DNA of 64,000 bases from Chiloscyllium plagiosum (lineage: Eukaryota): assembly GCF_004010195.1 (NCBI RefSeq), contig NC_057749.1, positions 15,309,726-15,373,725 on the forward strand. The letters run 5' to 3'. How positions within the stretch are numbered: position 1 is the stretch's first letter; each line of letters opens with the position of its first letter. This document shows positions 1 to 64,000 of the stretch, one piece after another. Under the pieces are notes generated by a model that did no database searches, was not told the DNA's origin, and saw only the letters and a program-made list of their open reading frames with translations. The translations under genes were made by a program, and so were the position numbers.

Positions 1-11445: not shown

Positions 11446-12451
11446 TTGAGCAGATAGGAAGATGCGTTTTATAAATGAGATTTTTTTCATTTTGGCAATG
11501 CTTTTTAAACACTTGCGCCCTGGCTATCTCAGCATTTAGAAACTTTTGAATGTAATCTTTAACTACACTCTTCATTTACCTCATGAAACTTTAAAGACTT
11601 AATAATACTGCCAAAGAAAATAAATCAGTGGAAGTTTACAGGAAAAAAGTACCAGTAAATATTGTTGGAGTGAGGGAACATGGGATTCAATGATAATAGT
11701 AATTGTACCTAGTTAATCCAGAACTTTTGAGTACTTTTTTGCACTTGACTGAGCCTGTCTGAACAAGCTTTGTGCAAGCCTGTCATAGCCAAATCATTTC
11801 ATTGGTACATACAATGCTCCAGCACCTTACAGTCAAAATGTTGAACCTGGTGTAGGCAAGTTTATTGAACTAACCATGCAGTTTAATGGAGGTGGCTATT
11901 TCTGTGGACACCTGAAGGTGAATTGTATGTTTTATTTTAGGTAAGTGGTGATTTTGTCAAGTTTCGGTCTGTGAGCCCTAGCAAGCTTTCTTGCCAAGTC
12001 ATCCCAGACTTGCCTCATGATCCCTCCTTGAAGGTGACGCTGTCATCTGATGCTAATATGATTCTACCAGAAGAACCTGATATTGTTGGGATAACCTGGA
12101 ATCAACTGGCATCCCTGACACTTACTCCATAGTGCACGTGGAGAAGCACTGTCAGTGTGGAACAGTCCTGCACAGTTTGTGATGTTTGACCTGAATATGG
12201 TAGATAAGGGGAAATTAACAACTCGCTTTGTGGACAGGGACCTGGAGTAGTTATTGATAGGGTGAAGCAGAGGAGGGACATGTTTCTTCCTCAGTACTGC
12301 CAAAGGAGGCCACAACGCCAGACCCTGCCAGGTTGATCTGAGGTTGCGATCTGGATCAGTGCAGTCTCAGTTATTTGGAAGAATGCCCAGCAATGTAGGA
12401 AGGAAGTCAGTGACTATCTCTGTTCCTCCACTGTCTTCTCTCTGCTATGTC

Positions 12452-12583
12452 TGATTTCCTGAAGAAGGGCTCATGCCCGAAACGTCGATTCTCCTGCTCC
12501 TTGGATGCTGCCTGACCTGCTGCGCTTTTCCAGCAACACATTTTTCAGCTCTGATCTCCAGCGTCTGCAGTCCTCACTTTCTC
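12452..12583 (+). mobile_element. Short Penelope-derived element (family P2) with hammerhead core
   Basis: TTTC-CTGAAGA-A-GGGC-TCAT-GCCC-GAAA-CGTC-GATT at 12455-12490; TSD ctatgtc at 12445-12451 and 12584-12590. Confidence 0.75.
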
Positions 12584-12591
12584 CTATGTCA

Positions 12592-12870
12592 GGGTGGCTT
12601 GGTGGCGCAGTGGTTAGCACTACTGCTTCACAGCACCAGGGTCCAGGTTCGATTCCAGCCTCGGGTGACTGTCCGTGTGGAGTTTGCACATTCTGCCTGT
12701 GTCTGTGTGGGTTATCTGCAGGTGCTCCGGTTTCCTCCCACAGTCCAATTGCCCATAGTATTAGGTGCGTCATTCAGAGGGAATTGGGTCTGGGTGGGTT
12801 ACTCTTCAGAGGGTCGGTGTGGATTGGTTGGGCTGAAGGGCCTGTTTCCACACTGTAAGGAATCTAATCA
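12592..12870 (+). mobile_element. HE1-like V-SINE
   Basis: tRNA-like head (GGTGGCGCAGTGGTTAGCAC...GGTTCGATTCC), V-domain (GGAGTTTGCACATTCT...GCTCCGGTTTCCTCCCACAGTCCAA) and a CR1-like tail. Confidence 0.85.
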
Positions 12871-13959
12871 TACTCACTCTTACTCTGCCATTGCACTCAT
12901 CTCCCACCAGTGCTAATGGCGTACAGCTCCCACTATTGCATGAAAGAGCCTAAGTAGGCTATCAGGTGACAAGCCACTTCTTGCAGCCTCTAGAGAAGTG
13001 TTAAATGAACATTTTCAATTGATAGGATCATATGAATACCACATACTGCAAGCGAAACAATGCGACAAAGTGCAGCTGCCCTTCAGACCAATTCAAAGTC
13101 AAGAGTTTCAAGGAAAAATGACTCACTTACCTGGATGAGTCATAGTCGACTCAAGTTATTCCAGAGAACAATATGCCCATGGCCCACTCAGAACCTTGCC
13201 CGCATTTCCCATTCTGTCAGGTCGCATTCTCAGAAAACCATTTGCTTAAGGAAATTAAACAGGTGAATATGCAGACGAGGCAGTTCCTAACTCAATCTCT
13301 TCCTTTGCTGGTTTAGCTAAAATAGATGTGGCTGGGACATTATAATTCTCACACTTTGAGAGGTGAAAGCTAAGCTGTGTGCTCATTTCTGCTCCCCCCT
13401 CCACTTACTGGAGATACCTGTGTGTTATTGTTGTATCAGGAGAGAATTACATGCAGCTGGGATACATTACATGGAAAAATAGCACACTGACACCCATGGA
13501 CTAGACCCACACATGGCTTCTGGAATGAGATTGAAAAGCACTTGGCCTCATTCAACAAGATCCAACAAGTCTAGAAGAAGGGAAAGAATTGGTCATGCTA
13601 ATGCTAAAGGACGACCTGTGAATATGCAGGTCAATCCGTATTTAAAGCTTAATACTACACACATCAAAATAATTCACTTTAAAATGAATTTTTTGTTCGT
13701 CACCAGCAAAAAAGTACTTGGAAAACTGTTTGTAGTGGCAACATGGATTAATAATAAGTGTATGAAGGAGAAATGTTGACAGTGAGTCCAGAGGGTTTGC
13801 TCGTTGAAAGCTTAGGGTGGGTTATCAGGGGCCAGTGGTGGTGGCAGGGATGCTAGGGAAGTCAATTGTCAGGATTGGTGGAAACATGCTAGGATGCAGA
13901 GGGAATAATAACTCTGGAGGGGAGGCACCTCAAGATGTAAGGATGGGAGCTGATATAGG

Positions 13960-16560
13960 CAGGGAAGACAGGGAAGAAGCTCTCCTTAAACCTGTTAGTG
14001 TGTGTGTATGTGTGTGTGTTCAAGCTTCTGTGTCGTCTGCCTGACAGACAAGATTGGAAGAGAGCATTACCAGGGTTGGAAGGGTCTTTGTTGATATTGG
14101 TAGCCTTTCTGCGACAAGCAGAAGTGTATATGGAGTCCATTGATGGGAGGTTGGCTTCCGTGATGGGCTGGGCTGTGCGCACAACTTTCTGAAGTTTTTA
14201 CAGTCCTGGGCAGAGCAGTTGCCATACCAGGTTGTTAAGCACCCAGATAGAATGCTTTCTATGATGCATGTGTAAACACTGTTGAGGATGCTTTTGGACA
14301 TACCGAATTTCCTGAGCCTCCGAAGGAAGAAGAGGCATTGTTGTGCCTTCTCGACTGTCACATCAAAGTGGGTGGTCCAGGACGGATTGTCAGTTATTGT
14401 CACTCCTAGGAATCTGACTCTCTTGACCCTCTCCACCTCAGCTCCGTTGATGTTGATACGGACATGTCCTCCTCCTTTCTTCCTAAAGTCAATGATCAAT
14501 TAGACTTTTGGAAATGTACAATACGGAAACAGACCCTTCTTTCCATCTCGTCCATGCTGACCAGATATGCTAAATTAATCTAGTCCTATTTGCCAGCACT
14601 TGGCCCATATCCCTTTAAATGCATATACCTATCCAGATGCCTTTTAAATGTTGCAATTGTTCCAGCCTCCACTACTTCCTCTGGCAGCTCATGCCATACA
14701 CACACCACCCTCTGGGTGAAAAAGCTGCCCCTAAGGTCCCTTTTAACTTTGTCTCCTCTCACGATAAACCTATGTCCTCAAGTTCTGGGCACCCTCACCC
14801 CAGGGAAAAGACCTTGGCAACATCCTTGTAAATCTTTTCTGAACCCTTTCAAGTTTCACAACATCCTTCCTATAGGAGGGAGACCAGAATTGCACGCAGT
14901 ATTCCAATAGTGGCCTAACCAATGTCCTGTACTTTCTTTCGTTTTGCCATCATTGAGACAGAGGTTCTTATCATTGCACCATGTCACCAAGCCCCCTATC
15001 TCCTTCCTGTATTCAGATCCATTGTTGTTTGATATCAGTCCTACCACGGTGGTGTCATCAGCAAACTTGTAGATGGCATTTGTTCAGAATTTGGCAACAC
15101 AGTTATGAGTGAACATGGAGTACAGTAGGGGGCTGGGAACACATCCTTGCAGGGGGTTAGTGTTGAGGGTTATTGTGGAGGAGGTGCATTTGTCTATTTT
15201 CCCTGATTGCAGTCTGTGAGTCCGAAAGCTGAGAATCCAGTTGCAGAGGGCTGAGCCAAGACTGAGGTCTTGGAGATTTGAGGTTAGTCTGGAGGGGATT
15301 ATGATGTTGAAAGCAGAGCTGAACTGGATGAGTAGGAGCCTGACCTAGGTCTCCTTGTTCTCCAGATATTCCAGGGATGAGTGTGGGGCTTGGGAAATGG
15401 CATCTGGTGTGGACCTATTTCGCTGGGAGGGCAAATTGTAGCATCTGGTGTGGACCTATTTCGCTGGGAGGGCAAATTGTAGGGACCGAGGAAGGCTGGG
15501 AGACTTGAATTGATGTAGGCCATGACCAGCCTCTTGAAGCACTTCATGAATATGGAGGTCAGAGCCACTGGGTGGTAGCCATTAAGGCACATTGCGTGTG
15601 TGTTTTCTATGGTAATAGGATGGTGGTGATCTCTTTGAAGCATGTGGGGACTTCAGCTTGTAGAAGGGAGAGGTTGAAGGTGTAAGTGAAGACCTCCACC
15701 AGCTAGTCCGCACAGGATCTAAGTGTACGGCCTGAACCTCCGTCCGGGCCAGTCGCTTTCCTAGGGTTGACTCTCAGGAAGACCAAGAGTCTGTGGTGGT
15801 GATGGAGAGAACAGGAGCAACCAGGCCTGTCGGGGCAGGTGATACCATGCTGCTAGCATTCTGCTTGAACTGAGCATAGAAAACATTGAGCGCATCAGAG
15901 AGGGATGTGTTTTGTCCGCTATTTTCCTCTCCTTATTTTGTATCCCGTTATGTTGTGTAGGCGGCCAGTGTCCGTATGGTTGGTTTAGGCCTCTAACCTG
16001 GTCCAGTACTGCCTGTTGGCATCTCTGATGGTTTTGCAGAGGTCATATCTGGATTTCCTGTACAGGTCTGGGTCGTCCAACTTGAAAGCTGCACACCTGG
16101 CCTTCAGTAGGCAATGGATTTCCCGGTTCATCCAAGGTTTCCGGTTGGGGACCATCCGATTGACTTCTTTGGTACACAGTCCTCCACACACTTGCTAATG
16201 AAACCTATGGCAGAGGTGGCGTACTCATCTAGGTTGTCTGCTGAATCCTTGAACACGGTCCAGTCCAGTTCGAAGCAGTCCTGGAAAAGCTCTTCTGCTG
16301 CCTCAGATCAGCATTGTGCTACTTTCTGTGAAGGATCCTCCTGTTTCAACTTCTGCTTGTAAGCTGGGAGGAGGAACACAGTATCGTGATCTGATTTTCC
16401 GAAGTGTGGACAGGGATAGGAGCCATAGGTTTCTTTGATGGTTGTGTAGCAGTAGCCCAGGATAATTGGTCCTCTGTTGGAGCAGGAGATGTTTTGGTGT
16501 GACTTTGGCAGCACCCTCGAGGTTGGCCTGGTTGAATATCCTCTCCAGAGTGTTTGTGGC
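13960..16560 (-). mobile_element. Rex1/Babar-like LINE, decayed ORF, interrupted by a CR1 insertion
   Basis: Minus-strand peptides [49 protein letters not shown] and LNDGKTKE / IIDFRKK...FLGVTITDN...QQCLFFLRRLRKFG. Confidence 0.85.
14501..14931 (-). mobile_element. CR1-clade LINE 3' fragment nested in the Rex1 copy
   Basis: Similar to 1615-2240; it splits the Rex1 motif KTKE|LIIDFRK. Confidence 0.85.
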
Positions 16561-16854
16561 CGGGATACTATTGTGATTGGGGGAAGTGGGATACTGCTGT
16601 GAACAGGGAGCGGTTATGCTGGTAAGGAGGCTATCTACCTTGTTTTCCTAGATGAAAGTGGCCATGGGTCATTCATTGTAGGCCTGAACACCCTTCCGAC
16701 CCCTACCTGCCTGCCATACTAGTTGTTGAAGCCCATAAAGCCTGCCCTCTCATTATACAGGACTAGCCAAGTTATCAGATAATTATATGGAAATAAGGCT
16801 CATATCATGATCTGTCAAGAGTGCTCTTCAGTTGGTGTATTCTCTTTCTGCAGT

Positions 16855-17100
16855 GTCAGCCATAACTCAGTGGTTGGCATTGTATGTTTGTGACAGTTGC
16901 CTAACACCAGAGACTTCAGTATATTGTCCAGGTCAATGTTCCAGGACAGTATTGTATTTACCTTTTGTATGAGACATTACACCAAGGTCCTATCTGTTCC
17001 CTTAGGTTGGTGTAAATGGTCCCACATAATAGTTTGAAGATGAGCCAGTAATTTTTTCCCCAATAATGTCGCTAATGTTTATCCTCATCCAACATCACTA
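16855..17100 (+). mobile_element. Deu-domain SINE, decayed
   Basis: tRNA-like head then atgagacattacaccaaggtcctatctg...tttgaagatgagc...aatgtttatcctcatccaacatcact. Confidence 0.5.
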
Positions 17101-17104
17101 ATTT

Positions 17105-17530
17105 CATAGAATCCCTATGGTGTGGAAGCAGGCCGTTCGGCCCATCAAGTCCACACTGACCCTCCGAAGAGACCCAGACTCTATCCTTGTAACACTGCAT
17201 TTCCTTAGCTAACCAACCTAGCCTGGACCTCCCTGAATACTATGGGTGATTTAGCATGGGCAACCCACCTCACCAAAATATCGCTGTGGGAGGAAACCAC
17301 ATAGACACAGGGAGAATGTGCATACTCCACACAGCCAGTCACCAAGGGTGAGATTGAACTTGGGTCCCGAGCACTGTAAGGCAGCAGCATTAATCACTGA
17401 GCCAACATGCTGGCCCCTGTGAAATAGAGATAGATTACTTACAGTGTGGAACCTGCACATTTTTGGACTGTGGGTGGAAACCCGCACAGAATCAGGGCGA
17501 ATGTGCAAACTCTACCACCGTGCCGCCCCA
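17105..17530 (-). mobile_element. HE1-like V-SINE plus a second partial copy
   Basis: ctgtgggaggaaacc...gggagaatgtgca.actccacacag...gcagcagca..aa.cactgagcca. Confidence 0.8.
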
Positions 17531-18436
17531 CTGTAGTGCAGATTGATACTTGCAAATGGCCGCATTATTGTAGCATGTACAGAACTGTTTGTGCAGTTGA
17601 GGTGATGTACATGTTTGAATAATGCACTTGTAGTTGACTTGATTCCTTCCTCTTGCATTCTGATAAAGATATTTCTTGGTCATAGACAAATCTTTCAAAA
17701 ACAATCTGCAAGAGAGTCTTGACTTGAAACTTTAAAATTATTTTCTACCCCCTTCTCCTCAAAACTGAAGTGTTTAAATGTGTATTTTAATCAAGTGTAT
17801 CCCAGTCATTTCCTGTGTTTGATTTCTGACCAGTGCCTCAACCAAATCTTTTTTTGAAAACAGATTTACATTTGTGATTTTATTTTGGAGGAGATGCAAT
17901 AAAGTCGCTTTTTGTTATCTTAGTAAATCCTGGGTGTTGGTGAGGGGACAGAAAGTGAGGTTCATTTTGATTCCCCTCACTGGGTGCAATTTCAGAACAC
18001 TTCCTTTTTTATACCATGTAGTTTACACAGAATTTATCTGGCCATTATTGAATTACTATTTGTGGGGTCTTGCTATGTGCAAATTGGCCTCCCCAGTTTC
18101 CTACATTACAACAGTAACTACACTTCAGAAGGGATATGATGAATAAAGCAGGCAAGATAACTGATATCTCAGACACAGTGTCAACATGGTTGCTATGTTG
18201 TTTACAAATAGGAAATGTACTGTTACAGGGAAGACTTTTCACAATGGAGAGATACTGTAGGAGTGATTACTTCTGTGTTCCCAGGGTGTACAGGGTACAC
18301 AGCCAGAAAGCTGAACCTACAGGTAACCCCCGCTCCTTTTGCAAGCGTCTGCAAAATCACTCTGACATGCAACACCACTACCTGCTGCTTTTCTGCCGAG
18401 GCCTGTGGTAACAGGGTTAACATACTACAGTCTGTA

Positions 18437-18520
18437 CCAAATAAGGACAGCTGTGCGTCTTTGGCTTATTATAAAACTGACACACCGAACAGACATTTTG
18501 CATGAGTCAAACACCATCTG
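18437..18520. promoter_or_regulatory. Candidate muscle enhancer (CArG + E-box + AP-1)
   Basis: CCAAATAAGG at 18437-18446, CAGCTG at 18448-18453, TGAGTCA at 18503-18509, all in repeat-free sequence. Confidence 0.3.
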
Positions 18521-18837
18521 TAAAAACACAGATCCAAATATAACAGCACAAACGATTAATATACTTTCAGGCCAGGCGTCTGACTTGCACAATTTTGATT
18601 TTAAACTGACAGAGCCCAAGATACTGGACTATTCCAATTTCACTTTTTCATTCCAATTTTTTTTTCCATTTCCTGGAGGTAGTGAATCACCATAGGACCA
18701 TGGTCTTACAGCTGCTGTATCTCTTTGATACCTCGTCCAAGCCTTGTCGTTATCTGTTGTGAGGCTATGTGGGGACAGAGGTGGTCATAACACAGCCAAC
18801 ACCTGTTCCGTCCGTGTGTAGGTATTTTTAATTAAAC

Positions 18838-19152
18838 ACAAATCCCTACAGAGTGGAAGCAAGCCATTCAGGCCATTGAATCCACACTGACCTTCTGAAG
18901 GACATCCCGCCCAGACCCAACCTATCCCCGTAACACTGTATTTCCCATGGCTAGTTTCCAGCCTGCCCACTATGGGCAATTTAGTATGGCTAATCCACCT
19001 AACATCTTTGGACTGTGGGAGGAAACCAGAGCTCCCAGAGAAAACCCATGCAGACACGGAGAATGTGCAAACTCCACACAGACAATGCTGGAATTGAACC
19101 CAAGTACCCGGTGCTGTGAGGCAGCAGTGCTAACTACTGAGCCAGTGTGCCA
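18838..19152 (-). mobile_element. HE1-like V-SINE
   Basis: Full reverse-complement copy of the 12592 element. Confidence 0.85.
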
Positions 19153-19395
19153 CCAATTAGTTTGTTAGAGATGTCATACCTACATCTGGAACAGATGGGA
19201 GTTGAGCCTGGGCCTCCTGGATCAGAGATAGGCACAATTAGACAGAGACAGCTGGTGGTGATTTAACCTGACAGTCACATTGCCTCAGACAAGGGGAGAG
19301 GTTGAGAAAAAGAGTCTGCCTTGGTAATCTCAGCCGGTGATATGAATTGAACTCCTGCTATCATCATCACATCACTTTGCAAACCAACCGTCCAG

Positions 19396-19539
19396 GTAAA
19401 AATAAGGACTGCAGATGCTGGAAACCAGATTCTTGATTAGAGTGGTGCTGGAAAAGCACAGCAGTTCAGGCAGCTTCCAAGGAGCAGGAAAATTGACGTT
19501 TCAGGCAAAAGCCCTTCATCAGGAATAGAGGAATCATGG
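19396..19539 (-). mobile_element. Short Penelope-derived element (P2 variant) with hammerhead core
   Basis: gacgtttcaggcaaaagcccttcatcaggaat; near-perfect TSD aaccaacYgtccag at 19382-19395 and 19540-19553. Confidence 0.7.
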
Positions 19540-20699
19540 AACCAACTGTCCAGCCAACTGAGCTAAACCAATACCTGTAGGGACACTATCACTGTGCCAC
19601 AAAAGCCTATATTTTCAGCTATTTGTAAATGCTGACTTCCCAATGGCTGGTTAGTTCTTAGGGTCAGTAGATTTGCCGAAGGCATTTTTAACATTCCATT
19701 CCACTGTCTGTGAAGAGATGAGGCATCCAGGGCACTTTTGGATCTGATTTGATGAATTGGTTTCAGTCTCCCTAGGGTAATGTGAACAGAGAGGGGTTCT
19801 TGCTCCCAATTAATGTGCTATGAACAGAACTGCAGTGGAACATTTATTAAGTTCAAAGGTGGCTCATCTGTGAAGCCCCTCACAGTCAAATTGCCCAACC
19901 CTAATCTCACATTTGGAAGGTTGCCATGCGAAGTTACAGCCCAGACTGAGACATCACCATTGTGGTGAGGTGGGAAAATGAGAGGAGAAACCAAAGCCCT
20001 TTATTCAATGGATGAGGTTGTAAGCACTAACTAGGTAAACAGAACTGCATGGTAGCTCTGTGGGACGTCAAATTCAAAAATGTCATTTGTTTTATCTTTT
20101 TACTCTCTGCAAAGTCTGTATTAAATGGATTGAGATCCCTTTATATGTGTTTATAGATAATTGTTTTATGAATAAAATGTACTTTTTGCAATAAAAAAGA
20201 GCAGATTACAAAACCACAGGCCAATCAGCCTTTCAAACCTGTTTGGCCTTTCAATTAGATATTTGGGCTGAAAGGGTTAAACTAGGAGAGCTGGTATTAA
20301 CTAGGTTTGTATTCTTTGAAATACAAAAGTTTATGGGGTGATGTTGGGGTAGAAGGACAGAAAATTCTGCTAGTGAGGAGTCAAGGACCAATTGTAAAAT
20401 CAGAACCAGTCAATTTGCAAGAAAAGTTGGAAACCACTTCTAAATACCATGGTTGAAAGAAGAGGGCACTCTCTCACAAAAAAAAGTGCCAACTCGATTG
20501 ACCAGATTAAATATGCAGTTGATCAATTTTTGCTAGTTTAGGGTATTAAAGGTTATTGAGCCAAGGCACATCAATGGAGTTACAATACTCACCCGGTGTG
20601 ATCTCTTAGAATGGAGGAACAGGGTTAAGGGCTATCTGCTGTTCCTTACCTTTTACTGTGGCTGATCATTTCCCCAACTAAGGAAAATCTATTCATCCC

Positions 20700-21010
20700 A
20701 GTGTGGACAGTGAGAGCCTTTTCCCTTGGATGGTGATGGCTAGCATGACGGGACATAGCTTTAAATTGAGGGGTGATTGATATGGGACAGATGTCAGAGG
20801 CAGGTTCTTTACTCAGAGAGTAGTAGGGGCATGGAATGCCCTGCCTGCAACAGTAGTAGACTCGCCAACATTAAGGGCATTTAAATGGTCATTGGATAAA
20901 CATATGGATGAAAATGGAATAGTGTAGAACAGATGGGCTTCAGATTGGTTTCACATGTCAGTGCAACATCGAGGGCTGAAGGGCCTGTGCTGTGCTATAA
21001 TATTCTATGT
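20700..21010 (+). mobile_element. CR1-clade LINE 3' fragment
   Basis: GHSFKLRG...FFTQRVVGAWNALPATVV...FKWSLDKHM-like C-terminus and tail. Confidence 0.75.
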
Positions 21011-21589
21011 TCGTTTTAAAAGTATTTTAGCACCCACCGACCTTTTGGGAAGTAAAGTTATAAATGATCACTCCCCTTTGTGTAAAAACTGCTTTTCAAT
21101 TTCAGTTCAAACTATAATTTTAACATTGTGCCCTCACAGCCATAAGGCATTCCTTTAGCCATCATGCTGTTTCATGTTATGCTTCACTTGCATCAGTCTT
21201 TAATTGGCCACTTTCCCCATCACTGATACTTTATATTGATCAAAATGATCACTGTTTGGTAAATCTCAAGTTAAATGTCCAACTCTGTGATTGCAGCAAA
21301 AAATTACTCCTCAAATTATATGGAATTTGAAACACAGAAACTGGTTTTCCATGTTATGCTGGTGTTTACGCTCTTAATTATCTTCCTGATATACTATGTC
21401 TCCATTCTTAACGTATTCTTAAAATCCAATTTATCAGATATTGCTTCATCCAGTGTTTACTCAACAGACGTGACCTATGCCAGCACAATACTATTTGTTA
21501 TATAGGACTGTATCATCTATCCATAATCGTGGTCAGATGAGTCATTAAAATTATGGTAATTTCTGTCTGTTCCCTGGTTTCAGATGAAC

Positions 21590-21860
21590 AACGGTGTTAT
21601 AGTGTTAATGTCACAGAACTAGTAAACCAGAACTCCAGGATAATGCACTGAGGACATACGTTTGAATTCCATCTTGATATTTGAATTCATTAGAAATCTA
21701 GTATTAAAAGCCAATAAAAAGAAGTCTGGTTTATGTGTGGCTCCAGACCCATAGCAGTGTGGTTAACCAGCTTCTGAAATAGCCTACAACACCAGGCAGT
21801 TCAAGAGCAAGTAGAGATTGTCAACAAATGCTGCCAGCAACGTTCAAATCCCATGAAATT
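21590..21860 (+). mobile_element. tRNA-derived SINE
   Basis: ggtgttatagtgttaatgtcac...ctccagacccatagcagtgtggtt...acaaatgctgccagc. Confidence 0.55.
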
Positions 21861-22619
21861 AAAGAAATTAAAGACTTCATTGCACAAGCAAAGGAGAAAC
21901 ACCTATGCTCGCACACACCAAGCAGTATAAAGAAATGAAGGAAAACTGAGTGAGGGAACAAGGTTGTACGTGTTATAAAACAGCTCGCAGTCCAAGTGAA
22001 TCTACTTTTTATAAAAGCCAAATACTGTGGATGCTGGAAATCTAAAATAAACACGGTGAAGACTGGAGAAACTCAGCAGTTGGGAAGAAGACTCAAAATG
22101 TTAACCCTATTTCTAGCCACACATGTGGCCAGACCTGTTGAGCTGCTTCAACCTTCTCTGTGCTTGGTATTGATCTAGTCATAGACTCATACAGCACAGA
22201 AACAGACCCTTTGGTCCAACCTGTCCATGCCAACCATAATCCCAAACTAACCTAGTCCACCTACCAACCTTGACCCAATGTAAAGTGCCTTCCAAAACTA
22301 TTTGTCTTGATGAGGCTAGTGAAATGACAACCAAAAATATGTTGTTCAGGGTGTGACTGTCAGGTTTTCTCTCTATCCCTGAAGGAGGTAATTATTGCCA
22401 ACATATGGCCACACAGGAATTAATCCATGCCCTCCTTGCCTATGGGTGCAGACTATGGGTGGGGTGAGGAGCAGAATCCAATCTTTTCTCTGGTGCCTTC
22501 CACACTTTGAAGAGGGCTTATTAGTTAGCTAACAAGAGCAGGGTTTAATTTCTCCCTTTCCTATATCGAGGGATGGAATGAGTAGGATGAAGCTGCCTTT
22601 ATGTTTATCAGATTGCATA

Positions 22620-23070
22620 GAAAATTGGTACATTCTTGGCTTTGAATCAGAAGCTGTTGATTCAAGTCCCACCTTTGAGACTCAAGCAGTGTAATCCAGA
22701 TTGAACCCCACCCTCCCCCATTTCCCCACCCCAGTGTAGCATCAAAACCTGTTGGAGGTTTTATTTATGAGATGAGGCGTTCATTTGAGGCCCCACATGG
22801 CCTCTCAGATACTTGTAAAGGAATCCGTTGAATGATTTTGAAGAAGAGTAAGGGAATCCTTCCCAGTGCACCGCCCAATATTTATCCTTCAATATACAAT
22901 GAAAAAATCTGATCTGATCATCATCTCAAATCTATTTGTGAAACCTCGTTATGCACACATTGGCTGTCTTATTTATTATGACAGTGACTACCCTTCAAAA
23001 ATACTTTATTGTCAGTGAGCATTTTAGCACATTCTGATATTGTGTGAGGTGCTGTATAAATGTCATGCTG
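22620..23070 (+). mobile_element. Deu-domain SINE (SacSINE1-like)
   Basis: gatgaggcgtt...gaggcccc...gaagaagag...ccaatatttatcc...gacagtgactac..ttcaaaa. Confidence 0.65.
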
Positions 23071-23076
23071 TACAAA

Positions 23077-23370
23077 TCATAGAATCCAACAGTATGGAAG
23101 CATGCCATTTGGCCCATCGAGTCTGCACTAAGCCTCTGAAGAGGATCCCATTCAGAATCACCCTATCCCTGCAACTCCACATTTCCCATGGCTAGCTCAT
23201 CTAACCTGCACATCTTTGGACTGTGGGAGGAACTAGAGCACCCGGAGAAACCAACACAGACACAGGGAGAACATGCAAACTTCACACAGACAATCGCTCA
23301 AGGCTGGAATCGAACCTGGCTCTCTGATGCTGAAGCAGCAGTGCTAACTACTGAGCCACCACGCTGCCAC
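23077..23370 (-). mobile_element. HE1-like V-SINE
   Basis: Full reverse-complement copy. Confidence 0.85.
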
Positions 23371-25320
23371 AAATGCCACATAAAGGGTTTTTTTCTCTTT
23401 AATACAGACTGTCCCCAGGTTGCAAAGAGGTTCTGTCGATTCACAAGTTGACTTGTATGCAAGTCAGAACACAATGCAAGACAATGAAAAATGGCCACGC
23501 ACAATTGCATCTGATAGATATGTAAAATTACACTCTGTAAGGGATCACGATTGTAAGTCAGACGTGCATAAGTTAGGGACACCCTGTACTTGTTGAGGCA
23601 CTCATATAAAAAAGATATGAAGACCTATTGCTGACTGCTGCCATGGTTCCTGGGGCAGTTGGTAAATCAGGAGAAAGCCACTTCCTGAGGACAATCCATG
23701 ATGATGTTGAAGGTATGGAAATCTTCTCAGCTACCATGTAATGATAATTCCAAATGCAAGATTTCAGGAGATGACAGCACTATGAAGGAAACACAACATT
23801 TGTGCAGCAAGGTAACAATTTACTCATAGCTTATAAAATCAACTAGAGATGCAATAGGTAACATCAATCCAATCATATAGTCAAGTATTATTCAGTATGC
23901 CAGCTATTCTTTGCTGATTGAAAATGCAGATGAGACTAATTGCTTTTCTGATTAATAAATTAAAAATTACATAATTGGCTCCCTTATTGGACATGTGATT
24001 GCAATACTCGTTTGCAAGGTAAATACATGTGATGCTAAACAGGCTTTGCATGCAAATATCCAATTGGCTGTACTGCTTGCAGTTAGAGTCATACAATATG
24101 GAAACAGACCCTTCGGTCCAACTAGTCCACGCCAACCAGGTTTCTCAAACTCAAACTAAAAACTATGTGTTTGATCCATATCTCTCCAAAGATTTCTTAT
24201 TCATGTTTTTTAAAGGCTTTAACTGTACATGTATCCACCACTTCCTCTGGAAGTTTGTTCCACATATGAGCCACTCTCAGCAATCAGGCCTTCACCTACA
24301 TGCACAGGAGGAACAGGAAGCAGCAGCTAGGAATGAGCAATGGCGTTCATTGTCCAGAAGCTGCATCAGTGCAGAAAATCCTGTGACTTGTCTGTCTGCC
24401 TCCATGAATAGGTTGGTGGCTCCAATGGAGGGCCTCAGTGGCTGCCAGAGGAGCATACACACCTACAATCTACTGCCCCAGCCACTGGTGCTCAGAACAG
24501 AAGGCATGGCAGCAGGAGATGGAAAACTTGGTCCATACTGCAGGTGTCCTTTCCCCACAAGGAAACAGAGCAATGCCATGAGGCAGCCAGCTGCAGGAGG
24601 AATCACAAAGAGAGACCTATCTAGCTCTGTTCCCGAACAACTGAAACAGATGCCAATTTGCAGCCTATGTAATAGGCAGGTGAATTATTTGTACTTAGAT
24701 AAAATCAAAAGTCACAGTGATGTGGTGATTGGAAAACTGTTCAGCTGTGTAGGAATACACTTCTGGATATGAAAAAAATGCATGTGATCTTTAATCTTTT
24801 TCTATAATTGTTGGGAATGTAAAACAAAATGCAGAGTGTACAAGACTCTTTTCACCAATGAGCACTTTACTTCCTTGATTACTGAATAATGGTAAATATT
24901 TGTTCAGTAATGCATGTACACAAGCGATATACATTGATCTGTATTGAAAATTAGCCTACTGAGCCCTGAATCCTTTTCCTGATTCACCACTCTTTAGCAT
25001 GGTTACAAGGCTATAGAGTTACCGAGTCATACAGCATGGAAACAGAGCCTTCGGTCCAACTCGTCCATGCCGAACAAGTTTCCCAAACTAAATTAGTCCC
25101 ATTATCCAGCTTCTCTGTGTACCACAAACCCTCCAGTTGTTGTTATTACTCGTTCTTTGCATAAATAAAACCCTGACATCAGTTTTCAAATTACACTTTA
25201 CAAGTTTGCACCTAAACCTCTCTGGCCTGCAGTCATGGTCTCACTTGAAATTAGCATGGCTTAAATTTTTCCATTCTGCTTGGTATCCTGAAAAACCTAC
25301 AAGTCTCTTACGTTAATAGT

Positions 25321-25490
25321 TGAGAATGTTGTGCTGGAAAAGCACAGCAGGTCAGGCAGCATCCAAGGAGCAGAAGAATCGACGTTTCGGGCATAAGCCC
25401 TTCATCAGGAATGCTGCCTGACCTGCTGTGCTTTTCTAGCACCACACTCTCAACTCTGATCTCCAGCATCTGCCGTCCTCATTTTCTCCC
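25321..25490. mobile_element. Short Penelope-derived element (P2) with inverted arms
   Basis: Intact minus-strand core at 25377-25412; TSD gttaatagt at 25312-25320 and 25495-25503. Confidence 0.75.
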
Positions 25491-26459
25491 CTATGTTAAT
25501 AGTCAGGGTTTTCCAGACCTTTTTAATTTCAAATCATCTGACATTGGAGATCCAGCCTTCTAGCCATTTCTTCAAGGGCTTGGATTTTTCTTTCTTTGTG
25601 TTAGTAATAAAACCCGACCAGAGGATTTGAAAACACATTCTATTAAGTTAGCAACATGACTCTATTTGCTTTGTTGAATTCTGCTCTTTTTTATCATTTG
25701 TGCTAAAGTAAGATCAATTCCAACAGCCCCTTGAGCTATTCAATACTATTCATGAACCATATTTTTAAAATTCAAACATGCACAATTTTGTACATATTGA
25801 ATTTTTAACTCTAAGAATTCTTCTACTTGCAAACTATTCTGAACTCTTTGTAATTTATTGATTTGTAGAAACACTCATTCTTTCTCCCTTCTTGGACACC
25901 ATAATGCAGAAGGCAAGGATGTAAGAGGGGTATATGAATGAAAAATGGGTTTATGAATAGGAAGGGTAAGGAGGCCACACAGATTGAAGATTTTGGGCAA
26001 AAGATGAAAAGGGAATGTGAGAGATTTTTAAAAATGCAGTGAACAGTAATGGCCTGGGAGCATGCTGCCTTCGAAGATAGTGGAACTGCAAATGATCAAA
26101 GATTTCAAAATGTAATTGAAAGGATACTTGCAAGCATTAAGCAAACGGGACTAGATGAACAGAGCAGGAGAATGGGACAGACTGGATTGCTGTATAGAGA
26201 GCGCTAGAAAACTGCAGACATAGGTTTGACAGGCTGAATGGCTCCCTTCTGTATTGCAATGATTATGGTTAAAAGTGTATTGCGGTAGCCTCACCAGGGA
26301 CTATTTAGCAATTTTGATTGCTGCAATGTGTTATTGCATTAACCTGTAAACAGGAAACAACTTCACCTAAATACACTTTGGAGAATTACACAAAGGTAAA
26401 TCCTTAGGGGTCTGGTGTAGAGCAAGACTCTTAAAGAAATAAGTTTTTTTATTATTAAT

Positions 26460-28540
26460 TCAGGGGAATATGGACATCGCTGGTTATGCCAATATTATTG
26501 CCATCTCTAATTAACATGGCAAAGGTGGTGGTGAAAGTGGTTCTTGAATCTCTGCACTCCTTTGGGTGTGGGAACAGCCATGGTGCTGTTATAGAGTGAG
26601 TTCCAGGATCTTGACCCAGTGACCCTGAAGGAACAGCAAAATACGATGGTGTGTGACTTGAAGGGGAAGTACAGTTGTGTTCCAATGCATCTGCTGCCTT
26701 TGTCCTTCTACATGGTATGAGTTGTGAGTTTGGAAGGTGCTTTTGAAGAAGCCTTGGTGAGTTGTAGCAGACCTTGTGCAGTTTGTATACAGTGTTACCA
26801 TTGTGCATCAATGGTGAACGGAGTCACTGTTGAGGGTAGTGGATGGGGTACCAGTCAAGCAGGCCGCTTTCTCCTGAATGGTGTCTTGTTAGAGAGCATT
26901 CATCCAGACAAATGGAATGTATTCTGTTACATTTCCGACTTGTGCCTTGTAGATGATGGACAGGCCTTGGGGAAACAGGAAGTAAGTTACTTGGTGCAGA
27001 ATTCCAAGCTTCTCACCTACTGTTGAAGCCATGTAAGTATGGCTAATCCACTTCAATTTCCATTTAATGGTATACTCCGGGATGTTGATATTTGGAAATT
27101 CAACAAATAACATTGAACATCAACAGGTGATGTTTCGATTTGGTCTTGCTGGGGATGATCACTGCCTGGTAGTTATGTGGCATGAATGTTACTTACCATC
27201 TATTATCCCAAAACTAAGGTTGTCTATGTCTTGCTGCACTTGGACATGGTCTATTTTAGTATCTGAAGAGTCAGGAATGCTGCTGAACATTGTGCAATGC
27301 TCAGCAAACATTCCCACTTTTGAGCTTATGATGGAGGGAAGGTCATTGATGAAGCAGCAGCAGTTAGTTGGGCGGACAATACTATTCTGAGGAATTCCTG
27401 CTGTGATGTCCTGGCGCTGAGCTCATTAACCTACACCAACCACCACCATCTCCCTTGTGCCAGGCATGATTCCAACAAGTGAAGAAGTTTTCCCCAGTTC
27501 CCATTGACTCCACTTCTGGTATAGGGTTCCAAGATGCCATACTCGGTCAAATTCTGTCTTGACATCAAGGGTAGTTACTCTCACCTCACTGTGGTGTTCA
27601 GCTTTCTTGTCCCTGTTTGAACCAAGGCTGTTATAAGGTCAGCAGCTGAGTGGTCCAGGTGGAGTGCACGCTGAGCACCAGTGAGCAGGTCATTCCTTTG
27701 CAAGTGCTGTTTGGTACGACTGGGATAACCGCTTCCATCACTTTCCTGATGATCGACAGCATGCTGAATGGCCAGACTGGATTTATCGTGCCTTTTGTGC
27801 ATAAGACATAGCCAGGCAATTTTCCAAACTGTTGGATAGTTGCCATTGTTGTAACTGCATTGGAACAGCTTGTTTAGGCATATGGCAAATTCTGGAATGC
27901 TAATTTTCAGTACTATTGCTAAATTATTGCCAGGGCTCATGACCTCTGCCATATCCAGTGTCTTCAGCATTTTATGTTACCACATGGGTTTATCACAATT
28001 AGTTGAAGATAGCATTGGTAATGTTGGGGACCTCCAGAAGAGGTCAAAATTGATTATCTGCTCAGCTCTTCTGGCTGAAGATGGGTACAAATACTTCTTT
28101 TGCACTGATGTGCTGGGATCACTCACATTGAGGATAAGGATATTTGTGGACTGCCCACTCCCAGTTAGTTGTTTAATTGTCCAGCACATTCACAACAGGT
28201 GGCAAGACTGCAGAGATTAGATCTGATCTGTTGGCTGTGGGATTGTTTAGGTAAAAACGATGACTGCAGATGCTGGAAACCAGATTCTGGATCAGTGGTG
28301 CTGGAAGAGCACAGCAATTCAGGCAGCATCCGACGAGCAGCAAAATCGACGTTTCGGGCAAAAGCCCTTCATCAGGAATCAGGGATTGTTTAGCCTTGTG
28401 GACTGGGTGTTGATTCTGCTGTTTGGAATAGAAGTACTCCTGTGTTGTGATAGCTTCGTCAAGTTGATACTTCACTTTTTAAATAGGGATACCTGGTGAT
28501 GCTCCTGGCATGCCCTCTTGCAGCGTTCATTGAACCTCTT
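26460..28540 (-). mobile_element. Old CR1/L2-superclade LINE, heavily decayed
   Basis: Minus-strand peptides LNKLFQCSYNNGNYPTVWKIA, LSIIRKVMEAVI, DHSAADLITALVQ and GLSIIYKAQVGNVTEY; a related tail lies at 32920-33245. Confidence 0.75.
28251..28381 (-). mobile_element. Short Penelope-derived element (P2 variant) with intact hammerhead core
   Basis: Minus strand ATTC-CTGATGA-A-GGGC-TTTT-GCCC-GAAA-CGTC-GATT at 28379-28344; TSD gggattgtttag at 28239-28250 and 28382-28393. Confidence 0.8.
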
Positions 28541-28558
28541 CATCACCAATGACAGAGC

Positions 28559-28739
28559 GTGACTTGGAGGAGCCGATGTTGGACTGGGATCGACAAAGTT
28601 AAAAATCACACAACACCAGGTTATTGTCCAACAGGTTTACTTGGAAGCACTAGCTTCCAAGGATGAAGGAGCGACGCTCCGAAAGCTAGTGCTTCCAAAT
28701 AAACCTGTTGGACAATAACCTGGTGTTGTGCGATTTTAA
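28559..28739. mobile_element. Palindromic Penelope-derived element (P1)
   Basis: Two inverted arms of about 65 bp; TSD caatgacagagc at 28547-28558 and 28740-28751. Confidence 0.8.
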
Positions 28740-28989
28740 CAATGACAGAGCAGCATACATTTTGTAGATTTAAAGTTGTGGAAATGTTTGACTTCATACT
28801 GTGTTCCCCACAATATCAACATTTTTTACTCTTTAACAACTATCAATTCAAAACAAATTTATTTAACTTTGCCTCTCTCTTTGCCTTCCAGTGTCTTATG
28901 TCGTAATTATAATAAAAAACACAATTGCTGATATTCATGTATAGAACACAAGGTGGCAGTATAAGACTGATTCGGATCTTAGTACATTT

Positions 28990-29985
28990 TAGAATAGTGA
29001 TACAGTGGTGTTCCACAGGGACCTGTGCTGGTCCACTTTTGTTTGTCATTTATATAAATGATTTGGATGAGAATATAGAGGGCATGGTTAGTAAGTTTGC
29101 AGATAACACATAGATTGGTGCTATGGTGGATAGTGAAGAAGGTTATCCAAGGTTAAAAAGAGGTTTTGATCAAATGGGGTCAAGGTGCTAAAGAGTGGCA
29201 GATTGAGTTTAATTTGGTTAAATGTTACATTTTGGAAAAACAAAGGACTTGTACAAATAAAGTAGGACTCTTTGGGTGGTGGTGTAGGACAGAGAGAGAT
29301 AGGGCTTCACACACATAATTCTTTGAAGTTTGCATCATGTTTAGACTGAAGAAGGTGTTTTGCACGCTTGCCTTCATTGCTCATATATTTGAGTAAATGA
29401 GTTGGGATGTCTTGTTGAGGTTGTACAGGACATTAGTGCGGTTTCTTCTGGAATACTGTGCCAGTTCTGGTCGCCCTGTTATAGAAAGGATATTATTAAG
29501 CTGGAGAGGGTTCAGAAGAGATTTACCAGGAGGTTGCCAGGAATGGAGGGTTTGAGTTATGAGGAGAGGCTGGGTAGGCTGGGACTTTTTTCACTGGAGC
29601 ATAGGGAGTTGAGGGGTGAGCTTAGAGGGGTTTATGAAATAATGAGGGGCATGGATAAGGTGAATGGCAGGTGTGTTTTGCCTCGGGTTGGTGATTTCAA
29701 GATGAGGGGACATATTTTTAAGGTGAGAGGAGAAAGATTTAAAAAAGACACGAGGGGTACCATTTTTACACAGAGAGTGGTTCAGATATGGAATGAACTA
29801 CTGGAGGAAGTGGTGGATGCAGGTACAGTCACAACGTTTACAAGACATTTCGATGTGAATAAGATATATTTGAAGGGATATGGGTCAGAAGTAGGCAGTT
29901 GGGACTAGTTTAGTTTGGGATTCTGCTCAGCATGGACTGGTTGGACCGAAGGGTCTGTTTCCGTGCTGTATGACTCTGTGACTCT
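28990..29985 (+). mobile_element. CR1-clade LINE RT and 3' fragment
   Basis: GPLLFVIYINDLDENIEGMVSKFADNT and QFWSPCYRKDIIKLERVQKRFTR; tail ctgtatgactctgtgactct. Confidence 0.9.
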
Positions 29986-30772
29986 AATAGACTCAATTCT
30001 TCCATCGGCAGAGGTAATTAAATTACCTGTTGATATTACATTTGAGCACAGAAATGAAATCCTCACAACTAGATTAGAGTGCAGGATTTACAGTACATGG
30101 TTAAGAGGATGTGATTAGTTGTCGAATGACTCCCACTGAAGATTACATCATGAGATTAAATTTAGAAGTTAACTAAATTTTTTTTTGCTGATTTAAAGTT
30201 TGAACCCTTTCAATGGATAGGAAGAAGAAACAGAAAACACGGTCCTGGTCTAGTAGCAGGAAAGGGATGTCTTTATTTAAGATATAAATCTACCAAGGCA
30301 CGAAGATTCCTCAAAGGCACCACCAGAGCCAGAAACCATGGGATATAAACATCTGCACTTTCTCTAGCAACATTGCTTTGTGATCAAATTAGCATGAGGG
30401 AAGAGGGGAAGCTGGGGAAGAACTGGATATGATTAGCTTTTCCTACACCACAGCCTGTACAGGCTTCCTATCCAGTGACAGTCAAACTGAGGAACAGGGG
30501 CACAAAAGCAACTCAAGCACTTAAATCCAAAATTATTTTGTTCAGCTGCTTCACACTGTTTTACTCACTGGGCTTAAAAGTTTGGAAAGCAGACTATGTA
30601 TGGATTTGCATTTGATTAAAAGCACTGTTTGGATTCTTGAACATTTCTCCTGCAGTCTTAAGGACCTATTTTCAGACTTAAGTTTTGCCCTTGACAAGTA
30701 ATATTGAATGTTAAAGGTTTCAATCTGGCAGCTTGAGAAACATGATTTTGTGTTGGTTAGAATTGTTAATGT

Positions 30773-31119
30773 CCCCTTGGGAGAGGAATCCCGCACGAAT
30801 ACGGGTTTGGTTACATTTGATGTTAACACACTCCGAGCATGTATCTCACTACCCAATTTCTATGTTATCTGCTGTTTTGTTTTCTTTTTCTCTTATTTGA
30901 ATAATGTAAGAGACTTAAATATACACTCTGGTTAGTTGTAGGTTAGGTTAGTAGTTAGTTGAGTTTTGTTTTTTTTTGTCGGTATTTTTCTTTTGTTAAA
31001 TTTTGGTTATTATATATTTAAGATTTAATTGTATATCAATGTTTGTTCTTGAGAGTTTTGTTTATTTTTGTAAACTTCTAAAAATGATACATTTCTAATA
31101 AAAATATCTATATAAAAAA
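30773..31119 (+). mobile_element. Polyadenylated retroposon 3' fragment (L1/Tx1-like)
   Basis: T-rich 3' UTR, AATAAA and A-tail; exact 14-bp TSD agaattgttaatgt at 30759-30772 and 31120-31133. Confidence 0.7.
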
Positions 31120-31414
31120 AGAATTGTTAATGTAATCACGCCTGGCCACAAGGGGTCAGTTGATCCAGTTGGAGAGCTCTGAGTGAGTTAAAGATTTTCC
31201 AATGACTCAAAGTTTGGACCTCCCCCTTTTTAGCTGGTACCACCTGTCAGTGCTTGAAGAGAGAGAGAAAGAGAGAGCACACACACCCTTGCAAACTGTC
31301 TCTCCCTTTACTGAATCAAGGAGCTTATACAACACACACAGTGTGAACAGTGCGTTCAGTTTGAGTGGGAAAACAAGTGTGGGAGCGGTGGGAGCAGGAA
31401 TACAGCCTGGAATA

Positions 31415-32209
31415 ATGTTTCCCTTCAAATCCACAATGCTTCATGAAAAATCCCAGCTCCAGGAGCTGAACCATCGCCTGGAGTCTTACTTATCCAGGGT
31501 CCGACAACTGGAGCAAGAGAATCAACGACTTGTCACTGAGATCCAGCACTTAAAGACCGAGAAGAAGGCAGAAGAGCGGAGTCTTTATGTGGATGAAATC
31601 AACAAGATGAGATGGGAACTGGAGGAGCTGATATTCGAGAAATCAAAAGCTGAAATGCAACGATGCAACCTGTGGAGGGAGATCCAAGAGTTACAAAAGC
31701 ATCAGACCGCCGAACAAACAGGTTTTAAAAAAATAAGGCAACAGCTGGCTGAACACGAAAAGGTCCTTCAGCAGACCGAAACCGCCAACGCGTCTCTCGA
31801 AGCGTACATCTTGGAGCTGCGGGCAGGATGTCAAACCCTGGAAGATCAGCATGAGCAAGCAAAAAGAGAAATGAGGGAAAGGCTGAGCAGAGCGCCCCAG
31901 CTCCTGGTCACTCAGGGGTATCACAAAGTCCCCCTGATCGAAGAGAATGTTGAACAACATGCCCTTACCTTGACAGCAATGTGGGAGGAAGGCTTTGAGA
32001 TCTACAAGAACAAGATCGAAGAACTGGAAACTGCTGTTCAGCAGGACAAAGAGAAAGGTGAAGAATTGAACAGGGAAAGAGTGCTTTTGATTATGGAAAT
32101 AGAAACACTGAAGAAGGAACTTGAAGATCAATTTAATCTCCAGAACAAACTGGAAGAAGATTTTTTAACAGTTCAACAGAAGCATGACGTGGATATGGAG
32201 GAATATCAG
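31415..32209 (+). CDS. SYNM: Synemin exon 1 (short head and most of the intermediate filament rod)
   Basis: MFPFKSTMLHEKSQLQELNHRLESYLSRVRQLEQEN is an IF helix-initiation motif after a head of about 10 aa; heptad coiled coil; donor CAG|GTGAGT, phase 0. Confidence 0.92.
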
Positions 32210-32532
32210 GTGAGTGCATTTGGAAGCATTCCCTTAACTCTGTAGATGCCAAGGGAATGGACTTGGGCAGAGTTTTGTTTCTGAAGCTGCATTCTCTGTT
32301 ATTTCCATGGAAACGTTCTATGTTTATTGTATTGTTATATACTGTTTTTCAAGACCTCAGGTGATCCTTAGCAATTAACAGTTTAATTAATTGCATTATT
32401 TAAAATCGAAGTCAGTGTTGTGATGTAGGAAACAGTGTAGTCAATTTGCATACAGTAAGATCCCACAAACAGCAATATGATACTGACCAGAAAAATCTGT
32501 ACTTAGTGATGTTGGTTCAGCAGTAAATATTA

Positions 32533-32730
32533 GGAGAAAGTGAGGACTGCAGATGCTGGACATCAGAGCTGAAAAATGTGTAGCTGGAAAAGCGCAGCAG
32601 GTCAGGCAGCGTCCAAGGAGCAGGAGAAGCGACGTTTCGGGCATAAGCCCTTGCCCAAAACGTCCATTCTCCTGCTCCTTGGATGCTGCCTGACCTGCTG
32701 CACTTTTTCAGCAACACATTTTTCAGCTCA
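32533..32730. mobile_element. P2 Penelope-derived element with inverted arms, inside a Deu-type SINE
   Basis: gctggaaaagcgcagcaggtcaggcagc...gctgcctgacctgctgcactttttcagc. Confidence 0.7.
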
Positions 32731-33440
32731 GCAACAGATGTTGGCTAGCCATCAGGGAGAACTCCCACACTGTTCTTCAAAGTGGTATTAACTGTATGGA
32801 TTTAACTGATGTCAGTTAGGTTAATACTTAAAGTCCTGGGATTCATTCAGTAAGGGAGCAGAAAACCAACCAGGATTGTTGATTCTGACGACATAGAATT
32901 CCTAATAGAAAAGTGGAATAGTGTGTAGCATCTATAAGATCTACCGCATCAACTCACCCAGGTTCCTCCAACAGCACCTTCCAAACTCACAAACGTTACT
33001 ACCTAGAATGATAAGGGCAGCAGATACATGTGAACACCACCACCTGCAAGTTCCCCTCCAAACTACACACAATCCTGGCTTGGAACTCTATCATTGTTCC
33101 TTCACGGTCGCTGGGTCAAAATCCCTCTATGACAGAACTGTGGGTGTTACCTACTAACCATGGATGAGAGCAGTTCAAGAAGGCACTAACCAGTATCTTC
33201 TCAAGGGCATTCAGGAACGAGCAACAAATGCCAGAAACACCCACAAGAAAGGGTGTGTGTAAATGAGTCATGCTCTACTGAGGAGCTTTACAAATTCTAA
33301 ATATCCTGAAGTCTTACACAGGAGAAAGATGCTTCTAGGTTAGACATTAAAGAGCACTTAGCACTTAGGCCAAGAAAAGACAAGTTATCAGTAGAAAGTT
33401 AGGGAATTTTTTTATTACACCTTTACAGGAGAGTTCATAA

Positions 33441-33615
33441 TCGAGAGTGTGGTGCTGGAAAAGCACAACAGGCAGCATCCGAGGAACAGGAGATTCTTTG
33501 GATGCTGCCTGACCTGCTGAGCTTTTCCAGCACCACACTCTCAACTCTGATCTCCAGCATCTGCAGTCCTCACTTTCTCCGAGTTGATTTCAACCCTACT
33601 GCGAGGCCTCTTCCA
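33441..33615. mobile_element. P2 Penelope-derived element with inverted arms
   Basis: TSD aggagagttcataa at 33427-33440 and 33616-33629. Confidence 0.75.
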
Positions 33616-35354
33616 AGGAGAGTTCATAAGGAAAGATGATGTGTCTAAATGCGTTTTATAGTCGCATAATCTATTTATGTTGAATGTTTAAGATTCTCAG
33701 TGTGCTGAACCCGAACTGTGAGATGTCAAATGCAGGTGATAATAATCCCCAAGGTATTTGTTCTAAATTATATGAAGGAGGGATGGCTGAGGGAGTTTCA
33801 GATTTTAAAAGCAGCTTCAACAGTGATGTAAGCAAAAGTAATAGCATGCATTTTTCATGCAAGAGTTGAACGACTCACAGGTGAGTGTTGTTAGAGGTCA
33901 GTCCTTGGATCAGAGCAGTACTAGTGTTAAGCATCCCCAAACCAGAAAGGGGAGAATTTCAGCCAGTATCCTCAGTGGCATGTCCAAGTCATCATTTTCC
34001 ATGTGTGCGCGTGGACATTGATTGTTGGCAGCCCACCCAACTCTGGAGGCCCATGAGACCCTAAGCCTGTCCTTAGCTTCATCCCAGTCTCACAAATGGG
34101 GAAGGTGCTGGATAGTGATCAGAAGGAGTAAGGTAGTTTTACCCTTTCTTTTACCCTTCTAGTTTTGTGGTCAATTGTAACAGTTCATTACTCCCCAGCT
34201 CAGCACAAAACAGGGATAAGCTTGGAATCGTTCAGTCCTCACTACCAAATCTAGCCACAGAGCATCAGAGAACAAAGAATCACACAACAAATCAAGTGAC
34301 CTTTTGGCCCATTAAATCCACGTTGGCTTTTCAAAAGAGCTGTTCGGTTATATGCCCACACCTCCCGCTTTCTCCCCCATTGCCTTTCAAATGGTTTCTT
34401 CTCAAGTCTTTCTCAAATTCCATTTTGAAAGTTAGTATGGAATCTGTTTCTACCATCCTTTCAGGACATGCATTCTGGTCATAACCACTCGCAGTGAAAA
34501 AACTCCCTACACTTCTTTTGCTAATTATCTTAAATTAACGTCTTCTAGTTACCAACTGTTCAGTTCTGACGACCAACTCTAGCAAAACCCTTGTGAAAAC
34601 CCCTATTTAATCTGCAAAGTGAAAGAATTTGTCTGTATAGTGAAGCAGATTCCAAAGCCACATTCCTTTGGTGACATTTCTGGCATATTTACAAAGCAGA
34701 ACTGCTCAAAGACACCTTCCTGAAATTAAGATACTTAAAATTTATATAGTTCTGTCACCTCACTCGGTACATGCAAAGTTTGTATTATGGGTGGAGATAG
34801 AGCATCCATTTTCTATAGCACAACGATTCACAAACACTTTGCCTCTGATTGGATAACTCAGTGTGGATCCGGAGACAAATCATTCTTGTGCACACTTCCT
34901 TAACTTCAATTCCATTTTGCGCAAAGAGGTTGCTGAGCAACAACATTTCTTTACATCTGAATACTGAGCTCAGAGAATATGTAGAGAAGCATTTGATGAT
35001 GGAAAGGATGAAATATTGTTTATTTAAAATGTTCATTGTTATGAAAACCCAGTGGGATCTGAAGTGTTGGATTTTTGCCTTGGAGACCCAAGTTCAACGC
35101 CAGCACGCCTGATGCTTGCAAGCTTGCTGCGTACTCAGCTGCCAAGATCGTCTCGATAGGCCCATCTGAAGAGAAGAAACTGGAGTGGAAATGTTTTTTC
35201 TATTTTCCTACCTTCTCCTTGAAATTGCTGAGTCTTGCCTAAATACAGGTCCTTGAGCACTGACAGACCCCTGCTGGCCTGCCCAGGTGACTAGTGAGAG
35301 TTGTGAGGGTATGTGGTTCAGGTGTGGGAAAATGGGCAGTACATGATTTGGATG

Positions 35355-36445
35355 CGAGCATAAGAGGTACAGTTAGTAAGTTTGCAGTTGACACCAAAAT
35401 TGGGGTGTGGTGGACAGTGAAGAAGGTTACCTCAGATTAGAATGGGATCATGATCAGATGGAAATGTGTTGCTGGAAAAGCGCAGCAGGTCAGGCAGCAT
35501 CCAGGGAACAGGAGAAGAAGGGCTTATGCCCGAAACGTCGATTCTCCTGTTCCCTGGATGCTGCCTGACCTGCTGCGCTTTTCCAGCAACACATTTCCAG
35601 CTCTGATCTCCAGCATCTGCAGACCTCACTTTCTCCTCATGATCAGATGGGCCAATGGGCCAAGGAGTGGCAGATGGAGTTTAATTTAGATAAATGCGAA
35701 ATGCTGCATTTTAGGAAAGCAAATCCTAGCAGGATTTATACACTTAATGGTAAGGTCCTAGGGAATGTTGCTGAACAAAGAGACCTTGGAGTGCAGGTTC
35801 ATAGCTCCTTGAAAGTGGAGTCATGGGTAGATAGGATAGTGAAGAAGGTGTTTGGTATGGTTTCCTTTATTGGTCAGAGTATTGAGTACAGGAGTTGGGA
35901 GGTCATGCCACTTTTGGAATATTGTGTGCAATTCTGGTCTCCTTCCTATCAGAAAGATGTTGTAAAATTTGAAAGGGTTTAGAAGGATGTTGCCAGGGTT
36001 GGAGGATTTGAGCTATAGGGAGAGGTTGAATAGGCTGGGGCTGTTTTCCCTGGAGCGTCAAAGGCTGAAAGGTGACCTTATAGAGGTTTATAAAGTAATG
36101 AAGGGCATGGATAGGATAAATAGACAGAGTCTCTTCCCTGGGGTGGTGGAGTCCAGAACTAGAGGGAATAGGTTTAGGGTGAGAGGGGAAAGATATAAAA
36201 GAGACCTAAGGGGCAACGTTTTTCACGCAGAGAGTAGTATGTGTATGGAATGAGCTGCCAGAGGAAGTGGTGGAGGCTGGTACAATTACAACATTTAAAA
36301 GGCATCTGGATGTGTATATGAATAGGAAAGGTTCAGAGGGATATGGGTCAGGTGCTGATAGGTGGGACTAGATTGGTTAGGATATCTGGTCGGTTGGACT
36401 GAAGGGTCTGTTTAAGTGCTGTACATCTCTGTGACTCTATGATTC
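35355..36445 (+). mobile_element. CR1-clade LINE RT and 3' fragment
   Basis: WQMEFNLDKCEMLHF...EQRDLGVQVH...LEYCVQFWSP and LKGDLIEVYKVMKG; tail ctctgtgactctatgattc. Confidence 0.9.
35462..35636. mobile_element. P2 Penelope-derived element nested in CR1
   Basis: Exact inverted arms; 14-bp TSD tcatgatcagatgg at 35448-35461 and 35637-35650. Confidence 0.85.
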
Positions 36446-36684
36446 ACAGGTCAAACTGATTTTGTCTTCACTTTCCATTCATGCTCTCCATAGCTGCTGC
36501 CATTCATAGAAACTCAGATTTATGTTACTCATTAATCCACAGGCACTGAGGATTCCTGTAGTTGCAGCTGTTAGCTGATATCAGCACAGGCTGGGGTATG
36601 GAAAAGGAACCAATCCGATATGTCTCGCTCAGTGTTTCACCAGGTGGTGTAGATATCATCTGACCTGTGGAAAAACTTTTAAAA

Positions 36685-37020
36685 TTAATTCATGAGGGAT
36701 AAGGGTGTTGCTGGCTAGACAACATTTATTATCCATCCCTAATTGCCCAGAGGGCAGTTAAAAATCAACCACATTCCAGTGGGTCTGGAGTCCTATGTAG
36801 GCCAGACCAGGTAAGGATAGCAGTTTCTTCCCTAAAGGACATTAGTGACCCAGATGGGTTTTTCTTAACAATTGACAATGGATTTGTGGCTGACATTAGA
36901 CATTTAGTTCCAAACTTTTATTGAATTCAACTATCACCATCTGCTGTAGCAGGATTCGAACCTGGGTCCCCAGAAAACTACCTGGATTTCTAGATTAACA
37001 GTGCAGCGATAATACCACTG
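36685..37020 (-). mobile_element. tRNA-derived SINE
   Basis: ccatccctaattgccc...ccctaaaggacattagtga...ggattcgaacc. Confidence 0.65.
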
Positions 37021-37639
37021 TTGCCTTCGAGTTGGTAAAGGAGACATCTGGTTCCCAGCACTTGGATTTGAATCAAACTGGTTTGTTTGACTGACATCTC
37101 CCAGACTGACACTAAGATGCTCACTGTGTTGGAACACTGCTTTATAATCTTGTTAACAGCTGGAGACAAATTTCATCCAGACAGATAAGGCCCTTTCCGA
37201 ACAGCGGGATCCTTCATCTACTCAGGAGAAAATATGTTCCGCAGTCAGTTGGCTCTGTCAGAGTCTTTGATCGAGAGGTCAGAAAACACATGAAATCACA
37301 AAATAAATATGTTTGTTGAAGGCCAATTTAGCTGTTCATACAGACATCCATATAGGAGCAGAAACAGACTATTCATCCCTGTTCTGCCATTCCTTAAGAT
37401 CATGATGATCTGTTAAGATTCTGAATTCTATATTCCCACCTAATCCTGACAACCTTTGATCCTTGCCTAACAAGCATCTGTCGTCTTCTATTTTTGAAAT
37501 ATTTGCTGACCCTGCCTCCATTGCCCTCTGAAGCACAGAGCTCTAAAGCCATAAAACCCTCTGAGAGAAATACAATTCTTTACTCTGTCCTGAAAGGATC
37601 GATCCAAATGTTCAAACTGTGACTTATCCTTGTGGAATG

Positions 37640-38910
37640 AGCAAGGAGGGCAGTCTAAAGGCATGTCTGTCAGCAGGTCTGTCTCAAAACTCCGAGACTT
37701 GTGTCTTGGCTCCACCCTCTGCTAGTGGATCCTCAGCTTTCTGGCCATCAGACCGCAATCAGTGAAGACAGACAACACCATCTCCTCCACGATAACACTC
37801 GATACAGACACCCCCACCACACCAAAGGATGCATTCTCAGCCCCCCTGCTGTACTCCCTGTACACCCACTACTGTGTTACCATATTCTAAACAAACATCA
37901 TATACAAGTTTACCGATAACACCACCACAGTAGGACGGATATCAAACAATGATGAGGCAGATTACAGGAAGGAGATCGAGGGTTTGGTGACCCGGTGAGA
38001 TGAGAACAACCTCTCTCTCAATGTTGGCAAAACTAAAGAACTAATCATTGACTTCAGAGAGAAGGAAGGAGAACGTGCCCCTATTCACATCAACCGAGTG
38101 GACGTTGACAGGTTTGAAAGCATCAAGTTCCTAGAAGTGACGATAGCCGAAATCCCCCTCCTAGATTTCCCATGTTGATGTGATGGTCAGGAAGGCACAG
38201 CCATGACTCCTCTTCCTCAGGCAGCTCAGGAGATTTGGCTTCTCCATAAGGACCCTCACCAACTTCTACAGATGCACTACAGAAAGCATTCCATCTGGAT
38301 GCATCATGGCTTGGTACAGCAACTGCTCTGCCCAGGACCGTAAGAAACTACAGAAGGTTGTGTGCCCAATCCAGTCCATCACAGAAGCGAACCTCCCATC
38401 CATGGATCCATTTACACATAGTGTTGCTGTGGAAAGGCTGCCAACATCATCAAAGATCCCTCCCACCCTGGTAAAGCTCTCTTCTAACCTCTTCCATCAG
38501 GCAGAAGATACAGGACCTTGAACATATGCACCAGCAGCTTCAAGAATAGCTTATTCGCTGCCATTATTAGACTGCTGAATGGTCTCTTTAACTTCAAATA
38601 ATGCTGATCTTGTCAATGTTGATCTTGTCCAGTGCACGTCCTGTGCGGTAAAACCTATATGTCTTACACTGTCCAAGTATTATTTTCATCCTCGCTTTCT
38701 ATGATCTGGCTGTACTGCTCACAAACAAGGCTTTTCACTAATGCTGATCTTGTCAATGTTGATCTTGTCCAGTGCACGTCCTGTGTGGTAAAACCGATAT
38801 GTCTTACACTGTCCAAGTATTATTTTCATCCTCGCTTTCTATGATCTGGCTGTACTGCTCACAAACAAGGCTTTTCACTGTACTCAGGTACACATGACAA
38901 TACATCAAAT
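37640..38910 (+). mobile_element. Rex1/Babar-like LINE RT and 3' end
   Basis: GCILSP.LYSLYTH, LSLNVGKTKELIIDFR and AWYSNCSAQDRKKLQKVV; tail cttttcactgtactcaggtacacatgacaata. Confidence 0.85.
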
Positions 38911-39124
38911 CATCATTATCATGGGGCTAGATCCATGCAGTTAAACTGGCACTCATCATCCACGGGAATGCAGATCTCTTTAGCCTCTTTCAATTGGCCT
39001 TATGCAGTATCTGATAACCCTAATTGGCTACACTGCTGCTAGTGGGCTGAGCCCAGCAAAATCTAACCCCTGTCCTTCAGGAAAATGTCCTGGGAGGGAG
39101 ATGGAGCCACGAACAGACATGGGG

Positions 39125-39445
39125 AGGGGTAATGTCACTGAACTAGTAATGCAGCATCTCCCAGGTTAATGTTCTGGGGATATAGGTTCCAATCCCATCA
39201 TGCCTGATGCTGAAATTTGGATTAGAAAAAAACCTAATGATCACCATTAACTGCTGGCAATTGTCTTCCAAAAACATGCAGTTCATTAATGTCCTTTAGG
39301 GGAGGAAATCTGCCATCCTTACCCGGACTGGATTATCTGCAATTCCAGACCCACAGCAAGATGGTTGTCTCTTATATACTTACTGGGCAATTAGGGATCA
39401 GCAATAAATGCTGACCGAGGCAGTGATGCCCAGAAACCATTAATT
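39125..39445 (+). mobile_element. tRNA-derived SINE
   Basis: ggtaatgtcactgaactagtaat...ggttccaatccc...ccagacccacagcaa...gggcaattagggat. Confidence 0.65.
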
Positions 39446-39539
39446 AGTTTAAAAAGGTGTTTTAAACAAGCTATTTCCAGCTCACCCATCATTGTTCCTG
39501 GCTCCAGAAAGGATAAAAGTCAAATTCTTGGTGTTAGAT

Positions 39540-40322
39540 TAGGAATTGAATTGAATTGCATTGAATTGAATTGAATTTATTGTTACCTGTACCGAGGCAC
39601 AGTGAAACGCTTTGTCTTGCGAGCAATACAGGCAGATCACAGAGTTAAGTAGCATAGACAAGTAAATAATAGGTAAACAGCAGCAAGAACAGAAATGCAG
39701 GTAAAGGCGAATGTTAAGAGTTTGTGAGTCCATTCGGTGTTCTAACAACAGTAGGGTAGAAACTGTTTCGAAACCAGCTGGTGCGTGTGTTCAGGCTTCT
39801 GTACCTTCTCCCCGATGGTAGAGATTGCTAAAAAACATTGTCAAGGTGGGATAGATCTTTGAGAATGCTGGAGGCCTTTTCTTGACAGTAGGCCTGGTAG
39901 ATGGCTTCTATAGATGGGAGGTTGGCCTTTCTGATTGTCCGGGCCAAGTTCACCACTCTCTGTAACCCTCTCCGATTTTGAATGGTACAGATGCCATACC
40001 AGGTAGTGACACATCCAGACAGAATGCTCTCAATGGCGCACCTATAAAAGTTGGCAAGGGTATTCACTGTCATGCCAAATTTCCTCAGCTGTCTGAGGAA
40101 GAAGAGACATTGTTGACCCTTTGTAACCAGTGCGTCCACATAAGGAGTCCAAGAAAGCTTATTGTGGATGATCACTCCCAGGAGGTTAACATTCTCCACT
40201 TGTTCCACCTCTGTGCTGTTAATGTGTAGGGGGGCATGAGTAACATCCCGCCAAAAGTCAATAATGAGTTTCTTGGTTCTGCTAGCATTGAGAGCTAGGT
40301 TGTTCTCAGCGCACCATTTTTC
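39540..40322 (-). mobile_element. Rex1/Babar-like LINE 3' fragment
   Basis: ORF 39828..40208 LSWTPYVDALVTKGQQCLFFLRQLRKFG...FYRCAIESILSGC; (caatt)n tail. Confidence 0.85.
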
Positions 40323-40395
40323 TTAATGAATTAAGAACAGTAGTACAGTAGTTGCAAGTCCATCAGACTAACTGTGTCTTGGTTGTGGTGTACAG

Positions 40396-40520
40396 AGAGC
40401 GATTGATTTCCTGGAGGATGAAAAGCACGATCTCATATCAACGATTACACTTAACCTCAAAGAGCAACAACAGCTGATACAGGTGAAGATGGGACTGAGT
40501 CTTGAGCTTGCCACCTACAG
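40396..40520 (+). CDS. SYNM: Synemin exon 2 (coil 2B)
   Basis: tacag|AGA...; RAIDFLEDEKHDLISTITLNLKEQQQLIQVKMGLSLELATY(R); 125 nt; donor AG|GTAATG; frame matches exon 1. Confidence 0.93.
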
Positions 40521-41602
40521 GTAATGTTTACTTCATTTACTGTTTGACAGGAGGTTTGAATCTAAAAGAAGTGAGGATAACTTCCAGTCTGAGCCACACA
40601 CAATTCAAATTCGTAAAAAAATGTGAACAAGGTGCATGCATAAGGTATGCACCAAGGAGTCAAGCCATTCCACAGATTTGCAGGTGAATGCGTTAGGGTG
40701 AGTAGAAGACTTTTCTCATGCTTTCATGGGATGTGGGTGTTGCTGGTAAAGCCAGCATTTTTTGGCCATTCCTAATTTCACTTGAACTGAGTGTATTGCT
40801 AGGCAATTGGGGAGGGCAGTTAAGAGTCAACCATATTGCTGTGGGAGTATCGGGAACTAGGGATCACTCATTCAAAACAACAAAGAGGCAAAATTGTTTC
40901 CTCTGAGGGTCATGAGTCTTTGCAACGCACTTCCTGAAAAGGCAATGCAAGAGGCCTTGGAGAGTTTTAAGGTGTAAGTAATGTTGACAAGTAAAGAAGG
41001 GAAAAGTTATCAGGGGTCAGTGAGAATATGGATTTGAGGTTATGATCAAATTAACCATGATTTCATTGAATGGCCCAATCCTTAATTTGTACGTACACCA
41101 GAGAAGGATGGCAGATTTCCTTCCCTAAAGTACATTAGTGAATCAGATGGGATTTTATAGTCATTGTAAATAATTGTCACCATTGTTGCTGACTATCTTT
41201 ATATTCCTGAAAATATTATCAAATTTAAGTTCTATCCATCTTCCATGGTGGGATTTGAACCCATGTCCCCAAGGGACAAAGTCAAGAGTACTAGGCCAGC
41301 AACATCCCCACTATTTTCCTGAAAACAAAGGACAACAAGATAACTGGTGAGTCTCGATTTCGATTCAGCTTAGGGGGGGAGGAAGGGCATTTGAAACAGG
41401 GAACAGGACAGTTGAATGAACAGCAATCATAATATCAGTGAATAAGCACAAGCAAGATTGCAGTGGAAATAAAAAAGAGGGATACCAAAGTTGTGATAAA
41501 TATTACTTCTTAGATTATCACCTTTTTATTCTATTTGTATTCAGGAGTGGGAGGACTGGAAGAGTTCCCTATTATACAAGTCTTGGATTGATTTGGAATT
41601 TA

Positions 41603-41839
41603 TAGAGTTGAACAATGTGGCGCTGGAAAAGCAAAGCAGGTCAGGCAGCATCCGAGAAGCAGGAGAGTCGACGTCTCAGGCATAAGCCCTTCATCAGGAA
41701 GGATTTGAAAATCGTAATGAAGGGCTTATGCCTGAAACGTCAACCCTCCTGTTCCTCGGATGCTGCCTGACCTGCTGTGCTTTTCCAGCGCCACACTCTC
41801 GACTCAGATCTCCAGCACCTGCAGTCCTCACTTTCTTCC
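41603..41839. mobile_element. P2 Penelope-derived element with inverted arms
   Basis: Both arms reach the hammerhead region; TSD tggaattta at 41594-41602 and 41840-41848. Confidence 0.75.
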
Positions 41840-43109
41840 TGGAATTTAAGGACAGTTAAATCAAATAATTAGTAGACTAGAACAGATTGAATATTCACTA
41901 GACTATTGCAGAAATAAAAGAAAATGATAGTTGGAGGGAAACTTTAAAACTAAAGTAAAAACTGCTATCATCCTTTTACAGAAACCAATAAAACACAAAG
42001 ATATATCAATACTTATCTTTTACTATATTTTACGTGTAGATACAAAGATACAGGCCCAGTAACCTGAGATATTTATAAATAAATAGCTATAGACATTTAA
42101 AATTGAGTTCTGATGCTCCATTGTTATGCCACTCAGCAGGGGTTCCATAAAGATAACCCCCATGTGGGGATTGGTCTGCATCTAACCAGCCCAGGAGAAA
42201 GTTCAGATGCAGGAAAAAATATTTTACAAATGAAACCTCAGATGTATTTCTTTTTAAAATATGAGTAATCACCTCCGGAAACACAAGAATAGTACTGTCA
42301 ACAATTGTTATATTAGCAGGAGGTGCAAGGAGCTTGCAATTCCGGTCTTTTTCTCCTGGGACTTGGCTTGAAACCCAGTCCATACTTACAGGAACAGTGT
42401 CTCCTTAACTCACTGGTTGTAGGAATCAGATCTGAAGTGTGCTTGGGAAATTTCAATCTTACTGTGTACAACTTCACAAAGCAGCTGGTAATATCACACT
42501 GTTTCTATTTATTCTTTCATGGGATGTGAACATCACTGACAAAGTCAAAGTTTGTTGCTTAACCCAAATTGCCCTTGATCCGAGGGGTATTGCTAGGCCA
42601 TTTCAGGGGTGGTTATTGCTGTGGATCTGGAGTCAGATGTAGGTCAGCACATTTTCTTCCCTAAAGGGAATTGGTGAACCATTTTGGTTTTATGAAAATC
42701 AGTGATAGTTTCATGGTTAACAAAAATGAGTCCAGCTTTATTCTAGATTTATTAATTGAGTTCAAGTTCCACCACATGTCTCCAGATCATAAGTTTGAAC
42801 TGTTCGACACTATTCTAGAGACATTCACTCTATTCCACTGTCTTCATTTCCAATTAAATGATTGATCACGTTCGTGCAGCAAGAGATGCTTAATTAAATT
42901 GACTCTTGTCATTTTGCTAGAGAAAATACTGAGAGAGAGAGAGAGAGAGAGAGAGCTTTATCAACAGCTTATCCTGGTCCTGGCTGAGAACTGCTTGCAG
43001 TGACACCAGATAGAAAAGACTGAATTTTGTTTTTTCTTCAACACTCATGTATCACCTTGAAACATTGAAAGAAATTACAAAAACTACAACTCCACTAAGA
43101 TAAACCTAA

Positions 43110-43335
43110 AGAAATTCAGATGCTAGAAATCTGAAACAAGAACAGAAATTGCTGGAAAATCTCAGTAGGTGTGGCAGCTCCTGTGGAGAGAAATCAGAGG
43201 TAAGGTTTTGGGTCCGGTGACCCTTCCTTAAGACCAGTTCTTAGGAACGGTCACTCAACTTGAAACATTATCTCCGAGTTCTATCCGCAGATGCTGCCAG
43301 ACTTGCAGAGATTTTCCAGCAATTTCTGGTTTTGC
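43110..43335. mobile_element. Older Penelope-derived inverted-arm element
   Basis: cagatgctagaaatctg...gctggaaaatctcag / ctgccagacttgcagagattttccagcaatttct; related copies near 22015-22170 and 45230-45320. Confidence 0.5.
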
Positions 43336-44872
43336 TCCTTTAAAATAAATCCTGGACTAACTTCAGCTATTTTAAGAACAATTCTGCCTACTGAATAATT
43401 TCCTGGTCCCAATTCCCAGTGGCCTTTGTTAAATTCCATATCTTTGCTAAACGAGATTATCTCGATGGGGATTCCACAGTTGGCCCCATTGTATGTGGTT
43501 TAGGGAGGATTAAAACATTGGGGTTTCCTGACCATTTCTGAGTGCTGAGTTTCTCTGGAATCTGGGGGGAGAACACCCATTCAGACAACATACCATTAAT
43601 GTTGAATTGTAATTCAATGGACTGTCTATGTCTTACCGCTAAAGCCAATAGGAAATTCAGGCGCAATGTCTTTATGCAGAGACTGCTGGGAATGTGGAAC
43701 CAACCATATGAATAGTTGAGATGGGTAATCTAGATGAATTTAACAAGAAAGCTAGATCAGTCCAGAGAAAAGGTATAGAAGAATATGCTGATGGAGTTAA
43801 ATGAGAGCGAGTGAAGGAGCCTTGAGTGGAGCAGAAACATTAGCACAGAGAAGTTAACCTAAATACAGTAGCTTCTTCCTGTGTTATAGGTTCTATGTAC
43901 TCTCTACTTACATTAACACCTGAAAGATCAAACTGTACTCTGTAGATAGTTGGTGAAGCATAAATTCTGGCATGGGCCAGTTGGGCTGAATGGCCTGTTT
44001 CTTTGTTATTAAATTCAATGTAATGCTTCCAGTACTGGAAAGAAAACTAAAGGGAGATGGATAAAAAATAATTCAGGATAAATGTCAATGTCAAAGTATT
44101 GTTGTTCCCACTGCTACAGTTATCCTATAAATGCTGCATCAAGTGTTTTTCTTGGAATGAGTTTCTAGTGATTTCATGTTCCACTCTGGCAAATGGGTCA
44201 ACTGTTGCACTGAGCTGTGCCAGCTCTTAGCAAACTGTTCCATTCTGACTCCATGTTAAAAACACTCGAGCATTGTTTCAGAAAGGGCAGTTTGTGCTCA
44301 GTGCCTCTTTCTCTCCAAGCCTCGCTGACATCCTGCTCGCCTGCAGCATATCAATCGAGTCACTTCTCACCAACTGGATCACTGCAGTTTTACAAGTTCC
44401 AGGAATCTTTGAGTAATCTGATATTCCTTAACTCAGCCAACGCTATTAGTATGTCAACTGAAGGCAGGCTGTAGAAGGGAAAATGACATTCCTATGCCAA
44501 GAGTTCAGGGGTGGTGGTGAAAATCAGAATTAGACACTCTTTCTTTGAAGGGACTGATGAATCATCTGTAAAGGGGCCTGAAGAATCTGCATTTTTGCTG
44601 GAAATTATGGATTTGAATATTGTACAAGTTACTGTATGAAGTTTGATGCTTGTTTAGTGGAACAGTATTATACAGTAGTATCCAGTTTTATACTGGATTG
44701 TCCATCGGGGAGACTCCGATACCATCAAACCTTGGGCGGGTCTTATGTGAGGTGCACGTGTCCTCAACCTTTCCCAATGGTCACACAATGATTGGAGACC
44801 TTCTGATTACCCTATCTGGAATAAAAATGTAAACAAATGTGTCATACAATTGAGATTAAGTGTTTTTTTCAG

Positions 44873-44940
44873 GGCCTTGTTAGAAGGAGAACACGTCAAG
44901 CGTCACAGGATACCACAGCATTTGCGAAACCTCAGACAAG
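44873..44940 (+). CDS. SYNM: Synemin exon 3 (end of rod)
   Basis: tttttttcag|G GCC TTG TTA GAA GGA GAA completes the IF termination motif TYRALLEGE; 68 nt; donor AAG|GTAAAA, phase 1. Confidence 0.92.
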
Positions 44941-45758
44941 GTAAAACTATTTTAAAAGGGATGTATTTCTTTGGATCACTCACACTCCTTGGTATTTAAC
45001 CATGAACTATGTACAAAATTGCTGTAAAGTATTCTTAACACTATTCATATTGATGGATGTGACCCGCAACTTCTTCTGACTGCAGGTCCTACTTTCTGAA
45101 ATCTATTGGCTGATTTGTTTAAGAGTGGCATTATGTAGTTTTGGCGAAGTGGTCTAAGTTTTGCATCCTAATCTATATGAGAGTAGTGAATGTGTGATTG
45201 AACTCAAGGGCTCAATCAGAAAAAGAGATTTGATGGAAGAGTCAGCCATCTGAAACATTACCTCTATTTTTCACTCTACAGATCCAGCTTGATCTGCTGA
45301 ATATTTCCAGAGTTCTCTGCTTACATCAGAGAAAAGTCCACTGTTGCTAATATTTGAAAGTACAGATGCAATCCTGTAGATGCATCAACGAGGTGCTAGT
45401 GATAGATGGGGGCTATCTCTTCCAAGGAAGCCCCAATGAACCACAGGGAGTGGTGAGGTCAATAGCAGACCTTCCCCTGAGATAAAACCCCACACAGCGA
45501 GAGCTGCCAGCCAACTGGAGACAGGCCAGCCTGTGCTCAGCAGCGCCCCCAAGGATGCTGTGACTTCTGGCAGAACAGCACCCCTTAAGTCGATATTCAC
45601 AATACACCCAGGATTAAGGCCAATGAAAGAATCATAGGGTACGGTCCCCGTGGTCAAATTCCTGACCAACATTCAGATCTTCAATCTGGTACAGATTGCC
45701 TTTGATGTAGGCTCCATCCTTCCTCCCTACCCCAAGATGACAGGCTACCCATAGGGTA

Positions 45759-46882
45759 CTGGATTAGTGGTGCTGGAAGAGCACAGCAGTTCAGGCAGCA
45801 TCCAAGGAGCTTCAATATTGACGTTTCGGGCAAAAACCCTTCATCAGGAATAAAGGCAGTGAGCCTGAAGCGTGGAGAGATAAGCTAGAGGAGGGTGGGG
45901 GTGGGGAGAAAGTAGCATAGAGTATAATGGGTGCGTGGAGGAGGGGATGAAGGTGATAGGTCAGGGAGGAGAGGGTGGAGTGGATAGGTGGAAAAGGAGN
46001 NNNNNNNNNNNNNNNNNNNNNNNNNNNNNNNNNNNNNNNNNNNNNNNNNNNNNNNNNNNNNNNNNNNNNNNNNNNNNNNNNNNNNNNNNNNNNNNNNNNN
46101 NNNNNNNNNNNNNNNNNNNNNNNNNNNNNNNNNNNNNNNNNNNNNNNNNNNNNNNNNNNNNNNNNNNNNNNNNNNNNNNNNNNNNNNNNNNNNNNNNNNN
46201 NNNNNNNNNNNNNNNNNNNNNNNNNNNNNNNNNNNNNNNNNNNNNNNNNNNNNNNNNNNNNNNNNNNNNNNNNNNNNNNNNNNNNNNNNNNNNNNNNNNN
46301 NNNNNNNNNNNNNNNNNNNNNNNNNNNNNNNNNNNNNNNNNNNNNNNNNNNNNNNNNNNNNNNNNNNNNNNNNNNNNNNNNNNNNNNNNNNNNNNNNNNN
46401 NNNNNNNNNNNNNNNNNNNNNNNNNNNNNNNNNNNNNNNNNNNNNNNNNNNNNNNNNNNNNNNNNNNNNNNNNNNNNNNNNNNNNNNNNNNNNNNNNNNN
46501 NNNNNNNNNNNNNNNNNNNNNNNNNNNNNNNNNNNNNNNNNNNNNNNNNNNNNNNNNNNNNNNNNNNNNNNNNNNNNNNNNNNNNNNNNNNNNNNNNNNN
46601 NNNNNNNNNNNNNNNNNNNNNNNNNNNNNNNNNNNNNNNNNNNNNNNNNNNNNNNNNNNNNNNNNNNNNNNNNNNNNNNNNNNNNNNNNNNNNNNNNNNN
46701 NNNNNNNNNNNNNNNNNNNNNNNNNNNNNNNNNNNNNNNNNNNNNNNNNNNNNNNNNNNNNNNATGAAGGGCTTTTGCCCGAAACGTCGATTTCGAAGCT
46801 CCTCGGATGCTGCCTGAATTGCTGTGCTCTTCCAGCACCACTGATCCAGAATCTGGTTTCCAGCATCTGCAGTCATTGTTTT
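45759..46882. mobile_element. Longer P2-variant Penelope element spanning the assembly gap
   Basis: Inverted termini on both sides of the gap; 13-bp TSD tacccatagggta at 45746-45758 and 46883-46895. Confidence 0.75.
46000..46763. other. Assembly gap (N run)
   Basis: 764 consecutive N. Confidence 1.
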
Positions 46883-48098
46883 TACCCATAGGGTAGCAAT
46901 TTTTGGGAATGTTCTATTTGTGTTAATCCCAGTGACAAGAGGATGGGGCAATTAAGAGGTCCTTAATTGGTGATGAGAGAGGAAAGTCAATGCTGGGCCT
47001 TCTAGGCCCTGAATTTAACTGTGGTGGTGATGAGAAGGTGGTGGTGCCCCACTGCCTTGGCTAATTACTCGTCCTTCTCATTCCCAAACTGGCCACCTTG
47101 AGAGAAGATTCTATCCTACAGGCTGGGAGAGGCCTGGGGCATGCTCAGCTGTAATCCTGACAATCACAAAAGAGGAATGGTCATGAGATAGATGTTGGGA
47201 TGACAGTATTAGTGTGATAACAGGAGTCTGTGGCTTTACAAGTACGGGAGATTTTCAAACAAACAGACACTTTGTTTAGTTTTATTTGCTAAATTGGTTT
47301 CCCACACACCCCCCTTTCCTGTACACATTTTAAATGGCCCAACTCCTGTTATGTCTCAGATTAATTAGCTCAGTTTACATTCTCTGCATTCCTAGATTTC
47401 TTAATGCAGCATGGGAATTAAACATAAGATCTTCTGATCTGTGTAGCTCCGTACAGCATTGGCCAGTACTTCTCCTCATGTAATTAATAAGGAAACCTTT
47501 TTTTTTCTGGTAATTAAAAAGAATCTATGAATCTGGATAAGATCAGATTATGCCGCATCTTAGGACCATTATATATTTGCTGTTGAGGGAGTGCTGTGTG
47601 GATTTGCTGACACACGAAGGTTACATTATGAAGACAGATTACACAAATGTTTTTCGTACGTCAGAAGGTTAAGGGGTGACTTAATTGAAATCTTCAAGAT
47701 GTTAAGAAAGAGAGAGATCAGATGAAGAGATCAGATGTTTTGTAATGTGGGGAGGCTAAAGCTCAGGTGCATGGTTTAAGGAGCAGATCATTCAAAGTGA
47801 AATTAGGAAACGAGCAAAGGGTGGTAGAGACTCTTCCACAAATGGCAATTAATTCCAGATCAATCTTGAACTCTAAACCTTAGATAAATATTTGTGAACC
47901 AAGGGTGTTAAGGGATATGGGAGAAAAGAAGGAATATGGAGTTAAACAGCAGATCTACCAAGATCTCATTGATGTACAGACTTGATGGGTTGAATAGTTG
48001 ACTCCTGTTTCTATCTCAGGACTGAAAACAGTAAGGTGTTTGGTACGTTATTGAATGTCAAAATGGGCTCATATTAAATTTCTTATTTGTTTCAACAG

Positions 48099-50809
48099 GG
48101 ACAGATATAAGATCACATATGTCCAATGTTGTTCTACAACCAAGTCTTGACACACAAGATGGCAAGAAGTGGACACCAACCAGTATTAAAATTCCTTCAA
48201 GTTTCCGGAAAGATACTGTGATTAACAAAAAGGGAATAATACCACAACCTCTTCCATATAGAATACCAGCAAGAAAGACTATTAAGAATTCTCTGTCAGA
48301 CGATGATCTGCTTTATGATGACACATTGTCTTCACCAATTCAAAATATTGTATCTTCAGCAAAGTCAATAAATGCTAACAGAGACACGACCAGGTTTGCA
48401 CCGAAACCTCAGGACTCTCACAGTGCAACGAAGGAAGCTATCGTTCAGCACAAGTTGTTTCCAGAAAAGATTGACAGGGAGAGTAAAGTGCCTTTGGCCA
48501 AGGCAGTGCATATTACAGATATGGCCACACACAAATCCAAAATAATAGTCGAGGAGTCAGACTCTTATGATAAAGGAGATGTTTCACGTCATGAAGAGAA
48601 GGAACTTAAGTCTCAAGGTTTGAATGAATCACCTCAACCTTTTAGTGAGGAGCAAGATTGTGATTTTAACAGGAGGTCTACAGAAACAACCAGTGAGCAG
48701 GAGTATGAGGCTGAGGTACCGAAGGAAGTGATAGAAGTCAAAAGTACTCCAAAAGACTTGGAAATCAAAGTAGACATCAGTAATGTGGGGCCACCTATTA
48801 CTCCGGATGGATACATCTGTACTACAGACCAAGAGGAAAGTGCAGAAATTACAAAGTATTTTCCGATAGAAAAGAACAAAGAGGAATCTATGCTGGAAAC
48901 TGGAGAAGAGATCTGGATGAAAACGAATGCAGGGAAGTCAGAGGATAACCGTGGAGTTGCTATCTATGAACATGATGAAAGTTTGGCAAATAATATTAGA
49001 ACTGGGGATATCATTCAAACAGACATAAAATCCACTAATTTGACAAAACTGAATGTTTCACCCGAACCTGACATCAGTTATCATATTGAGGAGAAAGAAG
49101 TGTTGGATGATGGCAAAACCAAAAGAGAAATTATCATTCAGTCAAGAAAAGAAGAAATTGTTGAAGTGGGAGATGAGTCAACTCTGAAAGAAATGTTGAA
49201 TGTGGATGCCAAAAGTCCAGAGCTTCAAGTGAAAGGGGCTTTGGAACATTTAACAGGGTCAAAGACTGAGAACCTTATGGATGGACTTCTCAGCCTAGGG
49301 TTTAAAGGAAGACAAGTTCCAGGGAAAGTATCTGTAAGTGTTGAGATGGGGGAGCAAACCTTGGAACATTTTGAAGAAACTGATGATTTTCCTACAACTG
49401 CAGACACGTTTCCACTGTCTTTAGGAGCAGAGGACATTGATTATGAAGGAAAGGATGGCAGATATGAAGAAGTCTTAAATATTACAATGACTGCTGCAGA
49501 CTTTAGGAAAACAATGCTATCAAATACTGAACTGCTACTGCAGAGCTCACCTGACATTTTATCTTCAAATGAAAAAGCACATGAAATCACTAAGGAAAAA
49601 ACAGAATCGTTTGGAACCAAACTAACAGAAATGGGGTTGCATTCTCCTCAAGCCAGCGCAGATTCAGAAAATGTTAAACAAATTACAGACACACAGCAAG
49701 ATACCTTGTCGAAAGAACTGTCTTCACCATGTCTGATAGAGGAATCGATTAGAGTTCCTCAAGATGTTCAGGCATCCATTGTTGAGCTACTGACTGAGGA
49801 AATGGAGGATCCTAAACTTAAGCTGAAAGGAGCTTTGCAGCAGTTGAAAGAGGCTGTACCAGAAAGTCTGAGGGATGAGCTTTCAGTCCTCACTAGAGAT
49901 TCCCAAGACCCATCTGACAACATATCAGTTAATATTAAAAATGTCCAACAATCTTCTCAGAGCGGCGTTGTCACTATTGAGGCTGAGGTAAATGTTTCTC
50001 AAAGCCTTGACCCAGAGGATTTCTATTCAATGGACATTGAAGATGAAGAAAACACAGATGACATAGGGTCAAGATTAATTAACGTCACCACTCAGGAGAA
50101 AATACAGGAACTACTGAGTGCAAAAGGTCTTAAAACAGTTGATACTTCGCACAACAATGATGGAATCCAAATAAAGGTCAGAGGTATTAACCAGGAACCT
50201 GTGTCTTTGCCAGAAATCAGTATGAGAGATGAGACTGACACTGATGAATACAGAAGTTCTCAATATCAAACAGGTGATCTAACTGTTGGTGAAGTGTGTC
50301 AGTCAAGTGAAATTGAAGGTGATTGGTTTGATCAAAGTACTTTCTTCCAAAAGGGAATAGGTAAGATTGACAGAGAAGAATTCTTTCATGGAGTTTTGGA
50401 TCCAGAAAATTCATCAGAAACCTTTCAAATGAATGCAAACCGAGTTATGTCAGTACAGACGAGTGGGGGTGACAGTGGGAGAGGTATGACATTCATAACT
50501 CAGCAGCATGAAATTTCTGAAGGAATGGATGAAAGGAGACTTGAGGGTAATGTGTATTGGTATGAAGAATGGGAATCTGAGAATAGAGACGGCAATGAAG
50601 TGAGTGTTACTGGTGCAGGTGAAGAAGATCTACAAACTTCTGATCCAGAACTAATGCAATATGCAGTTTCTCCAAATGTCCTGGCAAAGCCCAGGATTGG
50701 TGCACCTGGAGGTAACACACATGTGGTCTACAGTGAACAGAAAGTTGTTGTTACGCACTTTGATGAGGGTCAGTACGATGAACCGCCTCTATATGATGAT
50801 GAACTGTAA
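48099..50809 (+). CDS. SYNM: Synemin exon 4 (long acidic tail domain, to stop)
   Basis: Acceptor ttgtttcaacag|GG is in frame with ORF 48119..50809; synemin-tail blocks LGFKGRQ and VPESLRDELSVLTR...VTIEAEVNVSQ recalled from tetrapod synemin; TAA at 50807-50809. Confidence 0.9.
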
Positions 50810-52359
50810 ACAGCATTCAAAAAAATGGATTATGCCTTTGAAATGGAACCTAGCTAATACAGGCACAGTTAGAGAATAGCTGACATCAAGCAGCGATTAT
50901 GCAGTCGCAATGGAATCAGATGCTTTAATGCTTTGATAAAACACTGCTTGAAACTTACCTGCTGCATAACCCCACGTCTGTGCTTTAAAAGAAATACATT
51001 TGTGACACATTTATTATCTGAGACCTCACAATGTCACAGAAATCATTATCAAATGAAACAATGATTTTAAAAAAATGCACAAACAAAATTGTTTCTGTTG
51101 ACTAATTTTATAGAAAAGATTGATTGAAAATAGTAGCAGAGGACTGTTGGCTATGCAGTAGTTTTATTTGAGGCTTCTGTGTACAGATATAGACAGTTAA
51201 AAGGTCTTAAAATACTTTTGCGTGGATTTGATGTGTAATAGTTGAGTCTAGGCTACATTTATGGAGTATTTTCCTGTAAACAGCTCTAAGTTAAATTGTT
51301 ATGTTCTACAGCTTAACTTTTCCATTATTAAATTTAACATTTCTTTAGGTTATTATGACCTCTCCATGACTCTGTTTGAACCACTGAATATTTCCAGCAT
51401 TTTCTGTTTTGAGTTTCCAGCACTTGCAATAGTTTGTTTTTGCGTCAAGACCCCATCATCAATGTTACAGTAAGAAACCTATCCAGACGCCAGCTTCACT
51501 ACTGAAACAGGAAATTAAACATTTAATAATTTAATAGATAAAATGAGAAAAATATAAACACATATTTGGCCAGTTTCACCATTTTTCTAAGTTTTGTTTA
51601 GACTTTTATTCCTAATGAATGGCACGTGAATATCATCATAACAAACGTCCAGTTTCCATCACGTTTTTAGCATTAAACATCTGATAGTGTTAAAGTGTCG
51701 ATCAGAAGGCAGCATTGCAGGGCAAGATGCAGTGTATGTACTAGCAAGAGCCTGATCAAAACTCAGGAAGTAACTTAAAAGATATTTACAAGGATTCAAA
51801 ATATCATCTGGTTCCTAGTTACAGAGTTCAATTATTCTTAACTGTCAATGAGAAAATAAATTGAGTACAATCAGAAAGTATTTAGAATATCAAAAGATTC
51901 TCCATGTTTCATGCCTTATTTCCTGTGGATTTAATGTTCATATTGTTTTAATTTGCAAAAGCTAAAAAACGTCTTTACTTTTTGATCAATGACTCCTCTG
52001 GACAACTCCCAAAAAAATGCATTTGGAACATTTGAACATTACTGGTAATTTAAGTTTCCTGCTTTCTTTCAACTCCCTTAAGCGTAGAAATATAATATAC
52101 GATTGTATCAACAGCACTCACATAATCCCGCAGTAGCCCACCTAGTATAGAATTATTATAGGAAAATTTAGTTTGGATATCAATAAGAATCAAGACTACT
52201 CAACAGTCTAGTTTTTTATGCTTTAATCAGTAACGTATTAGGAGGGTCAGACTTGTCAAGTGTTTGGATTGAAAGCTTGTTATGGAGAAGAGGGAATCAA
52301 TGGTGCACGTGTTACAAGATTACATGAACCATATTTATGTAAAGGTTGTGAAGAATGAA

Positions 52360-52770
52360 AACTATGCATTTATTCAGCACATTATATGATTTTCAAGATA
52401 TTCCCAAGCATTTTACAGTCAATGAAGTGCTTTTGAAGAGTTGCAGGCAATGTGGCAACCAATGTGTGTACCACCAGTAGTGTGGTAATGACCACCCAAT
52501 CAGCTTTGTAGGTCATACTATTTGAGGGATTAAAAAATGGTCAGGAGCATGTGGAGAATTCTTCTGCTCTCCTTTCAAATAGTATCATGGAATTTTTAGT
52601 TTACTTTTACTGACATAACAGTCAATGCCTTGGTTCTGTGCCTCATCTGAGAGACTGTGTCTCTGACAATGTAGCACATCCTCAATATCGTACTGGGAGT
52701 GTCAGCTTAAATTTTGTGCTCAACTCCCTGCATGGAATTTGAACTCTCAGCCTTTTGACTCAAAACACTA
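52360..52770 (-). mobile_element. Deu-domain SINE, decayed
   Basis: aagca.ttacagtcaatgaagtgcttttgaag...ttcaaatagtatcatggaat...cctcatctgagagac...tttgaactc. Confidence 0.55.
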
Positions 52771-53404
52771 ATGTGGTGCTGTGATGTAGATGCACCCCAT
52801 GAATAAGTAGCTTTCCAAAAATTACCATGAAAGTTCATACATGGGAACAGTACGAGATAACAACTGGTGCTATGGAGACATACTCCCTGATATAAGTCAT
52901 AACTTTTATGGAGGGAAGGACTGGGAAAACTGGCCAAGAATCTCTCAATAACATTGGGTCAATTGCTGATGACACACTTACTCATGCTTTACTGACAAAA
53001 AGCAGTGATTTCCTTTCCTTCTCCAGAATTGGTTTATGCTGGATAAATAAGACTTCTGTTTCTGATGTTAAAGTTGGTAGACTGCAAGTTGATTAGCGTG
53101 TGGGGTAGCAAGACACATACCTATGTTGATATATTTGAGAGAGAGTGCAGATTGCTAAGAGTATTTGGGATAAAATATTTCTGGTTCTTTTGAGACAAGG
53201 TTCAACATGGAGCTAATGAAGGTTTCTGAGTAGCTTAGCTGAAGGTGATAATTTAGAACTGTCTACGTGTTACAGCCAGTTACTCTCTGGCTAGAAACTT
53301 TGCAGTTGTTTTCTGTATTCTTTGTAAAATTTAATTTGGCAGTAAAACACTTTTTTCAAATGCTTGGATCCATGTTTTAATTTAATTATCATTTGGTAGT
53401 TTTG

Positions 53405-53885
53405 AATTTGAGTTTTGCTGATTCAAATCTCTTCATCTTGCCCTCATCAGGACAATTCACAAGAGTACCAATTTAAGGGAAAACCAACAATTTATATTGT
53501 GCTACAGAAAATTATTGATATGTTGGCAAGTGGACCCTGATTAATAGAAATGTTACCATGGAGTGTGCACACTTACTGATGATTGATATTTAACTGCGTG
53601 GATATCCTTAGATTCAAAACCAGACAGGTTGACTATGATTGCTCAAGACATTGCCTGGTGACATGAACCATTGAATGGCTGTCACCTATTTTGTTGAGTT
53701 TAAACTGGGATAAAGTGTGTACATGTTCTTTCTCTCTGCAAAGAACAGGGCCCTTTCTGTTAATATATATGTGACTTCCAATTCATGTAAATGTGGCACA
53801 ATGCAGACCAAATGACGGTGCTAAATTGTCCTGATGAGTGCAAAATAAAAAGCTTCTAAAATATGTTTTTCAGCAAAATTTAAAT
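53405..53885. mobile_element. Third Penelope-like family with inverted termini and decayed hammerhead core
   Basis: ctcatcaggacaat (53443-53456) is inverted relative to attgtcCTGATGAgtgc...aaaagcttc (53825-53856); outer ttttgctga / tcagcaaaa. Confidence 0.5.
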
Positions 53886-54214
53886 GTTATTGCATTACAC
53901 AAACATGTAATAATACAAAGATATTAAATGGTTTTCATTGGTTCAGTGTCTACACTTCCCAGATAGAGGCAATGGACTTTCCCTATGAAATAATTCTGGT
54001 CATGTTTCTACTAAACCAAAACTGCCCCAAATCTGGCACTACATAATCAATCTAACTCAAAAGAATATTGGGATGATTGGCATGGAAATTGAAAAGATAT
54101 TGACTGACACAGTAAGTATTGTTTTGGGAAGTTGAACTGAGAGAAAAGGGGGTTGACTTCACAGTTAACCATGCTGTCCATGGCTCAGCAGTGCTTGTTG
54201 CACTGGAGTTAGAA

Positions 54215-54492
54215 TTAGAATCACTAGTGTGGAGGCAGGCCATTCAGCCCATCAAATCCACATTGCTCCTCTGAAGAGCATCCCAACCACATGCACCCTA
54301 TCCCTGTAACCCACATTTCCCATGCATAATCCACCTAGCCTGCACATCTTTGGAAAGAAACTGGAGCACCCGGAGGATACCATGCAGATAGGGGGAGAGT
54401 GTGCAAACTCCAAACAGGCAGTCACACAAGGCTGGAATCAAACCCAGGTCCCTGGCACTGTGAGGCAGCAGTGCTAACCACTGAACCACGAT
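54215..54492 (-). mobile_element. HE1-like V-SINE
   Basis: Reverse-complement copy with V-domain and tRNA head. Confidence 0.85.
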
Positions 54493-56120
54493 GCTATAAG
54501 GAATTTGCTAATCTCTTTAGATAACTTCGAGGAGAGATTGGGAGAACCCCAAGTCTACATGCCTGAAATGGGAAGCGTTTCATTGCTAAGACTTGCCTGG
54601 AATCACAGTAATGTTTAGGTGTAAACAAATGGCTCATTAAAGTTTGTTTGTAAGGTCCACTATGCACCACTGCTTCACTAAAAGATCATGATTGAATATT
54701 AATGATACACCAGAAAATGTGTCTGCGCCAGAGGTTATGTATAGCACTTCTTCATCCAATGGTTATGCTCCAGTATAAATTAACATTACAGACATAATAG
54801 TTTCTAAACATCGCAAACCTACATAACTCTCATTTGAAAGGTACCTGCTGTTCCCTGAACTTGTCTGTACAGTAAGAATTTGTATGAGGGATTCTGATGA
54901 TGCAGAGGACAAAGGAGACCTGGGTTTTGGTTTCACCTGCTCCAGAGGTGTGTAATGACATATCTGACTGGGTTGAGAGAAAATATGTAAGAAGTTGTAT
55001 GATGTTATAATCTAGAATGTAGAAAAGTTCCCTCACCAATCCCGAATTTGGGTAATTTCACTTGTGCAAAGTAAGCAGGTAAGAATTTCCCAGATTATTG
55101 AATAAAATCACATCTCTTTATTTAATCAATCAACTGCATATTCCCAGACTTTAAGTTGTACATTTCAATAAAACAAACTCTAATAACAATTACTTTTGAT
55201 TAAGGACACCCATCAATTGCAAACAAAGACCTAAACTGGAGAATGTATGTATGATTCATTCGAGGATAATTGGAGCTGGGTCCTAAGAGTGAGGGTGGAA
55301 TTCAGAAACTTTAGGGTGAGGTGGGGAAGGAGGGGATGAAAGCATTGGAGAGCTCATAGGAAAGGCTGGTGAGGAAGGGCATTTAGAAGTTTGGAAATGT
55401 GTACCGCGAACAGGATGTCTGATTGCAGAGCAGTGCCTCAGGTAACCGTGCTGTATCCCCAGGAGGTAAGTGAGGAGCTCGCTTCCTGGATCCAGCTGAC
55501 TACACCTGGGTTAGGCTGCTGAGGTTCTCCAAGGCTCAGGGGCCTAGCCATTTTTAGTTTCACAACATCACTATATAATATAAAAACTCAAACTACAGAT
55601 TGATCAACCCACACATTCACTGCCTCTGTAAAGGCAAACAATTGTTGGGGTCGGGATGGAGGAGCTGCAGGCAGCTTCAGACATCCAATGGTTTTAGGAA
55701 AATAGGAACAGGAGGTGGCCACTCAGCCCATCATCCTTTCCCATCATTCAACATGAACATGGCTGATCAAACCTTTGACCCACACTATTCTTGGAACTCT
55801 GCATGCCACTTAATGTTTTAACATTTCTATTTGTGGACGTCTACAGACCGTGAATATAGTAACATCACTAAGAAAGTCAATCATCATTGGCAATCACTTA
55901 CTAACAAATACGATTGTCCACTGGAAATTCCATGTCACTGGTCATAGGCTCTGTGAGTCCTTATGTGACCAATGTGCTGATCCTAGAACCAAAGATGTGC
56001 TGGTGAGGTGACTGAAATTGGTAAACGTCCTCATAGTGTCGAGGGATGTGCAGGTTAGGTGGATCAGCCATGGGGAATGTAGGGAGAGGGTCCAGGCTGG
56101 CTAGGATGCTCTTCGGAGGG

Positions 56121-56812
56121 ATAAAATCACACAACACCAGGTTATAGTCCAACAGATTTATTTGGAAGCACTAGCTTTTGAAGCACTGCTGCTTCATCAG
56201 GTGGTTGTGGAGGAGGATCATGAGACAGAATTTATGGCAAAAGGTTACAGTGTCATGCAATTGAAATGATATATTGAACAAACCTCGATTGTTGTTAAGT
56301 CTTTCATCTTTTAGAATGGGGTTGCAGGTTTCGATTCATTAACATGTAAATCCCAGAACTTCTTTCAAGTCACATTCTCAAGATAACTTAAGGTTTTATA
56401 AAAAAAAAGTGACATCTCAGCTCAGACAAGGCATTAATTATATTGCAGACAAAATGCACAGTCTGCAGTCAGTCAATGCAGGCAGTTGATCCATGCAAAT
56501 ATTTTGTAAATTCCACTTCGGAAATAGAACCAATCTGACTCAAGACTGGGATACAGAATGACTCTAACCTCACACCTTTAAGGCATTGTCTGAGCTGAGA
56601 TGTCAGCATTTTTTTACAAAACCTTAAGTTATCTCGAGAATGTGACTTGAAAGAAGTTCTGGGATTTACATACTATTCTCCACAACCACCTGATGAAGGA
56701 GCAGCGCTCCGAAAGCTAGTGTTTCCAAATAAACCTGTTGGACTATAACCTGGTGTTGTGTGATTTTTAACTTTGTCCACCCCAGTCGAAGACTGGCTCC
56801 TCCACAACATGG
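56121..56812. mobile_element. P1 Penelope-derived element with nested inverted repeats
   Basis: Terminal arms 56122-56212 and 56678-56768; internal arms about 56344-56435 and 56583-56671; TSD cttcggaggg at 56111-56120 and 56813-56822; inserted in an HE1-like tail. Confidence 0.85.
56687..56721 (+). ncRNA. Minimal type I hammerhead ribozyme motif
   Basis: CAC-CTGATGA-A-GGAGC-agc-GCTCC-GAAA-GCTA-GTG: helix I CAC/GTG, conserved core, 5-bp helix II, palindromic AGCU in place of helix III, CUA cleavage triplet. Confidence 0.7.
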
Positions 56813-57951
56813 CTTCGGAGGGTTGGATTGGACTTGATTGGCTGAATGGCTTTTTTCCACACGATAGGGTTTCTATGATATATTTACGATTCTATAGAGT
56901 TGAATCTCTGTTCGCACGTCTGGCAACTGTTTACCAGAAGGTGGAAGGTGGTCCTTGGACTTGAGATCATTGGCATTCCTTTCTCAGCTTCTTTTTGCTG
57001 ATGGGTGTTCTTGGGAGAACAGAAAATGAATAGGAAATTCAGAAAAAACCTTGTTACTCAGAGTGGTGAGCATGTGGAATTTGCTACTGCAGGGACTCAC
57101 GGAGATGAACAGCAAGGCTGCATTTTCAGGTTGCTGGATTAGGTTCGGGGGTGGTTGGAGAGGAAGGATAAGTGCTTTGCTTGATGACGTTTGAATGGAG
57201 GAAAGCTTCAGCGAAGGACGAGCTCTGGCACAGTCTGGTTGTGCTGTACATTCTCCGTAATTTATGCAGCCACAAGCTGCGAACTGCATAACTTCATTCA
57301 CTACATTGTGCACATTATTTGGCAAAGTTAAAATGAAAAGTAGAAGCCTGTAGTAAAAGTATTAGCAACCTGCTCCATAACATGTGGCTTATATTTCATC
57401 AATTCCCATTCATCATTGAGAGCCAGCTACTGACATCTGGTTTTGTCTTCAACAACAATTTGATCTGAATTCCAACATATAACTTCCCGCTTAAAATATG
57501 GTTATCGACCACAGTTAAAGCTGGTTCACATTCTTTTTAATGTGACACTTCAAGTTCTACGTTGACCTCATAGATATAATAAATCACAGTAAAGGTTTGA
57601 AAAAATGCCGTTCGAAGTAATATTATACTTTCAGCACCCTAACATAAAATGTCCCAGGAATGCTTCTCTGGAGAGTTATGAGAGAACATTTGATATTGAA
57701 ACAAAGATAAGGATGGGGAATAAAAGTTTGGTCAAGGAGGTAACTTTTAGGGAGTGTCTTAAAGAAGATATACGTAGAGAGGCAGAGAGTTTTAGTGAGG
57801 GTAGGTTCCAGAGCTTAGGATCAAGGCAGCTGACAGTGTAGCCACCAACGGTCAAAGCAATCGCATCAAGGTTGTTTTGGAGGGAGATAACTGTGGGCCA
57901 GAACGCTGAGCATCATCCGAGCATTTTCAGGCACCATTCCACGGACATCAG

Positions 57952-58078
57952 TCAAGAATAGATATTGGCTTTGGTCCCTCCTGACATGGTGTGTTTTGGT
58001 ACCACAGCACAGAATACAGGTCTCTGTTTTAAATGATCTGCTCCTCTCTTCACTTCTTCTGCAGCCACCTCCGGAGAC
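57952..58078 (-). CDS. TTC23: Terminal coding exon of a convergent gene, probably TTC23
   Basis: Strong acceptor TTATTCTTTGTATTTTCCAACAG|G then SPEVAAEEVKRGADHLKQRPVFCAVVPKHTMSGGTKANIYS*. This resembles the recalled TTC23 C-terminus (P.VA...FC..IP..T) and fits the tail-to-tail SYNM-TTC23 synteny. No upstream exons were found in the window. Confidence 0.6.
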
Positions 58079-58129
58079 CTGTTGGAAAATACAAAGAATA
58101 ATAAATGTTTTCATGATACATTACCAAAA

Positions 58130-59335
58130 TAGACAATAGGTGCAGGAGTAGGCCATTCTGCCCTTCGAGCCTGCACCACCATTCAATATGATCATGGCTG
58201 ATCATCCTTAATCAGTATCCTCTTCCTGCCTTATTTCCATTACCCTTGATTCCACTATCCTTGAGAGCTCTATCCAACTCTTTCTTAAATGAATCCAGAG
58301 ACTGGGCCTCCACTGCCCTCTGGGGCAGAGCATTCCACACAGCCACACTCTCTGCTCATCTCTGTCCTAAATGGTCTACCCCGTATTTTTAAGCTGTGTC
58401 CTCTGGTTCGGCACTCACCCATCAGCGGAAACATGTTTCCTGCCTCCAGAGTGTCAAATCCTTTAATAATCTTATATGCCTCAATCGGATCCTCTCTCAA
58501 TCTTCTAAACTCAAGGCTATACAAGCCCAGTCGCTCCAGTCTTTCAGCGTAAGGTAGTCCCGCCATTCCAGGAATTGACCTCGTGAACCTACGCTGCACT
58601 CCCTCAATAGCCAGAATGTCTTTCCTCAAATTTGGAGACCAGAACTACACACAATACTCCAGATGTGGTCTCACCAGGGCCCTGTACAGCTGCAGAAGAA
58701 CCTCTTTGCTTCTATACTCAATCCCTCTTGTTATGAAGGCCAGCATGCTATTAGCCTTCTTCACTACCTGCTGTACCTGCATGCTTACCTTCATTGACTG
58801 GTGTACAAGAACACCCAGATCTCTTTGTACTGCCCCTTTACCGAAATTGATTCCATTTAGGTAGTAATCTGCCTTCCTGTTCTTGCCACCAAAGTGGATA
58901 ACCATACATATATCCACATTAAACTGCATCTGCCATGCATCTGACCACTCACCTAACCTGTCCAGGTCACCCTGTAATCTCCTAACATCCTCCTCACATT
59001 TTACCCTGCCACCCAACTTAGTATCATCAGCAAATTTGCTAATGTTATTACTAATACCATCTTCTATATTATTAATATATATTGTAAAAAGCTGTGGTCC
59101 CAGCACTGATCCCGGAGGTATCCCACTGGTCACTGCCTGCCATTCCGAAATGGAGCCGTTTATCACTACTCTTTCTTTTCTATCAGCCAACCAACTTTCA
59201 ATCCAAGTTAGTACTTTGCCCCCAATACCATGCGCCCTAATTTTGCTCACTAACCTCCTATGTGGGACTTTATCAAAAGCTTTCTGAAAGTCCAGGTACA
59301 CTACATCTACTGGATCGCCCTCGTCCATCTTCAGA
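58130..59335 (-). mobile_element. Young CR1-clade LINE, RT domain and 3' end
   Basis: ORF 58645..59328 VDVVYLDFQKAFDKVPH...GSVLGPQLF...SKFADDTKL...LYRALVRPHLEYCV, continued by ORF 58285..58629. Confidence 0.92.
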
Positions 59336-59849
59336 GTTAGAATAAGTCAGAAAGCCACGTCAAAATGCCATGGAGAGGTTATTTATTTCCAGTACAGTTG
59401 CTGAGCTGTAGGATCATGGAAATTACGAGGTGTAGGTCATTTGGTCCCTTAGGTTTGCCCAATCATGCATCTAGATCATGGGGGTGATTTCTGCCATTTT
59501 CATATTCAATCCCTTGATACCTTTAACATCTAGAAATCTATCGATCTTTCTCATGAATGTTCTCGATGACTGAGCCTCCACAGCCTACTGGGGTAAAGAA
59601 ATCCAAAGCTACACCCTCCAGTGAGTGAATAAGATCCTCTTTGTCTCAGTCCTTAATGGTCTATCTCTTACTTAGAGAATGTGCGCCCTGATTTCAGACC
59701 ACCCCACACTCTTCACTGTCCTCATTTGAACACGTGACAATAAAGATCATTTGTTCAACCTTCCAACATCCAAACTATTAAGCCCTTGGAAGAATTACAT
59801 AGCTTTCCTTCATTCTTCCAAACTTCAGAAAGCACAAGCCCAGACTCCC

Positions 59850-62129
59850 GGTCTCAGCCCAGCATGACGCGGCAATCTCAGCCCAGCAAGACACAGCGGT
59901 CTCTCAGCTCAGCGTAACGCAGCATTCTCTCAGCCCAGCATGGCACTGCGGTCTCTCAGCCCAGCATGGCACTGCGGTCTCTCAGCCCAGCATGATGCAG
60001 CGGTCTCTCAGCCCAGCATGACGTGGCGGTCTCTCAGCCCAGCATGACGAGGCAGTCTCTCAGTACAGCATGACGTGACAGTCTCTTCAGTCCAGCATGA
60101 CACGGGGGTCTCTCAGCCCATCATGATGAAGCAGTCTCTCAGTCCAGCATGACACGGCGGTCTCTCAGCCCAGCATGACACAGCGGTCTCTCAGCCCAGC
60201 ATGACACGGCGGTCTCTCAGCCCAGCATGACACGGCGGTCTCTCAGCCCATCATGACGAGGCAGTCTCTCAGCCCAGCATGACACGGCGGTCACTCAGCC
60301 CAGAATGATGCGGCGGTCTCTCAGCCCAGAATGACATGGCAGTCTCTCAGCCCAGCATGACGTGGCGGTCTCTCAGCCCAGCATGACGAGGCAGTCTCTC
60401 AATCCAGCATGACACGGCAGTCTCTCAGCCCAGCATGACCCGGCGGTCTCTCAGCCCAGCATGACGAGGCAGTCTCTCAGCCCAGCATGACGAGGCAGTC
60501 TCTCAATCCAGCATGACGAGGCAGTCTCTCAGTCCAGCATGACACGGCAGTCTCTCAGCCCAGCATGACACGGCGGTCACTCAGCACAAAATGATGCGGC
60601 GGTCTCTCAGCTCAGAATGACGAGGCAATCTCTCAGCCCAGCAAGACATAGCGGTCTCTCAGCCCAGCATGATGAGGCAGTCTCTCAGCCCATCATGACA
60701 CAGCGGTCTCTCAGCCCAACATGACATGGCAGTCTCTCAGCCCAGCATGACGTGGCGGTCTCTCAGTCCATCATGATGTGGCAGTCTCTCAGCCCAGCAT
60801 GACCCAGCGGTCTCTCAGCCCAGCATGACGAGGCAGTCTCTCAGCCCAGCATGACACGGCGGTCACTCAGCCCAGAATGATGCGGCAGTCTCTCAGCCCA
60901 GAATGACATGGCGGTCTCACAGCCCACCATGACGTGGCGGTCTCTCAGCCCAGCATGACGAGGCAATCTCTCAGCCCAGGAAGACATAGCGGTCTCTCAG
61001 CCCAGCATGACACAGCAGTCTCTCAGCCCAGCATGACATGGTGGTCTCTCAGCCCAGCATGACACAGCAGTCTTTCAGCCCAGCATGGCACAGCAGTCTC
61101 ACAGCCCAGCATGACGTGGCAGTCTCACAGCCCAGCATGATGCGGCGGTCTCTCAGCCCAGCATGATGCAGCGGTCTCAGCCCATCATGACGAGGCAGTC
61201 TCTCAGCCCAGCATGACACAGCTGTCTCTCAGCCCATCTTGACGAGGTAGTCTCTCAGCCAAGCATGACACGGCAGTCTCTCAGCCCATCATGACGAGGC
61301 AGTCTCTCAGCCCAGCATGACACTGCGGTCTCTCAGCCCACCATGACATGGTGGTCTCTCAGCCCAGCATGACATGGCGGTCTCTCAGCCCAGCATGACA
61401 CAGCGGTCTCTCAGCCCAGCATGACACAGCAGTCTCACAGCCCAGCATGACACGGTGGTCTCTCAGCCCAGCATGACACGACGGTCTCTCAGCCCAGCAT
61501 GACGAGGCAGTCTCTCACCCCATCATGAGACGGCGGTCTCTCAGCCCAGCATGACACGGTGGTCTCTCAGCCCAGCATGATGAGGCAGTCTCTCAGCCCA
61601 CCATGATACGGCGGTCTCTCAGCCCAGCATGACACGGCGGTCTCTCAGCCCAGCATGACACGGCGGTCTCTCAGCCCAGCATGATGCGGCGGTCTCTCAG
61701 CCCAGCATGACGCGGAGGTCTCTCATCCCATCATGACGCGGCAGTCTCTCAGCCCAGCATGACGAGGCAGTTTCTCTCAGCCCAGCATGACACAGCGGTC
61801 TCTCAGCCCAGCGTGATGAGGCAGTCTCTCTCAGCCCAGCATGACGAGGCAGTCTCTCAGCCCAGCATAACACGGTGGTCTCTCAGCCCAGCATGACGCG
61901 GTGGTCTCTCAGCCCAACATGACGCGGTGGTGTCTCAGCCCGGCATGACGCGCTGGTCTCTCAGCCCAGCATGATGAGGCAGTCTCTCTCAGCCCAGCAT
62001 GACGAGGCAGTCTCTCAGCCCAGCATGACACGGTGGTCTCTCAGCCCAGCATGACGCGCCGGTCTCTCAGCCCAGCATGACACGGCGAACTCTCAGCCCA
62101 GCATGACACGGCGAACTCTCAGCCCAGCA
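59850..62129. repeat. Minisatellite, 26-bp unit
   Basis: Consensus cagcccagcatgacacggcggtctct; period 26 (for example 61621 to 61647). Confidence 0.95.
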
Positions 62130-62516
62130 AGGTAACCTGCCAGTCCAGTATGGCATTCTCTTTGCTGGCATAGCATTTCCCAGTCGGCAAGTGCAGTGAT
62201 CTTCAGGTGGTACGTGGAGGTGCCTCAGCCAGGCATGGTTTTGGTGTGGACCTCTGGTCTCGGGGAGGCTAGATGTCAACATGGACTGGGCTAGAAGACC
62301 ATTTCTCTGTATTTCTTTTCTCTGTTATATAATGTATTCCTAAATCTGCAATGTGGACATTTCTCATACTTCTCTATTTTTCCATGAACTGTAACTGAAA
62401 AGCTGTAACTAGTGAATTTTGTATCTAAAATGGCACCATAAGCAGCAACCTGCACACTTTTCATTGCACTCATTTGAGTACATGACAATAATGATCATTC
62501 ATTCATTCATTCATTC
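59850..62516 (+). mobile_element. 5'-truncated VNTR-containing retroposon with Rex1-like tail (element B)
   Basis: 26-bp array, about 350 bp of unique sequence, then CTTTTCATTGCACTCATTTGAGTACATGACAATAA and an (attc)n tail; the whole unit interrupts a CR1. Confidence 0.65.
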
Positions 62517-62945
62517 AATCTCTCCTCAAAGGAGGATCCAGCCATCCCAGGAATCAGTCTGGTAAACATTTGTTGCCCTCCCACTATGCAAATTTATTCT
62601 TCTTTAGCCAAGGCGAGCAAAACCCGTACCCAGCCATCTAACCGCAGTCTCAACAAGAGCTGAGCTGGCAGTAATTTTCCTGATCCTCTACAATTGGTCA
62701 CTTGTCAGTTACAGCTTCATGAGGCATGCTGAGAGGCCATTCTTCATCTGGGAGTGGGTCAGCACAGTCCATCCTGACCTCCATGCAACCAGGTATTTGG
62801 GAATAGGAACCCTGGCAGGTTTAGTAGCCCTCGAGATCTAAACGCAATCTCGTAAATCCATACATGTGCCCCAGCAGCAACGGCCCTCTATCTATGTGAC
62901 TGAGTACCCAGAGCAGGCAGTCCCCAGCTGAGTTAGTTGAAGGGG

Positions 62946-62970
62946 GTGTGTGTGTGTGTGTGTGTGTGTG
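62946..62970. repeat. (GT)n microsatellite
   Basis: Perfect gt run. Confidence 0.9.
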
Positions 62971-64000
62971 AAGCACATTTACAATGCGCAACATCTGCGG
63001 CTTGTAACATTTTCTGAAGTTGAACATGGAATTCTGAACAATGGCAGGAGGCATGGAGTCTAACAGCTGGGAGGCGATTTCTGACAGGAAACAAACTTTT
63101 CTCAAAGTCACCAGGAAATAACTCGGGAAACATTACGGTTGAAAACTGTCAAATTAAATCACCTGCTGCAAATGCTCCACTTGTATGTCTTAAACCCTCC
63201 TCAGTCATTCTCTGCAGCTTGTCTGCAACCACTCTGTGATTTCCATCATTCACTCTGCCTATAATGATGACTCTCCCTGCTGCCATTCTCTAGGAGAGAT
63301 CACTACGTCTTATCAGCTCTGAGTAAACGTACAAAACACGGCCTGTATTTGTTCTGGATGTTATCTTTTTAAGTTCACCGTGTCCTCATAATTTCAAGTA
63401 CCTCTTAATTTGTTTAATGATCTGTATGTGCAATGTTTAGTGTATATTCCAAAGGCAACATGGTCCTCACCTGTGAGACATCTGGGACCTCAGACAGAAT
63501 GAGCCCCATTGCTGGCCAGGGCATGTCATAAAGACACCAGACATCTATAATAACAGGAGCTAGGGCAAGATTTACAGGGTATCTTTTAAATGAGCGTCTA
63601 GGAAGGTTTATATTGATGCTCATTTTCTAATCAGCCTGTTTAGAGATATTATCCAGAGATGTTTGGAGCAGGTGGGATTTTGTTTTTGTCTTCATTCACT
63701 AAATTTGAGCGTCACTGGCTGGACCAGCTCTTATTCTCCCTGAATTGCCCTTGAGAAGGTGGTGATGAGCTGCTTTCTCAAACAGCTGCAATCCACTGAA
63801 TCTGGGATTCCTGGCTCAGAGGTAGGGACTCCACCACTTCACCACAGGACTCTCTCTGCCTTGAACATACTTGGCCTCTAAAGCTTTCTGAGGTAAAAGA
63901 TTTCACAGATTCACTATCCTCTGAGAGAAGAAGTTCCTCCTCAGCTCTATTTAAACAGACACCTTATTCAGAGAATATGTCCTCTGGTCCTAGACCCTTT

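Follow-up and report, generated by a model that had tools for sequence, protein, structure and literature searches.

Background

Minimal type I hammerhead ribozymes of metazoan Penelope-like elements (PLEs) were described by Cervera & De la Pena 2014 (PMC4209133). These motifs combine the CUGAUGA and GAAA boxes with a base left unpaired between positions 9 and 10.1, a G10.1-C11.1 pair and a short helix I, and they possess no helix III beyond the palindromic positions 15.2-16.2. They are located in the pseudo-LTRs and occur mostly as dispersed single motifs from truncated PLEs, with opposite-strand pairs lying 100-700 bp apart. In vitro they cleave poorly, and no cartilaginous fish is found among the genomes named in the main text of that study (PMC4209133).

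Insertions of endonuclease-bearing (EN+) PLEs, as characterised in the available part of Craig et al. 2021 (PMC8557442), display pseudo-LTRs, a 5'-truncated copy in inverted orientation upstream, and a tail of 30-40 bp on one side only. For a PLE from Anolis, Frangieh et al. 2024 (PMC11167929) reported two initiation sites of reverse transcription (RT) with the hammerhead upstream of them, and the two-strand priming model of integration comes from this element in vitro. The Anolis hammerhead cleaves in a core-dependent manner but needs the protein of the element; insertion in vitro proceeds without it, and RNA-seq gave no reads that terminate at its cut. A further related group are the non-LTR retrozymes, which consist of tandem hammerhead repeats and have been proposed to be non-autonomous PLE derivatives. 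The part of the preprint available (Li et al. 2026, bioRxiv 10.64898/2026.07.22.740005) mentions one species of Chondrichthyes with PLEs, retrozymes and monomeric 'solo' copies.

Structure of the insertion

The window analysed here is a stretch of 64,000 nucleotides from the genome of Chiloscyllium plagiosum. Its positions 56123-56812 very probably represent a single insertion, old and dead, of an EN-bearing PLE that is present in many copies, has a full length of ~3.6 kb and is named P1 here. The initial annotation had recognised nested inverted repeats and a 10-bp TSD at this locus, and both are present. A direct repeat of 10 bp (CTTCGGAGGG at 56111-56120, its partner at 56813-56822) flanks the insertion, which contains an outer pair of inverted repeats (56123-56212 with 56678-56767; 90 nt, 93% complementary) and an inner pair (56344-56437 with 56578-56671; 94 nt, 93%). 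Nested inverted repeats enclosed by a TSD correspond to a known pattern of PLEs, namely an inverted 5'-truncated copy together with a one-sided tail, as far as the available part of PMC8557442 describes it.

The left portion of the insertion (56123-56437, minus strand) repeats the PLE 3' end in inverted orientation and with 5' truncation; it corresponds to unit positions u169-467 and terminates at the 56123 side in a tail-less 3' end, hereafter site A. This arm carries, likewise on the minus strand, the decayed hammerhead copy that had been noted before (56169-56203), with GGAGC changed to GCAGC, GCTCC to GCTTC and GAAA to AAAA, i.e. with a broken helix II and a mutated G12, and further inwards CATAAA (56231-56236), a mutated version of the conserved TATAAA block of P1. 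At the head-to-head junction a 39-nt filler (56438-56476) matches no unit segment. The forward arm follows on the plus strand in two parts. The first (56477-56675, u68-265) is 87% identical to the reference copy L065, and its initial stretch without an inverted partner (56477-56577) forms the 'loop' of the hairpin; the loop is simply the longer 5' reach of the forward arm (u68-168). A junction at 56676-56678 marks an internal deletion of 113 nt (u266-378), which removed the TATAAA block from the forward arm and whose segment is still kept in the inverted arm. The second part (56679-56812, u379-513) is a 'short-form' module of ~130 nt that comprises hammerhead, poly(A) signal and tail: an intact-looking minimal type I hammerhead motif (56687-56721), an AAUAAA hexamer (56728-56733; AUUAAA in the other subfamily), the poly(A) addition sites of family transcripts as seen in RNA reads (56745-56748), a GU/U-rich block CUGGUGUUGUGUGAUUUU (56750-56767) whose end coincides with the tail-less boundary, site A, and a 45-nt 'tail' (56768-56812), present in the forward arm only, which terminates at the other 3' boundary, site B. 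An inverted 5'-truncated copy beside a forward copy and a one-ended tail agree with the EN+ PLEs in the available part of PMC8557442, where the tail is given as 30-40 bp and hence a little shorter than in P1.

The suggestion that a transcript of the unit would form a long hairpin is borne out by the predicted fold across the unit (-344.6 kcal/mol, z -26.9), in which the hammerhead sits buried in the stem. A match to the Rfam model MIR447 (E 7e-4) was discounted, as it reflects the long hairpin only. The hammerhead of the window copy would be without function and, if transcribed, buried in a stem of 90 bp. A similar hairpin of 755 bp is found at locus L018.

The terminus also recurs, as previously noted, at three other sites of the window, with small corrections of the coordinates: 343/435-532 (plus), 9315-9398 (minus), and a head-to-head pair at 28565-28656 (minus) and 28662-28737 (plus). 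In the whole genome a first look yielded 406 candidates for the terminus and 7640 for the EN-coding part of P1. The 39 full-length matches to the terminus besides the window's own are 89-96% identical.

Link to the coding sequence

The Penelope-derived identity proposed for the unit is supported by copies elsewhere in the genome, in which the P1 terminus is tied to coding sequence for RT and a GIY-YIG EN. At L066 frames for the RT C-terminus and the EN, the latter with VYLICC...YIGETG, lie ~560 nt upstream of the terminus, and the terminus is found downstream on the same strand in eight of 11 other loci carrying RT/EN coding DNA. A 517-aa frame at L079 contains RVT_1 (E 4.4e-9) and is homologous to GIY-YIG-bearing frames. 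RT/EN coding sequence belongs to the P1 family, but not to the window copy itself. Pfam called no GIY-YIG domain in P1-linked frames; the assignment was made by tblastn (E 2e-9 to 5e-7) to Pfam-positive frames and by inspection of the motif by eye.

The arrangement at L080 is that of a pseudo-LTR: the terminus (8-292) and its tail are followed by a 200-nt spacer and then by a long copy (496 onward) that runs from the 5' region into the RT frame. An upstream partial copy ahead of a long copy is likewise known from EN+ PLEs, in the part of the literature on them available here. This partial tandem copy preceding a full copy was seen at one locus, L080, and the continuity from the tail to the 5' region is also present in L066. 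The hammerhead of P1 lies inside the pseudo-LTR.

Pfam hits to GIY-YIG in the genome led mostly to a second PLE family, P2, rather than to P1. Several candidates for coding partners of P1 were rejected: L015 and L021 contain P2 or another repeat beside an independent short P1 insertion, and L059 and L054 are chance neighbours. Two loci with long open frames, L061 and L062, added P2 copies to the counts and no P1-linked coding frame.

The hammerhead motif

Positions 56687-56721 read exactly CAC-CTGATGA-A-GGAGC-AGC-GCTCC-GAAA-GCTA-GTG, and the complete hammerhead core with helices I and II reported for this site agrees letter by letter. The catalytic core is present in CTGATGA (56690-56696) and GAAA (56711-56714), i.e. 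C3 U4 G5 A6 N7 G8 A9 and G12 A13 A14. A56714 pairs with U56717 (A15.1-U16.1), and H17, which is not G, is A56718. Helix II (GGAGC/GCUCC, 5 bp) is closed by G10.1-C11.1, bears the loop AGC and is preceded by a bulged A56697; helix I consists of CAC/GUG (3 bp), followed by a mismatch and two A-U pairs. The palindromic 15.2-16.2 positions for a dimeric helix III read AGCU in P1 and ACGU in P2. The cut is predicted after A56718, with CUA as the cleavage triplet. Judged from its letters, the motif is well supported as a minimal type I hammerhead of the kind described for PLE pseudo-LTRs (PMC4209133), with a short helix I.

P1 shares with these described motifs the boxes, the unpaired base, G10.1-C11.1, a short helix I, the palindrome in place of a longer helix III and the location in the pseudo-LTR; its motifs, too, are for the most part scattered singly as remnants of truncated PLEs, and opposite-strand pairs have a comparable spacing. 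It differs in its helix II of 5 bp, compared to 7-8 bp typical of Schistosoma families, in its helix I of 3 bp, compared to 4-6 bp in most described motifs (the Drosophila virilis motif has 2 bp), and in the cleavage triplet CUA, which is unlike that of the described PLE motifs (PMC4209133). Because a stable helix III is missing, the hammerhead would depend either on dimerisation through its AGCU palindrome or on the help of protein.

Matches to the motif are more numerous than in randomised sequence. A 29-nt core pattern with up to three mismatches has two matches in the window and none in 100 shuffles, and a relaxed descriptor of the minimal form finds eight matches, compared to a mean of 0.33 and a maximum of 3 in 100 first-order Markov simulations; all eight belong to two repeat families. 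The Rfam hammerhead models gave no match to the window at gathering score or at E up to 10, and may miss such motifs because helix III of the minimal form consists of two pairs without a loop. The fold of the hammerhead monomer is no better than that of shuffles (z -0.79).

The second of these repeat families, P2, retains in the same window the hammerhead core and the bulged A. Its helix II (GGGC/GCCC) has two pairs changed on both sides relative to P1, and at L063 it adjoins a GIY-YIG frame, ~155 nt behind it. The EN regions of the two families are only ~30-35% identical. Their hammerheads were compared by eye, a joint MAFFT alignment having placed the length difference of 1 nt at the 3' end and misaligned GAAA. 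N7 is the only free position of the hammerhead core. In 51 P2 copies N7 is the only variable position of the boxes (T 31, A 17, G 3).

Conservation of the core above its flanks had been put forward as a test of the hammerhead, and within P1 the outcome is null: among 60 family copies the core boxes show an identity of 0.95-0.99, compared to 0.95 in the downstream flank. The boxes are kept in 34 of 47 gapless P1 arms and the motif is fully intact in 16 of the 47. Changes in the helices within the family show only random decay; helix II was altered in a compensatory manner once, in the copy at 9363-9403, which is about what is expected by chance. RNA read ends do not pile up at the predicted cut, none of 82 P1 hits starts at u415-425, and P2 arms begin at +25..+30 in five of 87 cases, no more than further downstream.

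Such observations could be explained if the motif were a conserved RNA module without self-cleavage, either a structure for protein binding or RT recognition or an element at the 5' end of the transcript that serves as promoter or leader. The missing excess of RNA and insertion ends at the cut, the weak helix I and absent helix III, the poor in vitro cleavage of the published motifs, and the clustering of insertion 5' ends at the 5' edge of the motif (see below) are all in accordance with this explanation, as is the Anolis hammerhead in its dependence on protein, its dispensability for in vitro insertion and the absence of reads at its cut. Nevertheless, we regard it as rather unlikely, although by no means far-fetched. 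The positions of the catalytic core, G10.1-C11.1 and the palindromic 15.2-16.2 are common to the divergent P1 and P2, variation in the P2 boxes is restricted to the one position that the core leaves free, and the Anolis motif does cleave in dependence on its core (PMC11167929). As far as its sequence tells, the hammerhead is the conserved ribozyme module of the P1 pseudo-LTR, and its likely role would be the processing of multimeric or read-through RNA of the element.

Polyadenylation and 5' ends

In RNA reads the poly(A) tails of P1 start 12-15 nt past AAUAAA and 27-30 nt past the predicted cut. Reads running into A runs at 56745-56748 number 328 and 502, and the mirrored poly(T) before 56142 is found in 94 reads. 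In RNA run X19, 2074 of 2485 reads are 90-95% alike to the window locus, so they come from other copies and say nothing on transcription of this locus; run X20 placed no reads on the window. P1 agrees with the Anolis element in having the hammerhead upstream of the initiation sites (PMC11167929), but possesses a used poly(A) signal between the two, unlike canonical EN+ PLEs. Judged by titles and abstract openings, a poly(A) site adjoining the hammerhead is not addressed in the ten papers found on Penelope-like elements and polyadenylation signals. A further difference concerns the ORF, which in Anolis begins inside the hammerhead (PMC11167929) and in P1 does not: the ATG of the CUGAUGA box meets a stop after eight codons, and at L080 no open frame starts before the end of the tail has been passed.

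In both families the 5' ends of insertions are concentrated at the hammerhead's 5' edge. For P1 the ends read from flank sequences lie 3-10 nt ahead of the CUGAUGA box, and by BLAST 22 of 55 arms begin between -27 and -4. For P2, 38 of 87 arms begin by BLAST at -9..+8, 12 of them at the peak position -3. Upstream of the box 19 of 30 long P1 arms carry the TATAAA block at a distance of 36-40 nt. P2 has neither a TATA block nor AAUAAA; it contains a YYATTCC string, the A of which lies 4 nt ahead of the box and which is initiator-like. No stable RNA structure able to stall RT was found upstream of the hammerhead (z +2.5, +1.0, 0.0).

A retroviral LTR has the layout U3-R-U5. P1 resembles it in the succession of TATAAA, a cluster of 5' ends ~30 nt further on, AAUAAA, a poly(A) site and a GU-rich block, and this order falls within the repeated terminal segment. 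However, P1 is unlike an LTR element in that it lacks an integrase, a primer-binding site and direct LTRs of identical sequence. The promoter role is a presumed one. It is possible, though we put it forward tentatively and with more doubt than belief, that the pseudo-LTR is a miniature LTR and that transcription from the 5' edge of the hammerhead explains the commonest copies. The ribozyme would then be the first structure of the RNA, the used AAUAAA would end the P1 RNA, and the two RT initiation sites would lie just beyond this end. A non-tandem transcript would have these sites only near its 5' end, and reverse transcription would run off the cap after ~90-130 nt, which would account for the great number of short copies, both solo and head to head, whereas a full copy would require a template that is circular or derives from read-through. 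The outer 90 bp of the window copy are an example of such short copies.

Integration and alternative origins

The 3' ends of P1 are discrete: 25 of 82 BLAST hits end at u467-476 and 41 at u504-513. Two 3' ends are also seen in P2, with 50 of 108 hits at +74..+96 and 45 of 108 at +120..+131. The two discrete ends of P1 match the two RT initiation sites of EN+ PLEs (PMC11167929). In all 15 adjacent head-to-head P1 pairs one arm is tailed and the other tail-less (sites B and A, respectively), and 11 of the 15 have their own TSD, of 7-14 bp. The inner junctions vary between copies (u74/215, u169/68, u350/357, u388/391, u413/393 and others), the arms of a pair are often unequal in length, and solo arms with 5' truncation in the style of retroelements are many. 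Differing junctions and the TSDs of individual pairs demonstrate that the inverted arm arises anew with each insertion.

With regard to the mechanism, we infer from the Anolis element (PMC11167929) that the RT-endonuclease would cut both target strands and prime reverse transcription inward from each. Priming would begin at two fixed internal RNA sites, A and B, 38-45 nt apart, and the two cDNAs would be joined head to head, giving rise to the inverted repeat and the one-sided tail. Equal arms could also originate from snap-back of a single cDNA.

The initial annotation had considered the unit part of an abundant non-coding, ribozyme-tipped family whose transcripts would form long hairpins, and a distinct family of this sort is not supported, as the copies are 5'-truncated ends of the coding PLE. 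A foldback family of this kind, non-autonomous and with the hairpin as its propagating unit, appears very improbable. The fold of the unit is indeed very stable, and many genomic copies, including the 755-bp hairpin of L018, are likewise inverted pairs. However, the inner junctions are copy-specific and the arms often unequal, the A/B asymmetry that is expected from the integration event recurs in every pair, most pairs carry their own TSD, the same terminus is found on solo arms and on long copies reaching EN/RT coding sequence, and the central loop is merely the longer forward arm. The hairpin is accordingly a by-product of integration and not a propagating non-coding family, because its junctions differ between copies. 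A separate 778-bp element, which 40 hits with sharp common boundaries had seemed to indicate, was also rejected, since these edges are the start of the query's homology and the query end.

An origin as a class II element, either DNA transposon or MITE, whose termini would be inverted repeats of 90 bp within a 10-bp TSD and whose hammerhead-like string would be incidental, is superficially suggested by the appearance of repeats and TSD and by copies in which a left end up to X is joined to a right end from Y onward, as in internal-deletion derivatives. It is practically out of the question, as it conflicts with asymmetric ends (the 45-nt tail is one-sided in 15/15 pairs), many single arms with 5' truncation in the style of retroelements and a TSD length that is not fixed (7-14 bp), and is refuted by the terminus running upstream into RT/EN coding sequence, together with the fact that no transposase was seen.

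P1 resembles the non-LTR retrozymes in its hammerhead modules, which are of type I and show homology to the pseudo-LTRs of PLEs. In the available part of the preprint, however, retrozymes are head-to-tail arrays, and neither the window nor the small sample of P1 loci contained such a tandem array of the hammerhead unit; the P1 copies there occur singly or as head-to-head pairs.

Conclusions

The P1 insertion in the window displays a PLE architecture that has already been described, and is as such real and ordinary. For annotation, our analysis shows that one of many 'ribozyme-tipped' inverted-repeat objects in this large genome is a standard PLE insertion, and many similar copies will be accounted for in the same way. 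Beyond this, the locus and its relatives lend modest support from natural history to the model of PLE integration obtained in vitro, with its two RT starts and priming on both strands, because two sharp 3' ends are present in two families and one of each is found in all 15 P1 pairs. Three observations bear on the purpose of the PLE hammerhead: the hot spot of insertion ends at its 5' edge, the lack of enrichment at its cut site, and the used poly(A) site that intervenes between hammerhead and initiation sites. Together these observations point to a main template other than hammerhead-cleaved RNA.

Anatomy of the window copy

The P1 copy at 56123-56812, which belongs to a high-copy Penelope-like element (PLE) family with a GIY-YIG endonuclease (EN), is a dead PLE insertion: an ordinary object with the textbook architecture of an inverted copy plus tail and a minimal hammerhead. 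The hammerhead string of the initial annotation is present exactly at 56687-56721, where the sequence reads CAC, CTGATGA, A, GGAGC-AGC-GCTCC, GAAA, GCTA, GTG. The nested inverted repeats and the 10-bp target-site duplication (TSD) were likewise located: an outer pair (56123-56212 with 56678-56767; 90 nt, 93% complementary), an inner pair (56344-56437 with 56578-56671; 94 nt, 93%) and the direct repeat CTTCGGAGGG at 56111-56120 and 56813-56822. The inverted motif copy is decayed, as had been described, with AAAA in place of the GAAA box and a broken helix II. The terminus recurs in all three places named for it, with coordinates now at 343/435-532 (+), 9315-9398 (-) and, as a pair, 28565-28656 (-) / 28662-28737 (+).

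Unit positions (u) refer to a long reference copy (u1-513 = L065:8850-9362), in which the CUGAUGA box lies at u389 and the predicted cut after u418. On this ruler the inner junction of the window copy is u169/68, and its apparent loop is made up of the stretch by which the forward arm reaches further 5' (u68-168) and 39 nt of filler; u266-378 are missing from the forward arm and kept by the inverted one. Elsewhere in the window, a decayed fragment of a PLE reverse transcriptase (RT) lies at 6019-6902 (+), with 33-56% tblastn identity to PLE frames of other loci, and a tRNA match (Rfam RF00005, 65.5 bits) at 8501-8573 (+) may represent a gene or the head of a SINE.

The hammerhead motif in two families

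The motif is not accounted for by chance. With at most three mismatches allowed, the 29-nt core matches the window twice and 100 shuffles not once, and a relaxed minimal-hammerhead descriptor finds eight matches in the window, whereas 100 first-order Markov simulations averaged 0.33 and never exceeded 3. The Rfam hammerhead models gave no match at E values up to 10.

Conservation of the core above its flanks, which the initial annotation had proposed to look for, is absent within P1: among 60 arms the identity of the core boxes (0.95-0.99) shows no sign of selection when set against the downstream (0.95) and upstream (0.92) flanks, and only loop II is clearly more variable (0.74). Both core boxes are kept in 34 of 47 gapless arms and 16 are fully intact, and a single compensatory change, in copy 9363-9403, is close to the number expected by chance. 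This pattern is the expectation for decaying dead copies.

A second and more abundant PLE family, P2, has copies at 12459 (+), at 19522, 25408, 28375 and 45847 (-), and further ones at 32658, 35512, 41697 and 46761. The window contains 764 N overall, at least 15 of which run into the copy at ~46761 (near 46.7 kb), which leaves some of the repeat copies interrupted by an assembly gap. At L063 the P2 terminus lies ~155 nt behind a GIY-YIG frame, and the EN region shares only ~30-35% identity with that of P1. The P2 hammerhead reads CTGA[T/A]GA-A-GGGC-NNNN-GCCC-GAAA-CGTC: the boxes, the bulged A and the G-C closing pair are common to both families, whereas two pairs of helix II (GGGC/GCCC) are changed on both sides relative to P1 and the palindrome is ACGU instead of AGCU. 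In 51 copies the P2 box varies only at N7 (T 31, A 17, G 3).

Because of this comparison between families we accept the motif, by its sequence, as a genuine PLE minimal hammerhead. The minimal hammerheads described from PLE pseudo-LTRs carry one additional base between positions 9 and 10.1, conserve the G10.1-C11.1 pair and have a palindromic 15.2-16.2; their activity in vitro is low, and they are often found paired on opposite strands at distances of 100-700 bp (Cervera and De la Pena 2014, PMC4209133). P1 has just 3 bp in helix I, and its monomer fold does not stand out (z -0.79); the hammerhead would work as a dimer or with help from a protein. Whether it cleaves at all is a question on an axis of its own, separate from the other alternatives: a non-cleaving role is unlikely, if well within reach, and the poly(A) reads analysed below show no pile of read ends at the predicted cut.

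Link to a coding element

That the family is Penelope-derived, with a terminus shared with an RT/GIY-YIG element, is borne out at several loci. At L066 the P1 terminus lies ~560 nt downstream of decayed frames that contain a VYLICC...YIGETG motif and resemble, in the RT C-terminus and GIY-YIG region, further PLE frames from this genome (tblastn E 2e-9 to 4e-13, 29-36% identity). The coding DNA of this locus has 7640 first-look candidates, and the terminus follows downstream on the same strand in 8 of the 11 other loci returned for it, several of which have an inverted truncated copy upstream. L079 retains an open frame of 517 aa with RVT_1 (E 4.4e-9) and EN homology; GIY-YIG was not called by Pfam itself in the P1-linked frames. 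At L080 the order is terminus and tail, 200-nt spacer, and the 5' region of the element, which continues into the RT frame (93% identical to L079). The same continuity from tail to 5' region occurs at L066, and this arrangement is a pseudo-LTR. The P1 unit measures ~3.6 kb. In its 3' untranslated region a CA-rich, microsatellite-like stretch, which translates as T-H runs, separates the EN frame from the terminal module (L066:8590-8900, L065:8600-8870).

Given this link to RT/EN coding DNA, the 'family' is a set of 5'-truncated ends derived from a coding PLE. A separate non-coding family is rejected, since the terminus adjoins RT/EN coding sequence in other loci; of the abundant non-coding, ribozyme-tipped family first proposed, the abundance stands but the non-coding status does not. 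In the 3.56-Gb assembly a first look gives 406 candidates for the 135-nt right terminus, and the 39 full-length matches (the window's own locus excluded) are 89-96% identical.

Origin of the inverted pairs

Two discrete 3' ends are found among 82 BLAST matches from the sampled loci and the window (the small contig L013 duplicates L065): a tail-less one at u467-476 (site A, n=25) and a tailed one at u504-513 (site B, n=41), separated by a 38-45-nt interval, the tail, which in the window copy is 56768-56812. All 15 adjacent head-to-head pairs combine a site A arm with a site B arm, their 3' ends facing outward, and a TSD of 7-14 bp flanks 11 of them, so that every pair stems from a single insertion event. 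The position of the inner junction varies among copies (u388/391, u350/357, u413/393, u74/215, and u169/68 in the window), and therefore the hairpin was formed anew each time. A family of hairpins that propagates itself is very improbable, and a class II element still more so.

In P2, too, two alternative 3' ends lie ~37 nt apart (+74..+96, n=50, and +120..+131, n=45, relative to the box; 108 matches from loci and window). A head-to-head P2 pair at 35456-35639, with the 12-bp TSD ATGATCAGATGG, has one tail-less and one tailed arm and so repeats the P1 rule. In several P1 insertions (L004, L006, L009) the final 3-5 nt of the tail (CATG/CATGG) are also part of the TSD, which leaves the precise RT start uncertain by a few bases; target and template may share microhomology.

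For PLE insertions, Craig et al. (2021, PMC8557442) describe heavy 5' truncation, an inverted 5'-truncated copy adjoining the 5' end, and a tail of 30-40 bp that is frequently confined to one end. The Anolis PLE protein cuts and extends both target strands, and it initiates reverse transcription at a pair of neighbouring internal sites in the RNA, with the tail as the interval between them; the hammerhead is protein-dependent and not required for insertion in vitro (Frangieh et al. 2024, PMC11167929). P1 matches all architectural and motif features of PMC8557442, PMC11167929 and PMC4209133, and both target strands would have been primed, as in the Anolis system.

Transcripts and 5' ends

Raw poly(A) single-cell reads with the same species label (run X19) were matched at a likeness of at least 90%. 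Of 2485 matching reads, 2074 are only 90-95% alike and so derive from other family copies. Depth is greatest over 56685-56789, and long A tracts are entered after 56745 (328 reads) and 56748 (502 reads); the poly(A) tails of these 830 reads begin 12-15 nt past a conserved AAUAAA at 56728-56733 (AUUAAA in the other subfamily), which is followed by a GU-rich block at 56750-56767. Hexamer and block are therefore a used poly(A) signal. The inverted arm has the mirror T tract before 56142 (94 reads). The P1 poly(A) site comes after the hammerhead and before either RT start site, and genomic copies have both their 3' boundaries downstream of it; no such hexamer occurs in the 75 nt behind the P2 hammerhead.

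Both families show a concentration of insertion 5' ends at the hammerhead's 5' edge. P1 starts fall at u373-394 in 30 of 82 matches and at u415-425 in none, and a second analysis places 22 of 55 arms 4-27 nt before the box; P2 starts fall between -9 and +8 in 38 of 87 arms, 12 of them at -3. No stable RNA structure able to stall the RT was found upstream. Of the 30 P1 arms that reach that far, 19 have a TATAAA block, possibly a promoter, 36-40 nt ahead of the box and ~30 nt before the 5'-end cluster. P2 has no TATAAA block, and has a YYATTCC string at its hot spot. By the usual consensus this string is initiator-like, and the distance from the P1 block to the cluster would fit the usual TATA-to-start spacing. 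That the hot spot is the transcription start, and the abundant short copies run-off cDNAs from the RT start sites to the cap, is a tentative reading that we hold to be somewhat doubtful. For the D. virilis Penelope, PMC2377424 maps the start site 46 nt upstream of a 75-nt intron, whose 3' end abuts hammerhead helix I (PMC4209133).

Around the predicted cut (+25..+30) only 5 of 87 P2 arms start, no more than further downstream, and within this lack of overall enrichment a solo copy at 11112-11169 (+; TSD AATATG), which starts at GATTCTCC, the first base after the cut (±1 nt, one C), is an anecdotal candidate for cDNA from ribozyme-cleaved RNA.

Distribution

A 2026 retrozyme preprint samples one species of Chondrichthyes, and the P1 family may already be named. 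Runs labelled as three other organisms (A, B, D) contain 0.12-0.29 of the sampled words of the stretch, and contigs from one of them (X1) match mainly the repeat; the P1 terminus is probably common to related species. In the genome of Chiloscyllium plagiosum, PLE insertions of this kind are very abundant.
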